From NCBI GenBank assembly GCA_964422025.1, contig CAYQYZ010000008.1, positions 1 through 56,542 of the forward strand: a DNA stretch of 56,542 bases, read 5' to 3'. Below the pieces are notes generated by a model. The model searched no databases and had not been told where the DNA came from. It worked only from the letters and a program-made list of their open reading frames with translations. Made by a program: the position numbers and the translations under genes. Positions 1 through 56,542 of this stretch are shown in pieces. This DNA comes from an uncultured Gammaproteobacteria bacterium. Its GTDB lineage: Bacteria; Patescibacteriota; Microgenomatia; UBA1406; HO2-37-13b. Position 1 is the stretch's first letter, and the number at the start of each line of letters is the position of its first letter.

Positions 1-47
1 AGGTGGTACATGCCTGTTCAACCTGGTAGGTTGCCAAATTAGAGCTT

Positions 48-1061
48 CTAGATATGATTAGAAAGAAGTGAGACGAGGTCGACGAGTCTATTCGAATAGC
101 CCCATTCGTTGTCGTACCATCCGAAGATTTTTACAAAATTTCTATTTAAAACTTGCGTGTAATTCGGATCAAAGGTACATGAAAAAGGGGAGCCGATGTA
201 GTCGCTTGAAACCAAAGGAGTTTTTTCATATCCCAGGTATCTTTGCATGGTGCTTTCGGACATCTCCTTAAACAAAGCGTTAATCGCTTCCACGCTTGTT
301 TCTTTTTCTAACAAACACGTCATATCTGAAATAGATCCTACCGGCACGGGAACTCGCAATGCAATCGCTCCTAGTTGATCGGGGGTACAACTGGTCGTTT
401 TGCAAATCGCACTTGCTGCTCCGGTTGTTGTGGGGATAATTGAGAGCGTGGCTGCTCGTGAACGTGTTTCATTCTTTGATGCGTCATCCAACAATTCCTG
501 ACTACTTGTATACGCATGTACGGTGGTCAAGAAGGCCGACTTAATACCATAGGCGTCATCAAGCACCTTAGTCATAATAGCTGCGCAATTAGTGGTACAC
601 GAGGCGTTACTGATTATGTCGGTTCCCTTAAAATCAAAATCATCGCTATTTACTCCCAAAACAACGTGCTCAATGCTCTCATCTGAAACAGGAGCCGTTA
701 CAATTACTTTCTGAACTGTCGATTTAATGTGCTTTTGTAAATCCTCACGCGTTTTAAATGCACCCGTACAATCAATTACGACATCAATATTATGATCATC
801 CCAGGGAATTTCTGACGGCTCTTTGAAGTTATAACAAGCGATCTCACGGTGGCCAACGACAATTTTATCTCCTTTAGCCTCCACCGACGTATTAAGCGTT
901 CGATACACTGAGTCGTACTTGAGTAAATGGGCAAGAATTGGAGCCTTAGAATGTGCGGTATTTATCGCGCGAATTTCAATATCAGGGTTCTGCAAGGCAA
1001 TACGAGTAAAAGCTCGACCGATTCTTCCAAAACCATTTAATCCAACAGCAATCTTACGCAT
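48..1061 (-). CDS. gap: Type I glyceraldehyde-3-phosphate dehydrogenase
   Basis: N-terminal NGFGRIGR Rossmann motif, catalytic SNASCTTNC, C-terminal WYDNEWGYS; 337 aa. Confidence 0.97.
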   Translation of the reverse strand: MRKIAVGLNGFGRIGRAFTRIALQNPDIEIRAINTAHSKAPILAHLLKYDSVYRTLNTSVEAKGDKIVVGHREIACYNFKEPSEIPWDDHNIDVVIDCTGAFKTREDLQKHIKSTVQKVIVTAPVSDESIEHVVLGVNSDDFDFKGTDIISNASCTTNCAAIMTKVLDDAYGIKSAFLTTVHAYTSSQELLDDASKNETRSRAATLSIIPTTTGAASAICKTTSCTPDQLGAIALRVPVPVGSISDMTCLLEKETSVEAINALFKEMSESTMQRYLGYEKTPLVSSDYIGSPFSCTFDPNYTQVLNRNFVKIFGWYDNEWGYSNRLVDLVSLLSNHI

Positions 1062-1108
1062 AGTAAAAGATTACAGTATTTTGTGGGTAAAATCAATCAA
1101 GCGGGGGT

Positions 1109-1822
1109 TTATTCTTTGGCTGGTTCTTCGGCGGTTTCGCCTTCGGCAGCAGGAGTTTCGCCACCTTCAGCAGCACCTTCTTCGCCTTCTGCAGCAGCTT
1201 CACCTTCAACTTCAGGAATTGCAGATTCAAGGTCAGGCTCAACTGATTCTTCTACGTGTAAGTTAACACGAACAATGACTTTTTCAGGTTCATCCATAAC
1301 CTCATATGCTGCATTTTTTGGCAAGTCAGAAATTTTGATTTCGTCTCCGACTTCGACAAGTTTAGTTAAGTCAATTTCAATTGATTCTGGAAGATCGTCA
1401 GGCAATGCTTCAACGGTAAGATGGGTTGTTTGAGTAATCAAATCTCCACCTTTTTTAGTTGCAGCTTCTGATTCTCCGACGAACAAGAAAGGAACTGATG
1501 CTTCAATTTTTTTCTTCAAGTTAACTTTTCGGAAGTCTACGTGCAAGATATTTCCTGAAAGGGGGTGTTTTTGAGTGTTTTGAATAAGTACCGGAACGTC
1601 TTTCCCGTCAACATGAACGGTAATAACGCCTGTTTCTTTAGCGTGGCGATAAACCTTGGTAAATTCAATACGATCTACTGTTACTGATTGAGAAGCGAAA
1701 TCTTCACCATAAACATTTGCAGGAAGTTTGCCTTCGCGTCGAAGCTTTTTGACTCCTTTTCCAATGATTGTTCGTGCTTCTACTGAAAGTTCAAGTCGTA
1801 CTGGTTTTGTTGTTTTTGCCAT
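1109..1822 (-). CDS. rplY: 50S ribosomal protein bL25 (long CTC-type) with acidic Glu/Gly/Ala tail
   Basis: LRREGKLPANVYG and QKHPLSGNILHVDF motifs; C-terminal domain and low-complexity acidic tail. Confidence 0.93.
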   Translation of the reverse strand: MAKTTKPVRLELSVEARTIIGKGVKKLRREGKLPANVYGEDFASQSVTVDRIEFTKVYRHAKETGVITVHVDGKDVPVLIQNTQKHPLSGNILHVDFRKVNLKKKIEASVPFLFVGESEAATKKGGDLITQTTHLTVEALPDDLPESIEIDLTKLVEVGDEIKISDLPKNAAYEVMDEPEKVIVRVNLHVEESVEPDLESAIPEVEGEAAAEGEEGAAEGGETPAAEGETAEEPAKE

Positions 1823-1837
1823 ATTAATGTAAGTTCT

Positions 1838-4087
1838 TCACCGCTTGATAAGTTCAAGAATGAATATCTTATTTCCTGATAGAGTTGTATTGTACGCGAT
1901 TGTACCGTTTTTTTCAAGGGCAGGATAATTCTTGTTCTTAATGGTTATGTTTTTAGGCAGTGAAACCGTCATAGTAACGTTGGTATTCAAGCTGCCGATT
2001 TGCTTTTGGAGCGCCAATTGATACGTATTTGCTCCTTGTTTTATTTTTTGATTTAAGCTGTACCGAACTTCTACAATATCTTTACTCTGCTTTTCAGTCA
2101 GAACGAGCAACTCGATCGATTTAAAGTAGGCAGTGCTTTTTTCGGTAAAATCATCTACCTCTTTTCCATTAACTAAGACCTTTTTAACAGTCGCACTCCG
2201 GGGAATATAGAGTCGAAAGAAGTTTTTATAGTCGCCACCGAATTCATTATCAGGGGAATCGTTTTGAATGTGGGAAGTAAAGGAATTGTGCACGGTGCCA
2301 TCTTGATCGATTTGAGTATTTATTCCAAACTCTCGAGAAACAAAGAAATTAGCTTTATTTACCCCCAAATTTGCATCAATAGGAATAAGCGAATTGCTTA
2401 TACAAACAGTGTTGCGTATACATTCAGACTGCAAAATCGCTCCTCCCCAGCCGGTTTGGGTAATTGTCTGTTGAATTGTCGGATCGGTGAAATTAAGAAC
2501 GATATGTTTTTCTTCAAGGCTTTGAAGCATATTTCGGCCCAGTGCGCCTTTATTTACCCCTCCTAAGTTTGCCAGCATTGTTTGTAGTAACGCCGAAAGG
2601 AAGCTTTTCTTTTGTGTAGACCCCGGGAAAAAATTAGTTTGCGCACGTTCTTGAGTTTTAAGGTAGAAATTGTTTTTATCCACCGTTTCTTTATAATCGG
2701 GCACGTAGAGCGTTCCAAATGCATCAATTACATTGGTAATTCCCGTTGTTGTTATTCCAATTGCTCCATCAAACGCTGTAAATCTCATTTCTTTTTCCAA
2801 AAAAACCTGGGCATTTTTTACGTTTTCAGGAAAGTCCGGGGAAAAGTTGGAATCGCGCAGAAACCAGTGGGGTTGTTGTAGATGATCTCGAATAGCTTCC
2901 GGGGGTTCCAGGTGAACTTTTAGTTGTCCATCAGCGTCATACACGTCATATACAATCAAATCCTTCATTGTGTAATTGTCAAAGTTTACCGTTGCAAACG
3001 ATCCTAAAAATCCGCCTCCTGGTCGCAATTCCATGTTATTGTAAAAAAACAGAACGTAGCGTTTTGCCGCTTTGCCTCCCAGCAGGGTATCGAGGTTATT
3101 ACTTAATTGTCTAACGCGGGTAAGTGTTAATACTGCGCCGTCAAGATCACTATGAACGGAGACGGGAATTTTCACGGGTAATGAATCAATGTTGCGCGAT
3201 AATACCAAACTCGTTTCGTGTAAGCGTTGAATATCGCGATTCATACGTACAATATCGGCTCTAATTTGCGCGACTTGATTCGGTGTTTTATTCTCGTCGA
3301 GCATGAGCGATAGTATGTTGGACGCCCGTTTTTCAATAGAAAGAGAATAAGTCATCATACCTGAAGTTGCGTTTACGGTAGTCATGAGAGAGTCTGGTAA
3401 TAACGCAAGGGAAAAGAACGACAGGGTAGGACGGGCCATGGAATACAAGAGCTCTCCTCCTTTTAGAAATGGCTTTGCGTGTGAAAGAGCTCGTGAAGAC
3501 GCGGTTAAATTATTGCTGCGAGCCTCTTTAATCGACTTATATAAAAAACCTGCCCCAATTCCCATAGGAATTAAAAAAGATACTTCGAATAGAAGAAAAA
3601 ATATTAAGAAATATGCCATTGCCCGACGACGCGAAGGGGGCTTTGGCCATCGGAAGTGTATCCGTCGCACACTTTTGCTCACACTCGGCTTTAACGTATG
3701 GGTTAAATCAAGAACTCGGTTCGCGTTTGATGCAAAAACAAATCCAAGGATCGTCTCAATATTCTCGGTCGAAGCGTGTTTATTAGTGACTACAATACGT
3801 ACGGCAGGATTGTCTTTAAGTATTTTCTCGATTTCTCTCTTACTTATAGAGTACGTTATAAGTACGCTCTGCGAGAGAGACTTGGGAGTAGACGCATTCT
3901 TTGGTAATTTTTCAAAGAAGAAGACTCTCTTATATATAGATAATTGTGAAGGGACAGATGCACTTGCGAAGGTGTCAATATTGTACGTCTTTAGACGTTG
4001 TGCCAAGGCGGAAATAAGCTGCGTTTCTTTTGTGTATACCAACAACACTTTTTCATTTTCTATAATTTCTTCGTGAAATAGTTTCAT
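1838..4087 (-). CDS. DUF4012-domain membrane-anchored protein
   Basis: FYNNMELRPGGGFLGS, LRDSNFSPDFP and DANLGVNKAN motifs; one TM segment near aa 165-190. ORF track starts at 4123; ATG at 4087 preferred. Confidence 0.8.
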   Translation of the reverse strand: MKLFHEEIIENEKVLLVYTKETQLISALAQRLKTYNIDTFASASVPSQLSIYKRVFFFEKLPKNASTPKSLSQSVLITYSISKREIEKILKDNPAVRIVVTNKHASTENIETILGFVFASNANRVLDLTHTLKPSVSKSVRRIHFRWPKPPSRRRAMAYFLIFFLLFEVSFLIPMGIGAGFLYKSIKEARSNNLTASSRALSHAKPFLKGGELLYSMARPTLSFFSLALLPDSLMTTVNATSGMMTYSLSIEKRASNILSLMLDENKTPNQVAQIRADIVRMNRDIQRLHETSLVLSRNIDSLPVKIPVSVHSDLDGAVLTLTRVRQLSNNLDTLLGGKAAKRYVLFFYNNMELRPGGGFLGSFATVNFDNYTMKDLIVYDVYDADGQLKVHLEPPEAIRDHLQQPHWFLRDSNFSPDFPENVKNAQVFLEKEMRFTAFDGAIGITTTGITNVIDAFGTLYVPDYKETVDKNNFYLKTQERAQTNFFPGSTQKKSFLSALLQTMLANLGGVNKGALGRNMLQSLEEKHIVLNFTDPTIQQTITQTGWGGAILQSECIRNTVCISNSLIPIDANLGVNKANFFVSREFGINTQIDQDGTVHNSFTSHIQNDSPDNEFGGDYKNFFRLYIPRSATVKKVLVNGKEVDDFTEKSTAYFKSIELLVLTEKQSKDIVEVRYSLNQKIKQGANTYQLALQKQIGSLNTNVTMTVSLPKNITIKNKNYPALEKNGTIAYNTTLSGNKIFILELIKR

Positions 4088-4128
4088 AGCTTGGGTAACA
4101 TTATAATATAATAGCCTCAACAAACCGT

Positions 4129-4587
4129 ATGCCTATACTTTCATATAACCAAGCACAGGAAATAGTTCCAACCATTAAAAACTCTGTTGGGGTGAGCGGA
4201 TGTTTTGATATTCTTCATGTGGGGCATTTACATTTTCTACAAGAAGCTCGTACGCACGGAGAGCATCTTATAATACTGCTTGAAGGCGATGAGTTTATTA
4301 CGAAAGCAAAAAATCGCAGTTCTTTTCACACACAAGCTGAACGGGCAGAGATTTTAAGTGCATTAAAATTTGTGGATTACGTTGTTGTGCTTCCATATTT
4401 ACCTGACGAAGCCGCGTACGCGAAAATGTATTCAGAAATCTCACTCCACACGCTTGTTGTGAGCACACATGACCCATACAGAGTTAAAAAACAAGAACAA
4501 ATAGAACATGCGCAAGGAAAAGTAATTCTTATTGATACTTTTGTTCAGAATAAATCTACGTCAAAAATTCTAGAGTACTTTGGATAG
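4129..4587 (+). CDS. Stand-alone cytidylyl/adenylyltransferase (HxGH superfamily; RibL/TagD/RfaE-II-like)
   Basis: GCFDILHVGH signature, ERAEILSALKFVDYV, terminal STS; 152 aa. Confidence 0.85.
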   Translation: MPILSYNQAQEIVPTIKNSVGVSGCFDILHVGHLHFLQEARTHGEHLIILLEGDEFITKAKNRSSFHTQAERAEILSALKFVDYVVVLPYLPDEAAYAKMYSEISLHTLVVSTHDPYRVKKQEQIEHAQGKVILIDTFVQNKSTSKILEYFG

Positions 4588-4593
4588 ACTGTC

Positions 4594-4621
4594 TGTCATC
4601 CCGAACTCGTTTCGGGATCTC
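4594..4621 (+). repeat. REP-like 28-nt palindromic repeat (TGTCAT...ATCTC family), copy 1
   Basis: TGTCATCCCGAACTCGTTTCGGGATCTC; 8-bp stem ATCCCGAA/TTCGGGAT; 25/28 identical to the reverse complement of 37953-37980. Confidence 0.8.
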
Positions 4622-4633
4622 GGAGAATACACA

Positions 4634-4670
4634 ACACATAACACGCACTTACCTGTCGCGTGTTATGTGT
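4634..4670. terminator. Strong hairpin between convergent genes, probable bidirectional terminator
   Basis: Perfect 13-bp inverted repeat ACACATAACACGC / GCGTGTTATGTGT with an 11-nt loop; no clear adjacent U tract. Confidence 0.55.
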
Positions 4671-4688
4671 AATGGGTTGTTGAAAAAA

Positions 4689-4835
4689 TTATTCAGCTGC
4701 TCCGATTTTATACATTCCGGTTCCACAAACTGGACACTTTCCTTTCATAGCTGGACGACCATTTTTCATGGTAACAGCTTCTGCTTCAAGAGCTTCACGT
4801 TTTTCTCGACATTTTACACAATACATCATTGCCAT
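4689..4835 (-). CDS. 48-aa DUF5679-like zinc-ribbon protein (absent from ORF track)
   Basis: Manual translation MAMMYCVKCREKREALEAEAVTMKNGRPAMKGKCPVCGTGMYKIGAAE*; two CxxC pairs; strong SD GAGGAGGTG just upstream. Confidence 0.85.
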   Translation of the reverse strand: MAMMYCVKCREKREALEAEAVTMKNGRPAMKGKCPVCGTGMYKIGAAE

Positions 4836-4864
4836 ATGTTTCACCTCCTCACTTACGGTACTTT

Positions 4865-5065
4865 CTAGGCACCGGTACCCATAAGGTTAGCATAAAAAAT
4901 TAGAAATTCAAGGGCAAATAGGATTGCGATGATAATCGCAGTTTTTTTTAAGTCTGAAATTGCGAACTGTTTAACTACATCTTCTTCAGAGTGTTTTGTG
5001 GCGGCTACTTCGGTTTGGACTGTTGCCGAAAGGTTCTTTTTGAACTTTCTATTTTTTTTACCCAT
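4865..5065 (-). CDS. Small hypothetical protein, basic N-terminus and C-terminal TM helix
   Basis: 66 aa, MGKKNRKFKK start, hydrophobic C-terminus; co-oriented directly upstream of the DUF5679-like gene. Confidence 0.6.
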   Translation of the reverse strand: MGKKNRKFKKNLSATVQTEVAATKHSEEDVVKQFAISDLKKTAIIIAILFALEFLIFYANLMGTGA

Positions 5066-5168
5066 AATTTTTTGAGCAGAACTTTTATTTGTTGCTCATG
5101 TTTTATCATAATTGTGCTTATTTGTAAAGCGAATGCGATTAAATACTATATCGATAGTATACTACTGT

Positions 5169-5963
5169 ATGAATTCTGAAGGACTGAAAGCATTCATAGA
5201 TAGGAAGCGTCGCTTGGAAATAGAGCGCCCTGAGTTCATTGTTGAACCCCGGCTCATTGCTCTTGACGGTGCTGATGGGACTGGTAAGTCTACACTAGCT
5301 GAAGTTATAGCCAAACAGCTGCGAGCCCATTACGGTGAAGATCGAGTTGTTGTAGTAATAACAAATGCTCTTAAGGACCCTGCGCAAACCAGGCTCCATA
5401 CTGCCATTGGAAGCTCTAGAGAAAATGGCGACATACTTCGTCTTCGTCGATCGTGGCTAGCTGGAGCCAATAGAGCCTACGCGTACATAGATGAGCTCCT
5501 TGCAGAAGGAAAGATTGTTGTGCTTGATAAAACTGAAGTTGGACAACTTGCATATTCTCGTACTAAAGGGGATCCTAAAATTATTTCCATGACGGAACAG
5601 GCTATTCAAGACGGATCGGTTACGCATCGGTTACTTCCGGGGACACGGATCGTCCTGCGAAATACGGTCGAAACAATTAGTCAAAATCTAGATATCAGGC
5701 GACAGGACGGAAGTCTTAGTGAATACGATCCCCAGGATAATAGAGAGATTGAGGATCGCTTGGTAGCAGTTAAAGAGGCGCTACAGCTATACGATCGACT
5801 GCCAAACGGCCATATGGTAAAAACTTTTTATTTAGATACTCTCTCTAGAGAAGAAGCCCTTGTAGATGGGGCATTAGATAGATTAGTAGCACCACAGGTT
5901 GCCCAGATATGCGCCGATATTGACGCGACGCAAATGAGATCGGGTTTTAGCAGCTTATTCTAG
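5169..5963 (+). CDS. Divergent thymidylate-kinase-like P-loop kinase
   Basis: IALDGADGTGKST P-loop; GKIVVLDK in place of the canonical dTMP kinase DR motif. ORF track starts at 5112; ATG 5169 follows a TATACT box. Confidence 0.6.
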   Translation: MNSEGLKAFIDRKRRLEIERPEFIVEPRLIALDGADGTGKSTLAEVIAKQLRAHYGEDRVVVVITNALKDPAQTRLHTAIGSSRENGDILRLRRSWLAGANRAYAYIDELLAEGKIVVLDKTEVGQLAYSRTKGDPKIISMTEQAIQDGSVTHRLLPGTRIVLRNTVETISQNLDIRRQDGSLSEYDPQDNREIEDRLVAVKEALQLYDRLPNGHMVKTFYLDTLSREEALVDGALDRLVAPQVAQICADIDATQMRSGFSSLF

Positions 5964-6000
5964 TTGAAAATTCCCCCTTCACAGTTATACAATGGTACCA

Positions 6001-6450
6001 ATGACTGTTCTGTACGCCGTCGTTGGCATTTCTTTTTTATGGCTCGTTGTTTTAACTGTTCTCATTTTAAAGTTAAAAAAACATTATAACGGCCTTATTG
6101 GTCACACCGGCAAAAAAACACTTGACTCGATATTAGATGGAATTATCTCGGAAGATAAACGGTTCGAGCAAGAAATTCATGCATTAAAGAAAGAATTGGG
6201 CGAGTTGAGCAGCAAGTCACACTTTCATTTTCAGAAAGTTGGACTGGTTCGGTTCAATCCATTCGAACGAATGGGTGGGGAGCAGAGTTTTATCCTGTCT
6301 TTTTTGGATGGAAAAAACAATGGTATAATTTTAAACTTTTTGTATACTAAAGAAGGAGTTCGAGTTTATTCAAAACGAATATCCGAAGGCAAAAGCGATG
6401 ATTACGAACTTTCCAAAGAAGAAAAAGAAGCGTTAACAAACGCAAAATAA
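6001..6450 (+). CDS. DUF4446 family protein
   Basis: N-terminal TM, coiled coil, QKVGLVRFNPF...QSF...LD...NG...YSK pattern. Alternative start 5992. Confidence 0.8.
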   Translation: MTVLYAVVGISFLWLVVLTVLILKLKKHYNGLIGHTGKKTLDSILDGIISEDKRFEQEIHALKKELGELSSKSHFHFQKVGLVRFNPFERMGGEQSFILSFLDGKNNGIILNFLYTKEGVRVYSKRISEGKSDDYELSKEEKEALTNAK

Positions 6451-6451
6451 T

Positions 6452-7594
6452 ATGAATAATAGACTTATTGCAGGTATTGGAATACTCTTATTTGTTCTTT
6501 CAACATATTTTTCATATGCATATTTTAGCTCAGGTACTTCACTTTCAAAAATTGCAGATAACGTAAAAAATGCAGCGCAATTATCGACTCTTACTATTAA
6601 TCCTAATGATCCAAAAACCGAAGAATGTCCATTAAACGGAAAAATGCTTACAAAGCAGCATAAGGATGCGTGGGAAGCTCGTCGTCCCCTTGGAGTAGCT
6701 ATTGAAAACCATGCTGAATCTCGTCCACAATCCGGACTTTCAAATGCCGATATTGTATTCGAAGCAGTTGCCGAAGGCGGAATTACCCGATTCTTGGCAG
6801 TATTTTATTGTGAAGATGCGCCTCGCATTGGCCCAGTCCGCTCGGCTCGAATCTATTTCTTAGAATTACTTCAGGGTTTTGGTGATTCTCCATTGTATGC
6901 TCACGTAGGTGGAGCGAATACTCCTGGTCCGGCCGATGCATTAGGAGAAATTCGAGAACTTGGTTGGGATGGATACAATGATCTAAATCAGTTTGCCGTT
7001 CCGTTCCCTATTTACTATCGTGACTACGAATTATTGCCAAATGTTGCAACGGAGCACACAATGTATTCTTCAACACAAAAACTATGGCAATTCGCTTCTA
7101 ATAAACGAGGTCTTTCAAATGTTGCTAAAGACGGAACAGCTTGGACACAAGGATTTAAACCATTAAAATTCAAAAAAGACGAAGCTGGCAAGGCAACAGC
7201 TTCAACAATCTCATTTGACTTCTGGACTCCGGGAACATATTCAGTCAAATGGCAATATGACGCGCCTTCAAACAGTTACAAACGATTCCATGCGGCGAGC
7301 GCGCACATTGACAACAATTCAAGTAAGCAGTTAGTTACTAAAAATGTCGTCGTAGCTTTCATGAAAGAATCTCCGGCAAACGATGGGTATGAAGGTGGAC
7401 ATTTGTTGTACAAAACCACAGGTTCTGGTAAAGCGCTTATATTTATGGACGGAAAAGCTGTGGAAGGTCAATGGGAACGAACTAAAGTAACCGAATCGTT
7501 ACAATTCTTTGATGCGTCAGGTACCCAAATCTCCTTCAACCGCGGTCAGATCTTTGTCGAAGTTGTTCCACAAGGAAATGACGTGAATTACTAA
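6452..7594 (+). CDS. DUF3048 (YerB-like) exported protein
   Basis: IENHAESRPQSGL..ADIVFEAVAEGGITRF and GPVRSARIYF motifs; N-terminal anchor. Confidence 0.88.
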   Translation: MNNRLIAGIGILLFVLSTYFSYAYFSSGTSLSKIADNVKNAAQLSTLTINPNDPKTEECPLNGKMLTKQHKDAWEARRPLGVAIENHAESRPQSGLSNADIVFEAVAEGGITRFLAVFYCEDAPRIGPVRSARIYFLELLQGFGDSPLYAHVGGANTPGPADALGEIRELGWDGYNDLNQFAVPFPIYYRDYELLPNVATEHTMYSSTQKLWQFASNKRGLSNVAKDGTAWTQGFKPLKFKKDEAGKATASTISFDFWTPGTYSVKWQYDAPSNSYKRFHAASAHIDNNSSKQLVTKNVVVAFMKESPANDGYEGGHLLYKTTGSGKALIFMDGKAVEGQWERTKVTESLQFFDASGTQISFNRGQIFVEVVPQGNDVNY

Positions 7595-7595
7595 C

Positions 7596-8171
7596 GTGTT
7601 AGCTCGTATAATCCCATCTCAAACCCGCCGTAAAGTTTTAGCGCTATTTTTCCAGAATTCTTCTGAAATGTATCACATGCGTCGCATTGGCCGTGAAATT
7701 AATGAAGAAATTAATGCGGTAAAACGGGAATTGGGTATTTTGGAAAAAGAAGGTGTTTTGAATAAAGAGCAGCGAGTTAATAAAATTATGTACAGTTTGG
7801 ATCCTAAATATCGGTTCTATGACGAGTTTTTACGCATGTTTGCCAAAGAAAATGAACTTTCTAAACAAATATATAAAAACGTTTCAAAACTTGGAAAACT
7901 TAAGTTTGTTGCGGTTTCCTTAAAATACGCACAAAAAAAGCCCGCCAAAGAAGGTGAAATTTATGTGTTATTTGTCGGAGTAGTTGTAATTGCAGAAGTT
8001 GCTGCTATACTATCAGAACAAGAGAAAACGTTTGGATCGGAAATAAATTATACGGTAATGACCGAAGATGAATTAAAATTTCGCAAAAAAAATAACGATC
8101 CATTTATTTGGCACTTCTTAAAAGAACCAAAAATTATGCTTGTCGGAGTTGAATCCGAACTTACCACATGA
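7596..8171 (+). CDS. Winged-helix DNA-binding protein with degenerate nucleotidyltransferase-like C-terminal domain
   Basis: SQTRRKVLALFF...REINEEINAVKREL wHTH pattern; C-terminal EIYVLFVG and EINYTVMTEDE; GTG start; stop overlaps secD start (ATGA). Confidence 0.65.
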   Translation: MLARIIPSQTRRKVLALFFQNSSEMYHMRRIGREINEEINAVKRELGILEKEGVLNKEQRVNKIMYSLDPKYRFYDEFLRMFAKENELSKQIYKNVSKLGKLKFVAVSLKYAQKKPAKEGEIYVLFVGVVVIAEVAAILSEQEKTFGSEINYTVMTEDELKFRKKNNDPFIWHFLKEPKIMLVGVESELTT

Positions 8172-9484
8172 AAAACATTCGATTTTTAATTCTATTTTCC
8201 CTGCTTATTCTTGTCTCACTGTATATTGATGTGGCCGATGTTGCCAAATTAGATCTACAACTAGGGAAGTACAAATTGCCACAATTTACAACGCAATTGG
8301 GCCTTGATCTTAAAGGAGGAAGTCATTTGGTTTTTGAAGCTGATATGAAGGATATTGCGAGCGCTGATCGGAAAGATGCGATTGAATCAGCTCGAAATAT
8401 TATCGAGCGCCGCGTAAACTTTTTTGGAGTAAGTGAACCTTCTGTGCAAACCACACAAGTAGGCGATAAACATCGCATTTTAGTTGATTTGCCGGGCAGT
8501 GATGATACCAGTAAAGCGATTTCATTAATCGGTCAAACCGCACGACTTGAATTCACGAAAGAGCCGCCAGAAGGCACAAAATTTGCATCCGATACACCAG
8601 ATTTTTTGAAGGTTAACCAGCAAACAGGAATTACCGGCAAACATATTCAACGTTCCGATGTACAAACAGATGATACCGGACGACCAGCCGTGGGACTTAC
8701 CTTTAATAGTGAAGGTACAAAGCTTTTTGCCGAGCTCACTAAACAAAATGTAGGCAAAAGAATTGGAATTTTTGTCGATGGATTCCCAATTACAAACCCT
8801 CCAACAGTAAATCAGGCAATCCTTGATGGAAAAGGAATTATTTCGGGTAGCTTTAGTATTGAACAAGCCAAACAATTATCGATTGCTATTAATTCAGGAG
8901 CGTTACCCGTATCCATTAAACTCGTTGAACAACGCAGTATTGGGCCGTCACTTGGCGCTGATCATATTCGCAAAAGCTTAGTTGCAGGAATTGTGGGGTT
9001 ATGCGCAGTGGTACTCTTTATGTTACTGTATTACGGACGATTGGGAGTAATTGCTGCTGTTGGCCTACTTGTTTATGGGCTTGTTACCTTCGCAATTTTT
9101 AAATTATTCTCCTTAGTCCTTACATTACCAGGTATCGCCGGATTCATCCTTTCCATTGGAATGGCGGTCGACTCAAACATTCTTATTTTCGAACGGATTA
9201 AAGAAGAAGTTCGAAAAGGAAAAGATGTAAAAGGCGCGGTTCGTGTTGGATTTGGACGAGCAATTGATGCAATTAAAGACGCCAACGTAACAACAATTCT
9301 TGTGGCCCTGATTCTTTACAACCCGCTCAATGCCGGTTGGTTGCCACAATTTGGACTCATTCGAGGATTTGCGTTGACGCTCCTTATTGGTGTTATCGTA
9401 AGCTTATTTACTGGTGTCGTTATTACCAAACGCTTGTTGGAAATTTTTTACTTGCCCAAAAGTGAAAGGAAAACACAATCATGA
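8168..9484 (+). CDS. secD: Protein translocase subunit SecD
   Basis: LGLDLKGG, RVNFFGVSEP, INSGALPV, IGPSLG, GMAVDSNILIFERIKEE motifs. Confidence 0.97.
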   Translation: MKNIRFLILFSLLILVSLYIDVADVAKLDLQLGKYKLPQFTTQLGLDLKGGSHLVFEADMKDIASADRKDAIESARNIIERRVNFFGVSEPSVQTTQVGDKHRILVDLPGSDDTSKAISLIGQTARLEFTKEPPEGTKFASDTPDFLKVNQQTGITGKHIQRSDVQTDDTGRPAVGLTFNSEGTKLFAELTKQNVGKRIGIFVDGFPITNPPTVNQAILDGKGIISGSFSIEQAKQLSIAINSGALPVSIKLVEQRSIGPSLGADHIRKSLVAGIVGLCAVVLFMLLYYGRLGVIAAVGLLVYGLVTFAIFKLFSLVLTLPGIAGFILSIGMAVDSNILIFERIKEEVRKGKDVKGAVRVGFGRAIDAIKDANVTTILVALILYNPLNAGWLPQFGLIRGFALTLLIGVIVSLFTGVVITKRLLEIFYLPKSERKTQS

Positions 9485-10344
9485 TTGATTTTTTGAAATA
9501 TACCAAGTTGTACGCGCTGATATCGATTATCGTTATCGTAACCGGATTTTCATCGCTCTTTACTTACGGACCCAATGTATCAATTGATTTTAGCGGAGGA
9601 TCCGTTATGCAGTATCAAAGCGATAAACCGCTTACAGAGGCACAAGTCGAAACCGTATTAAAGAAAGAAAAAGTCGATGTCGTATCGTTGTCTAAAGAGA
9701 GTAATAATGTTTTTCTGATTAAAACCAAACTAGTTACTGATCAAAAAGAGGTTACGCTCCGTGAAGCTCTTAAAAAAGAATACAAAACCTCAATTAAACA
9801 GCTTAAATACGAAACAGTCGGACCAACCTTAGGTAATGAAATGATGAAGAAAACACTAGTTGCCTCAGTTTTAGCCGTAATTATCATTTTAACCTACCTT
9901 ACCTATGCATTTAAAAAACTTAATTATGGAGTTGCGGCAGTAGTTGCTATGATGCACGATTTACTCGTATTAGTCAGCGTATACTCCTTACTCTCTCACT
10001 TCTTAGGAGCTGAGATTGACACTCTCTTCGTTACCGCTGTTCTTACTACACTCTCCTTCTCAGTCCACGACACGATTGTGTTGTTTGACAAAATTCGAGA
10101 ATATAGAAAACACTCTACGTTGCCATTACCAACCATGGCTAATAGAGCGTTTACTGAAACCGTTGTTCGATCAATTAACAACTCGCTTACAATTTTACTC
10201 ATGTTAGTTCCATTAACTCTTTTTGGTGGTCAATCAATTCAATTCTTTTCGGCAGCACTGTTAATCGGAACCGTAACCGGCATGTATTCTTCGCCATTCG
10301 TGGCTGTTCCAGTGTTGGTATGGCTTGAAAAACGTAAAAAATGA
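9481..10344 (+). CDS. secF: Protein translocase subunit SecF
   Basis: IDFSGGS, VGPTLG, HDLL, SVHDTIVLFDKIRE motifs; ATGA overlap with secD. Confidence 0.97.
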   Translation: MIDFLKYTKLYALISIIVIVTGFSSLFTYGPNVSIDFSGGSVMQYQSDKPLTEAQVETVLKKEKVDVVSLSKESNNVFLIKTKLVTDQKEVTLREALKKEYKTSIKQLKYETVGPTLGNEMMKKTLVASVLAVIIILTYLTYAFKKLNYGVAAVVAMMHDLLVLVSVYSLLSHFLGAEIDTLFVTAVLTTLSFSVHDTIVLFDKIREYRKHSTLPLPTMANRAFTETVVRSINNSLTILLMLVPLTLFGGQSIQFFSAALLIGTVTGMYSSPFVAVPVLVWLEKRKK

Positions 10345-11069
10345 GACTCAATAAATTTTTGGCTAGTAGTGGATTTTCCTCACGACGGGGCGCTGATGAG
10401 ATTATTAAAAATGGAAAGGTCCGCGTAAATGGAAAACGAGCAGTTTTAGGAGTCGATGTTGATCCTTCCAAGGACAAAGTAGAGATGTTCAGCGATACGT
10501 GGCGTGTTATCTCTGTAGAGTCTGAGAGAGTCGTGTATGCACTCAATAAGCCCGCCGGGTACGTTTCCACAGCTTCAGACCCCGATGGTAAAAAAACGAT
10601 TGTTTCATTGGTTCCACCTTCCCCCAGAGTATTCCCCGTTGGACGACTTGATGAAGATTCCAAAGGACTCATTTTACTCACAAATGACGGAAATTTAACG
10701 CAACGACTTACGCATCCATCAACTCATGTAGAAAAGGAGTATCGAGTTGTGTGCGAATTCGCCCGACAACTTCCCAAAGATGAATTTGAATACCATTTAA
10801 ATAAAGTTCGAAAAGGGGTGCTTTTAAAAGAGGGAAGAACGATGCCGGCAAAAATTGAAGTGCTCGATTTTTATCCGGGCCGATGCGTGCTTAGAATCAC
10901 TATTTCCGAAGGTAAACGCCGACAGATTAGGCGATCTATGCAGAAAATTCAAATGACGGTTGTGGAACTTGAACGGACACGAATTGGAGGACTAACTCTA
11001 CTGAGCCTTAATTTAGCACCGCGAAAATTTATAAGACTTACGGATGAGCAGATAGAGCTTCTTAAATAA
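10341..11069 (+). CDS. rRNA pseudouridine synthase, RsuA/RluB family with S4 domain
   Basis: MRLNKFLA...SRRGAD S4 domain, NKPAGYVST, catalytic VGRLDEDSKG, EGKRRQIRR. Confidence 0.95.
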   Translation: MRLNKFLASSGFSSRRGADEIIKNGKVRVNGKRAVLGVDVDPSKDKVEMFSDTWRVISVESERVVYALNKPAGYVSTASDPDGKKTIVSLVPPSPRVFPVGRLDEDSKGLILLTNDGNLTQRLTHPSTHVEKEYRVVCEFARQLPKDEFEYHLNKVRKGVLLKEGRTMPAKIEVLDFYPGRCVLRITISEGKRRQIRRSMQKIQMTVVELERTRIGGLTLLSLNLAPRKFIRLTDEQIELLK

Positions 11070-11094
11070 CGATTAGTCATACAAAACTCCTACC

Positions 11095-11137
11095 ATAATA
11101 TGACTCTTGCAATACTTCTTTCATAGAGTTATAATAT
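11095..11137 (+). promoter_or_regulatory. Sigma70-type promoter of the TA pair with overlapping inverted repeat (possible operator)
   Basis: TTGCAA (11107-11112), 17 nt spacer, TATAAT (11130-11135); imperfect IR ATAATATGACTCT (11095-11107) / AGAGTTATAATAT (11125-11137), 11 of 13 positions complementary. Confidence 0.6.
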
Positions 11138-11144
11138 TAGCACT

Positions 11145-11420
11145 ATGAACACAACAGCACAAAGAAAACAGGCACAATTTACGTTTTCACCACATCTATA
11201 TAACTTGGCAGAATCTCTTGCCCGTTCCCGTGGCCTTTCTTTGGCAGAGTACGTTCGTTATTTGATCGTTCGAGAGGTTGATAAAAAAGACGTTGAATTA
11301 GTGCGTATGCAGAGCGCTGCCGATGAGGCACTAAAAGAGTATCGGGAAGGTAAAGGGGTCGTAACTATGTCAAGTGAAAAAGATATAGATACTTACCTAA
11401 ATTCACTTGATACTGAATAA
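11145..11420 (+). CDS. Putative type II antitoxin (ribbon-helix-helix-like)
   Basis: AQFTFSPHLYNLAESLARSRGLSLAEYVRYLI RHH-like segment; C-terminal EALKEYREGK...IDTYLN; directly upstream of a RelE-like gene. Confidence 0.7.
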   Translation: MNTTAQRKQAQFTFSPHLYNLAESLARSRGLSLAEYVRYLIVREVDKKDVELVRMQSAADEALKEYREGKGVVTMSSEKDIDTYLNSLDTE

Positions 11421-11445
11421 CGCGCCTGATAAAATAGCCGCAATT

Positions 11446-11727
11446 ATGCGTGCGACACTCCAAATCTCGACTACTCCAAAGTACACTCGCGCAGTTACAA
11501 AATACTTTAAAAATGATAAAAAGCGTAAAGTAGAGATAGCTAGAGCACTTAAACTCTTTATCTCAAATCCCGCTCATCCCGGACTCAACACAGAGCTTCT
11601 GAAAAATTCAGAATTTTGGACAATGCGAGTAAATAAATCTGATCGTATTTTCTTTCTATGGATTGAAAAAAATAAACATGCTTTGTTGTGGGATATTGGA
11701 GCACATGATAAATATAGGAGATATTAA
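11446..11727 (+). CDS. RelE/ParE-superfamily toxin (YafQ-like mRNA interferase)
   Basis: NPAHPGLNTELL, WTMRVNKSDRIFF, DIGAHD motifs; basic 93 aa. ORF track start 11407 (TTG). Confidence 0.75.
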   Translation: MRATLQISTTPKYTRAVTKYFKNDKKRKVEIARALKLFISNPAHPGLNTELLKNSEFWTMRVNKSDRIFFLWIEKNKHALLWDIGAHDKYRRY

Positions 11728-11753
11728 ATACGTATGCTATACTATTCCCACTC

Positions 11754-12914
11754 ATGTCTACGAATACTATTCTTTGTCCCCATTGTAAGCACGAAATCGA
11801 ACTTTCTGAAGCACTTTCGCATCAAATGAAGGAACAGATTATAGCGACAGTGGCCACAAAACATGCCGCTGAGCTAGAGGAGGCAAAAAAACTCTCACTC
11901 GAGGAAGCCCAAAAGAAGGCTGCTGCTGAATTTGAATCGCAAACCAAAAATCTTTCGGTAGAAATTGCCGAAGAAAAAGAACGCAATAAAAAACTTACTG
12001 AAAAACTTGATGGACTGCTTGAAGAAATGCGCGCACTGCGCCGACGTGATGAAGAGCGCGAAATTGAAATGAAAGAAAAATTATTAAAAGAGGAGGAAAG
12101 AATTTCCCAAGACGCCCGAAAGAAAGCGGAAGCGGAGCATGAATTGAAGGATTTGGAAAAAAATAAGAAATTAAATGATGCACTGCGCCAAATTGAAGAG
12201 CTTAAAACTAAAATGCAACAAGGCTCCCAACAAATGCAGGGTGAGGTGCTTGAGCTGGAACTAGAGCGGTTATTGCACGCAGAATTCCCCACCGATTCAA
12301 TTACCGAAGTTAAAAAAGGCGAACGGGGAGCCGATACGGTTCACACCGTTATCGATAAACTCGGCCGAACCTGTGGAACTATTTTGTGGGAAACTAAAAA
12401 CGCACAGTGGCAGGCGTCATGGATTCCTAAGTTAAAAGAAGATCAACGGGCGAAAAAGTCGGAGCTAGCAGTGCTTGTGACTATTAATAAACCCGACTGG
12501 CTAGACTCATTTACCTATAAAGAAGGCGTATGGGTGGTTTCATGGAAATTCGCACTTGCACTTGCGTTTGCGTTGCGCTATCACTTAGTAAGCATTAAAC
12601 ATGAAAAAGCTTCTTACGAAGGCCGCGATGGCAAGATGGAGGTGTTGTACCAGTATTTAACCGGCACTGAATTTAAGCATCGGGTCGAGGCTATCGTGGA
12701 AGGCTTCGGATCAATGCAAAAAGAACTTGAACGCGAAAAAAATTGGTTTCATACTAAATGGGCTAAACAGGAAAAAGAAATTAGAAAAGTACTTGATAAT
12801 ACCCATGGAATGTATGGCGATTTACAGGGAATTATTGGCGCATCCCTGCCTGAATTACCAAGTGGTATAATGGCCGAAATAGAGCCTTCTAACGATCCAG
12901 ATATCATAAAATGA
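11754..12914 (+). CDS. DUF2130 domain protein (Zn knuckle, coiled coil, RmuC-like nuclease-fold domain)
   Basis: ILCPHCKHEIEL, long coiled coil, GSQQMQGEVLELELE, GAD, ILWETK, KLKEDQR motifs. Confidence 0.85.
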   Translation: MSTNTILCPHCKHEIELSEALSHQMKEQIIATVATKHAAELEEAKKLSLEEAQKKAAAEFESQTKNLSVEIAEEKERNKKLTEKLDGLLEEMRALRRRDEEREIEMKEKLLKEEERISQDARKKAEAEHELKDLEKNKKLNDALRQIEELKTKMQQGSQQMQGEVLELELERLLHAEFPTDSITEVKKGERGADTVHTVIDKLGRTCGTILWETKNAQWQASWIPKLKEDQRAKKSELAVLVTINKPDWLDSFTYKEGVWVVSWKFALALAFALRYHLVSIKHEKASYEGRDGKMEVLYQYLTGTEFKHRVEAIVEGFGSMQKELEREKNWFHTKWAKQEKEIRKVLDNTHGMYGDLQGIIGASLPELPSGIMAEIEPSNDPDIIK

Positions 12915-12966
12915 GACTTCTAGTCCGTAGACAAATGAATTACAGTCTTTTATAATGGCTTTCCAT

Positions 12967-13446
12967 ATGACAAATTCTGATGTGTGTCCACAATGTGGAT
13001 CAGCTCTAAACCCAGTCACCCAGACTAAAACGGGGAAATCGTTACGACGTTGCAGTGCCGGATCATGGAATCCCGACACTAAAGAGGTAGATGGATGTTC
13101 CTACGTGCTGTGGGTAACTCCTGAACCTGAAACACTTGAAGAAAAGTGTCCAAAATGTAGCTCGCCACTTATGTTGGTGGTAACTCGTTTTGGCAAGAAG
13201 ATGAAAAAGTGTTCAACCAATAAATGGGATCCAGAAACCAAAACAGCAAGTGGCTGTGATTATGTAGAGTTTTTAGGAACAAGTGTTGAGGAATTAGATG
13301 AAGATTGTCCAGACTGTGGTGAAAAGCTCGTTATGAAAACCACATCTAATGGCAAACGTATGAAAGTATGTTCAACCAATAAATGGGATCCAAAAACTAA
13401 AATGGCTGTTGGATGCGAATATATTGAGTGGCAACCGACGCAATAA
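12967..13446 (+). CDS. Stand-alone topoisomerase-type C4 zinc-ribbon repeat protein (3 repeats)
   Basis: Three CPxC...CS...GCxY units; ORF track start 12955 overlaps the TATAAT box, so 12967 is preferred. Confidence 0.8.
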   Translation: MTNSDVCPQCGSALNPVTQTKTGKSLRRCSAGSWNPDTKEVDGCSYVLWVTPEPETLEEKCPKCSSPLMLVVTRFGKKMKKCSTNKWDPETKTASGCDYVEFLGTSVEELDEDCPDCGEKLVMKTTSNGKRMKVCSTNKWDPKTKMAVGCEYIEWQPTQ

Positions 13447-13465
13447 GTTGTTATAATAAGCTTGT

Positions 13466-14140
13466 ATGCAGAAAGAGACTGGACTTGCGGTTGGGATAAT
13501 ATTATTTGTATTAGGAGCGACATTTTTCTTCTTGTGGCCCAAAACGTCACGGAATGAATTGGATACGACGGAGGTTGTAGAGAGTTCGACCGCAGAGTCT
13601 GCGCAAGTACCTGTAGAAAGTACCGATATGACAAAAGCAAAACCAACACCAAAAATGATGATTGATTCGTCAAAAAAGTACCAGGCGGTCTTAACCACAT
13701 CGGTGGGAGCAATCACTATTGATTTGAATGCAAAGGCTACTCCTATTACGGTAAATAATTTTGTCACACTTGCTAAAAGCAAATTTTATGACAAAACAAT
13801 TTTCCATCGTGTAATTAATGGATTTATGATTCAGGGTGGAGATCCAACGGGAACTGGTATGGGCGGACCTGGATACAAATTTGATGATGAAAAATTTGAA
13901 GGCGAATATGTACGTGGAACCGTTGCGATGGCAAACGCAGGTCCAAATACCAATGGAAGCCAATTTTTCATAATGCATGGAAACACGCCATTGCCTAAAA
14001 ACTACATTATTTTTGGAACAGTAAGCTCAGGTCTTGAAACAGTCGACAAAATTGCAACTGCACCCGTAAAACCAGGTGGTGAAGGTTCGTCACCCGTTGA
14101 TCCGGTACAAATAACTAAAGCAGAAATTATCGAAAAATAA
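13466..14140 (+). CDS. Cyclophilin-type peptidyl-prolyl cis-trans isomerase with N-terminal membrane anchor
   Basis: FHRVINGFMIQGGDPTGTGMGGPGY, AMANAGPNTNGSQFFI. Confidence 0.95.
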   Translation: MQKETGLAVGIILFVLGATFFFLWPKTSRNELDTTEVVESSTAESAQVPVESTDMTKAKPTPKMMIDSSKKYQAVLTTSVGAITIDLNAKATPITVNNFVTLAKSKFYDKTIFHRVINGFMIQGGDPTGTGMGGPGYKFDDEKFEGEYVRGTVAMANAGPNTNGSQFFIMHGNTPLPKNYIIFGTVSSGLETVDKIATAPVKPGGEGSSPVDPVQITKAEIIEK

Positions 14141-14144
14141 TTAC

Positions 14145-14762
14145 GTGCGAATTGATTCATATCCACTCGGGCAACTACAGGCAAATTGTTACTTTTTAAC
14201 TCAAGGAAGTGATTGTATTATTATCGATCCGGCCGACAGCGCTGATTTTATTCTTGAAAAAATTCAACGGGAACGGTTAAATCTTGTGGCCCTCCTCGCT
14301 ACTCACGGACACTTTGATCATATTATGGCGGTGGGCGAGATTCAATTGTCGTACGATGTTCCGCTGTATATCCACGATGATGACTTATTTCTTGTAAAGA
14401 GATTAAACGAAACCGCAAAACATTTTCTAGGATTCGATCCGGCAGTTATCGCTCCCAAGGAGACTATTTCATTTAAAGCCGGGTCGCTTGAGATTGGAGA
14501 TTTTGCATTTAATGTCATTCATACCCCTGGTCACACTCCCGGCAGCTGCTCGGTGTATGTAGAGGAGGAAAATTCTGTTTTTACTGGCGACACGCTCTTT
14601 AAAGAAGGAATTGGAAGTTACGATCATTTATATAGCGACAAAAAAGTTCTCTTTGCATCTCTTAAAACTCTCTTTGAATTGCCAGAAGAAACAATTGTAT
14701 ATCCAGGGCACGAAGATATTACGACGATTGGGGAGGAGAAACACTCATTGCAACTCTTTTGA
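14145..14762 (+). CDS. MBL-fold metallo-hydrolase (glyoxalase II-like)
   Basis: THGHFDH, HTPGHTPG, FTGDTLF, YPGH motifs; GTG start. Confidence 0.92.
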   Translation: MRIDSYPLGQLQANCYFLTQGSDCIIIDPADSADFILEKIQRERLNLVALLATHGHFDHIMAVGEIQLSYDVPLYIHDDDLFLVKRLNETAKHFLGFDPAVIAPKETISFKAGSLEIGDFAFNVIHTPGHTPGSCSVYVEEENSVFTGDTLFKEGIGSYDHLYSDKKVLFASLKTLFELPEETIVYPGHEDITTIGEEKHSLQLF

Positions 14763-16091
14763 TCTCGTTAGTAGTGCTTCTCGCTCATTCTTTAATGTTC
14801 CTGCAAATACCTCTGCAAAGAGTGCATTAAGAATTTCTCCAACCTTTGGACTCGGTTTGAGTGACAGTTGTTCCATAACATCTTTCCCATTTATCTTTAA
14901 ATCTTTTACTGCAAATGGTTCGTGTTGAACTTCTTCAAGACGTTTTTTAAATAATTCAGTTCTCCATGATGTTAATTTTGCTCCGCTCCCAAGACGGTCG
15001 GCAACGCGCAGATCAAGCGCATCGTACATATACTCTTTTCCAACGTTTCTAATAAATCGGCGAATAGCGCTGTCTGTTTGGGTTTCTGAAACCGTAAACA
15101 TGTGGAATCGCACAAGTGTTACCAATTTTTCTCGTTCTTTTTTTGACAAATGCAATCGTTGTGCGATTTCGAAAACCTGGGAAGCTCCTACGATTTCATG
15201 ATTATAAAATGTAATCATTTGGGTGTGTTCGTCTTTCGCATACGTTTTTGCTTTTCCAATGTCATGAAGTAGCGTTGCAAAACGAGTGATTACATCATTT
15301 GAAGGGCATAGTCGTAGTGCTTCGATTAAATGAGTTCCAACATCAACCGTATGATGCCGGCCCGGACTTACCTGGTCTACTCCAAAACAATCTTCAACTT
15401 CGGGGAGGATATATTTAAGCAATGTTGTATCGTGGAGCAACAGAATTCCGTCCGCGGCTCTTGTGGAGTTAATGATCTTGAATAGCTCATCGCGAATCCG
15501 TTCCCCCGAAATATGCGTTATAAGTTCCGCATTTTTTTTGATCGATTCAAGAGTCTCATTATCAATACTAAATCCCAATTGCGTTGCAATCCGAACAGCT
15601 CGCATAAGTCGAAGAGCGTCTTCTGCAAATCGAACATCTGCATTTCCTACAGCTTTAATTATTTTCTTTTCAATATCTTGCTCTCCTGCATATGGGTCTA
15701 CCAAAGATTTGCCATCAAATGCAATTGCATTCACTGTAAAATCTCGTCGGGCTAAATCTTCTTCAACCTTTGTTGCCCATTCAATTTCATCGGGGTGTCT
15801 GCTGTCGGTGTAACCGCTCTCTTTTCGAAATGGAGTGACTTCAAATAAGAACCCCTTTTCTTTATCTAGTACAACCGTTACCGTTCCGTAATTGTTCTCA
15901 TAAAAATTTTCAGGAAACAGTTTCTGGATAGCTTCAACCGAAGCGTTTGTTGTAAAATCCCAGTTAGTAATTTCTTTTCCCAAAATTAAGTCTCGAACAC
16001 CTCCGCCAACCACATAAACCTCAAAGTCGTTTTTTTCAAAACTGCTCATAAATTCCAAAACTTCGCTAGGCAAAACAAGTGGCGTTTTCAT
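14745..16091 (-). CDS. cca: CCA-adding enzyme/poly(A) polymerase family nucleotidyltransferase with HD domain
   Basis: VGGGVRD, WDFTT, EDLARRDFTVNA, EDALRLMRAVR, LLHDIGK. ORF track start 16244; ATG 16091 preferred. CCA versus A- or CC-adding activity cannot be decided here. Confidence 0.88.
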   Translation of the reverse strand: MKTPLVLPSEVLEFMSSFEKNDFEVYVVGGGVRDLILGKEITNWDFTTNASVEAIQKLFPENFYENNYGTVTVVLDKEKGFLFEVTPFRKESGYTDSRHPDEIEWATKVEEDLARRDFTVNAIAFDGKSLVDPYAGEQDIEKKIIKAVGNADVRFAEDALRLMRAVRIATQLGFSIDNETLESIKKNAELITHISGERIRDELFKIINSTRAADGILLLHDTTLLKYILPEVEDCFGVDQVSPGRHHTVDVGTHLIEALRLCPSNDVITRFATLLHDIGKAKTYAKDEHTQMITFYNHEIVGASQVFEIAQRLHLSKKEREKLVTLVRFHMFTVSETQTDSAIRRFIRNVGKEYMYDALDLRVADRLGSGAKLTSWRTELFKKRLEEVQHEPFAVKDLKINGKDVMEQLSLKPSPKVGEILNALFAEVFAGTLKNEREALLTRSKELQ

Positions 16092-16110
16092 ACGGATTAT
16101 TGTACTATAT

Positions 16111-17793
16111 ATGCCACGAATGAAACTTGCTATTAAAAGAACCCTTAAAGAGCCTGTAAGCGTTGATGAAATCGTCTCTTTATTACTCAAAGATAGAGGC
16201 CTTGAGAAAGATATTGAGTTTTTAAATCCTCCGAACCCGAGCACAATCGATTTTTCATCATTTTTTACACCAGCATATTACAAAAAACATCTCTTATCCA
16301 CTCTCTCTACACTCAAGCGTATTAAGGAGAATAGCGAAACTATCGTTGTATATTGTGATTATGACGCAGACGGAATTACCGGAGGAGCAGTTTTGTGGGA
16401 AACACTTCATTTGCTAGGATTCAAAGTATTTCCCCATGTTCCCGATAGAAAAAGTGAAGGGTATGGATTTTCAAAAGTTGGAATTGATGCGGTAAAGGAA
16501 AAATATAATCCTGCACTTATAATTTCAGTTGATCATGGAATCATGGGGCACAAACAAATTTCATACGCAAAGTCATTGGGAATAGACGTTATTATTACCG
16601 ATCATCATAGTAAAGCAGAAACTGATCCGACCGATACACTAGCGATTTTTCATACCAGCAAATTATCGGGGAGCGGTGTTGCTTATTTTTTTGCAAAAAC
16701 AGTTTTTGAAGAATTGAAAAACTCTCTTGACGCCAAAACTTCTTCAATTCTTACTAAACACTTTTCAAACGACTACCAGGCGCTTGCTGCTATTGGAACT
16801 GTTGCGGATCTCGTCCCACTTACCGGTGCAAGTAGAGCATTAGTAAAGCACGGGCTGAAAGCACTTACTAAAAGTAGTCGTCCGGGTTTAAAACATTTAT
16901 TTATTGATGCGGAAATTGTAGGTCGAAACATGAGTCCGTACGAAGTTGGTTTTATTATCGCTCCACGTATTAATGCATTCGGTCGACTTACCCATGCAAT
17001 CGATGCACTCCGTATGCTTTGTACAGTTTCGGAGAGCCGAGCAAGCGAACTTGCAAAAAAATCAGGAACGGTAAATAAAGATAGGCAAGCATTGGTGGAA
17101 ATTGGAATAGAACAAGCGCTTAAACAAGTAAATGAAACAGACAAAATAATTATCGTTTCCTCACCCGATTGGAACGAAGGAATTATTGGCTTGATTGCTT
17201 CAAAATTGGTTGAAAAATATTATCGCCCGGCAATTGTTCTGGCAATTTCCGATGGACACGCAAAAGCATCGGTCCGCTCTATCACGGGAGTTGACATTAC
17301 GGCATTTCTGAGAATACATGAAAAACTACTTATAAGCATTGGCGGACATGCAATGGCCGCCGGACTTTCGATCGAAGTAAAGAACTTAGAAAAATTCAAA
17401 AAGGCAATTTTAACTGACGCAGAAAAAAACATTACTGATGAACAACTAATTCCAACGACAAATGTTGATATGCAAATTCCATTTGAACTTAACACACTTG
17501 AACTTGCACATGCGCTCGAAAAACTCTCTCCTTTTGGAGTAGGTAACCCATACCCGGTATTCTCAACTGAAGGTCAGATTGCTGATAAAAAATTGCTCGG
17601 AAAAAATAGCGATCATTTAAAGTTAATGATTAAAAGCGGCGACATCTTACCAATTGAATGTATGTTTTTTAAACAAGGAGCACTTCATGATGAATTAAAA
17701 ATCGGGGAGAAAAGAGAATTTGTCTATAAACTTGAGATTAATCGGTGGAATGGGCGGGAGAAAGTGAGTATGATGGGGAAAACGATTATTTAA
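16111..17793 (+). CDS. recJ: Single-stranded DNA-specific exonuclease RecJ
   Basis: DYDADG, VDHG, TDHH, GTVADLVPL, PRINAFGRL, GGHAMAAG, PFGVGNP. Confidence 0.96.
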   Translation: MPRMKLAIKRTLKEPVSVDEIVSLLLKDRGLEKDIEFLNPPNPSTIDFSSFFTPAYYKKHLLSTLSTLKRIKENSETIVVYCDYDADGITGGAVLWETLHLLGFKVFPHVPDRKSEGYGFSKVGIDAVKEKYNPALIISVDHGIMGHKQISYAKSLGIDVIITDHHSKAETDPTDTLAIFHTSKLSGSGVAYFFAKTVFEELKNSLDAKTSSILTKHFSNDYQALAAIGTVADLVPLTGASRALVKHGLKALTKSSRPGLKHLFIDAEIVGRNMSPYEVGFIIAPRINAFGRLTHAIDALRMLCTVSESRASELAKKSGTVNKDRQALVEIGIEQALKQVNETDKIIIVSSPDWNEGIIGLIASKLVEKYYRPAIVLAISDGHAKASVRSITGVDITAFLRIHEKLLISIGGHAMAAGLSIEVKNLEKFKKAILTDAEKNITDEQLIPTTNVDMQIPFELNTLELAHALEKLSPFGVGNPYPVFSTEGQIADKKLLGKNSDHLKLMIKSGDILPIECMFFKQGALHDELKIGEKREFVYKLEINRWNGREKVSMMGKTII

Positions 17794-17797
17794 TAAG

Positions 17798-18319
17798 TTA
17801 TTTTTTACCGCCCCTTCTTTTGCTCTTTATTCCATTACGATAACCCTCCTGATATTTCGTGATTTTTTCGTCAACAATTGCTCTCATGTGAGCAGCAGCC
17901 GCATTTTTTCTACCGTACTTTCCACGTCCATACACCGGTTGTGTATCTGATGATGAAGTGCCTTCCAATGCTGCGCGTGCAAGTCGCTTTCTTTCTCGCT
18001 TACTCAATGTAACTTCTCCAGTCGTTTGAACTCCGGGTATAGCGCTATCATAGAGTGTTCCGTTTTCAGGAGAATCATATGTGTCGCCTGCTATTGCAGA
18101 TTCAGGCAAATCCATGCTGCTCTCTGTAACCACACTAATAGGCAGAGAGTTAGTTCCTTCCATACCTTCATTGCTAGTTCCTTCATCCAAGCCCAGATCT
18201 TTTTCATGAGAGCTCCTGATGTAATCTTGATTTTTTCGGAGCACAGCAGGGCCATCGAGCAATGAGCCATTTTGTCCTGCGTCAGATGGTGGTGTATAAT
18301 CTGAAATAATTTCTGCCAT
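17798..18319 (-). CDS. Hypothetical, probably disordered protein (acidic N-part, basic C-part)
   Basis: 173 aa open frame filling the recJ-aspS gap; rich in S/G/E/D, ends KSKRRGGKK; no recognisable family. Confidence 0.55.
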   Translation of the reverse strand: MAEIISDYTPPSDAGQNGSLLDGPAVLRKNQDYIRSSHEKDLGLDEGTSNEGMEGTNSLPISVVTESSMDLPESAIAGDTYDSPENGTLYDSAIPGVQTTGEVTLSKRERKRLARAALEGTSSSDTQPVYGRGKYGRKNAAAAHMRAIVDEKITKYQEGYRNGIKSKRRGGKK

Positions 18320-18358
18320 AAAAAAACCACATCAACCCTCCTTGCAAGGTTGGTGTGG
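18320..18358 (-). terminator. Intrinsic-terminator-like hairpin plus U7 immediately before the ATG of the 173-aa ORF
   Basis: Minus strand CCACACCAACC-loop-GGTTGATGTGG-TTTTTTT-ATG; 11-bp stem with one C-A mismatch. Confidence 0.6.
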
Positions 18359-18370
18359 GTATGAGAACAT
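18332..18370 (-). CDS. Putative 12-aa leader peptide MFSYPHQPCKEG
   Basis: ATG preceded by GAGG; the TGA stop lies inside the 3' arm of the terminator stem. Short enough to occur by chance. Confidence 0.3.
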   Translation of the reverse strand: MFSYPHQPCKEG

Positions 18371-18385
18371 ATATCCTCGTATCAT

Positions 18386-18414
18386 ATTGTATCATTTACG
18401 CTTGCTATTGTCAA
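18386..18414 (-). promoter_or_regulatory. Near-consensus sigma70 promoter
   Basis: Minus strand TTGACA, 17 nt spacer, TACAAT with extended TG. Confidence 0.75.
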
Positions 18415-18442
18415 CGAAGCCCCCAGCAGCTATAATGGGGGC

Positions 18443-19786
18443 ATGAAAAAACTTTCCATTTCTTCACTTGCTGACAAGGTTGGTCAAGACGTTATACTTT
18501 ACGGCTGGGCATATAGAATCAGAAATCACAAAAAGGTTGTTTTTATTGATCTTCGCGATGTTTCAGGCGATGTGCAAATTGTTGGTGGACCTGAATTGGC
18601 TACGATTAATCCTGAAGATGTAGTTTGTATTAAGGGCTTGGTAAAAGAGCGACCCGCGCACATGGTGAATGAGAAAAGCGCAACAGGTACTATTGAAGTA
18701 GAATGCAAAGAATTCGAAGTTCTTTCCAAAGCACAAACACTTCCTTTTGATTTTGCAAAAGATCAACTCGACGTTACACTTCCCATCCTTCTCGATTATC
18801 GATCGCTCACGCTCCGTCATCCGCATGTTCGATCTATCTTTCAAGTTCAAGAGCAAGTTATGGCAGGTTTTAGAAAAGCCGCCCAAGAACTTGGATGTAC
18901 CGAAGTTTTTGTTCCAACTATTTCTTTCTCATCTACCGAAGGGGGAGCGGAAGTATTCAAAGTAAAATACTACGATCATGAGGCGTTCTTAATTCAAAGT
19001 CCACAGCTGTATAAGCAAATTATGGTGCCCGTTTTTGAGCGCGTGTATTTAGTATCTCATGCATATCGTGCTGAGCCTTCAGTAACGACTCGTCACTTGT
19101 CGGAAGCGACACAGCTTGATTGTGAACTAGGTTTCGTAAACTTTGAAGAATTGCTTGATGCGGTTGAAATGGTAGGACAAACAATATTAAGAAATGTTAC
19201 CGAAAAACATCCAGAAATTCTAATAGAGTTTGGTGTTGAACCGCCAGAAGTAAATGGAAAAGTTCCGCGACTTACATTACGAGAAGCACAACAGATTATT
19301 TTCGAACGAACGGGTCGAGATAATCGGAAAGAACAAGATTTGGAACCGGAAGATGAGAAGGAAATTTGCGTATGGGCTCTTGAAACGCATAAATCCGACC
19401 TCGTTACGATTACCCATTTTCCAACGGCAAAACGCGCATTTTATTCAAAGCCCGATCCCAAAGACCCTGAATATTCATTAAGCTATGACTTACTTTTCCG
19501 AGGAATTGAAATTCTAAGTGGAAGCCAAAGAGTTGATGACTATGATGAACTTGTCTTGGTAATAAAAAGCAGAGGGATGAATCCGGAAGACTTCTATCTG
19601 TATTTACAGGCTTTCAAATACGGCATGCCCCCACATGGTGGTTTTTCATTTGGACTTGAGCGAATGACAATGAAACTGTTAAATTTAGGAAATGTCCGAG
19701 AAGCTTCACTCTTCCCTCGCGACATGGAACGAATTGACGTACGATTAAATGCCACAAAAGATGAAAAAAAAGAAATTAGCTCCTAG
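18443..19786 (+). CDS. aspS: Aspartate--tRNA ligase, short archaeal-type (probably non-discriminating)
   Basis: FIDLRD, QSPQLYKQ, YRAEPS.T.RHLSE, EILSGSQR, FKYGMPPHGGFSFGLER; 447 aa, lacks the bacterial GAD insertion. Confidence 0.92.
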   Translation: MKKLSISSLADKVGQDVILYGWAYRIRNHKKVVFIDLRDVSGDVQIVGGPELATINPEDVVCIKGLVKERPAHMVNEKSATGTIEVECKEFEVLSKAQTLPFDFAKDQLDVTLPILLDYRSLTLRHPHVRSIFQVQEQVMAGFRKAAQELGCTEVFVPTISFSSTEGGAEVFKVKYYDHEAFLIQSPQLYKQIMVPVFERVYLVSHAYRAEPSVTTRHLSEATQLDCELGFVNFEELLDAVEMVGQTILRNVTEKHPEILIEFGVEPPEVNGKVPRLTLREAQQIIFERTGRDNRKEQDLEPEDEKEICVWALETHKSDLVTITHFPTAKRAFYSKPDPKDPEYSLSYDLLFRGIEILSGSQRVDDYDELVLVIKSRGMNPEDFYLYLQAFKYGMPPHGGFSFGLERMTMKLLNLGNVREASLFPRDMERIDVRLNATKDEKKEISS

Positions 19787-20708
19787 CAACATAAAACGAC
19801 GCGTGTGGAATATTGTCATTCTTACACTTTTTTCGACCTTTCTATTATTTTACCCTGGAAATAATTATTACTCACATTTTTTCAGTTACAATCGCGATCT
19901 TTTTGCTGCTCAAAAGAAAATTTCTGAAAAAGAAATTAGGCCAATTGTGTATGTGAAAAATGTAGGAATATTCCCAAATATTTCAGCGCAGGGAGCGTAT
20001 GTAATCGATGCCAATAGTGCAACACCAGTATTGGAGCGAAACAAAGATGCTCATTTTTTCCCCGCCTCCACGGCAAAAATTATTACCGCACTTGTTGCTT
20101 TGGACATATATAAACACACCGATGTTTTAACGGTAAAACGAGTAATTTCAGAAGGGCAAGTTGTCGGGCTTGTACAAGGCGAGCAACTGCGCGTTCAAGA
20201 ATTGCTGTATGGTCTTCTTGTACATTCGGGTAATGATGTTGCATATGTTTTGGCCGATAACTATGGTCCTGGGTACGATGCATTTGTAGAACGAATGAAT
20301 GAAAAAGCTGCTCAACTAAGCATGAATAATTCTCATTTCAATAATCCCGCTGGTCTCGATGATCCACGTCAATATTCCTCGCCATTTGATTTGTCACTAG
20401 CCGGACGGAAATTATTACAAAACGAACTGCTCTCGACAATCGTCTCAACTCCTAGTATTACTATTTCCGATGTAAACTTCGAGCATTTCCACGTGCTTTC
20501 GAATGTTAATAAATTACTCGGAAAAATTCCCGGAATCGGTGGACTCAAAACCGGATATACCGAAGAAGCGGGCGAAAATTTAGTTTCATTTTATAAGCGA
20601 AATGGGCATCAGTTTTTAATTGTCATTATGAAAAGTGATGACCGATTTTATGACACTGAAGCGATTGTTCATTGGATCGACACGAACGTAGGATTTGTTT
20701 CGATTTAA
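19761..20708 (+). CDS. D-alanyl-D-alanine carboxypeptidase (peptidase S11)
   Basis: PASTAKIIT (SxxK), SGND (SxN), NPAGLD, KTGYT motifs; N-terminal anchor. Alternative start 19749. Confidence 0.92.
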   Translation: MKKKKLAPSNIKRRVWNIVILTLFSTFLLFYPGNNYYSHFFSYNRDLFAAQKKISEKEIRPIVYVKNVGIFPNISAQGAYVIDANSATPVLERNKDAHFFPASTAKIITALVALDIYKHTDVLTVKRVISEGQVVGLVQGEQLRVQELLYGLLVHSGNDVAYVLADNYGPGYDAFVERMNEKAAQLSMNNSHFNNPAGLDDPRQYSSPFDLSLAGRKLLQNELLSTIVSTPSITISDVNFEHFHVLSNVNKLLGKIPGIGGLKTGYTEEAGENLVSFYKRNGHQFLIVIMKSDDRFYDTEAIVHWIDTNVGFVSI

Positions 20709-21751
20709 TTTTTTACCGCAGGTACATATGCTGCAAAATTATTGTCTCCTAAGAATACATACACCGGTTGAAAATATGGTTGATACGTATCGGGTTCAAA
20801 ATATCCCAAAAACATTTTTTTGATTTTGATTGGATAACTTTCTCCTCCGGGGGAAACAATTGTTCCGTTTCCGGTGTTAAATTCTGCCCACGCTTCGTCA
20901 CCAGTTTTGAGCGGATAAACGCCCGTATTTGCCTCATCTTTTTCGAAAAATTTAATTTGTGCCTTTAATATTTTCGGGGATAATCCGCTCATACTCATAA
21001 CAACATAATTTTCTGATGTAAAATATTTCGGTGAGACAATGGGATATTCGCCCGCGCCTTCAAGAACATCGGGTCCAAAGAAATCAACTTCAACAACGTT
21101 AGCGTCTTGCGGATCCTTGACTACTTCAAATTCTTTCAAGTCAGTGTTGTAACGCATATACACAATATGCTGTGTTCCTGCTGCCAGCTCGGGTGGATAT
21201 TTTCCGAGTTGCTGTAAATAGCGAATTGCGCGGTCTTTAATAGTCGTTTCATCGGTTATTTGGGGATTTATAAAAGTAAGAGCAGATCGTTCATAAGAGT
21301 ATTTATACGAAAAATTAAAATAGGTAATATCAATACTCAGTCGCTGTGTCCCATCATCAAACACTGCGGTCGTATCTTGCAGTGAGTGAGGAGTTCGCTC
21401 TGTATTAAATCCTGCATTTTTTGCCATAGTGTAAATATTTTGCAAATAGCTAAAACGCGGCGACTTAGGGGGAATGAAAAAAACTTGGGCAGAATCCGTT
21501 GCGCTTATTGGTCGTCCTTCAATATTATCAATCTCGTACGTGCCGCCGACTGGGTAGTCGAGCTTATGCGTAAAAACAGGCGCAGGAAGTGGTCCAAAAG
21601 TCGTATTTAGTACCGTAGTTGTAGGGGCAACTTCAACTGGCGCACGCATTAAAAGCATAATAATAGCGAAAAAAATCAAGAAAAATGCACCACTTAAAAT
21701 AATGAACGGTAGTGACTTGCGGGAATAATAGGATAGCTCGGAAAGCGTCAT
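20705..21751 (-). CDS. Hypothetical membrane-anchored exported protein (C-terminus weakly YycH/YycI-like)
   Basis: 348 aa, one N-terminal TM; C-terminal LGYF...YFQPVYVF pattern. Confidence 0.7.
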   Translation of the reverse strand: MTLSELSYYSRKSLPFIILSGAFFLIFFAIIMLLMRAPVEVAPTTTVLNTTFGPLPAPVFTHKLDYPVGGTYEIDNIEGRPISATDSAQVFFIPPKSPRFSYLQNIYTMAKNAGFNTERTPHSLQDTTAVFDDGTQRLSIDITYFNFSYKYSYERSALTFINPQITDETTIKDRAIRYLQQLGKYPPELAAGTQHIVYMRYNTDLKEFEVVKDPQDANVVEVDFFGPDVLEGAGEYPIVSPKYFTSENYVVMSMSGLSPKILKAQIKFFEKDEANTGVYPLKTGDEAWAEFNTGNGTIVSPGGESYPIKIKKMFLGYFEPDTYQPYFQPVYVFLGDNNFAAYVPAVKN

Positions 21752-21790
21752 AGTTCAAATATACTTATTCCCGTGCTATAATTCAACCAT

Positions 21791-23200
21791 ATGGTACGCA
21801 CAAGAATTCCTCCGTCACCTACGGGAAACGACTTACATATAGGTAATTTATATAGCGCTTTAATAAACTGGGCTTATGCACACAAGCATAACGGCCAATT
21901 TATTGTACGTATTGAGGATACGGATCGCACGCGGTTTGTAGAAGGTGCAGCCGAACAGATCCTTGCAACGCTTCGTGCGTATGACTTGGAGCCTGATGAG
22001 GATATGATCAAAGGCGGACCGTTTGGGCCGTATATTCAGTCGCAGCGGTTAGATTTATACAAAAAATATGCACAGCAACTTATATCTCAAGGAGATGCTT
22101 ATTATTGTTTCTGTAATGAAGATCGACTTAACGAGCTGCGGGAGCAAGCACGGGCCCAAAAGCGCCAGCCAAAATATGATCGCCATTGTTTGAAATTATC
22201 GGCAACCGAGATCCAAGACAAACTTAACGAGAATACTTCTTATGTGATTCGCCTACGAATTCCTGATGGCTCAACTACGTATAAAGATACGATTCGTGGA
22301 GAAATCACTATCGATAATAGCACTCTTGATGACCAAGTTCTTATAAAATCAGACGGATATCCGACATACCACATGGCCGTTGTTGTCGATGATCATTTAA
22401 TGGAAATTTCACATGTTATTCGAGCGGAAGAGTGGATGGCATCAGTTCCAAAACATGTAATTCTCTATGATATGCTCAAGTGGGAACTCCCAATATTCAC
22501 TCACTTGCCGTTATTGCGAACTCCGGAAAAAGGAAAAATTTCAAAGCGAAAAGGAGCAGTATGGGCTTCGTGGTATTTGGAAGAAGGGTATTTGCGTGAG
22601 GCAGTTCTAAATTATTTAGCACTCATGGCCTGGAGCCATCCGGATCAAAAAGAAATATTCTCACTTGATGAATATATTAAAGTTTTTGATTTGAAAGATA
22701 TAAATCCATCAGCTCCTATTTTTGATGTTGTTAAACTCACCTGGATGAATGGTGAATACATTCGGAAAATGGGACCTGAAGAGTTGAGTAAGAAATTGCT
22801 AGAATTTCACAAGGAAAAATATTCCAAAGAACTTATTGATAAAACAATTCCATTAATCCAAGAAAGAATTAAGACATTAAAAGAATATGATGAATACTGT
22901 AATTTTTTTGTAACAGCTCCGACTGATTATGAGGTTGATTTGGGAAAGTATTCCGACGTGATTTTAAAAACGAACGACGCTCTCAGTCAGCTTTCTGCGT
23001 GGAGTGTTGAGAGTATTGGTCAGGCGATGCTGCAAGTCGCGGTCGACGCCGGTTTAAAAAACAGTGAATATTTTATGGTAATGCGAGTAATAATTACGGG
23101 TAGAAAAATCTCGCCACCGCTCAACGAATCTATGGAATTACTTGGTAAAGAAGAATGTTTAAAACGTCTCCATCCAGTGACGGTTAACGTCAACGGTTAA
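21791..23200 (+). CDS. gltX: Glutamate--tRNA ligase
   Basis: RIPPSPTGNDLHIG (HIGH), RIEDTD, YYCFC, KSDGYPTYH, RAEEW, KISKR (KMSKS). Confidence 0.96.
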   Translation: MVRTRIPPSPTGNDLHIGNLYSALINWAYAHKHNGQFIVRIEDTDRTRFVEGAAEQILATLRAYDLEPDEDMIKGGPFGPYIQSQRLDLYKKYAQQLISQGDAYYCFCNEDRLNELREQARAQKRQPKYDRHCLKLSATEIQDKLNENTSYVIRLRIPDGSTTYKDTIRGEITIDNSTLDDQVLIKSDGYPTYHMAVVVDDHLMEISHVIRAEEWMASVPKHVILYDMLKWELPIFTHLPLLRTPEKGKISKRKGAVWASWYLEEGYLREAVLNYLALMAWSHPDQKEIFSLDEYIKVFDLKDINPSAPIFDVVKLTWMNGEYIRKMGPEELSKKLLEFHKEKYSKELIDKTIPLIQERIKTLKEYDEYCNFFVTAPTDYEVDLGKYSDVILKTNDALSQLSAWSVESIGQAMLQVAVDAGLKNSEYFMVMRVIITGRKISPPLNESMELLGKEECLKRLHPVTVNVNG

Positions 23201-24016
23201 TTCTAAATACACTTTTTTATTTGTTGCTGCTTCAATTTCTTTTCGCGCCATTGATCCAATAACTTTAATTTGTCGACCTTCTAAACCAATAATCATTTTT
23301 TTATATTTATTATCTGTCGTAATAATTTTCGCCTGAATATAAACTAAATTATCATTCCTTTCCTTAATCTCCTCAATTACAACAGTAGTTGTATATGGCA
23401 ATTCGCGACGTAATCGCAAAAAAACTTTTTCTCGAATTAGTTCGCTTAAAAATGTTTTACTATCCATATTCAAAGCAGGGTACACATATTCTTTTGCATC
23501 GACAATTTTGTCGCGTACCGGCAACATTTCAAATACTTTATCAAGTAAAAGACTTAAGTGGTTTTTCTTCAATGCAGAAATGCTAAAAAACGTATCAAAT
23601 TCACTTTCTAAAAATTTATATTGTGGCAAATATTTTCGATCCTCATCTTCTTTGTTATAAACGAGTATTTTTGGTTTATCGATTTTCCGGACAATTCCCA
23701 AAACTTTCGCTTCTTCAAAATCGCGTTTGCGTGTAGGATCTACAATATATAACACCAAATCTACTTCCGACCCTAATCCGTGAATTGTTTGCTGATTAAT
23801 TTTTTTTGACAGGGTGTCAATCGCCTTATTAAAAATTCCCGGGGTGTCCACAAACACAATCTGCCCACGATCATCCTCATATAATGCCTCAATCGGGAAG
23901 CGAGTAGTTTGGGGTTTTGGGGAGGTGATTGCAACTTTTTGACCAATTAAATTGTTTACAAGCGTTGATTTGCCTACATTTGGGCGCCCAATAAGGGCTA
24001 CGGTACCTGATTTCAT
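23159..24016 (-). CDS. era: GTPase Era
   Basis: GRPNVGKSTL, PQTTR, DTPG, NKED, and KH domain with IIG..G..IK.IG..AR. Confidence 0.97.
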   Translation of the reverse strand: MKSGTVALIGRPNVGKSTLVNNLIGQKVAITSPKPQTTRFPIEALYEDDRGQIVFVDTPGIFNKAIDTLSKKINQQTIHGLGSEVDLVLYIVDPTRKRDFEEAKVLGIVRKIDKPKILVYNKEDEDRKYLPQYKFLESEFDTFFSISALKKNHLSLLLDKVFEMLPVRDKIVDAKEYVYPALNMDSKTFLSELIREKVFLRLRRELPYTTTVVIEEIKERNDNLVYIQAKIITTDNKYKKMIIGLEGRQIKVIGSMARKEIEAATNKKVYLELTVDVNRHWMETF

Positions 24017-24096
24017 ACCTCCAAGTATATCATACGCACACTTCTGAAGCTATTTTTGGTAGAATAGGGGGAGTGGACCGCCACTGGCGGACGCAA

Positions 24097-24172
24097 TGGG
24101 GAGTGGTGTAATGGTAACACGCCCGCCTTTGGAGCGGCGCGACTCTAGGTTCGAATCCTAGCTCCCCAGCCA
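24097..24172 (+). tRNA. tRNA-Gln(UUG)
   Basis: Acceptor TGGGGAG/CTCCCCA, G73, encoded CCA, anticodon TTG at 24129-24131, T-arm CTAGG-TTCGAAT-CCTAG. Confidence 0.95.
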
Positions 24173-24213
24173 TTCGACTCACTTCGCTCGCTCATGGCTT
24201 TAGTCGAGTCGAA
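24173..24213 (+). repeat. REP-like hairpin directly after tRNA-Gln
   Basis: IR TTCGACTC (24173-24180) / GAGTCGAA (24206-24213) enclosing ACTTCGCTCGCTCA. Confidence 0.5.
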
Positions 24214-24223
24214 GAAAAAAGAT

Positions 24224-24405
24224 GGGTACGAATTGCAGTTTGTTAGTTCTCAATAAGGGCGGTGATTTTTTGGGAAGAACAAATTGCTTTTGTATGACCC
24301 CTTGTATTAATTACCACCTTCACGTGGATGCTTAAGTTCTCCGTAATAGAATGGATTTGACTCGAAGGGATTCCGCTCCTTATTGACTTGCCTTTCGTAT
24401 TAACC
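24224..24405 (+). ncRNA. Candidate 6S RNA (rod-shaped ~182-nt ncRNA)
   Basis: End-to-end pairing: TACGAA/TTCGTA, GCAG/TTGC, TCAATAAGG/CCTTATTGA, GCGG/CCGC, CAAATT/GATTTG, CCAC/GTGG; G-U pairs favour the + strand; U-rich weak segment at nt 43-48; no credible ORF. Confidence 0.55.
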
Positions 24406-24441
24406 TATAACTAATCTAGTTAATCATTTTTAAAAACATCT

Positions 24442-25728
24442 ATGTTCTCAAAAAAAAATATACTCTCACTTATTCTTGGAGGCCTTTTATATTCAGGCTT
24501 GACACAATCGGCCTCAGCGGTTGCCTCAACAGTCGTTGTAACTCCTGGAGACATGGCAACGAGCTTTGCAGATGTTGTTGCGACGCCAACGAAGTGGTTT
24601 ATATACAATGATGAAACAGACGTTATAGATAATTCACTTGGGTCTTTTGTAAGTGGGCCAGTTGGAGTTCCATTTGGCACAGAGAGCGTGCAGATTCAGG
24701 TACTAGGGACACAGCGACGAAATCTTGCAACATATCAATTTAGTGGCACTCCCCTTGGAGATATTACAGAACTTTCATTTTATACCTACAATCCTTCAGC
24801 TGGAAATCCGGGAAGTATCAATCGTTCAGGCTATTTGAATTTCAATGTTGATTTTAATGGCACAGACACGTGGCAAAGGCGATTGGTTTTTGTACCAAGT
24901 CTTAATGGCACCGTCACACAAAACACGTGGCAGAAATGGGACGCTCTTCAAAGTGGCTCTGCACAATGGCTCTATTCTGGAGCTACGTGGCCTGTAACCG
25001 GGGAGCCTGGAACGACATCGAAGACATGGACGCAGATATTGTCTGATTATCCAGGAATCCGTATTCGAGTAACAGATTCGTTTCTTGGTCTTCGAGTTGG
25101 CGAGCCTTATCCAGACGGATACACTGAGAATCTTGATGGATTTACCTTTGCAACTTCAGCAAAGTCAACAACATTTGATTTTGATGCACTAGCAGAAATA
25201 ACCCCACCAACATCTCAATCTCAATGTAAAAATGATGGATGGAAACTTTTTAATAATCCAGCATTTGTGAGTAAAAAAGCATGTGAAAAATATGTGAAAG
25301 ATCATAAAAAGGACGGGAAAGCAGAAGGTCATCTTAGGATGAGTAATCCAAATCAGCGGATTAAGTTTCATGTTTCTGAGGTAGATGCGAAGAAGGATCA
25401 TTATGAAGTCAATGGATCTAATCATGTTGAATATTGGAATTTTGACTATGCTGGTGGACTCCATTACAAAACAGAAGCGCTTTGTGTATATGTGAATAAA
25501 GAAACAAAGGAAGCTCGCTTCATGTTCCAAATTCCCAGTGGGTTTCCAGGCCTGAGTGGATTGTATATTGTCTCGTATGTCAAAGATGCGATGATAAAGC
25601 ACGGTGCCGAAGTATATGGTCATGCTGCCACATCAAGTGAGGGAACTGCTCGAGCCTGGTGCGAAACTGGTGCTGGATTTAGTCCAACAATGTACAGTAT
25701 TACAAAGGGAGAGCTATCGGTGAAATAA
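24442..25728 (+). CDS. Hypothetical modular secreted protein
   Basis: Signal peptide (…SASA), beta-rich N-domain, central PTSQSQCKNDGW...ACEKYV Cys pair, C-terminal Cys-containing domain. Confidence 0.75.
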   Translation: MFSKKNILSLILGGLLYSGLTQSASAVASTVVVTPGDMATSFADVVATPTKWFIYNDETDVIDNSLGSFVSGPVGVPFGTESVQIQVLGTQRRNLATYQFSGTPLGDITELSFYTYNPSAGNPGSINRSGYLNFNVDFNGTDTWQRRLVFVPSLNGTVTQNTWQKWDALQSGSAQWLYSGATWPVTGEPGTTSKTWTQILSDYPGIRIRVTDSFLGLRVGEPYPDGYTENLDGFTFATSAKSTTFDFDALAEITPPTSQSQCKNDGWKLFNNPAFVSKKACEKYVKDHKKDGKAEGHLRMSNPNQRIKFHVSEVDAKKDHYEVNGSNHVEYWNFDYAGGLHYKTEALCVYVNKETKEARFMFQIPSGFPGLSGLYIVSYVKDAMIKHGAEVYGHAATSSEGTARAWCETGAGFSPTMYSITKGELSVK

Positions 25729-25842
25729 GGTGGATAAGCTTCCGAAATCAGGAATACTGGTTATGACTAAGTATTTCGAGATCTTGTGAGATCAGTGGTC
25801 GTGAAGTAGAGTCGGCTATCACGAAATGTATCAGCCGATCCT

Positions 25843-26349
25843 TCACATCCTTCGGCTATCATACGCCCAGTGAAGCAGGGCTTGTCTTTGCTTTGGTCTG
25901 CATGTCGCGTCGCCCACTGTGCAGTTGTTGTAGACTTGTGAGATATGTCGTTTCATCGCCAACCATCGATTAATTTGCCGATCGTCATCCTGATGTCGTC
26001 TACCCATATAATAACGACAATACCACTGGAACCAACCTCGTGGATCGTCCGGATGTATCCAGCCTTTTTGACGCCATTCTGCAAGCGATTGGCTAGCAGG
26101 AACACCGAAATAATTAATTCTAGGATCTGATTGTTTTGGAGAAAGTTTAGCACCACTAAACCATTTTTTTGGAAACTCTTTAGTACAATCGGTTAAGTAC
26201 TTGCCGCCAAAGACTCCTAAACGCAGCATTTGTTGAGGGGAAAGTTCAGGTATAAATCTAGGATCAAAGTTCTCTCCTACTGGTTCAGTCAAAGTATAAA
26301 TATACTTTTGCTGCATTTTGTCATCAACAATAACCATTTTTGTTTTCAT
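25843..26349 (-). CDS. Conserved hypothetical protein (LGVFGGKY / DPRGWFQWYCRYY family)
   Basis: Trp/Arg/Cys-rich conserved-looking motifs; ORF track start 26388, ATG 26349 preferred. Confidence 0.75.
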   Translation of the reverse strand: MKTKMVIVDDKMQQKYIYTLTEPVGENFDPRFIPELSPQQMLRLGVFGGKYLTDCTKEFPKKWFSGAKLSPKQSDPRINYFGVPASQSLAEWRQKGWIHPDDPRGWFQWYCRYYMGRRHQDDDRQINRWLAMKRHISQVYNNCTVGDATCRPKQRQALLHWAYDSRRM

Positions 26350-26429
26350 AGAGTTACTTGAAGTAATGGAAAATATCCCCATCTCCATTGTATATCTTAC
26401 TTATTGGCTGTATACAGTATAATCATCCT

Positions 26430-26828
26430 ATGGACACAACATATAATTGGTATCAAAAATTAATTAAGCCTGCATGGGCGCCTCCTTCTTTTTTGTTTGG
26501 ACCAGTGTGGACCGTGTTGTATGTACTTATAGCTATTTCATTTGGAAAGGTTTTTTTGTTGGTATTTCAAAAGAGGATACCGATGATTGTTGCTTTACCA
26601 TTTATTCTCAATATTATTTTTAATGTGGCATTTACCCCTATTCAATTTGGATTAAAAAATAACCTTCTTGCTAGCGTAGACATTCTCCTAGTGTGGATAA
26701 CCATCATTTGGGCGATGCTTGTAATATATCCCTATGCGCGTTGGATTACCTATATTCAAGTACCATATTTACTGTGGGTTTCGTTTGCATCTGTTCTCCA
26801 GATTACGATTACGTGGTTAAATAAGTAG
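26430..26828 (+). CDS. tspO: TspO/MBR family tryptophan-rich sensory protein
   Basis: WYQKLIKPAWAPP..LFGPVWTVLY and PYLLWVSFA motifs. Confidence 0.93.
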   Translation: MDTTYNWYQKLIKPAWAPPSFLFGPVWTVLYVLIAISFGKVFLLVFQKRIPMIVALPFILNIIFNVAFTPIQFGLKNNLLASVDILLVWITIIWAMLVIYPYARWITYIQVPYLLWVSFASVLQITITWLNK

Positions 26829-26852
26829 TGTACAATTTGGGCTGACAAACTT

Positions 26853-27758
26853 ATGCAATTAAACGCAAAAAAACTCATAGAAAGCATCGGTAATGTTTTT
26901 CTTCACCAAGATAATTATGTAATGAAAAAATATGCGCCTGAATTTTTTAAAGGAGAAACGTTTATTGGTGACTACTTCAATTATATTAGTTTTGAACTTC
27001 TCGGAGATCTTCCTCCTCGTGTTTACCATTCTGCCAGTCCTTTTGATCTCATATCGAAAAAAGCTCCTGAACAAGCACTCGTTTTTCATGATGGAAAGCT
27101 TGAGTTGAATATAGATTTTACCGGATACTGCACGATGAGGACGGGAGTTATGGATGCGTTATTGTTACAGGCACTCGGAATAAAAGACCTAAGTGGTAAA
27201 CGAATAATTATATTTGGTTCAGGTAGGGTCGCGCGATGGTCACTTACCTATCTGAAGGAAGTATATCCGAGCCTAACAGAGGTTGACATGGTAAATGCAT
27301 CGGGGAAATCTGATGAATTTACGAAATTTGCCGCTGATCTTGGCGTTACTACAACGTTTCAAAATGAGCCCCAGTTAGAGTTGTATGACATTATCATTCT
27401 TCATACAAGCGCCACGACAGGAGTTCTTTCAGCTGAAAATGTCTCAAAAATTAAAAAAGGCGCTATTATCACAACGTATAAATCGTTGCAGGAAAATGGA
27501 GAACTGGCGAGCGAATTTTTTGATACGCGAAAACATAATGTTATTATTGATTGGTCCGAGTCTTTGCATGCAGGGGATGTGAAGGCCGCACAAGAGAAAG
27601 GTTTTTTACATGAAGATGGAATTGTTTATTTAACTGATATTCTCCAGAATGGCAACCAATTGCCAGAAAAGAACTTCACTGTTTTTCGAAGCGACGGAAC
27701 TCCGATGCAAGACGTTGCAACTTTAAAATTGATACTAAATCAGAAAAATAAGATATAA
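26853..27758 (+). CDS. Divergent ornithine cyclodeaminase/mu-crystallin family protein
   Basis: TMRTG, IFGSGRVA dinucleotide-binding motif, terminal FRSDGTPMQDVA (canonical FKSxGxxxQD). Confidence 0.65.
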   Translation: MQLNAKKLIESIGNVFLHQDNYVMKKYAPEFFKGETFIGDYFNYISFELLGDLPPRVYHSASPFDLISKKAPEQALVFHDGKLELNIDFTGYCTMRTGVMDALLLQALGIKDLSGKRIIIFGSGRVARWSLTYLKEVYPSLTEVDMVNASGKSDEFTKFAADLGVTTTFQNEPQLELYDIIILHTSATTGVLSAENVSKIKKGAIITTYKSLQENGELASEFFDTRKHNVIIDWSESLHAGDVKAAQEKGFLHEDGIVYLTDILQNGNQLPEKNFTVFRSDGTPMQDVATLKLILNQKNKI

Positions 27759-27767
27759 TTAAGCCAC

Positions 27768-28028
27768 ATGATAAATCCTGACATTTTTGGCTATTTGGCA
27801 ACAAGCCTTAATATTGTAATGCTAGTTCCCCAGGTATTACAAACATGGAAGACTAAAAAAACGAAAGATCTTTCATTTGCATCACTCCTTTTGTTCAGTG
27901 GTGCATCAGTACTGTGGCTATCGTATGGTCTGGCAAAAAATGCACTACCAGTAATTATTGCGAATACGGTTTTGATTATCATGAATTTTATATTGATCGC
28001 TATAAAAATACGTTATCCAGAAAAGTAA
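27768..28028 (+). CDS. SemiSWEET (PQ-loop) sugar transporter
   Basis: 86 aa, three TMs, LVPQVLQTWKTKKTKDLS, LWLSYG, PVIIAN. Confidence 0.9.
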   Translation: MINPDIFGYLATSLNIVMLVPQVLQTWKTKKTKDLSFASLLLFSGASVLWLSYGLAKNALPVIIANTVLIIMNFILIAIKIRYPEK

Positions 28029-28080
28029 TGTTTCTAACGGATCGTAGTAAACGCGCGACTTTTGATATAATCTCCTCATT

Positions 28081-28785
28081 GTGCTGAACACAAAAATCAT
28101 AGAACTGCTTGAAATACTAAAGAAAGTTCCGACAATTGAGAATTCTATCTCTATAGAAAATGATGCGCTAAACATAGTAAACTTTATCTCGGTCGATACT
28201 CATTCTCTAAAAGTAAACGACGTAGACTTGGAAAGTAAAATTATTTCCACATCTCCAGATGTTCTTAAAGAGAATGTTCAAATAGAGAATTTGGATTTAT
28301 TTATAAATCAAATATCTCGCCAAATACTGAGGCTAAATCATGTCGGCATTAGCTATTGGTGCAAAAGTATCGAAGAGGAAATTGCGTTTTACAAAGAAAT
28401 TCTAAAAGATTCGCAATTAGAATTATATGAAGAGGAATCGGGAAATAAATCCAACCGATGGTTTTTTATTGGTAATAAATCAAATTGGGAAAATCCACTG
28501 TTTGAAATTGTGTTGAATCAAAGTAAGACTGAATATGTAGACGAATGGATTCCTCATTTCCACATTGATATCGATACGATTCTTGATTATTCAGAAATCA
28601 AATCTATAACAAATAGTATATTCGGGGAAGGATTTATTACCTGGAATATCGATGTCCCACATTACGGAGTAGTACTGGGAATGGGTAGTTTGGGGAGCGT
28701 AAACGGAACTAAAATTTATCTTGGTTTAGGAACTAAATTACGAGATACGAAGTACCACAGAGAAGTTTCATTAAACCAAATATAA
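28081..28785 (+). CDS. Hypothetical protein (possibly VOC/glyoxalase-like fold)
   Basis: 234 aa open frame, GTG start after TGaTATAAT; LNHVGISY and PHFHIDID motifs. Confidence 0.55.
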   Translation: MLNTKIIELLEILKKVPTIENSISIENDALNIVNFISVDTHSLKVNDVDLESKIISTSPDVLKENVQIENLDLFINQISRQILRLNHVGISYWCKSIEEEIAFYKEILKDSQLELYEEESGNKSNRWFFIGNKSNWENPLFEIVLNQSKTEYVDEWIPHFHIDIDTILDYSEIKSITNSIFGEGFITWNIDVPHYGVVLGMGSLGSVNGTKIYLGLGTKLRDTKYHREVSLNQI

Positions 28786-28823
28786 GTTTTCGGCATCTAT
28801 ATAACATTTGGTATACTTTCGTT

Positions 28824-29444
28824 ATGAATATTCTTGTATTCGGAGACAGTATTGCCTATGGGAAATGGGATGAACAGGGTGGTTGGGTACAACGACTTAG
28901 AGAGTATATTGATAAAAAATACAATCTAATAGATGAGCCCAAGAATTGGTTAGTCTACAACCTTGGTATTCCAGGTGATCTTACTGTGCGTTTGCCCGAG
29001 CGATTAACAATCGAGCTTTCTCAAAGATTTTTCAACGAAGAAACTCTTGTTATTTTTGCCATAGGAATTAATGATAGCTGTGCAAATAATTGGATGTCTG
29101 GAAAACTAACACCAGATGATGAATTTAAGACTGCAATACAGCAATCAATTACAATTGCAAAACAGTATAACTGTAAAGTATGTGGTATTGGACTTACTCC
29201 GATAAATGAAAGTAAATCAAAAGGTCGTTTGTTTAATAATAAGGATGTGGAAAGGTTTGAAGACATGCTTGCAGAAGTTTACTCCCAAATGGATATCCCA
29301 TTTCTACGATTATTAAAAGAATTAAGAGAATCACAGTTTGGACAATTATTAGTAGATAGCGTGCATCCAAATTCCGAAGGTCACGAAATATTATTTGAAA
29401 AAGTAAACGAATTTCTTCATTCTCAAAATTTTCTTGTCCGCTAA
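28824..29444 (+). CDS. SGNH/GDSL hydrolase
   Basis: FGDSIAYG, YNLGIPG, IGIND, DSVHPNSEGH blocks. Confidence 0.92.
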   Translation: MNILVFGDSIAYGKWDEQGGWVQRLREYIDKKYNLIDEPKNWLVYNLGIPGDLTVRLPERLTIELSQRFFNEETLVIFAIGINDSCANNWMSGKLTPDDEFKTAIQQSITIAKQYNCKVCGIGLTPINESKSKGRLFNNKDVERFEDMLAEVYSQMDIPFLRLLKELRESQFGQLLVDSVHPNSEGHEILFEKVNEFLHSQNFLVR

Positions 29445-29455
29445 AATAATTTCCC

Positions 29456-29767
29456 ATGTCCACAAAACCAGAAACTGTCGAATATATTCTCGAACAACTC
29501 TCTACAATGGCAAACATTCGTACTCGCAAAATGTTTGGAGAATACGCACTCTATTGTGACGAAAAAGTTGTTGCTCTTATCTGTGATGACGAGCTTTTTG
29601 TGAAGTCGACAATTTCTGGTAAAGAATTTGCCGGAAATGATTTCAAAGAGGGAATTCCATATCCTGGAGCAAAAATATATATCAAGGTTGATGAAAAACT
29701 GGACGATAGAGAATGGCTAAGTACTTTAATTAGAATAACTGCTGATGCGCTTCCGCTTCCAAAATAG
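29456..29767 (+). CDS. TfoX/Sxy N-terminal domain protein
   Basis: RKMFGEYALYCDEKVVALICDDELFVK, PYPGAK. Confidence 0.88.
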   Translation: MSTKPETVEYILEQLSTMANIRTRKMFGEYALYCDEKVVALICDDELFVKSTISGKEFAGNDFKEGIPYPGAKIYIKVDEKLDDREWLSTLIRITADALPLPK

Positions 29768-29789
29768 AGAAAAGGAGTCTGACAAAATA

Positions 29790-30218
29790 TTATTTGTCGA
29801 GTAACGTTTGCAGGGAATCTATTTTCTTTTCCAAGCGATCGATTTTTTCAGCGATAAGATCAAATTCTTTTTCTTCATCTTCTTCAACGAAAAAGCTGGC
29901 AATATTAGCAGTGATTATTGAGAACAATGAAATCCCCACAAACATTAATACGACCGCCAGTGTTCGACCCATATATGTAACGGGAACATAATCGCCATAT
30001 CCTACTGATGCTACAGTTGCAAAAGCCCACCAAATACCATCATGATAATTTGTTATATTTGAAAATTTTGCACTTTGTTCAATCTGGGTCACGAGTACCC
30101 CAATTACAATAGTGAAAGATAAGGCCACTAGTATTACATAGTTAAGTTTATGGTAAAAAATTAGATGAACCAAATCCCATTTTTTATGCTTATGTTCGTT
30201 CATATTTACTATCATCAT
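29790..30218 (-). CDS. Two-TM potassium channel pore protein (KcsA-like)
   Basis: DGIWWAFATVASVGYGDYVP selectivity filter between two TMs; C-terminal coiled coil; no RCK domain. Confidence 0.9.
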   Translation of the reverse strand: MMIVNMNEHKHKKWDLVHLIFYHKLNYVILVALSFTIVIGVLVTQIEQSAKFSNITNYHDGIWWAFATVASVGYGDYVPVTYMGRTLAVVLMFVGISLFSIITANIASFFVEEDEEKEFDLIAEKIDRLEKKIDSLQTLLDK

Positions 30219-30271
30219 ATACTATTTTACGTAGCTTGCAAAATGGTAATAATCTGCTACCATATTCCAAT

Positions 30272-30757
30272 ATGATCCTTCGTATTATTTACACTCTTTT
30301 TATTGGAATATTTCTCGCAATTTTTGTGGGTGTTGGGATTTCTGCATTTTATGAAGGTCCTGTTTATCCGGAAATGACTGCGGATTTAAAATATCAACCA
30401 GTACAGTCTGACAAATGTGTGGTTGATCCTAAAATTATTGCACAGCGAACTGCATTTGATAAAGCAGAAAAGCAGTACAATCATGATCGACAGGTTTATG
30501 CGCGCAATGTTTCCACCATTGCGGTTATTGCCGCAGTGATTTTAGTAGTCATTAGTTTAACAATGCTCAAAAAGATTTTCCTTATTTCCGATGGTATCTT
30601 ACTGGGAGGCGCATTGACATTAATTTATAGCACTATACGCGGCGCTGAAACGGAAGACACCAAATTCTTATTTATTGTTGTTTCAATAGGCCTAGTCGTT
30701 TCATTTGTATTGGGATATATAAAATTTATTCAACCGCTCCAGAACGGAAAGAAGTAA
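30272..30757 (+). CDS. Hypothetical membrane protein (about 4 TMs)
   Basis: Hydrophobic segments flanking a soluble loop. ORF track start 30236. Confidence 0.7.
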   Translation: MILRIIYTLFIGIFLAIFVGVGISAFYEGPVYPEMTADLKYQPVQSDKCVVDPKIIAQRTAFDKAEKQYNHDRQVYARNVSTIAVIAAVILVVISLTMLKKIFLISDGILLGGALTLIYSTIRGAETEDTKFLFIVVSIGLVVSFVLGYIKFIQPLQNGKK

Positions 30758-30791
30758 TATTCATGGGCCTCCTAAGTGCTATAATCGATTC

Positions 30792-31337
30792 ATGAATATA
30801 AAGAAAGGCCCGTGGATAATTACTGACAGTACTACTAAATACGAAAATCCATGGATTTCTGTAAAAGAAGATACGGTAATTAGACCTGATGGAGAAAAAG
30901 GAATCTTTGGGTTTGTAAAAATGAAGCCAGGAATTACGGTTTTGCCGCTAGATAGCGACGAAAATGTTTATTTAACCAAAGAATATCATTATGCAGTTGA
31001 GCGTGAAACGTTAGAAGCAATAAGTGGTGGAATTGATACAGACGAAACAAAAGAAGAAGCCGCCAAAAGAGAGCTCCATGAGGAAACGGGCATACTTGCA
31101 GGCGAATGGATAGATCTTGGCGTTATTGATCCGTTTACATCTGTTGTTGATTCTCCAAATTATTTATTTCTTGCACGGAATCTAGAATTCTCTCAACCCA
31201 ATCTTGAAGGAACAGAAACTCTGAAGGTCATGAAAATTCCTCTTAGAGATGCCATTCGATTAGTTATGAAAAGTGAAATAACTCATGGGGCATCGGTGGC
31301 TGTTATTTTGAAAGCAAAAGAGTTTTTGAATTTGTAA
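30792..31337 (+). CDS. NUDIX hydrolase (ADP-ribose pyrophosphatase-like)
   Basis: YENPWISVKED N-terminus, Nudix box GGID..E....AAKRELHEETG. Confidence 0.9.
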   Translation: MNIKKGPWIITDSTTKYENPWISVKEDTVIRPDGEKGIFGFVKMKPGITVLPLDSDENVYLTKEYHYAVERETLEAISGGIDTDETKEEAAKRELHEETGILAGEWIDLGVIDPFTSVVDSPNYLFLARNLEFSQPNLEGTETLKVMKIPLRDAIRLVMKSEITHGASVAVILKAKEFLNL

Positions 31338-31356
31338 ATTTATAACATATTTTTAT

Positions 31357-31764
31357 ATGGTAGATACATTCAGTCATGTTGCTCAAAACCTAACTTCAAT
31401 CAAACCTCTTGTTTACACCGCAATGTCAAAACATCTTTTTTTCTATCGAATGTTTATTTCAAAATATGTTTTGGAAAATGGTGCCGTTCCTTTAAATCCA
31501 TTTATGATTTTCGATTATTTTTTACTCGATACGGTCGATCGCAACTTGGTTCGAGAAGGGAATAATAACTTAGTTATGAAATCTGACGAGATCTGGGTTT
31601 TTGGTGCTGTAAGTAATGGAGTTCTTGCGGAAATTGAACTCGCAAAAAAGATGAAAAAGCCAATAAAATATTTCAAAATAGAAAAACAGCAGAAAATCAT
31701 CGAATGTGCAAAAGAAGATATTGAGTTTGAGGATGAAATAAAGAATCCTAGAGACTTATTGTGA
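31357..31764 (+). CDS. Nucleoside 2-deoxyribosyltransferase-like / DUF4406-like protein
   Basis: VYTA, VPLNP, SDEIWVFG..SNGVLAEIELAKKMKKPI pattern with conserved Glu. Confidence 0.65.
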   Translation: MVDTFSHVAQNLTSIKPLVYTAMSKHLFFYRMFISKYVLENGAVPLNPFMIFDYFLLDTVDRNLVREGNNNLVMKSDEIWVFGAVSNGVLAEIELAKKMKKPIKYFKIEKQQKIIECAKEDIEFEDEIKNPRDLL

Positions 31765-31784
31765 TTCTGGTATACTAGCTACAT

Positions 31785-32327
31785 ATGAAAACAACCGCAT
31801 CGTTTCTAACTAATGTTGGTCTGATTACCAGTAATGGAAAATGGGGACAGGATGTTATGGCCTGTGAATGGACATATCAACTTTCATACGATCCTCCGCT
31901 AATTGCCGTATGTATTCGCCCCGGCAAGGCAACGTTTGAAAATATTCAAGAAACGGGCGAATTTGGCGTAAGCCTTGCATCAACTGATCAGAATATTATT
32001 TCAAGTGTAGCGGGGAATAATCATGGAAAAGAAGTGGATAAGATTGCAATTCTTAAAGAACTTGGCATTAATTTTTATGAAGCAAAATCAATTAATACCC
32101 TTATGGTCGAGGGAGCGACATTAAATGCAGAATGTAAATTGATTAAACTTATTGAAATGGGCGACCACCCGATTTTCATTGGGGAAGTACAAACATTTAC
32201 CGAATATGAAAGTGATCCGATTATTTACCATAAAGGAAAATATTTTAAACTCGGCGAACAAATTCATAAACCCGATATACATAAATTGGAACATATAACG
32301 GAATTAATTCAGAAACATACAAAATAA
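31785..32327 (+). CDS. Flavin reductase-like (FMN-binding split barrel) protein
   Basis: LSYDPPLIAVCI, TFENIQETGEFGVS, GDHPIFIGEV. Confidence 0.88.
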   Translation: MKTTASFLTNVGLITSNGKWGQDVMACEWTYQLSYDPPLIAVCIRPGKATFENIQETGEFGVSLASTDQNIISSVAGNNHGKEVDKIAILKELGINFYEAKSINTLMVEGATLNAECKLIKLIEMGDHPIFIGEVQTFTEYESDPIIYHKGKYFKLGEQIHKPDIHKLEHITELIQKHTK

Positions 32328-32334
32328 TAACGTA

Positions 32335-32772
32335 ATGATTTATACTGCCTCCGATGATCATGGATTTACCGTAATGCAACATGTTTACGAGTATTTAAAA
32401 ACTCATAATTTAGAATTTGAAGATAGTGGTGTGACCAGCGCTGATCAAGATTTAAAACTTGAAGAGATGATTCCACCTGTTGTACAAAAAGTTCTTACAG
32501 ATAAAGATAATAGTGGAATATTAATTTGTGGAACTGGTGTTGGCGTTGAAGTGGGTGCAAATAAATTCAGCGGTATTCGCGCATGTTTAGCAACAGCTCC
32601 CAAGATCGCCCAATGGGCACGCCAATACGACAAGTGTAATATACTCTGCTTGGTTGGGTGGGATGATGATAAAGAAAAAGTGAACAATATTCTCGATGCA
32701 TGGTTTGGCACCGAATATGATGGAAGCGAGAATAGATTGAAAATGTTTGAAGAATTTAATAAGTGGCATTAA
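32335..32772 (+). CDS. rpiB: Ribose-5-phosphate isomerase B (RpiB/LacAB family)
   Basis: ASDDHG, GILICGTGVG, ANKFSGIRA, NILCL. Confidence 0.9.
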   Translation: MIYTASDDHGFTVMQHVYEYLKTHNLEFEDSGVTSADQDLKLEEMIPPVVQKVLTDKDNSGILICGTGVGVEVGANKFSGIRACLATAPKIAQWARQYDKCNILCLVGWDDDKEKVNNILDAWFGTEYDGSENRLKMFEEFNKWH

Positions 32773-32775
32773 TCA

Positions 32776-33546
32776 ATGGAAGAAAAAGTATTTTTTCAAA
32801 ATTCAAATCGATTGAAATTGTGTGGAGTTTTATCAAATCCCACGAACGATTTAAAAAATCCAATAATAATTCTTGTTCATGGATTTGCGACAGGTAAAGA
32901 TAGAAAAAGCACTGTATCACTTTCAAATGAGCTTAATAAAAAGAATATCTCAACATTTCGATTTGATCTATTCGCCCATGGTGAAAGTGAGGGGAGCTTT
33001 GAGGATATAACTATGAGCGAAGCGGTTGATGATATTTTGCAGGCGATTCATTTTGTAAAAGAAAAAGGATATATAAAGATCGGATTGATCGGATCAAGTT
33101 TTGGAGGAATGGCAAGTATTGTTTCCGCATCTAAAACAGACGATTTATTCGTATTGGGTTTAAAATGTCCGGTTTCAGATTATAAAGAAGTGTGGGCAGC
33201 CCGTAGAACTCCGGAACAAATTCAGCAATGGAAAAGAACCAACATGGAGATGTACACAAATAGCCTGGGGACTGCTATTAAAATCAAATTCGGTTTGTAC
33301 GAGGATGCAATAAAATATAATGTCTATGAAATCGCTAAAGATATTCATATTCCAACAATTATTATCCACGGAGATGTTGACGATAATGTTCCCGTGTCGC
33401 AAAGTATAAAAACTGCAGAAAGCATTCCTAACTGCAAATTAGTTATTATTCCAGGGGCTACTCATCGATTTGAACGGGATGGAGAGTTGGAGAAAAATAA
33501 TGAAGAGTTTGTGAATTTTGTTGTGAGCAACGTGGAGTATGGTTAG
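32776..33546 (+). CDS. Alpha/beta hydrolase
   Basis: LVHGF, GSSFGG nucleophile elbow, HGDVDDNV, GATH. Confidence 0.9.
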   Translation: MEEKVFFQNSNRLKLCGVLSNPTNDLKNPIIILVHGFATGKDRKSTVSLSNELNKKNISTFRFDLFAHGESEGSFEDITMSEAVDDILQAIHFVKEKGYIKIGLIGSSFGGMASIVSASKTDDLFVLGLKCPVSDYKEVWAARRTPEQIQQWKRTNMEMYTNSLGTAIKIKFGLYEDAIKYNVYEIAKDIHIPTIIIHGDVDDNVPVSQSIKTAESIPNCKLVIIPGATHRFERDGELEKNNEEFVNFVVSNVEYG

Positions 33547-34247
33547 ATTCCCGAAACACCAAATAACGTTCCGATACCGTAGGTAATTGCCATTGCCAAA
33601 ACACCACCCGAAACAACTCGTACGACGGCGCGAGTAACACTAGCTCCTCCAATTTTTGCACTCACCGTTCCTGTTATTGCCAGTGCAAATACGACGGCCG
33701 TAAATGCCACCGGCACTCTAATCTCTGCTGGCGGAAACGCAATTGTAAACAGGGGAATGACTGCTCCTGCCACAAACGCAAGTGCTGAAGCGGTAGCTGC
33801 CTGCCAGGGGCTGATTAAATTATCTGGATCAATTCCAAGCTCAATATCTACATGAGCAGCAAACGCGTCTTTTTTAGTTAACTCTTTAGCGACAGTAAGT
33901 GCAGTTGATTGAGATAATCCCTTCTGTTCGTATAAATGAGCAAGTTCTGCAAGTTCTTCTTTGGGAAACTGCTTAAGCTCGTATGCCTCTTTTTTTAGTA
34001 GCGCACGTTCAGTGTCGCGGGAACTGCTGACTGAAACATATTCACCCGATGCCATAGATATAGCCCCAGCAATAATTCCAGCGATGCCGGCAGTAACGAT
34101 TACAGGTGTAGAGTTAGTGGCACCCGCAACTCCTAATACCAATCCCGCAATAGAAACGATGCCATCATTTGCACCTAAAACTGACGCCCGGAGCCAATTT
34201 AAGGAACTCATTTGGTTAAGTTTATGCGGTTCAAAGTGGTCGTGCAT
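33543..34247 (-). CDS. VIT1/CCC1 family Fe/Mn transporter
   Basis: LRASVLGANDGIVS, SMASGEYVSVSS, Glu-rich metal-binding loop. Confidence 0.93.
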   Translation of the reverse strand: MHDHFEPHKLNQMSSLNWLRASVLGANDGIVSIAGLVLGVAGATNSTPVIVTAGIAGIIAGAISMASGEYVSVSSSRDTERALLKKEAYELKQFPKEELAELAHLYEQKGLSQSTALTVAKELTKKDAFAAHVDIELGIDPDNLISPWQAATASALAFVAGAVIPLFTIAFPPAEIRVPVAFTAVVFALAITGTVSAKIGGASVTRAVVRVVSGGVLAMAITYGIGTLFGVSGI

Positions 34248-34311
34248 AGGGTAATTATACTCTTGTTGTTATGTTGTAACAATTGGGTGTCGGAGCGTGT
34301 AGAATAACTGG

Positions 34312-35274
34312 ATGTCTCAGTTAAATTACACCCCCCTCCGGCGCTCGCACTATCATCGACCGCGAGCTAAAGGTCGAGGAGCTGGGTTTACTTTTCTCGT
34401 TTTACTTCTTACTTCATTTTTTTCTTTTTTAGGAACAAATTACGCGCTACATACATACTTTCCACTAAAACCTCAGGTAATGGGTGCGAATGTCGTTATT
34501 TATCCGACATTACCAGAATCATCTTCTCAACTCTCAAAAGTTGTCGATGAGGCGATGCAAGGCTCAAAAGGTAAGTATGGGATTCTCATAAAAAATCTTA
34601 AAACGGGCGAAATTTATCATGAAAATGAGCATATGACGTTTGAATCTGGAAGCTTGTATAAGTTGTGGATTATGGCAACGGCATATGAGCAAATCGAGGA
34701 GGGAACGCTTAAGGTAGATGATAGTCTACATGCTGACATTCCTGAATTAAACGAACGGTTTAATATAGCAACCGAGGATGCAGAATTAAAAGAGGGAACG
34801 ATTGATTTCACCATTGGAAGTGCCTTGCGCCAGATGATTACGATATCACATAATTATGCAGCACTTGCGCTTTCACGCAAAGTTGGAATGAAGAATGTGA
34901 AAATATTCTTGCAAAATCATGATCTAGAAGAATCATTTACGGGTCAACCGCCAAAAGTTTCAGCATACGATATTGGAATATTTTTCGAGAAATTGTATAA
35001 CAATAAGTTAGTCTCACCAAGTAGTGATAAAGAAATGATCGCATTACTTAAAGAGCAAACAATTAATCATAAACTGCCCGCAGAACTTTCAGATAGTGTT
35101 GAAATTGCCCACAAAACCGGCGAAATTGGCCTATTTTCGCATGATGCAGGAATTGTATACGCCCCCAAAGGCGACTATATAATTGTAGTATTATCACGTA
35201 GTGACTTTCCACCGGGGGCAGAAGATCGTATTGCAACGGTATCAAAAGCAGTGTATGATTACTTCAATCAATGA
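34312..35274 (+). CDS. Class A beta-lactamase-like serine hydrolase (PBP-like), membrane anchored
   Basis: SLYK (SxxK), SHN (SxN), HKTG; N-terminal TM; no evident omega-loop Glu166 motif. Confidence 0.85.
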   Translation: MSQLNYTPLRRSHYHRPRAKGRGAGFTFLVLLLTSFFSFLGTNYALHTYFPLKPQVMGANVVIYPTLPESSSQLSKVVDEAMQGSKGKYGILIKNLKTGEIYHENEHMTFESGSLYKLWIMATAYEQIEEGTLKVDDSLHADIPELNERFNIATEDAELKEGTIDFTIGSALRQMITISHNYAALALSRKVGMKNVKIFLQNHDLEESFTGQPPKVSAYDIGIFFEKLYNNKLVSPSSDKEMIALLKEQTINHKLPAELSDSVEIAHKTGEIGLFSHDAGIVYAPKGDYIIVVLSRSDFPPGAEDRIATVSKAVYDYFNQ

Positions 35275-36188
35275 ATAAGATTAAATCTTTCGGACCGTTG
35301 TTTGTTATTGTTGCCGCGCTCTTATGGAGTTTTGACGGTTTGCTACGCGTAAGTCTGTATTCTCTTCCTCCCGCAGTCATTGTTTTTTACGAACACCTTT
35401 TAGGAGCCTTTATTTTATTGCTTATTTCTTTTAAATGGTTTGCAGATCTTAAAAAACTTTCCAGGAAAGAATGGATTGCCATGGGGGTAGTAGCTCTATT
35501 TTCTGGGGCTTTAGGAACAATCTTTTACACATCGGCCTTGCAAAATATTAATTACACACAATATTCGGTTGTCGTGTTACTTCAACAACTGCAACCAATT
35601 TGGGCAATCGGCATGGCGGCACTTTTATTAAAAGAAAAAATTACAAAAAAATTTATTGGATGGGCGGCGCTTGCATTAATTGCAGCATATTTTATTTCAT
35701 TTAAAGATTTGAATGTAAATTTTGCAACCGGCTCAGGAACAGTAAAAGCTGCACTCTTAGCTCTCGGAGCTGGTGTTATGTGGGGATCATCAACTGCAAT
35801 ATCAAAGTACGTTTTAAATAAAGTTTCATTCTTGGCAGGAACTGCGTTGCGATTTATTTTGGCTCCAATCTTTGCGCTGTTTATTATTTTAGGAAATAAC
35901 CAAACAAGCGCCCTCTACACGCTTACTACACCCCAATGGCAGACCTTACTCTTAATTACCTTTTCAACCGGAATGGTGGCATTAGCATTTTATTATTACG
36001 GACTCAAAAAAACACCCGCTCGAATTACTACACTCTGTGAACTGGTTTGGCCAGCAAGTGCAATTTTAATTGATTATTCATACTTTCATCGAACGCTTTC
36101 GGCAACACAGATTTTCGGAATAGTGCTTTTGGGAATTGCGATTTACAATGTGACAAGACCGTTGGCTCTTAAAGAGAAGGAGGCATAA
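35271..36188 (+). CDS. DMT/EamA family transporter
   Basis: About 10 TMs in two EamA repeats; LLQQLQPIW, YYYGLKK. Confidence 0.9.
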   Translation: MNKIKSFGPLFVIVAALLWSFDGLLRVSLYSLPPAVIVFYEHLLGAFILLLISFKWFADLKKLSRKEWIAMGVVALFSGALGTIFYTSALQNINYTQYSVVVLLQQLQPIWAIGMAALLLKEKITKKFIGWAALALIAAYFISFKDLNVNFATGSGTVKAALLALGAGVMWGSSTAISKYVLNKVSFLAGTALRFILAPIFALFIILGNNQTSALYTLTTPQWQTLLLITFSTGMVALAFYYYGLKKTPARITTLCELVWPASAILIDYSYFHRTLSATQIFGIVLLGIAIYNVTRPLALKEKEA

Positions 36189-36191
36189 CTC

Positions 36192-36572
36192 TTAAAAGCT
36201 CAGGGAGCTTGTAAAGTAATTTCGAGTATTTACAACATCTTTCTTGATTTGTTCAATTAATTCTCTCTCGTTCTCATATTTCTCATTATCTCGCAGCTTT
36301 TTATATAATTCTACTTTCACTTCTTTCCCATAAATATCTCTATCAAAATCTAAAATATAACTTTCTAGTTTATAATCTTCTTCGCCAAATGTTTTTGCTT
36401 CACCAATAAAAGTCGCGGCCAAAAGTCTCTCATCGTTTACATATACGTGCGATGCATAAATGCCGGATTTAACTTCCTGATCAAGCTTTACATTAATAGT
36501 CGGGAACCCGAGCAATCTTCCTCGTCTTTTTCCTTCAATAACTTTTCCGGTAATGGTGTAAATGGCGTTCAT
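36192..36572 (-). CDS. Stand-alone riboflavin kinase domain (RibF C-terminal half)
   Basis: GKRRGRLLGFPTIN, GIYA, ESYILDFDRDIYG, LRDNEKY; no FAD synthetase domain attached. Confidence 0.9.
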   Translation of the reverse strand: MNAIYTITGKVIEGKRRGRLLGFPTINVKLDQEVKSGIYASHVYVNDERLLAATFIGEAKTFGEEDYKLESYILDFDRDIYGKEVKVELYKKLRDNEKYENERELIEQIKKDVVNTRNYFTSSLSF

Positions 36573-36614
36573 AGTTAATTGCAAATTTTAATAATTCAAG
36601 TATACTCTATGCGT

Positions 36615-37142
36615 ATGGAAACAGCAGTGTTTGGTGGGGGATGCTTTTGGTGTACCGAAGCGACTTTTCAACAATTAAAAGGAGTAAGTTCTGTAACTTC
36701 AGGGTATGCGGGGGGAGCAATGAATGCTCCTTCGTATCATGACGTAACAACTGGGGAAACCGGACATGCAGAAGTTATTAAAATAGAATTTGATCCGAAA
36801 GTAATTCCATATAACGATTTGTTGGAGATCTTTTTTAACACGCATAATCCTACTTCGTACAATCGACAAGGAAACGATGTCGGTACGCAATATCGCTCGA
36901 TTATTTTGTATACAACTGAGGAACAAAAGGTTATGGCCCAACAAGCTCGCGATGCGTTAATAACTTCTCGTCAATTTGAAGGGCCAATTGTAACTGAAAT
37001 TGAGCCTTTAAAGGAATTTTATTCTGCAGAACAGTATCATCAAGATTATTACAACCGAAATAAAACAGATGGATATTGTGAGTATGTTATTTCACCAAAG
37101 TTACAAAAGTTGAGAGAAAAATACTCTGACAAATTAAAATAA
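36615..37142 (+). CDS. msrA: Peptide methionine sulfoxide reductase MsrA
   Basis: GGGCFWCTEA, GYAGG, GHAEV, RQGNDVGTQYRS, AEQYHQDYY. Alternative start 36609. Confidence 0.96.
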   Translation: METAVFGGGCFWCTEATFQQLKGVSSVTSGYAGGAMNAPSYHDVTTGETGHAEVIKIEFDPKVIPYNDLLEIFFNTHNPTSYNRQGNDVGTQYRSIILYTTEEQKVMAQQARDALITSRQFEGPIVTEIEPLKEFYSAEQYHQDYYNRNKTDGYCEYVISPKLQKLREKYSDKLK

Positions 37143-37143
37143 T

Positions 37144-37578
37144 ATGAGTAGTCAACCACTCGGAATTTGCACCATCGTATTAAATGAAGATAAAACGAAA
37201 GTATTAATGGGAATAAGAAAAGGAAAGTATAAAGCAAGTTTTTATGGTTTGCCTGGAGGAATGCTTGAATTGGAAGAAACGTTAGAAAATGGTGCTCGCC
37301 GAGAACTCTTCGAAGAAACCTCTATCGTCGCCGACAAACTCTCATATATTGGAACTGTCCGAGAGCTGCAAGGAGATAATAATTTCATTCATTTTGTGTT
37401 TTGTTGTAGTACGTTTCAAGGGGTTCCCACACTTGTTGAGCCAGAAAAATGTGAAGGGTGGGAATGGATTGATTTAGAAAATGTACCCGAAAATATAATT
37501 CCCGGTCATAAAGCAGCGATCGATATGTATATTAATAGTAATAGCTTTCGCATTAGAGATATTACGAAAGCAGTATAA
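37144..37578 (+). CDS. NUDIX hydrolase (MutT/Nudt15-like)
   Basis: GLPGGMLELEETLENGARRELFEETSI, EPEKCEGWEW. Confidence 0.9.
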   Translation: MSSQPLGICTIVLNEDKTKVLMGIRKGKYKASFYGLPGGMLELEETLENGARRELFEETSIVADKLSYIGTVRELQGDNNFIHFVFCCSTFQGVPTLVEPEKCEGWEWIDLENVPENIIPGHKAAIDMYINSNSFRIRDITKAV

Positions 37579-37581
37579 TTT

Positions 37582-37947
37582 ATGAAACTCAATAAACTAA
37601 CTCCTGAAGAAGAGCGGGTGATTTTACATAAAGGAACCGAGGCGCCGTTTTCGGGAACGTATGACACGACTTTTAATGAAGGCACATACATTTGTCGCCA
37701 ATGCGAAACTCCATTATATACTTCAAATAGCAAATTTAATTCCGGATGTGGATGGCCTAGTTTTGACCAAGAAATTCCAGGCGCAGTTACAAGAACGGAG
37801 GATCCAGATGGATATGGTGGCTTTGAAATAATTTGTAACACATGCGATGCTCACTTAGGTCATGTATATGACGGCGAACGATTCACAGAAAAAAATACTC
37901 GTCATTGCGTGAATTCTATTTCGTTGAAGTTTGTGCCGAAAAGGTAA
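37582..37947 (+). CDS. msrB: Methionine-R-sulfoxide reductase MsrB (Zn-binding)
   Basis: GTEAPFSG, CRQC, KFNSGCGWPSF, CNTCDAHLGHVY, RHCVNS. Confidence 0.96.
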   Translation: MKLNKLTPEEERVILHKGTEAPFSGTYDTTFNEGTYICRQCETPLYTSNSKFNSGCGWPSFDQEIPGAVTRTEDPDGYGGFEIICNTCDAHLGHVYDGERFTEKNTRHCVNSISLKFVPKR

Positions 37948-37952
37948 CGTTT

Positions 37953-38045
37953 GAGATCCTGAAACAAGTTCAGGATGACAGTAGAGTTCAGGATGACCCT
38001 TCTCCGCTCTGCGAGCTTCGGAAGGGTAAGAGCACTCAGGATGAC
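37953..38045 (-). repeat. Cluster of REP-like repeats: one full 28-mer, two partial copies and a second hairpin type
   Basis: 37953-37980 reverse complement TGTCATCCTGAACTTGTTTCAGGATCTC; partial TCAGGATGAC copies near 37988 and 38036; hairpin CCCTTC...GAAGGG at 37997-38026. Confidence 0.8.
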
Positions 38046-38515
38046 TATTCTCTCCTTAGAAGTTTTAACATCGCAAACATAAATCGTGATTGTACTGCAT
38101 CTTTATTTCGTCGAGTGTGGGCTTTAATAAAAGCAGTCGTTTCTGCAATATCGTCATCTTGTTTATTTTTCGATAAGGTAATTTTTTTTGCTAGATCATA
38201 TATTTCCTCTTCATCGGCCGTAAATTCATACCCGTTATATTGCAAAAAAACTCCTGCTGAAACAATTGAAACACGTTTATTTCCATTATTAAATGGGTGT
38301 ATTTTATTAATGAAGTACATGTAACAGGCCGTTTTTGTGTAAATAGTAGGATATAGATCCTTTTTTCCAAATGTTCGTTGGGCAGAAGCAATTACGCCGT
38401 CTAATTTATCGAAATACGTGTGTTTGAATACCGGAATAGGGTCGTTATTTTTCTTAAAAAAGGACGCAAGTTCATTGCAGATTACTTCGAAGTCCGAAAG
38501 TGTTAAATAAACCAT
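38045..38515 (-). CDS. Doc-type Fic family toxin (death-on-curing)
   Basis: HPFNNGNKR Doc variant of the Fic motif; LYPTIYTKTA. Confidence 0.9.
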   Translation of the reverse strand: MVYLTLSDFEVICNELASFFKKNNDPIPVFKHTYFDKLDGVIASAQRTFGKKDLYPTIYTKTACYMYFINKIHPFNNGNKRVSIVSAGVFLQYNGYEFTADEEEIYDLAKKITLSKNKQDDDIAETTAFIKAHTRRNKDAVQSRFMFAMLKLLRRE

Positions 38516-38649
38516 TATTCATACGACAAACGTTTTAAGGTTTTGCCGTATTTCTTAATCATGACACGGGTATATTTTCGCGTCGTGTCTTCGCGTTTTG
38601 TTTCTTTATTGAAAAGTTTATCGACAAGTTTGGTGAGTTTTTTTTGCAT
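38515..38649 (-). CDS. 44-aa putative antitoxin of Doc (absent from ORF track)
   Basis: Manual translation MQKKLTKLVDKLFNKETKREDTTRKYTRVMIKKYGKTLKRLSYE*; its TAA overlaps the Doc ATG (TAATG); C-terminal Y..TLKRL resembles Doc antitoxin tails. Confidence 0.75.
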   Translation of the reverse strand: MQKKLTKLVDKLFNKETKREDTTRKYTRVMIKKYGKTLKRLSYE

Positions 38650-38692
38650 TTCAATAATGTATCAGATTGATATGATAAATGCAAGTTTTTCT

Positions 38693-38720
38693 GAGATTCT
38701 TCGCTCTGCTCAGAATGACA
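38693..38720 (-). repeat. REP-like 28-nt palindromic repeat, variant copy
   Basis: Reverse complement TGTCATTCTGAGCAGAGCGAAGAATCTC; same length and same TGTCAT and ATCTC ends as the other copies. Confidence 0.7.
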
Positions 38721-38744
38721 AAGTTTCATGTTATAATTCCATAA

Positions 38745-39299
38745 ATGACTCCAGGGAAAATAATATTTGAAGGAGAAACAGATGGTGGAAATGGCTTTGT
38801 AATACGCTATCCAAAACCAGACGACGTTCGAATGCTGCACCGATACATTAATAATCTTTCAAAAGAACAAACCTACGTAACATTCCAAGGCGAGACTATT
38901 TCATTAAAAAAAGAGCAAGAATTTTTGGATTATCAGCTTAATCGAATCGATCAAAAGCAAGCCGTTTTACTCCTCCTCGATGTTGATGGAGTAGTAGAAG
39001 GCGTTGCGGGAATTGATTTAAATGATCACACATCTTCGCATGTTGGAGTTATGGCGATTTCGATGAGTAAAGACTTTCGCGGTCAGGGAATTGGAGGATT
39101 ATTTTTAGATAAACTTATTGATGAAGCGAAAAAATGTTTGAGCGATATGAAATTAATTACACTATCAGTCTTTGCGGTTAACAAAGCTGCTATTAATTTG
39201 TATCAACGATTTGGCTTCAATGAATATGGGCGATTGCCTGGTGGAATTGTGTATAGGGATAAATTCGTTGATCAAATTGAAATGTGTAAAGAGGTATAG
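38745..39299 (+). CDS. GNAT family N-acetyltransferase
   Basis: FRGQGIGG acetyl-CoA motif, LSVFAVNKAAINLYQRFGF. Confidence 0.92.
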   Translation: MTPGKIIFEGETDGGNGFVIRYPKPDDVRMLHRYINNLSKEQTYVTFQGETISLKKEQEFLDYQLNRIDQKQAVLLLLDVDGVVEGVAGIDLNDHTSSHVGVMAISMSKDFRGQGIGGLFLDKLIDEAKKCLSDMKLITLSVFAVNKAAINLYQRFGFNEYGRLPGGIVYRDKFVDQIEMCKEV

Positions 39300-39323
39300 G
39301 CAGTATGGTACAATCGTTCGTAT

Positions 39324-40613
39324 ATGATTCGTTTGATGTTGGCTGTTTTTGCTGGAAAATTTACCGCATTAATAATTCGTACGTTTACTCAGTCGGGCGG
39401 TAGTGCTGCCCCGGGCCTTGTTGCTCTTTATATCGATTCTCAATTAATTCGCAAACTTGCAAAACAGATTCCGAAAAATATTGTAATTACGGGCACCAAC
39501 GGAAAAACAACAACGTCGGCAATGATCGCGCATATACTATCGCGCAGCGATGTTCAGATTATTCATAATAGTACTGGCTCTAATTTATCACGAGGGGTTG
39601 CTTCAAAACTGCTGAGCCAGAGCTCGTGGAGCGGAAAAATCTTTAATGCTGAGGTTGGTATTTGGGAGGCCGATGAAGCGGCATTTGTAGATATTATTTC
39701 TCAAATAAAACCAGAGCATATTATTCTCTTAAATCTTTTTCGTGATCAGTTAGATCGATATGGAGAAATAAATACGATTATTGAGAAGTGGAAAAAGGCG
39801 CTTGGAAAAGCCTCGTGGCAAAAAACAATATACATAAATGGTGACGATGGACATTTAGAGGATTTTATAAAAAATACTACTACTGAAATTCAAACTTTTG
39901 GAATTGCTGTTAGCCCTGTGAATTTCGAGAAAAAATCTGGCAAGAGTGATTTTGACATAAAAGCGCAAATTATCTCAACCGATATCGATAATACAGAAAT
40001 TGTTTTTGGACATAAAGGATTTGGAAAGAAGCTACAAATTCCAATTACAGGAATATATAACGTGTACAACTTTTTGGCTGCTTATTTAGTAGTCAACGAA
40101 TTACAGGTTTCTGCAGAAAATATTATCGATTCGCTAACATCGTTCAAACCGGCCTTTGGAAGAATGGAAAAAATTCGCGTGAACGATCGAGCTGGATTGA
40201 TTGCACTTATTAAAAATCCAACAGGGACAACGCAGGTTTTAGAGACAATCAAACCAATGATAAAAAAAGATGATATTCTTGTGTTTATGTTAAATGATAA
40301 TATCGCCGATGGCACTGATGTTTCATGGATTTGGGACGCGCATTTTGAAAAAATCACATCTAGTCTCTCGGTTTACATATCAGGAACCCGAAGATTTGAT
40401 ATGGCATTACGAGTAGCTTACGCCGGAATGAAAAAAGAATCGATTCATATAGAAAAGAACATTGACACGATTTTTTCAAAAATAGCTGAGCATGAATCAA
40501 AAGAGGGAAGAATATTTATTTTACCGACCTACACAGCACTGTTGGAGCTACAAGAGTATTTGACCAAAAATGGGTATAAAGATGAACAATGGCATAAGGA
40601 GGTTAAGCTATGA
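39324..40613 (+). CDS. murT: Lipid II isoglutaminyl synthase subunit MurT (Mur ligase family with DUF1727)
   Basis: ITGTNGKTTT, EADE, NLFRDQLDRYGE, FGRME, KNPTG, DGTDVSWIWD, SGTRRFDMALR, PTYTA. Confidence 0.92.
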   Translation: MIRLMLAVFAGKFTALIIRTFTQSGGSAAPGLVALYIDSQLIRKLAKQIPKNIVITGTNGKTTTSAMIAHILSRSDVQIIHNSTGSNLSRGVASKLLSQSSWSGKIFNAEVGIWEADEAAFVDIISQIKPEHIILLNLFRDQLDRYGEINTIIEKWKKALGKASWQKTIYINGDDGHLEDFIKNTTTEIQTFGIAVSPVNFEKKSGKSDFDIKAQIISTDIDNTEIVFGHKGFGKKLQIPITGIYNVYNFLAAYLVVNELQVSAENIIDSLTSFKPAFGRMEKIRVNDRAGLIALIKNPTGTTQVLETIKPMIKKDDILVFMLNDNIADGTDVSWIWDAHFEKITSSLSVYISGTRRFDMALRVAYAGMKKESIHIEKNIDTIFSKIAEHESKEGRIFILPTYTALLELQEYLTKNGYKDEQWHKEVKL

Positions 40614-41326
40614 AACTAACAATCGGCTATTTATACGGAGATTTGATGAATATTTACGGTGACACCGGGAATATTATTGCGCTGCAGTATCGTGCAAAAC
40701 TTCATAAAATCGAAACGGAAGTAAAAATGATTTCAATCGGCTCGTCATACAAATCGCACGACGCTGACATTCTTTTTTTTGGTGGTGGTCAAGATAGCAG
40801 TCAGATCGAAGTGTCAAAAGATTTGCAAATGACAAAAGGAAAAGTTATTAAACAAGAAGTCGAGCGGGGACTACCTCTGCTCTCCATATGTGGTGGGTAT
40901 CAATTGCTGGGGGAGTATTACCAACCTGATAAGGGGGAAAAGTTACCCGGAATTGGCATATTTGGAGCGTACACAATTGCCGGCACAAATCGTATGATTG
41001 GTAATATTATTATTGATTCCAACTGGGGCAAGCTTATCGGATTTGAAAATCACAGCGGAAAGACATTCTTACACGATGAAACTACAAAATTAGGTAGCGT
41101 GCTCTCTGGCTTTGGAAACAATGGAGAAGATCAAACCGAAGGCTGCATGTACAAAAACGCAATAGGTTGTTATATGCACGGGTCATTACTTCCCAAAAAT
41201 CCCACACTTACCGATTGGCTGATTAAAACTGCGCTACAAACAAAATATACTAGAGAAGTAGCTTTGAGCGAAGTAGACTCGACATTTGAAAACAAAGCGA
41301 GAAAGCACTTTCTTTCTGAAGATTAA
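40610..41326 (+). CDS. gatD: Glutamine amidotransferase GatD (CobQ-like)
   Basis: LYGDLMNIYGDTGN, GGGQD, ICGGYQLLG, GFENHSG, YMHGSLLPKNP; ATGA overlap with murT. Confidence 0.92.
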   Translation: MKLTIGYLYGDLMNIYGDTGNIIALQYRAKLHKIETEVKMISIGSSYKSHDADILFFGGGQDSSQIEVSKDLQMTKGKVIKQEVERGLPLLSICGGYQLLGEYYQPDKGEKLPGIGIFGAYTIAGTNRMIGNIIIDSNWGKLIGFENHSGKTFLHDETTKLGSVLSGFGNNGEDQTEGCMYKNAIGCYMHGSLLPKNPTLTDWLIKTALQTKYTREVALSEVDSTFENKARKHFLSED

Positions 41327-41342
41327 CTTGTATAATATTCGT

Positions 41343-42347
41343 ATGGCCCACGATCAGCGTTTTGAAGTAACTCCTAGTTGGACTGCGTTGTTTCGAATTA
41401 TATTGGTAATTCTTGCTACCCTTGTTACGTGGAAGTTGAAAGGGGTGATTATTATCGTACTGCTTGCAACCATGCTTTCTTCAGCATTGTACCCAACCGT
41501 TAGATATTTGACTAAATGGGTTTCGTTAACGGTAGCGTCAATAATTACATTAGCAGTGCTAACAGTTCCCTTAATTTCGACAGTCGCGGTTATTATTCCC
41601 AATTTTATACAACAGTTTCCAAGTCTTCTAAAAACACTTAATGTCATTGTTGTGCGGTCTACTTTTTTACCTCAATCATTAAAACAAATCGACTTTACAC
41701 AGTATACAGAAAGTAGTATTAGTTATTTACTTAACTCATCGGCGCAAATTACCGGATTTATTGCAACAATTATTACTATTCTTTTCATGACTCTATATAT
41801 GCTTATCGATTCGCAACGGCTACGAAGGATCTTGTTTGATAGTATTCCCCTAAAGCGTCGCGATGATTATTTAGCCATGTTTCGAGAGCTGTATGTCATT
41901 AACGGTCATTATATTCGAGGAAATTTACTTATTTCTGTTACCTGTGCCACGATCATATCTACTGGACTTTTAGCATTAAACGTTCCGTATGCAGTTCCAT
42001 TGGGAATTTTGGCAGGTATTTTAGATTTGCTACCACTTATTGGTGCTCTAACTGGTTCTATTCCTTCACTTATTATTGCGTTTGCAGTAAGTCCTACAAC
42101 AGGAATTCTTACGTTGGTTCTTTTCATTTTGTATCAACAGTTCGAGAATAATATTTTGGCTCCAAGCATTTACAAGCGAGTGCTTGATTTATCACCGTCA
42201 CTCAGTTTGCTTTCAGTAGTTATTGGAGCTACGTTGTTTGGAATGAGTGGCGCATTTATTGCTTTGCCAATTGCTGCGAGTTTACCCACTGTACTGGCTT
42301 TTTTGAATCGTGAGAACCTCATGCAAAAAGGATCCAAGACGCTCTAA
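41343..42347 (+). CDS. AI-2E family transporter (PerM/YdiK-like)
   Basis: Multi-TM; LDLLPLIG, YQQFENNILAP, GAFIALPIAA. Confidence 0.9.
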   Translation: MAHDQRFEVTPSWTALFRIILVILATLVTWKLKGVIIIVLLATMLSSALYPTVRYLTKWVSLTVASIITLAVLTVPLISTVAVIIPNFIQQFPSLLKTLNVIVVRSTFLPQSLKQIDFTQYTESSISYLLNSSAQITGFIATIITILFMTLYMLIDSQRLRRILFDSIPLKRRDDYLAMFRELYVINGHYIRGNLLISVTCATIISTGLLALNVPYAVPLGILAGILDLLPLIGALTGSIPSLIIAFAVSPTTGILTLVLFILYQQFENNILAPSIYKRVLDLSPSLSLLSVVIGATLFGMSGAFIALPIAASLPTVLAFLNRENLMQKGSKTL

Positions 42348-42367
42348 ACTCTGGTATACTTGTGCCT

Positions 42368-43273
42368 ATGGATGATGACAAATATAAAGCTATTTGGCTT
42401 TCATATTCAGGAATGAAGGATTTTACGAATTGTCCGCGCGCTTATTACTTCCGTTACGTATATAAAAACCCCCGAACTGGAAAAAAAGTGAGTATTGCAA
42501 AACCGGCACTCTCATTGGGACAGGTCGTACACTCAGTACTTGATCAAATTTCTACGTTGCCATCAGCAGATCGATTCGAACTCCCTTTAGTCGATCGATA
42601 CGAAGCAGAATGGAAAACTGTTACCGGAAAAAAAGGTGGATTTAGTAGTACTGAAGAGGAGGGTATGTACAAATCTCGTGGGGAAGCTATGGTTTCTCGG
42701 TTGGTACAACACCCAGGAATTCTTAAACTTCCAGCAGTCAAGATTAAAGAGCAATTGCCTTATTATTGGATTTCGAAAGATGAGAATTTAATTTTGTGTG
42801 GAAAAATTGACTGGCTTCAATATGATGAAAAAAGTGACTCGGTGCATATTATCGATTTTAAGACCGGAAAAGGAAAAGAGCATGACGGTTCGCTTCAGTT
42901 ACCAATCTATTATTTGCTAACAACTCATTGTCAAAAACGGGCAGTTGCAGGTGCGAGTTATTGGTATTTAGAAAGTGATTATGATCCTGTTACTGTTCAG
43001 CTTCCCAATGCAAAAGATTCTGAAAAACAAATCATGGAAATTGGACTGCGTCTGAAATTGGCTCGTCAATTAAATCACTTTAAATGTATAAGCGATGATA
43101 AAATGGGATGTAGATATTGTGCTCCGTTACAAGCTGTTGTAGAAGGCAGGGGGGAATTCGTTGGTAATTCAAATTGGGGTGATGAAATATATTATCTTTC
43201 GCCACAAGCAATGAGTTTATCAACAGGAAGTCCGCAATATGATTCTACGGACATTCCTGATGAAGAAGAATAA
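42368..43273 (+). CDS. Solo PD-(D/E)XK nuclease of RecB/AddB/Cas4-like type with four Cys (possible Fe-S staple)
   Basis: LSYS..DFTNCPRAYY, GQVVH, GKIDWL, IIDFKTG, QLPIYY, C-terminal C...CRYC. ORF track start 42362. Confidence 0.85.
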   Translation: MDDDKYKAIWLSYSGMKDFTNCPRAYYFRYVYKNPRTGKKVSIAKPALSLGQVVHSVLDQISTLPSADRFELPLVDRYEAEWKTVTGKKGGFSSTEEEGMYKSRGEAMVSRLVQHPGILKLPAVKIKEQLPYYWISKDENLILCGKIDWLQYDEKSDSVHIIDFKTGKGKEHDGSLQLPIYYLLTTHCQKRAVAGASYWYLESDYDPVTVQLPNAKDSEKQIMEIGLRLKLARQLNHFKCISDDKMGCRYCAPLQAVVEGRGEFVGNSNWGDEIYYLSPQAMSLSTGSPQYDSTDIPDEEE

Positions 43274-43288
43274 AACGAGTTTTTAAAA

Positions 43289-43510
43289 TTACTTCTTGCT
43301 GTTGCTGCACATTTTGCAGTAACCCATATGCATCATCAAGTCGATGACTGCTGATAATCCAACCAAAATATAAACAACTTTTTCGCTCATAGATCCTTCA
43401 CCCAATAGTGAAGCAACAAGATTTACATCAAAAAGACCGACTAAGCCCCAGTTTAAGGCTCCAACGATTACTAAAAGATACGTAGCTGTGTGTAGTGGTT
43501 TATGTTCCAT
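43289..43510 (-). CDS. DUF378 small membrane protein
   Basis: LVIVGALNWGLVGLFDVNLV, VYILVGLSA; SD GGAGGTG upstream. Confidence 0.9.
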   Translation of the reverse strand: MEHKPLHTATYLLVIVGALNWGLVGLFDVNLVASLLGEGSMSEKVVYILVGLSAVIDLMMHMGYCKMCSNSKK

Positions 43511-43602
43511 ATATTTCACCTCCCCTCGCCATTCTTATTTGATTCTAGATGTTTGTACATATAAAAAGCAAGCAGATAAATTCATGATACAATTGGATTG
43601 TT

Positions 43603-44466
43603 ATGAAAAGGAAAACGATACTAATTACCGGGTGTTCGAGTGGATTTGGATTTGAGACGGCCGTTAAACTCTCTCAGAGTGAGTACATGGTTTTTGCTGG
43701 GGTACGAAATGTAAAAAGTAATGGAGCTATAAAGCTCCAGTTAGCAATTAAGCGCAATAATCTCCCAATAACAATTATAAAACTCGATGTAAATTCTGAT
43801 GTATCGGTGAAAACAGCGGTTACTCAGATTCTCAAAAAGACTCCTAGAATTGATGTATTAATAAACAATGCAGGTTATGGAACACGTGGACCGGTTGAAG
43901 ATTTTTCTATTAATGAAGTGAAAGCGCAATTTGAAACAAATGTGTATGGAGTTTTGCGAATGATAAAAGTAGTAGCTCCAATTATGCGAAAGCAAAAGTC
44001 GGGACTTATTATTAATTTCAGCTCAATCAGCGGTTTGGTTTCATTTCCATTGTTTAGTATTTATTCTGCATCAAAATATGCAATCGAAACGCTTACGGAA
44101 GGCTTGTGGTTTGAATTGAAACATTTTGGAATTAACGTTTGTATGGTAGAACCGGGGTCGTTTAAGACGAGTTTTGCGCAAAATCGAAAAGATGCAGAGT
44201 CAATGTATCGAGTCAATTCTCCATACAAGAAGTTAATAGCAACATTTGATTCCCGATACAAGAAAACACATGCAAAAACGAGTGGAGTAACATCGAAACA
44301 AAAAGGACCAGAACAGGTAGTTGATGCTATTTTAGAGATCATAGAGTCCGACTCAGTGAAGCTACGATATCGAATTGGAAATGATGCCCATAAGAATTAT
44401 TGGATCCGGAAATTGATGCCAGATTTTTTGTGGATGAAGCTGTTGAGAAGGATATATAGGTGGTAA
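43603..44466 (+). CDS. Short-chain dehydrogenase/reductase
   Basis: ITGCSSGFG, NNAG, YSASK, EPG. Confidence 0.93.
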   Translation: MKRKTILITGCSSGFGFETAVKLSQSEYMVFAGVRNVKSNGAIKLQLAIKRNNLPITIIKLDVNSDVSVKTAVTQILKKTPRIDVLINNAGYGTRGPVEDFSINEVKAQFETNVYGVLRMIKVVAPIMRKQKSGLIINFSSISGLVSFPLFSIYSASKYAIETLTEGLWFELKHFGINVCMVEPGSFKTSFAQNRKDAESMYRVNSPYKKLIATFDSRYKKTHAKTSGVTSKQKGPEQVVDAILEIIESDSVKLRYRIGNDAHKNYWIRKLMPDFLWMKLLRRIYRW

Positions 44467-44478
44467 TGTTTATACTCC

Positions 44479-44573
44479 GCTCGATATCGTGATTCTCAAC
44501 CATAGTGAGCCCGCCTCAATTTTATACACAATCAAAGTAGCAGTCTCAAATGGTCTCGAATCAGATATCTCGC
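44479..44573 (-). other. Long imperfect hairpin (~95 nt) in the SDR / beta-CASP intergenic gap
   Basis: Nested pairings GATATC/GATATC, TGATTC/GAATCA, ACCAT/ATGGT, TGAG/CTCA, CTGC/GCGG; G-U and tandem G-A pairs fit the minus strand better. Confidence 0.45.
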
Positions 44574-44630
44574 GCCGTATTTCTGTTTCCCCTCTATCTT
44601 TTACACTCGTAGGTATGCTATAAATAAACA

Positions 44631-45968
44631 ATGGACTCAATTCGTTTTTTGGGGGCTGCAGGAACGGTGACTGGATCTTCATACGTAATTCAAAAAGAAT
44701 CAGGCAAGGGAATTATGGTTGATTTAGGCATGTTTCAGGGGCCATTTCATATTGAAAATTTAAATCGTGCGCCAATTGACTTTTCTGTTCCCGATATTGA
44801 AGGCGTTATTCTTACGCATGCGCATTTAGATCATTGTGGTCGACTTCCGTTACTTGCCAAACTTGGATACACGGGTAAAATTTACATGACAAAACCTACT
44901 CGTGAGCTTATTGAGATTGTTTTACTTGATTCCGCAAAAATTTCACACAGCGAACGAGATGAACCGTTATACACCGAAGAAGACGTGCAAAGAATTCTGG
45001 ATATGTCCGCCGTTGTAGATTACCATGCTCCATTTGAAATTGGAGGATACGGAATTACGATGTATGATGCCGGGCACATTTTAGGATCGGCAAGTGTGGT
45101 TATTAATGGAGCTCAAAAAATGGTATTTAGCGGAGATTTGGGAAATAGTCCTGAAGAATTGTTGCACGCAACTGAAAAAATTGCAACCGCCGATGTTGTA
45201 GTCATGGAATCAACCTATGGTGACAGAACTCATCATGTAGAAGATACCGATGAAATGTTGCTAAACGAAATCAATGCAATAGAAAAAAATGGAGGCGTAC
45301 TTTTAATTCCAGCATTCTCGATAGAGCGAACTCAGGAGATTTTACATAAAATCGATCATCTAAAAAGAGCAAACAAAGTGCTCGCAAAAACTCCTGTTTA
45401 TCTAGACAGTCCCATGGCCATTAAAACAACTTCGGTGTATAAGGAGTTTAGGAATTTATACAGTCCCGAGTTGGTTGATCACGTAAAAAAAGACGATCCA
45501 TTTGATTTTCCTGGTTTGTCACTCGTTGAATCAGTCGAAGAGAGTAAAGCCATTTTGGGAGTATACGGAGCAAAAGTAATTATTGCTGGAAGCGGTATGA
45601 TGAGCGGTGGAAGAATTATGTATCATGCACTCGAATATTTAAGCTATCGATCATCACGGCTTTTTATTGTTGGGTATCAGGGTGAGGGAACACTCGGACG
45701 AGATATTCTTGATGGCGCGCGAGTAGTGACTATCAAAGGTAGAAAAGTACAAGTGAATGCAACCGTAACACATTCTTCAGGAATGAGCGCCCATGCCGAT
45801 CAACCAAGACTTCTTAATTGGTTTAATTCGATTGAAAGTGTAAAGCGACTTATTTTAACGCATGGGGAAGATGGTCCGCGAACACATTTAAAGCAGAAAA
45901 TTAACGAAGATAAAACTTCTCTCACAATCGACACACCGCACTTGAACGAAACGATTAGTTTGACGTAA
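44631..45968 (+). CDS. MBL-fold beta-CASP ribonuclease (YSH1/TTHA0252-like)
   Basis: THAHLDHCG, AGHILG, SGDLG, ESTYG, PAFSIERTQE, SAHAD, THGE. Confidence 0.93.
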   Translation: MDSIRFLGAAGTVTGSSYVIQKESGKGIMVDLGMFQGPFHIENLNRAPIDFSVPDIEGVILTHAHLDHCGRLPLLAKLGYTGKIYMTKPTRELIEIVLLDSAKISHSERDEPLYTEEDVQRILDMSAVVDYHAPFEIGGYGITMYDAGHILGSASVVINGAQKMVFSGDLGNSPEELLHATEKIATADVVVMESTYGDRTHHVEDTDEMLLNEINAIEKNGGVLLIPAFSIERTQEILHKIDHLKRANKVLAKTPVYLDSPMAIKTTSVYKEFRNLYSPELVDHVKKDDPFDFPGLSLVESVEESKAILGVYGAKVIIAGSGMMSGGRIMYHALEYLSYRSSRLFIVGYQGEGTLGRDILDGARVVTIKGRKVQVNATVTHSSGMSAHADQPRLLNWFNSIESVKRLILTHGEDGPRTHLKQKINEDKTSLTIDTPHLNETISLT

Positions 45969-46953
45969 AGAACTCCAGATCTCTTTTTAATACTGTTGCA
46001 TTCGCTCCACGAGAAAAATTATGATCCTCATTTTGATACGTATAAAATACGTGAGGAATTTTTGACAAAGTTAATTCTCTATCAAGATTCACGCTCCATT
46101 CATACGGAACTGATTCATCATCAGTACCGTGATGCATAATTATTTTAGACTTAATAAACTGAACATTTTTACTTGGCGATAACTTTATAAAATCATCAGC
46201 CGAGAAAAATTTATACACTAGTTCTTTTGTTTTTTCATAATTTGCTGAGTCGCGAGTCTTTAAAAAATACAACATGCTTTCCGGATACGGCGCACTTACC
46301 GGCGCCCATAAACTTGCCGCTTTAATTTTTGACCCTGCAACTTCCAGGACCTTAAGAGAAATATCGCCGCCCATTGAGTGACTCCACATGAAAATATCCC
46401 GCTTACTCTCCGCAATGGTTGGAGAGAGTGATGACAGGGAAGCGATTAAATTCAAAACATCAATTGGATAACTCAGCCTATTAAGGGAATCGGTTTTATC
46501 ACCTTCTGAGTTTCCATTAGCTCGATAATCGGGCTTTAAGACAATAAAGCCTTTATTTGCAAAGTAGTCAAAAGTATTTTTGTAAGAATAGACCGTTGAA
46601 TAATTTCCAGGTTCAATGTATCCATGATTTAATATAAGAAATGGGGAATTTGATTTAACATCTTTGGGTACACTTAGTAATGCATAAAGTTTATTTTCGT
46701 CTGAATTGTATGAGATAACATAGGCTTCAAATATTTCATTGTCATACGCTTTTGACTCGATGGTTATTGTGCTCTTCATATATTCTCTCTTTCGCAACGA
46801 TTCAATGGTGAAAGGTGTGCTAATATTTGTTATTGGCGCGCTTGTCGGAACAGTTAGCGTGTCATTCTGTAGCGGAGGTTTTGAGAAGTCGGATTTGAAG
46901 AATATAATAAGGGGAGCCGTAAATAGAGCTAATAAAACCAACAGTGCTTTCAT
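45955..46953 (-). CDS. Exported alpha/beta hydrolase (prolyl oligopeptidase-like)
   Basis: Signal/anchor, LNHGYI, PDYRANG, SHSMGG nucleophile, HHGTDDESVP, EDH. Confidence 0.88.
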   Translation of the reverse strand: MKALLVLLALFTAPLIIFFKSDFSKPPLQNDTLTVPTSAPITNISTPFTIESLRKREYMKSTITIESKAYDNEIFEAYVISYNSDENKLYALLSVPKDVKSNSPFLILNHGYIEPGNYSTVYSYKNTFDYFANKGFIVLKPDYRANGNSEGDKTDSLNRLSYPIDVLNLIASLSSLSPTIAESKRDIFMWSHSMGGDISLKVLEVAGSKIKAASLWAPVSAPYPESMLYFLKTRDSANYEKTKELVYKFFSADDFIKLSPSKNVQFIKSKIIMHHGTDDESVPYEWSVNLDRELTLSKIPHVFYTYQNEDHNFSRGANATVLKRDLEFFTSN

Positions 46954-47021
46954 AAGTGAATAAGTATAGCAAAAAGACCGTCAGTTGTAGAATAAAGCTG
47001 CGTTATATATACTGTATGCAT

Positions 47022-49190
47022 ATGGATCGCGTAGTTTTATTCATCAAAATTCCACCCACAAGCATAGGGCGCGAAGACGCGATGGATAATTTCCTTCACT
47101 CTCTTCATCGAATTCTTCCTAAAAAAGCCTCCTTAAGTTTAGAAATAGCTTCGAGCGAACAATTTGTACGGTTTTATATTGTTACGAATAGGCAATATAA
47201 ACAACTTATTGAATCGCAGTTATATGCTCAATATCCTGAAGCAGAAGTTGAGCAAATTTCTGACTATTTACCGGTGTCGTTTCAAAATACTGCAGTAACT
47301 CAAATTGATTTCAAGTATTCGAGCTTTTCGCCACTATCGACGTATAAAAAAACACCAGAAAGTTTTATAAAGCTATTGTCCGCAGTTCTTTCAAAGGCAG
47401 AACCATCGGAGCAGGCGATTTTTCAGCTCACATTAAGACGTGTAGGGTCGAGTGTTTTTGATCGTGGACTGTGGGGTGCATATCGCAAACTTTTTAATAA
47501 AGAATTACCAGTAAAAGACCTTGATGCAACACCGGATAAATTTTCACAAGATTTATTTGCGGGAAAATTACGCATAGCATATACAGCGCAAATCAGATCG
47601 ACGGCAGAGTATAAATTAAATGTTTTAGTTAATTTATTAAAACATGCTAAGGGGGCAAATGAGTTAAAGAAGCGCAAATTTTTAGTTCCTAAAAATCTTG
47701 TGGATTTGTTTAAAACCCGAACTCTTACGAGTGTTGATTATTGGAATACTGCTGAGCTTGCCACGCTATATCACTTTCCTTACGAGGGTAGTTTGGTGAC
47801 TAATATTGTACAAACAACATCGAAACGTGCACCAGCGCCTGATATTTTACCAACAGTTTCAAATACTGATCCTTTGGAACTTTCACTTATTGGTGAAACA
47901 AATTATCGAAACGATAATAAAAAATTCGGTATTAAGCGAATCGACAGACGTCGTCATTTGTATGTAGTCGGAAAAACAGGAAGTGGAAAAAGTAAATTAC
48001 TGGAACTTTTACTAATATCAGATTTGCAAAATGGAAAAGGGTGCTGCTTAATTGATCCTCATGGTGATTTGGCCATGGAAATTATGACGTACATTCCGCA
48101 AAATCGAATTAATGATGTTGTCTACATTGATCCGACTGATCGAAATTTTCCAATCGGATTTAATCCACTTGAGCCGGTCGCTGATAATGAAATTCGCCAA
48201 CAATTGTCAACATTTTTTATTGCAATTTTCAAAAAACTTTTTGAAGCAACGTGGAATCCGCGCATGGAACATTTAATCCGCTACATTACGCTTGCTCTTT
48301 TGGAAACTCCTGATTCGAGTGTTTTGGGAATTGCAAGAATTTTGTCGGACACTACATATCGACAAAGAGTAATTCAACAAATTAATGATCCTGTTGTGAA
48401 AGCATTTTGGACAAATGAATTCACTCCTTCAGATCCGCAATTATCACGTGAAGCAATAACACCGATATTAAACAAAGTTGGGCAATTTATTGCAAACCCT
48501 GTTGTTCGAAATATTGTAGGCCAACGCAAAAATGTGTTGGATTTTGAAAAATTTATGAATGATGGGAAAATTGTCATCATTAACTTATCGAAAGGGAAGT
48601 TGGGCGATGAGAATACTGCACTTTTAGGATCAATGTTCATTACAAAAATTCAACAAGCTGCGCTGAGCCGGGCAAAGGTACCCGAACAGCAACGACGGGA
48701 TTTTTATTTTTACATTGATGAATTTCAAAACTTTGCAACTGATGCCTTTTCAAGTATTTTATCGGAAGCCCGAAAGTATCATTTGAATTTAACGATAGCT
48801 CATCAATACATTGCGCAACTTCCCGATGATGTAAAAGCGACAACGTTTGGAAATGTTGGAACCATTATTAGTTTTGGTATTGGTGCGGATGACGCGGCAT
48901 ATTTAGCAAAAGAATTTTCACCCACATTCACGGGCGATGACTTGATTAATTTAAATTCGCGAGAGATGTATATAAAGATGTCGATTGACGGAAAATTGTC
49001 ACCATCATTTTCGGCAAAAACATTGCCGGTAAGTCCATCGAGCCAAGATAATACTCAAAAAATAATTGATAATTCTCGACTGAAATATGCGCAAAATAAA
49101 ACGAAAGTGGAAAATGATATTGCACAGTGGTCAGCAAGCACAAGCGCAGTCATTTTAAGTGAGGATACATTCCCAGAGCCACTTATTTAA
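47022..49190 (+). CDS. VirD4/TraG/HerA-like ATPase (type IV coupling-protein-like)
   Basis: RRRHLYVVGKTGSGKS Walker A, IDPHGD, YIDEFQNF Walker B, SEARKY, AHQY; ~300-aa N-terminal domain. ORF track start 46956. Confidence 0.88.
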   Translation: MDRVVLFIKIPPTSIGREDAMDNFLHSLHRILPKKASLSLEIASSEQFVRFYIVTNRQYKQLIESQLYAQYPEAEVEQISDYLPVSFQNTAVTQIDFKYSSFSPLSTYKKTPESFIKLLSAVLSKAEPSEQAIFQLTLRRVGSSVFDRGLWGAYRKLFNKELPVKDLDATPDKFSQDLFAGKLRIAYTAQIRSTAEYKLNVLVNLLKHAKGANELKKRKFLVPKNLVDLFKTRTLTSVDYWNTAELATLYHFPYEGSLVTNIVQTTSKRAPAPDILPTVSNTDPLELSLIGETNYRNDNKKFGIKRIDRRRHLYVVGKTGSGKSKLLELLLISDLQNGKGCCLIDPHGDLAMEIMTYIPQNRINDVVYIDPTDRNFPIGFNPLEPVADNEIRQQLSTFFIAIFKKLFEATWNPRMEHLIRYITLALLETPDSSVLGIARILSDTTYRQRVIQQINDPVVKAFWTNEFTPSDPQLSREAITPILNKVGQFIANPVVRNIVGQRKNVLDFEKFMNDGKIVIINLSKGKLGDENTALLGSMFITKIQQAALSRAKVPEQQRRDFYFYIDEFQNFATDAFSSILSEARKYHLNLTIAHQYIAQLPDDVKATTFGNVGTIISFGIGADDAAYLAKEFSPTFTGDDLINLNSREMYIKMSIDGKLSPSFSAKTLPVSPSSQDNTQKIIDNSRLKYAQNKTKVENDIAQWSASTSAVILSEDTFPEPLI

Positions 49191-50116
49191 CTGGTGAATC
49201 TTATAGTTCCCCAATCAAGTTTTTGTTGTTGAAGTTGTGTAAAAATATCTGTCCTCACCCGTTCATAATCTTCCTTCAATAATTGTCGATTTAAAACGCA
49301 ATATTGCTTATTCGATAAAGATACGCAACCAAGACAGTCCTTAACGTTAGTACAATTGAATAAATATGAACTGTCGTGGCATCCGTTGGAATTCACCATA
49401 TACGCGCAATTAAAATCTTCTCCAGAATCAACGAGCTCATATGAAACTTGATTATTTTGAGAAGCGTATGTGGCGTCATAGCAGCCTTTATTATAGAAGC
49501 TGTCATATATATATGCGCAATCTTCATTATGTGCCGCATCAAAACTTAAATAGCAATTTTTGCTGAAATGTACGTAATTTCCATATGAAGAATTTTCATT
49601 ATGCATTTCAATTGTTTGCGTTACGGGGTATCGTTGTTTTAATTCTTCAACAATAGCGAGAACTTTTTCTACAGGCCAACTTTTATATATAGCTACTTTT
49701 TCACGATATTCACTTTCAGAAAATTGTCGATTAAAAATGCAGAATGATTTATTTTGTAAATGTACGCAACCAAAGACATCGTGGCAATTCATACTATCGT
49801 ATACATAGTTGCTGTCGCGGATGTTCCCACAATACTCAACGTAAGTGGTATTAAAGCACTTGTGACCGTCAACGCTTTCGTAGGTCAGCTCACATTCTGA
49901 ACAATAATCACAATCAAGCAAATTTGCCGACATGTAAGAATCATAAGTATAAATGCAATCAGAACTGCTTGCACAATCAAAACAAAACGAAAGATTTTTA
50001 CTTTGATATATTTTATCCCCGTAATCACTGTTCTCAGACCCTACAATCGTAGCGGGAACGTGAGGAAATTTTAAAAGTAATGCATTTACTTCTTCAAAAA
50101 ATATGTGAAGTTTCAT
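49187..50116 (-). CDS. Cys-rich tandem-repeat protein with internal duplication
   Basis: 20 Cys in 309 aa; two ~150-aa units each ENS.YG...SKN...FD...DC.Y.YDS...GCV.L.NK..C..NRQ...Y. ORF track start 50140. Confidence 0.8.
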   Translation of the reverse strand: MKLHIFFEEVNALLLKFPHVPATIVGSENSDYGDKIYQSKNLSFCFDCASSSDCIYTYDSYMSANLLDCDYCSECELTYESVDGHKCFNTTYVEYCGNIRDSNYVYDSMNCHDVFGCVHLQNKSFCIFNRQFSESEYREKVAIYKSWPVEKVLAIVEELKQRYPVTQTIEMHNENSSYGNYVHFSKNCYLSFDAAHNEDCAYIYDSFYNKGCYDATYASQNNQVSYELVDSGEDFNCAYMVNSNGCHDSSYLFNCTNVKDCLGCVSLSNKQYCVLNRQLLKEDYERVRTDIFTQLQQQKLDWGTIRFTS

Positions 50117-50117
50117 A

Positions 50118-50423
50118 TCAGATTTCTGGCAATGGTTCACTTATGATCGGATCGTTTTCTTGGAAATAGCGCTCGTAATCTTCTTTACAAAGAATAGTGC
50201 TCTTTGTTTTTGTTGGATCGTACGATGTAATAATTTCTTTATCGCATTTTTGGCACCGTGCTCGATACAACGTACGACCGCCTCGCAAGGTTAGTCGGCG
50301 TAATTGGCGGCACGCTGGGCATTTTGTTGGAAGTGGTAAGTTTTTCTGCTGTAGAAATTGCTGTTCACGGTCAAGGACAAGAAACTGCTTGGAGCACGAT
50401 GCGCAGGTTTGAGTTGTGTTCAT
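50118..50423 (-). CDS. Zinc-ribbon protein (zf-trcl-like)
   Basis: CASC...CPAC.RQLRRL, CQKC...C; ends 1 nt before the Cys-rich gene start. Confidence 0.8.
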   Translation of the reverse strand: MNTTQTCASCSKQFLVLDREQQFLQQKNLPLPTKCPACRQLRRLTLRGGRTLYRARCQKCDKEIITSYDPTKTKSTILCKEDYERYFQENDPIISEPLPEI

Positions 50424-50464
50424 TGCGAATCAGTATAGAGTACGAGACCGTAGAATTCAATTAC

Positions 50465-51061
50465 TTAGTCGCGACTTACTGCTGTTTGTTTTACCAGTTT
50501 TGCACTTTGGACTATTTGATACATTTCTCCTTCTCGAACCATAATCTGGTTAGTTTGTGCAACATCACGATATTGCAGCAAGAATTTTGACAGTGCTTTG
50601 TCAAGGTCGCGAACTTCGGAAGTAAGTTCTTTTAATTTTTGCTTTGCTTCAATAACTGCGCTGGTTCCTGCAAGTTGTTCTTTGATTTTATTTGACTCCA
50701 TCTTAAGCGACTTCATTTTTTCTTCGCTTTCGGCTAAAGTTTTGTCATTCGCAAATGTATCGGTAATCATTTCTTTGTATTGCTTCATTTCTTCGCGCTT
50801 AGATTGGACTCCCTGATAATAGGTCTTAATAGTCTGCTCAAGGTCTAAAAGTTCACTTGCTTCGTTTAATTGCTCTTTTGCTTGCTCTTGAATTTCTTGG
50901 GGACTAACGAGTTCGATTTCAGCGTCGTCAACGGTTTCGATTCCATCTTCTAGAACTTCTCCATCTAGTGCCGGTTCTTCTGTAACTTGTTCGTCAGTTG
51001 TTGGTTCCTCTATGACCGGCTCCTCAACATCATCATTCTGTTTAGTTGTTGCATCATCCAT
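50465..51061 (-). CDS. Hypothetical protein, acidic disordered N-terminus and long coiled coil
   Basis: D/E-rich first ~60 aa, then heptad-rich helix. ORF track start 51100. Confidence 0.7.
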   Translation of the reverse strand: MDDATTKQNDDVEEPVIEEPTTDEQVTEEPALDGEVLEDGIETVDDAEIELVSPQEIQEQAKEQLNEASELLDLEQTIKTYYQGVQSKREEMKQYKEMITDTFANDKTLAESEEKMKSLKMESNKIKEQLAGTSAVIEAKQKLKELTSEVRDLDKALSKFLLQYRDVAQTNQIMVREGEMYQIVQSAKLVKQTAVSRD

Positions 51062-51160
51062 AAGTTCTTCACTATACTTTACGTGCATGGTAAAAGTCAA
51101 GACAGATTTATCCTATAGGATTATCTAGTTTGATATGGTATACTGATTATTCCTAACTAT

Positions 51161-51658
51161 ATGACTATCGAAGTAGAAGATAAAAAAGGCGGTATTGTTG
51201 ATGAGCTTTCAAAAAAAGCCACGATTTGGATCGGTACTCCTACTTCCATCATGGTCCATACATTTCTATTTTTTGGCATTTTTGGATTGTCAATTTTTGG
51301 CCTCACCCTAAATCAGATTTTGCTTATTTTAACCACTGCGGTCTCGCTTGAAGCTATTTACTTAGCAATTTTCATTCAAATGACGGTTAATCAACACACC
51401 GAAAGTTTGGAAAATGTTGAAGATGATATTGAAGAAATTCAAGAAGACATTGACGAGCTTGAACAAGACGTTGATGATTTGGAAGAAGATAGCGATCTCA
51501 TACAGAAAGACGTAGAAGAACTTTCGGGCGATATTGTTCCGGGTGGAAAAATGGGAACTGCCGATGCGCTACAACATATTCAAAAAAACCTACAGGTACT
51601 TACAAAATCTCTTTCTGAAATTCAAAAAGACATCGACTCACTTAAGGCTGGAAAATAA
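51161..51658 (+). CDS. DUF1003 family membrane protein with acidic coiled-coil tail
   Basis: WIGTPTSIMVHT, LTTAVSLEAIYLAIFIQM, heptads DDIEEIQEDIDELEQDVDDLEED. Confidence 0.8.
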   Translation: MTIEVEDKKGGIVDELSKKATIWIGTPTSIMVHTFLFFGIFGLSIFGLTLNQILLILTTAVSLEAIYLAIFIQMTVNQHTESLENVEDDIEEIQEDIDELEQDVDDLEEDSDLIQKDVEELSGDIVPGGKMGTADALQHIQKNLQVLTKSLSEIQKDIDSLKAGK

Positions 51659-51675
51659 CTTCTGATTATTGTAGC

Positions 51676-52416
51676 ATGGAAGTAATGTATAGGAAGTATT
51701 TGTATGGGAAAATTGCAGTTTCGGTAGCATGCGCGTTTTCATTAATGCTGGTAGTTTCGAACAATTTTTTGGTGTACGGACAAGATGCAAATACGAACGC
51801 GAATGTATTAGGCGCGTACTTTACACCAACACGTAGAGCCGTACCTACCACTCAGATTGTTACGTCAATGCGAAGAGTAATTTCTCCAACGAGAACGCCG
51901 ACCAAATCGCCGTCTATGACTCCCACCAAGTCACCGACAAAAACTCCAACAAGAGTACCTACAAGCACATCGACGAGCGTTCCTACAACAAAGCCAGCAG
52001 AACCCACAAATCCGCCCGCCGCAAATACACAAACCAACCAACCGGGAAACTCTGGACTTGAATCTCAAACCGTCTCGCTCATTAACGCCGAACGCAAGAA
52101 GCAGAATATGGGTGAATTAAGTACTGACGGTGCACTTACTAATGCCGCACGTCGTCACGCGGCTGACATGTGTAATAACAACCACTTCAGTCACACGGGT
52201 ACCGATGGATCCGACTTTACCAAACGAGCAAAAGATGCGGGTTACGGTGGATTTGCCAATGGGGAAGTGATTGGTTGGCAACATACTTCAGCAGAGTCAA
52301 TATTTAACGGTTGGATGCAGAGTCCGCCACACCATGACATTATTTTGAATTCTTCAGTAACAAAAATCGGGGTTGGATGGAGCGGGAATTGTGTTGTAGG
52401 AGTTGTGGGGAGTTAA
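51676..52416 (+). CDS. CAP (SCP-like) domain secreted protein with Pro/Thr-rich linker
   Basis: LINAER, AARRHAADM, FSHTGTDG, GEVI, WMQSPPHHDIIL, IGVG. Confidence 0.92.
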   Translation: MEVMYRKYLYGKIAVSVACAFSLMLVVSNNFLVYGQDANTNANVLGAYFTPTRRAVPTTQIVTSMRRVISPTRTPTKSPSMTPTKSPTKTPTRVPTSTSTSVPTTKPAEPTNPPAANTQTNQPGNSGLESQTVSLINAERKKQNMGELSTDGALTNAARRHAADMCNNNHFSHTGTDGSDFTKRAKDAGYGGFANGEVIGWQHTSAESIFNGWMQSPPHHDIILNSSVTKIGVGWSGNCVVGVVGS

Positions 52417-52419
52417 TGT

Positions 52420-54291
52420 ATGCGACATACCATTGATCATATTCAGAAACTTTCGACTTTAATGCGTTATTTGGTACTTACTTCGACCACTCACGCGGGA
52501 AGTGGGCATCCGACATCGTGCTTGTCGGCAGTAGAACTTACTTCCACGCTCTTTTACGGCGGTTTTTTTCATTATGATTTGACCAACAAACATAATCCCC
52601 ATAATGATCGACTTATCTTTTCAAAAGGGCACGCAGCTCCTCTGTTTTATGCCTTGTGGGCAGGGGCCGATGCGATTGATAGTGCGCAAATGAGTACGCT
52701 GCGCGAATTTGGAAGTAATTTGGAAGGTCACCCTACGCTCAATTTTCCATATACCGATGTTGCAACCGGATCACTTGGACAGGGTTTGGGAGTAGGGGCC
52801 GGAATGGCAATTAATGCAAAATATTTAGAAAAAAACAACGCGCATATTTATGTGTTATTAGGTGATGGGGAGCTTGAGGAAGGTTCAAATTGGGAAGCAG
52901 TTGATTGCGCGGCTCATTATAAACTCGACAATCTTACTGCGCTTGTCGATGTAAGTCGACTCGAACAAGCAGGGCAAAGTATGTTTGGTTGGGACCTAAA
53001 AAAATATAAAAATAAATTTGAAGCACTTGGGTGGGACACCTTAATCGTCCATAATGGACATGACGTCTCCACTCTTCTACATACCTATCAAAAGCGTTTA
53101 AAAATGCACAAAAAACCTGTAGCTATTATCGCCAAGACTATTAAGGGGGCAGGAGTGTCGTTTTTAGAGAATAAGGAGGGTTGGCATGGGAAAGCGCTTT
53201 CACAAGCGGAACTTGCGATGGCAATAAATGATTTGGGAAACGTAGATGTGAATATTAGAGGGGCAGTCTTACCCGTTCCACCGGTTCGCAAAACGAGTGA
53301 AGAAACGATACTTTCAAAACTCGAAACACTCGCAAACACCACCAAATCAATTACATATGCAAAAGGCGAAATGCTCGCAACACGTCAAGCCTACGGAAAT
53401 GCGTTAGTTCGAATTGAGAAGAAGTATCCAAAAATGGTCGTTATGGATGCCGGGATGGGAAATTCAACTTTTTCAGAATTATTTCAGCAAAAATTTCCCG
53501 ATCGTTTTTTTGAAATGTATATTGCCGAACAAAATATGGTTTCGGTTGCAATGGGAATGAGCGCAAGTGGTAAAATACCGTTTATTTCCACATTCGGATC
53601 GTTTTTAACCCGCGCACATGATCAATTTCGCATGGCACAATACTCATTATCAAATATAAAAATTGCAGGTTCGCATGTGGGTGTATCTATCGGGCCCGAC
53701 GGTGCGTCGCAAATGGGGTTGGAAGATATTGCCATGTTTCGGGGACTTATAGATAGTGTTGTTCTGTATCCAAGCGACGCCGTAAGTTGCGACAAGCTCG
53801 TTGAAGAAACTGCACGCTATGTTGGAATTTCATATTTACGATTAACACGTGCACAAACGCCCGTTATTTATAACGCGGCAGACCGATTTGAAATCGGCGG
53901 ATCTAAAACACTGGTTTCATCGGGTAAAGACGCAGTCACAATCGTCGCGGCCGGAATCACACTCCACGAAGCTCTAAAAGCAGTAGCATCTCTTAAAGAG
54001 AAAAAGATTAATGTACGCGTAATCGACCTTTACTCCATCCAACCTATGGATATTAAAACACTCAAAAAAGCCGCAAAAGAAACTAAAGCAATAATAGTTG
54101 TAGAAGATCACTTCAAAGCCGGGGGAATCGGCGAAGCCGTCGCCTCGGCACTTTCTCAAACTCCAACTCCCGTTTACTCACTTTGCGTCACCAAAATGCC
54201 TCGCAGCGGAAAACCTGAAGATCTTCTTTCATACGAATCCATCGATGCAGCTGCAATTGTAATGAAGGTTAAACAGATTGTTGGGAAGTGA
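52420..54291 (+). CDS. tkt: Transketolase
   Basis: GSGHPTSCLS, SKGHA, LEGHP, TGSLGQG, ThDP motif GDGE...N, IAEQNMV, SIGPDGASQ. Confidence 0.95.
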   Translation: MRHTIDHIQKLSTLMRYLVLTSTTHAGSGHPTSCLSAVELTSTLFYGGFFHYDLTNKHNPHNDRLIFSKGHAAPLFYALWAGADAIDSAQMSTLREFGSNLEGHPTLNFPYTDVATGSLGQGLGVGAGMAINAKYLEKNNAHIYVLLGDGELEEGSNWEAVDCAAHYKLDNLTALVDVSRLEQAGQSMFGWDLKKYKNKFEALGWDTLIVHNGHDVSTLLHTYQKRLKMHKKPVAIIAKTIKGAGVSFLENKEGWHGKALSQAELAMAINDLGNVDVNIRGAVLPVPPVRKTSEETILSKLETLANTTKSITYAKGEMLATRQAYGNALVRIEKKYPKMVVMDAGMGNSTFSELFQQKFPDRFFEMYIAEQNMVSVAMGMSASGKIPFISTFGSFLTRAHDQFRMAQYSLSNIKIAGSHVGVSIGPDGASQMGLEDIAMFRGLIDSVVLYPSDAVSCDKLVEETARYVGISYLRLTRAQTPVIYNAADRFEIGGSKTLVSSGKDAVTIVAAGITLHEALKAVASLKEKKINVRVIDLYSIQPMDIKTLKKAAKETKAIIVVEDHFKAGGIGEAVASALSQTPTPVYSLCVTKMPRSGKPEDLLSYESIDAAAIVMKVKQIVGK

Positions 54292-54297
54292 CGATAC

Positions 54298-56340
54298 TCA
54301 ATCGATGTTCGTAGTGACTTTACGATCTCTGGAATAGAATGAACCCACCGACAGATATATGATTAAAAAAGCAAACGGAGCAAATTTCAATAAGATTAGC
54401 TGTACTTCTACATTTTCAGACATTGTTCTTATCCTTTGAGAAATAAGTGAGAATAATAAAAGAGGGTTTTTGGTCAGTTGTTGTTTATTTAGTTGATTAA
54501 CTGATCGAACGACAACTCCATCTGTAATATTTAAGTAAATATCTTCAGGTGACTCATAATTAGACAAGCTTAATTTAACATCAAACTCACGATCTTTTGA
54601 ACTTTCAATTTGTGGAAATCCAAATGGGTGCATTTTGCTGTTTCCAATTTCAGCTGGTTTATATGTTGATGTTGAATACCACTGAATTGATGAAGAGGGC
54701 TTAATTTGAAATACGAGTAATTGCGGAGTTGGGTTATATATCTTGCTATTTTCAGTTTTTGATTCATACGATAAATCTGCAGTTACAATACCGAACTTAT
54801 TTTGAGGACTCTTAATTCTCATAATAATTTCGCGGCTATTTTTAAGAGAGATCGTCTTTGTACTGGGTGCAATTTTTTGTGAAATGATTACGTCATTTCC
54901 AAAGGGCTCTTCATACGATAACAAATTGAAATTAGATTGAAAGGCAAAAAAAACGGCTAGTGAGAAAAGAGCTATAATACCCGATGTTAGCAGAGGAATT
55001 GGAAACATTTTTGATGACTCGCGAGTTTCGCCAAGAGTTATTCTTTTGTTGAAATATGGCTTTTCTAATAAATAGTAAAGCATGTATGCGATAAGAATAT
55101 TCACCGTGAGAACAAAAATAATAAAGAAAATACTGTGTATTAAGTTTGTTGGTCTATATAGCATGTGAGCCGTATCGACGATTCCTGTGTGAGAAAGATA
55201 TAGGGAATAACTTATCACGCCAAAAGACACAAGATATTTCGAACTGAAAAAACGGGAAATTGATGTTGAGGAGTCTAGAGCAAAGGCAACAAAAAGCGTT
55301 AATGGGAAGGCCGACAGCATTATAATCCAATCATTTAATCGCCCAGTTGTGGCATTAAGCGATAAGTGCGCAAGTACCATTAGAATAAAAAAGCAAGTAA
55401 AATTCGTCAAAAACTTTAATCGTCCCGAGGCAGCTTTCAATATATCCTCTCTGTGCTTGGCAATGTATCCTAAAGAAATTCCTGTCGCAAAGTACATAAA
55501 AAACGGCAAATTAAGCATATTCAGACCAAGAAGTCGTTTTGACACGTCAGTAGCAGCAGACAAAAAGGGAAGTAGACTTAAAAGGAAAAATATTTTTATG
55601 CTTTTGTTTTGACGCGAGAGTAGATTTACAAAAGGAACACAAATAATTGGGTACAAAATATAGAATAGAACTTCGCAGACCAATGTCCAATACACTCCAT
55701 TAAGCATGGGAATATATTTTCCGAGCGGTAGTGTTACTGTAGTATTTACAAGTGTGATAACTCCTTCACGCAGGTACGTTGGCCACTGTTGATTGAAAAC
55801 AATTGCAGGCTGTCGCGCGATCACAAAAACGTATAGTAACGCTGCAAATAGTTGCAATGTTATAAAACCTAGAAAAAGTATTCGGGATATAATGTGCTTA
55901 TTCAATTTCTGAACGCCGTACACCCATAATATATGGGAACATATCGCCAATGTAATCATGCTCAAGATCCGTAAAATAGGATCAAGCGCTGGTGCTATTC
56001 TATATAGCGCCATAACTAGCGTCATTGTTATAAAAAGCGGGAATATTCGGGTATATCTTTTTTGAAGAAAATCAAGAGTGTTTTTGGGATGTGGATAAAT
56101 ATACGCCATAAGAAATCCTGAAAGAATAAATAGAAGTCCAACACCAATATTTAAGCCGCTTGTAAATACTGTATTAATGACGGGTCTAATGAAAATTGGG
56201 AAAGATCCAATAATGTACTGCGAATCTATATGGTTTAAAAAGACTAAGATTATCGCTAAGCCTCGTAAACCGTCTAAGCCATTTAGTCTTTGTTTCTTTG
56301 AATCTTGGGAGGCGGATATATTGGTAAGTTGGGGCGCCAT
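54298..56340 (-). CDS. Acyltransferase-3 family (OafA/YrhL-like) membrane O-acyltransferase with C-terminal soluble domain
   Basis: LDGLRGLAI, LFFILSGFL, KRYTRIFP, WTLVCEVLFY, SYSLYLSH, LLEKP. ORF track start 56424. Confidence 0.9.
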   Translation of the reverse strand: MAPQLTNISASQDSKKQRLNGLDGLRGLAIILVFLNHIDSQYIIGSFPIFIRPVINTVFTSGLNIGVGLLFILSGFLMAYIYPHPKNTLDFLQKRYTRIFPLFITMTLVMALYRIAPALDPILRILSMITLAICSHILWVYGVQKLNKHIISRILFLGFITLQLFAALLYVFVIARQPAIVFNQQWPTYLREGVITLVNTTVTLPLGKYIPMLNGVYWTLVCEVLFYILYPIICVPFVNLLSRQNKSIKIFFLLSLLPFLSAATDVSKRLLGLNMLNLPFFMYFATGISLGYIAKHREDILKAASGRLKFLTNFTCFFILMVLAHLSLNATTGRLNDWIIMLSAFPLTLFVAFALDSSTSISRFFSSKYLVSFGVISYSLYLSHTGIVDTAHMLYRPTNLIHSIFFIIFVLTVNILIAYMLYYLLEKPYFNKRITLGETRESSKMFPIPLLTSGIIALFSLAVFFAFQSNFNLLSYEEPFGNDVIISQKIAPSTKTISLKNSREIIMRIKSPQNKFGIVTADLSYESKTENSKIYNPTPQLLVFQIKPSSSIQWYSTSTYKPAEIGNSKMHPFGFPQIESSKDREFDVKLSLSNYESPEDIYLNITDGVVVRSVNQLNKQQLTKNPLLLFSLISQRIRTMSENVEVQLILLKFAPFAFLIIYLSVGSFYSRDRKVTTNID

Positions 56341-56467
56341 GTTAGGATTTTTGTTGGAGAATATGCAATATACTGTACTATTACAGCTACTCATAATCAA
56401 TAGAAGAAAGAATATTTTTTGCAAATGACTACTATTGGCACATTCGTAGTATAATTAACTTCCATTA

Positions 56468-56541
56468 TCGGGGATCGTTCAATGGTAGGACAACGGACTC
56501 TGAATCCGTTAATCGAGGTTCGAATCCTTGTCCCCGAGCCA
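56468..56541 (+). tRNA. tRNA-Gln(CUG)
   Basis: Acceptor TCGGGGA/TCCCCGA, G73, encoded CCA, anticodon arm ACGGA-CTCTGAA-TCCGT, T-loop TTCGAAT; TATAAT at 56450-56455. Confidence 0.96.
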
Positions 56542-56542
56542 A

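Follow-up and report, generated by a model that had tools for sequence, protein, structure and literature searches.

A promoter-proximal, terminator-like leader before a lineage-specific gene inserted between recJ and aspS in an uncultured Roizmanbacteria genome

Introduction

In Escherichia coli, the terminator-containing leader of greA yields terminated transcripts, GraL (PMC2836576, PMC6829880), and a translating ribosome suppresses a terminator located at or just past the stop codon (PMC4824070). In E. coli pyrBI, the intrinsic terminator directly before the structural gene is overlapped by a short, promoter-proximal ORF; a ribosome translating this leader through the terminator prevents termination, and no antiterminator helix is needed. 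The attenuators ilvL/ivbL, pheL and trpL combine a short ORF that contains a run of identical codons with hairpins and a terminator, and have a mutually exclusive 2:3 antiterminator.

CPR/Patescibacteria are uncultured, and to our knowledge almost nothing is known of their gene regulation. The locus described here belongs to an uncultured, ultra-small CPR bacterium of the Roizmanbacteria, whose genome comprises 1.04 Mb in 18 contigs. Contig 8 is the window, i.e., the whole stretch of 56,542 nucleotides that was analysed, and positions without a contig label refer to it.

The recJ/aspS slot and its gene

The slot is bounded on the left by recJ (16111–17793, plus strand), which converges on a 173-aa gene (17798–18319, minus strand) across a gap of 4 nt, and on the right by the gene of the non-discriminating aspartate-tRNA(Asn) ligase, aspS (18443–19786, plus strand). 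recJ and aspS are contiguous in four other genomes, one of the same genus (G002) and three of other genera (G007, G009, and G017), and the aspS -10 box lies there inside the last recJ codons. The opposite-strand gene and its leader are therefore an insertion within the window's genus.

The stretches 17780–17800 and 18425–18442 bear on how the insertion arose. The end of recJ, ATTATTTAATAAG, resembles a decayed form of the aspS -10/stop arrangement of the insertion-free genomes (in G002, for example, GGTATAATGAGG), and the promoter may have been duplicated by the insertion, as at the greA/lysS site. At the latter, a strain-specific insertion of ~2.2 kb with ORFs of 354 and 338 aa (C1:21290–23515, G000) separates greA from a class-I lysS-like gene. 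On either side of this insertion stands an imperfect copy, ~20 nt long, of the leaderless lysS promoter plus ATGTT. The left copy now starts a 25-codon leaderless mini-ORF that passes through a hairpin and T6 and ends in ATG-TAA; directly downstream follow a second hairpin, T7 and ATGGCA.

The 173-aa protein (family A) was assessed by codon usage, homologues, alignment, dN/dS and an AlphaFold model. Disorder is predicted for the N-terminal 100 residues, which are acidic and variable. The 70 residues at the C-terminus are basic and conserved, with the motifs YGxGKYGxxNAxAA and KYxEGYRxGxKS, and are predicted to form two helices; the AlphaFold model of the protein is weak (pLDDT 58). The codon score of the ORF corresponds to the 62nd percentile of real-gene windows and greatly exceeds that of the other five frames. 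A word-indexed protein search with the protein returned the query itself only, and an exhaustive HMMER search found two homologues, of 136 aa (56% identity) and 130 aa, with E-values of 1e-31 and 6e-7, both in the same slot. The dN/dS of the family is 0.41 overall and 0.29 in the C-terminal half. Because of the gene-like codon score, the homologues and the dN/dS, the ORF is taken to be a real, fast-evolving gene. A sequence-only reading of the locus had called its product an orphan disordered protein; the gene and the acidic-then-basic layout stand, but with two homologues it is not a strict orphan, and its C-terminal half is predicted to be helical.

The gene in the slot is not the same in all relatives. 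In G001 and G003, an identical leader and ATGGCAGAA precede an unrelated ORF of 198 aa (L002:3000–3596, L003:743–1339), 95% identical between the two, with a dN/dS of ~0.45 that is based on very few changes. A relationship of the 198-aa ORF to the 173-aa gene, by divergence or after a frameshift, was also considered and dropped, as no protein or DNA similarity was found past ATGGCAGAA. Neither the 198-aa protein nor those of 173, 136, and 130 aa have a match in Pfam, PHROGs or NCBIfam.

Promoters of the slot

The leader promoter, read on the minus strand, has the -35 box TTGACA (18409–18414), invariant in all four relatives reaching that far, and the extended -10 box TGaTACAAT (18386–18394; TACAAT at 18391–18386 and TG at 18394–18393), with a 17-nt spacer. 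In a promoter scan it scores 11/12, the joint best match in 9 kb. The relatives have TACAAT or TATACT as -10 box, with the TG retained. Transcription of the leader would start at ~18380–18378. The adjacent stretch 18385–18379, directly 3' of the -10 box, differs between genomes, as expected near a start site.

On the opposite strand, the divergent aspS promoter TTGTCA-17-TATAAT (18408–18442, plus strand, with the hexamers at 18408–18436) ends 6 nt before the aspS ATG, which therefore implies a leaderless aspS mRNA. The two promoters stand back to back with a common -35 region (TTGTCAA/TTGACAA, 18408–18414 on both strands; the aspS -35 box occupies 18408–18413). Two polymerases probably cannot sit on both promoters simultaneously, so that initiation of the leader RNA and initiation of aspS may be in competition.

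Another promoter-like site, TTGTCC-17-TATAAT (10/12), is found on the plus strand at 18272–18300, inside the 5' end of the 173-aa gene and antisense to the leader. It may be a chance occurrence.

Anatomy of the leader RNA

The first 16 nt of the RNA form a weak 5'-terminal stem-loop, P1 (GAGGAU-AUAU-GUUCUC, 18363–18378, minus strand), with a fold energy of -3.4 to -4.9 kcal/mol. It holds GAGGA (18378–18374), paired with codons 1–3 of a mini-ORF, and the AUG of that ORF. The mini-ORF, a putative coding sequence, has 12 codons, MFSYPHQPCKEG, followed by TGA (18332–18370, minus strand; ATG at 18370, TGA at 18334–18332), and reads ATG TTC TCA TAC CCA CAC CAA CCT TGC AAG GAG GGT TGA (18370–18332). 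P1 is followed by the terminator helix CCACA·C·CAACCUU/AGGGUUG·A·UGUGG (18327–18358, minus strand), with 5 + 7 = 12 bp, the loop GCAAGG and a ΔG of -15.8 kcal/mol on its own, and by an invariant U7 tract (18320–18326, minus strand) that directly adjoins the start codon of the 173-aa gene. The fold of the 70-nt leader has -21.7 kcal/mol (z = -2.97). This is the anatomy of an intrinsic terminator: a GC-containing 12-bp stem-loop and then U7 without a gap.

Most of what the sequence-only reading had described here is found as described. The promoter TTGACA-17-TACAAT is present at 18414–18386 of the minus strand, as a near-consensus promoter (11/12) with an extended -10 box; GAGG and an ATG-initiated 12-codon leader ORF are in their places; the TGA stop (18334–18332) falls inside the 3' arm of the hairpin; and the U7 tract (18326–18320) is followed, with no spacer, by the ATG at 18319 of the 173-aa ORF. 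The hairpin itself, given as one of 11 bp, is present at 18358–18327, but as 12 bp with one C·A mismatch rather than 11 perfect pairs. P1 and the -35 box common with the aspS promoter are additions to that reading.

Folds of the leader, in the window as in the long-form relatives described below, contain P1 and the terminator helix, with or without an inner hairpin, and no competing antiterminator helix. A search of Rfam 15 at permissive thresholds with the window and two relatives gave best scores of 12–23 bits, against family thresholds of 33–175 bits.

The bulged, imperfect hairpin (..CCAAC/GTTGG..) had also raised the question of an integron attC-like site. The attC reading was dropped because the GTTRRRY match occurs in some copies only, and because the exchange boundary lies 3' of the start codon.

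Conservation and the longer form

The comparison covered the window, G001, G003 and two short Logan contigs (L015 and L016), i.e., five genomes or assemblies. The promoter, the leader, the hairpin, U7 and ATGGCAGAA are kept in the same recJ/aspS slot in all four relatives. Conservation of leader and hairpin, which the sequence-only reading had proposed as a check, thus extends to the five genomes or assemblies, with the pairing of the helix retained. The 18 nt CGAGGATATATGTTCTCA at the 5' end of the leader are invariant in all five sequences, and so are an ACCCA block, a CCAAC block, T7 and ATGGCAGAA.

The leader of the relatives is longer, ~98 nt. Its outer helix is the same and encloses an inner hairpin with a U-rich tail. 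The mini-ORF of the long form has 13 codons and ends in (I/F)-I-I-K-stop, including Ile-Ile-Ile-Lys with a run of AUU-AUU-AUU; its stop precedes the inner hairpin and lies ~45 nt before the 3' arm of the outer helix. The window mini-ORF shares its frame with the 13-codon mini-ORFs MFSTNPYQHIIIK, MFSANPSQHIIIK and MFSYPYQLNFIIK of the relatives. The window leader derives from the ~98-nt form by deletion, with loss of both the Ile codons and the inner hairpin.

The helices vary in a compensatory manner. In the outer helix, the window has C-G as the pair after CAAC, where G001, G003 and L016 have A-U and L015 has U-A; a second compensatory pair of the same helix is C-G in the window versus U-A elsewhere. 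The inner hairpin is CCCC/GGGG in L015 versus ACCUGU/ACAGGU in the others, with the pairing retained. As the leaders comprise no more than four distinct sequences, statistics on covariation are thin, with one pair credited. By its persistence in five genomes or assemblies and the maintenance of helix pairing via compensatory changes, the promoter-leader-hairpin-gene unit is judged clearly not to be a product of chance.

The leader is more constant than its surroundings. Between G001 and G003, identity is 100% in the leader RNA, 85.7% in the first 300 nt of aspS and 75.6% in the promoter spacer; across the genus, the first 300 nt of aspS are 80–87% identical. The leader RNAs of L016 and G001 are 98% identical, yet the downstream genes are unrelated. 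On these comparisons, the cargo of the slot was exchanged and the expression platform retained. Searches for further leader copies found none beyond the known slot, by blastn in the genome, by a 24-mer with three mismatches in 25 family genomes, or by a covariance model in 25 genomes, and two metagenome scans gave zero matches.

Translation starts and recurrence of the design in the host genome

Start regions were analysed at 735 well-defined starts of the host genome. TAnnnT at -12 to -7 is found at 33% of these starts versus 6.5% in the control, and SD-like 4-mers at 5.6% versus 7.1% in the control (inside genes). The sequence upstream of the 735 starts is A/U-rich with no G enrichment. The leaderless look that had been ascribed to the window is thereby supported genome-wide. 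The host 16S rRNA retains CCUCC, and the genome encodes an S1-type protein.

Neither ATG of the slot belongs to the leaderless class. A leaderless start was considered for the mini-ORF and for the 173-aa gene and was rejected: no -10 hexamer is present at -12 to -7 of either ATG. The -10 box of the leader promoter ends 15 nt before the ATG of the mini-ORF.

The fusion of a hairpin, a T-run and a start codon recurs. T-runs behind strong hairpins adjoin an ATG in 6 of 49 cases, compared with 61 of 2982 other T-runs (Fisher p = 6e-4), and the six abutting starts read ATGG each time. Clean elements of a hairpin and T6 number 42 in the host genome versus 33 in the reversed sequence. The other loci with a hairpin and T7 or T8 fused to ATGG are C1:21425, 283015, 288276, 20819 (greA) and 185879, with a near-abutting case at 188950, and each has a promoter-like site 47–130 nt upstream. 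The leader at C1:288276 opens with a leaderless mini-ORF containing six consecutive Phe codons, and its hairpin and U8 are fused to the next ATG; that at C1:21425 contains a 25-codon leaderless mini-ORF running through the first hairpin; the leaders of greA and C1:185879 have the same design and no mini-ORF.

The greA leaders of seven relatives likewise consist of a promoter, a hairpin and a T-run, the latter 0–37 nt before the ATG. Throughout the family (G000 C1:20760–20821; L018–L025) the greA leader has a promoter, a hairpin and T7–8. The T-run is fused to the ATG in the window's genus and lies 5–37 nt away in other genera. With the greA hairpin and T-run up to 37 nt from the ATG, the function of the hairpin and U-run is therefore separable from the start codon, and the arrangement matches the greA leader of E. 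coli with its terminator (PMC2836576).

Three further elements may be recorded. At C1:188950 (minus strand), CCCCGCAAAGGCGGGG and T7 are followed by ATG GTA TGA, whose TGA overlaps the ATG of a 484-aa ORF (ATGGTATGAAAAAC), i.e., a two-codon ORF coupled to the real start. C4:79008 (minus strand) and C5:16405 (plus strand) carry near-identical terminator-like elements, TATCCGTCAAAGAATCCACCT(C/T)CGGGTGGGTTTTTT, neither of which has an ORF in the 200 nt before it; one copy is situated 108 nt past tRNA-Asp. The two elements may represent a repeat, or else the 3' ends of RNA genes that have escaped annotation.

Attenuation as the preferred explanation

At this locus, a promoter-proximal intrinsic terminator probably attenuates a lineage-specific gene that was inserted between recJ and aspS on the opposite strand. 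This reading is favoured by the anatomy and fold of the leader, its conservation with compensatory changes, the coding status of the downstream ORF, the recurrence of the design in the genome (p = 6e-4) and the hairpin and T-run of the greA leaders. Against it stand the folds, in which no alternative antiterminator helix was found, and the count of clean elements of a hairpin and T6, which hardly exceeds that of the reversed sequence (42 versus 33). The attenuator-like unit of the sequence-only reading is upheld in so far as a conserved promoter, leader and terminator-like hairpin precede a real gene in a geometry that fits; control by the ribosome is possible. Termination at U7, read-through and any role of translation are deduced from the sequence.

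RNA polymerase would start at ~18380–18378, at the near-consensus extended -10 promoter whose -35 box is common with the leaderless aspS promoter. The nascent RNA would form the small 5' stem-loop and next the 12-bp helix with U7, and by default most transcripts would stop at U7 as an RNA of ~60 nt (~100 nt in the relatives). The 173-aa mRNA would then come from read-through polymerases only, with its AUG as the first base after the U tract, and this AUG would be used without a Shine-Dalgarno site, like those of nearly all host genes. The most specific candidate trigger for read-through would be a ribosome on the mini-ORF. The long, ancestral form is built like an Ile-type leader-peptide attenuator, with Ile-Ile-Ile-Lys-stop followed by an inner hairpin that resembles a pause site or terminator and by the outer terminator.

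A strict version of this attenuator, operated by the ribosome, is a tentative sub-case only, with clearly less than even confidence. It says that translation of the mini-ORF stops the terminator from forming, in the manner of pyrBI in the window and by Ile sensing in the long forms. Its geometry is suggestive: in each of the five sequences the mini-ORF includes the 5' arm of the helix, and in the window its stop falls within the 3' arm, where a ribosome would block hairpin formation. The ATG of the mini-ORF and GAGGA are invariant, two 3-nt indels leave the frame intact, and the mini-ORFs of the long forms close with (I/F)IIK-stop. The host has the leaderless six-Phe mini-ORF before hairpin, U8 and ATG at C1:288276, its 16S rRNA retains CCUCC, and ribosomes suppress nearby terminators in E. 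coli (PMC4824070).

Several features of the mini-ORF argue the other way. The use of SD sites is not enriched in the genome, and GAGG stands 4 nt from the ATG, an atypical spacing that is essentially unused in the host. In contrast to the Phe-type leader at C1:288276, the slot has a mini-ORF that is not leaderless and whose start is occluded by P1. It is not conserved as a peptide either: four of its four substitutions are non-synonymous and the third positions of ATG TTC TCA are invariant, which suggests a constraint on the RNA rather than on the peptide. An open frame of 12 codons has a probability of ~0.46 by chance. The window copy is without Ile codons, and its peptide MFSYPHQPCKEG has no run of codons for any sensed amino acid; greA and C1:185879 show the same leader design without a mini-ORF. 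A ribosome that stalled at the Ile codons of a long form would not obstruct the inner, terminator-like hairpin, which makes the logic ambiguous.

Independent RNA or start module

The invariant 5' end of the leader also bears on a second reading, in which the locus makes an independent, constitutive sRNA of ~60–100 nt that acts in trans or accumulates in the manner of GraL, the mini-ORF is incidental and the gene is expressed by leak-through. This reading is considered unlikely, though not negligible. A 5' stem-loop with its own terminator is a typical sRNA architecture; conservation of the leader exceeds that of the coding DNA on its flanks, whichever gene follows; the invariant 18-nt 5' block takes in third codon positions; and the greA leader with GraL is a precedent (PMC2836576). 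Several hairpin and T-run elements of the host follow no ORF, and terminated non-coding RNAs therefore probably exist in it. The RNA is, however, single-copy and confined to the recJ/aspS slot, and the U tract, ATGGCAGAA and the start of the gene form a single conserved block. As the same design stands before other genes with unrelated leader sequences, a role in cis is favoured over an sRNA. A duplex search with the conserved single-stranded part of the leader found no convincing trans target, the second-best 'target' being its own 3' arm.

The abutment of U tract and start codon may be explained in another way, namely that hairpin-U7/8-AUGG is chiefly a start module for the small number of leadered genes in a genome whose ribosomes would disregard SD sites, with the U tract as an unstructured ribosome landing site or as a cleavage site that gives rise to a leaderless mRNA. 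This is improbable. The U-run ends exactly at ATGG in at least six loci, the sequence upstream of starts is A/U-rich and G-poor genome-wide, one third of the genes look leaderless, an S1-type protein is encoded, and in two places U6/7-ATG opens an ORF of one or two codons beside the real start, all of which would suit a start module. Against this, other genera have the greA hairpin and T-run at 5–37 nt from the ATG, which shows that the two need not abut; a stem rich in GC with U7–8 is a canonical intrinsic terminator; and processing is without support.

The two functions might also be joined in one element of 25–40 nt, in which the hairpin terminates while the U tract-AUG recruits ribosomes or is cleaved, although this carries as little weight as the start module by itself. 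Such an element, if real, would set both transcription read-through and translation initiation, and would be portable because the same leader precedes two unrelated genes in sister genomes.

Terminator-start fusions in a leaderless-looking, SD-independent genome offer concrete elements for the question of transcription-translation coupling in CPR, and the same elements bear on how leadered CPR genes get translated. The leader also marks a small, fast-evolving protein family and a slot in which the gene body has been swapped behind a kept platform.

Comparison with known systems

The preferred reading, attenuation at a promoter-proximal terminator, can be set beside three described types. The window leader resembles E. 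coli pyrBI in its overall order, in which a promoter-proximal short ORF overlaps the terminator just before the gene with no need of an antiterminator helix, and in that the leader ORF reaches into the terminator hairpin (TGA 18334–18332 in the 3' arm); the latter is not the case in the long forms. It differs in its downstream gene, which encodes an uncharacterised small protein unrelated to pyrimidine synthesis. The UTP-sensitive pause, which couples polymerase and ribosome, belongs to pyrBI. The U tract of the leader is fused to the next start codon, and translation of the mini-ORF is putative in a host genome in which SD sites are not enriched.

With ilvL/ivbL, pheL and trpL, the long form shares a short ORF, here with Ile-Ile-Ile, that is followed by hairpins and a terminator. 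Unlike these attenuators, it has no mutually exclusive 2:3 antiterminator, and its terminator is a 1:4-type outer helix enclosing an inner hairpin. In addition, the gene behind the leader is not an amino-acid gene, the window copy lost the Ile run, and there is no Rfam match.

GraL of E. coli greA is similar in having a strong promoter and an intrinsic terminator within ~60 nt, such that short RNAs and mRNA would share a promoter, and the host's own greA has the hairpin-U7-ATG design. There is no sequence relation between the two, and at the recJ/aspS slot a conserved mini-ORF overlaps the terminator and the gene is that of a lineage-specific small protein. The leader unit is a genus-restricted example of a well-known regulatory principle.

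Follow-up and report, generated by a model that had tools for sequence, protein, structure and literature searches.

The Doc kinase of P1 phosphorylates EF-Tu and stops translation. Its antitoxin, Phd, binds the toxin through an acidic tail. Small antitoxins that have no DNA-binding domain are known as well, among them VbhA and FicA, which are paired with class I Fic toxins, and PaaA2, the partner of ParE2. In P1 phd-doc and in the chromosomal pairs of the Doc family (TIGR01550; PDB 3K33 and 9VZC), the toxin has a Fic fold and carries the motif HxFx[DN][AG]NKR, both common to the toxin described here. Our locus further resembles phd-doc in being a two-gene operon, with a small partner gene that lies upstream and runs into the toxin start. 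It differs in the toxin, which is about 30 aa longer than P1 Doc, and in the partner, which is 44 aa long where Phd has 73, is strongly basic and unrelated to Phd in sequence, and is predicted to form a single helix, without the N-terminal DNA-binding domain of YefM/Phd proteins.

A second group of described elements concerns us here, as the pair lies between repeated palindromes. REP sequences of the CGTC/TGTC superfamily are defined as short palindromes present in many copies, with an unpaired tag at one end and a stem that begins with A-T pairs (Di Nocera, De Gregorio and Rocco 2013; PMC3733652). The superfamily includes RPE-4 and RPE-6 of Rickettsia and dRS3 of Neisseria, and the same study found no dedicated transposase for CGTC REPs. 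For E. coli, a 2009 study, as summarised in PMC3184786, described a chromosomal toxin-antitoxin (TA) pair at a variable intergenic site where REPs occur as well. Strains with and without that pair are known according to this summary, whereas every lineage studied here that has the msrB/GNAT neighbourhood also has the Doc pair.

The genome analysed has 1.04 Mb and 39% G+C and belongs to Candidatus Roizmanbacteria, a member of the CPR bacteria; its contig C8 is the window, that is, the whole stretch of 56,542 nucleotides. An earlier note on this DNA had proposed that the Doc gene and a hidden antitoxin gene form a transposase-free mobile cassette bounded by REPs. We favour a different reading, to which we give a probability of roughly 85%: the pair is a resident type II TA module of the CPR chromosome, and REPs have accumulated beside it. 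What is new is limited to an undescribed family of minimal candidate Doc antitoxins (about 45 residues) in this CPR order, the pair being otherwise an ordinary chromosomal Doc TA module.

Organisation of the locus

The pair is antisense within a run of plus-strand genes, as had been noticed earlier, with msrA, NUDIX and msrB on its left and GNAT, murT and a gatD-like gene on its right. The features of the locus are as follows.

37582-37947, plus strand: msrB (SelR domain; Pfam SelR, 3e-42), left neighbour, convergent with Doc
37953-37980, plus strand: complete TGTC-tagged REP hairpin, GAGATCCTGAAACAAGTTCAGGATGACA, with an 8-bp stem
37981-38045, plus strand: two further REP heads, '..GTTCAGGATGAC' and '..CTCAGGATGAC', with no 5' arm of their own
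38045-38515, minus strand: Doc (death-on-curing) toxin gene, 156 aa, motif HPFNNGNKR (Pfam Fic, TIGR01550, PDB Doc chains)
38515-38649, minus strand: 44-aa candidate antitoxin ORF, adjoining Doc at all loci found and absent from the ORF annotation
38656-38684, minus strand: putative promoter of the pair, with -35 TTGCAT (38684-38679), a 17-nt spacer and -10 TACATT (38661-38656)
38672-38660, minus strand: palindrome TATCAATCTGATA (TATCA-N3-TGATA), read from the sequence and not significant
38693-38720, plus strand: complete TGTC-tagged REP unit, GAGATTCTTCGCTCTGCTCAGAATGACA, ATTCT/AGAAT subtype, between two divergent promoters
38745-39299, plus strand: GNAT acetyltransferase gene (Pfam Acetyltransf_1, 1e-14; synteny), linked to the pair in all pair-bearing lineages of the genus

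The toxin had been recognised as Doc by its motif, and profile searches agree. The protein matches Pfam Fic (6e-12; PF02661, 46.6 bits against a cut-off of 24) and exceeds the curated threshold of TIGR01550 DOC_P1 (60.9 bits, cut-off 38.65); its PDB matches are Doc chains, 9vzc at 1e-10 and 3k33 (P1 Doc) at 4e-3. The active site is of the Doc type and not of the Fic type, HxFx[DE]GNGRxxR, and homologues keep it as HPF[NSL]N[GA]NKR. All the catalytic-motif residues of Doc kinases are present, and the protein may act as they do, phosphorylating EF-Tu and arresting translation. The gene is found once in the genome. A plasmid origin was rejected, as a blastn search of PLSDB returned no match.

A minimal partner of Doc

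The 44-aa gene, already seen in the earlier note as hidden and coupled to Doc, ends in a TAA stop that shares one base with the Doc ATG (TAATG). It abuts Doc at every locus examined, 12 of which lie outside the genus; at 12 further loci the two genes overlap by up to 4 nt or stand up to 11 nt apart (a 1-nt overlap here). Genes of this type precede Doc in all lineages of the genus, and a homologous gene of 41-53 codons lies directly 5' of Doc in eight genomes from other genera of the order or class, G014 and G039 among them. Conservation extends to the protein and is not confined to the DNA, with identities as low as about 31-37%. The N-terminal half varies and the C-terminus, RKYTRVMIKKYGKTLKRLSYE in the window, is near-invariant, reading [RK]-K-Y-T-[RK]-x-x-I-K-K-Y-x-K-T-L-R-R-L-S-Y-E-stop across the family. 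With a profile of nine members, 23 clusters were retrieved from 1.84 billion representative proteins, with lengths of 30-53 aa save for two clusters with evidently miscalled starts. When 301 genomes of the class were searched in six frames, seven clear matches emerged, the window genome included, and all but one belong to the same order. The 44-aa gene is a real, conserved and dedicated partner of Doc. The pair has the arrangement of type II TA modules, in which a small partner adjoins or overlaps the toxin gene and the pairing is conserved across genomes, and the position of the gene and its coupling to Doc point to an antitoxin.

The protein has no relative in Pfam, NCBIfam, PADLOC or PDB. 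Ribbon-helix-helix proteins, Phd tails and VbhA-like peptides were considered and rejected, with no profile or PDB match and a single predicted helix; the PDB matches obtained are chance 14-residue stretches of STE20/OSR1 kinases (E 0.6-1.1). An hhalign comparison with an approximate P1 Phd sequence gave a probability of 0.1. In the AlphaFold2 model made from the family alignment, residues 2-43 form one uninterrupted helix (mean pLDDT 84). Profile searches and model alike thus place the protein outside the Phd/YefM family, with no profile match and no N-terminal DNA-binding fold, and they support the earlier view that the partner lacks a Phd-like DNA-binding domain, or any other recognisable or globular one. 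It resembles VbhA, FicA and PaaA2 in being a short helical peptide for which toxin binding is the only evident role, but the inhibitory motif of Fic antitoxins, (S/T)xxxE(G/N), is missing from it (sequence read by eye), and, in a further difference from those systems, no conserved third regulator gene adjoins the pair, whose neighbours differ between genera.

These peculiarities could also be read to mean that the ORF encodes a leader peptide, a regulatory peptide or an accessory protein that binds nucleic acids. The peptide is indeed very basic (pI 10.25, 15 K+R against 5 D+E, net charge about +10), and the missing motif and the lack of detectable similarity to that Phd sequence or to any family would fit such a role. 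Strict linkage and translational coupling to Doc at every locus, a protein sequence held across distant homologues and a position upstream of the toxin, as in phd-doc, speak against it, and we judge it very unlikely.

As an antitoxin, the protein would most likely neutralise Doc through the conserved amphipathic helix at its C-terminus (RKYTRxxIKKYGKTLRRLSYE), which would pack against the toxin. The binding mode may differ from that of P1, since the partner is basic here and the P1 Phd tail is acidic. Autoregulation, if there is any, would need the basic helix itself or another factor, as the protein appears to have no globular DNA-binding domain. Single-helix Doc partners of about 45 residues, apparently centred on the Roizmanbacteria order, were previously unnamed; they offer a minimal system in which to ask how little protein suffices to silence a Doc kinase and if these pairs are subject to regulation at all.

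Putative divergent promoters

The putative promoter of the pair, TTGCAT-17-TACATT, is the best candidate by position and is conserved in four close lineages, although it matches the consensus weakly and was missed by a consensus promoter scan. Its -10 lies six bases before the 44-aa ATG, so the mRNA of the pair is probably leaderless, and the 44-aa gene and Doc would be translated from this same transcript. Distant homologues likewise have a -10-like hexamer (TATACT or TATAAT) 2-12 nt before the ATG. On the other strand, the divergent GNAT gene also appears to be leaderless, its extended -10, TGTTATAAT (38729-38737, plus strand), being located seven bases before the ATG at 38745. The REP at 38693-38720 exactly fills the spacer between the promoter of the pair and this extended -10.

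A palindrome had been described over the -10 of the pair. It does exist, but an AT-rich stretch of 61 nt would yield one as good by chance (shuffle p of about 0.4), and it is disrupted in three more distant lineages of the genus (L053, L054 and L058). Being neither significant nor conserved, it is not taken here for an established operator. Two distant loci have nominally significant palindromes, of different sequence.

REP sequences at the locus and in the genome

The REP cluster at 37953-38045 and the REP copy at 38693-38720, both reported earlier, are indeed there, and the two complete units have the same orientation. On the minus strand the unit at 37953-37980 reads TGTC-ATCCTGAA-CTTGT-TTCAGGAT-CTC; units of this type with the loop GAAACAAGTTC occur 11 times in the genome. 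Both extra heads that follow it are of the form '..TCAGGATGAC', and the second encloses an inner hairpin, CCCTTC..GAAGGG. The run extends to base 38045, which is at once the last base of the REP array and the first of the Doc stop codon. A role of the cluster as terminator or as structured RNA was rejected, since it lacks a T-tract, gives fold z-scores between -1.0 and -1.5 and matches no Rfam family. The core TCAGRATGAC is found five times in the window, against 0.23 expected.

These units belong to a TGTC/CGTC-tagged family that is spread over the whole genome. Its general form is (T/C)GTC-AT(C/T)CT..-variable apex-..AG(G/A)AT-CTC, and a pattern search finds about 100 units in the 1.04-Mb genome and 5 in a reversed-genome control. 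The tag is TGTC in 66 units and CGTC in 15, the stem starts with ATYC, and covariation in the stem is near perfect (ATCCT/AGGAT in 37 units, ATTCT/AGAAT in 30, mixed in 2). About 30 units sit in frame well within long ORFs, whose products include SecA, a GT2 glycosyltransferase, O-antigen-ligase-like proteins and several membrane glycosyltransferase- or ligase-like proteins.

The family agrees with the definition of CGTC/TGTC REPs given in PMC3733652: a short palindrome in many copies, with an unpaired T/CGTC tag at one end and a stem that starts with A-T pairs. Units of 24-40 nt, heterogeneous loops, in-frame copies inside some genes and the lack of a known dedicated transposase are further points of likeness. 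Differences from that superfamily lie in the host, here a CPR bacterium, in the tail, which is CTC here and CCA there, and in the arrays, which here run head-to-tail with several heads and one tail, whereas head-to-head dimers predominate in PMC3733652.

REP loci are clumped along the genome: 13 of the gaps between loci measure at most 700 nt, where 5.2 would be expected. REP-bearing spacers occur on both sides of seven genes of at least 100 aa, against 2.3-2.6 expected; besides Doc, these include topA (topoisomerase I), where both REPs also share one orientation, and ribulose-phosphate-epimerase-like, SpoIID-like and GIY-YIG genes. A position between REPs therefore neither sets the Doc pair apart nor marks it as cargo.

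The locus across lineages

The pair adjoins GNAT in at least eight lineages of the genus, whatever their REP content. The two spacers compare as follows.

G000 (window): three-tag REP array on the Doc 3' side; complete REP unit on the promoter side
L050: a different, five-tag array on the Doc 3' side, with the same end, AGGATGAC/TATTCTCTCC; REP-like element of different sequence on the promoter side
G001, G003 and L036: bare AGGATGAC, 8 nt, on the Doc 3' side; sequence and length vary on the promoter side
L053: REP-free on both sides, with msrB and Doc sharing 4 nt on the Doc 3' side
L058: 15-nt spacer with no tag on the Doc 3' side, left neighbour a Ser hydrolase in place of msrB; untagged GC palindrome on the promoter side
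L054: locus ends before the Doc 3' side; on the promoter side, pair and GNAT separated by two additional genes

On the Doc side, the terminal AGGATGAC beside TATTCTCT is common to G001, G003, L036 and L050, and the remainder of the array is specific to the window genome. Counting the latter, five lineages have AGGATGAC next to the Doc stop, and three have GCTCnnAATGAC about 10 nt ahead of the GNAT -10. REP tags of the same orientation thus occupy orthologous positions in most lineages of the genus, which indicates that the association of REPs with this site is old. The promoter-side spacer differs in sequence and length in G001, G003, L036, L050, L053 and L058, and in L054 the antitoxin-GNAT spacer has received a two-gene unit (95 aa and a 567-aa Cys-rich secreted protein).

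Outside the genus, Doc homologues are found in other gene contexts, so the pair does move over long times. Almost all of these contexts are without REPs: around seven Doc/antitoxin loci, a stretch of 1.5 kb is free of REP cores, and the REP-rich G039 has cores on one side only.

Resident module or mobile cassette

In the cassette proposed earlier, the same-orientation REPs would be the ends of a non-autonomous unit, and a HUH/Y1 enzyme acting in trans on the REP hairpins would have captured or moved the Doc pair. The shared orientation of the REPs on the two sides, the terminal tags at orthologous positions in several lineages and the different contexts of Doc/antitoxin pairs in other genera are all consistent with this scheme, as is the presence in the genome of a RAYT-like Y1 gene. 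Several observations nevertheless contradict it. Synteny of the pair in relatives without REPs had been named beforehand as the finding that would tell against a cassette, and L053 presents it, with the pair in place and no REP on either side; in L058, too, the pair keeps its position, and the Doc side is free of TGTC tags. REP bodies are wholly different from one lineage to the next, with the pair unchanged; the same bracketing is seen for topA and five other genes, and pairs in other genera almost all do without REPs. A second copy of the REP-flanked pair, looked for at other loci of the genome, was not found. All eight lineages with this neighbourhood have the pair, whatever their REPs. The unit therefore shows neither multiple bounded copies nor presence/absence polymorphism with breakpoints at the repeats. 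The search for an enzyme acting in trans led to one HUH/Y1 gene in the genome, at C7:37770-38405, which is RAYT-like, with an NF047646 score of 59 bits that falls short of the 80-bit cut-off. The hairpins on its two flanks are GGCAACCTGTCAGGT, which in exact form occur nowhere else in the genome, and not TGTC REPs. Across 41 genomes of the order, the copy number of RAYT-like genes is unrelated to the count of TGTC-REP cores (Spearman rho 0.04, p 0.81): G039 has 84 cores and no RAYT-like gene, and G014 has 14 cores and nine copies. Neither the dispersed REP family at the flanks of the gene nor the co-occurrence that marks REPIN/RAYT systems (REPtrons) is thus seen, and on account of the different flanking hairpin and the missing correlation we rejected this gene as the mobiliser of the REPs. 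The REPs are neighbours of the pair and not its ends; a mobile cassette is not supported, and we regard it as highly improbable.

An msrB-GNAT junction without the pair was sought in 4 species of the genus, 40 relatives, one metagenome scan and 7 contigs, and none was found. This and the old tags leave a little room for a weaker version of the same idea, in which AGGATGAC touching the Doc stop and GCTCnnAATGAC about 10 bases before the GNAT -10 are what remains of the ends of an ancient capture through REPs, carried out by some enzyme that acts on TGTC REPs, and the REP-free lineages lost their tags secondarily. If this were true, the CGTC/TGTC REP superfamily would have its first unit that carries cargo, but we give it very little credence. 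Alternatively, the REPs may mark a plastic intergenic hot spot in which the pair and other genes were integrated by illegitimate or homologous recombination, with REPs as target or by-product. The two-gene insert of L054, the Ser hydrolase that replaces msrB in L058, the clumping of REP loci and the E. coli precedent, as summarised in PMC3184786, all point this way; against it, no empty site was found that would place a REP before the pair, and REP-free lineages are equally plastic. We consider a hot-spot origin unlikely, and note that it is compatible with a resident TA module rather than opposed to it.

As a resident module, the pair would have stood beside GNAT since before the known lineages of the genus split. 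The REPs on its two sides would be copies of the genome-wide family that accumulated, expanded and decayed lineage by lineage, in the two spacers to which an antisense gene pair gives rise, one a 3'-3' junction and the other a spacer between divergent promoters. The cassette would have given CGTC/TGTC REPs a role in moving cargo; on the evidence the REPs are bystanders, and that claim is to be dropped. The locus instead provides a well-sampled case of fast growth and decay of REP arrays at one fixed junction in reduced CPR genomes. The branching inside the genus is not settled by the GNAT tree, including whether the REP-free clade (L053 and L058) is basal. Two further members of the comparison, G002 and the metagenome contig L035, are rearranged, with no msrB and with a P-type ATPase gene upstream of GNAT.

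Possible exchange, and an insertion, at the Doc locus

Two species of the genus (G003, at L023, and G001, at L024) share a tract of ~545 nt that is 99.6-99.8% identical, equivalent to window 37891-38532 and running from the final ~55 nt of msrB across the junction and the whole Doc gene into the antitoxin gene, of which it takes in the final ~18 nt; the genes flanking it are just 53-85% identical between the same two species. The Doc of G003 is only 90% identical to that of its close sister L036, though the flanks are 95-97% identical. The tract is either a recent exchange, by homologous recombination, of the toxin allele alone or an assembly chimera.

On the promoter side, one lineage (L054 442-2429, Logan SRR22387889) carries a two-gene unit inserted between the antitoxin promoter and the GNAT gene, which marks this spacer as a hot spot for insertions. 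One gene of the unit codes for a membrane protein of 95 aa, the other for a secreted, Cys-rich repeat protein of 567 aa with no match in Pfam. The divergent GNAT and antitoxin genes both appear to be leaderless: TGTTATAAT lies seven bases 5' of the GNAT ATG (window 38729-38747) and TACATT six bases 5' of the antitoxin ATG (window 38656-38649), with no Shine-Dalgarno sequence at either start.

REP units at the junction and elsewhere in the genome

The msrB-Doc arrays (window 37953-38045 and L050 1690-1800) each consist of several 'heads', made of a tag plus an arm, and a single complete hairpin. They are wholly different between lineages, but the terminal AGGATGAC adjoining the Doc stop codon is retained, and it looks as if the arrays had grown outward from a fixed seed.

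Elsewhere in the same genome (G000), intact long genes contain TGTC-tagged units in frame, as in SecA (..NGHSEHSEESQSDRHPELSAQGGSGSS..); ~30 of the ~100 units are located deeper than 90 nt within an ORF of 100 aa or longer. Rickettsia palindromic elements likewise reside within genes.

Genes with in-frame TGTC-tagged units (G000)
C1:26364-29264, secA
C1:55427-56389, GT2 gene
C9:10202-11509, long gene
C5:2693-5476, long gene
C4:23633-25279, long gene
C4:40657-42285, long gene

Two further loci of G000 combine a gene with flanking repeats.

C3:91624-91926, GIY-YIG nuclease-like gene (100 aa), antisense between + and - strand genes
C7:37722-38560 (L013 1270-2110), RAYT-like Y1 transposase gene (212 aa, single in G000) and its hairpins

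TGTC REPs border the GIY-YIG gene on both sides, in opposite orientation. Of 41 genomes in the order, 32 have homologues of the RAYT-like gene, with up to 9 copies. On either side of it stands a GGCAACC(T/C)GTCAGGTGGAC(A/G)GTGC hairpin, in direct orientation, which bears no relation to the TGTC REPs.
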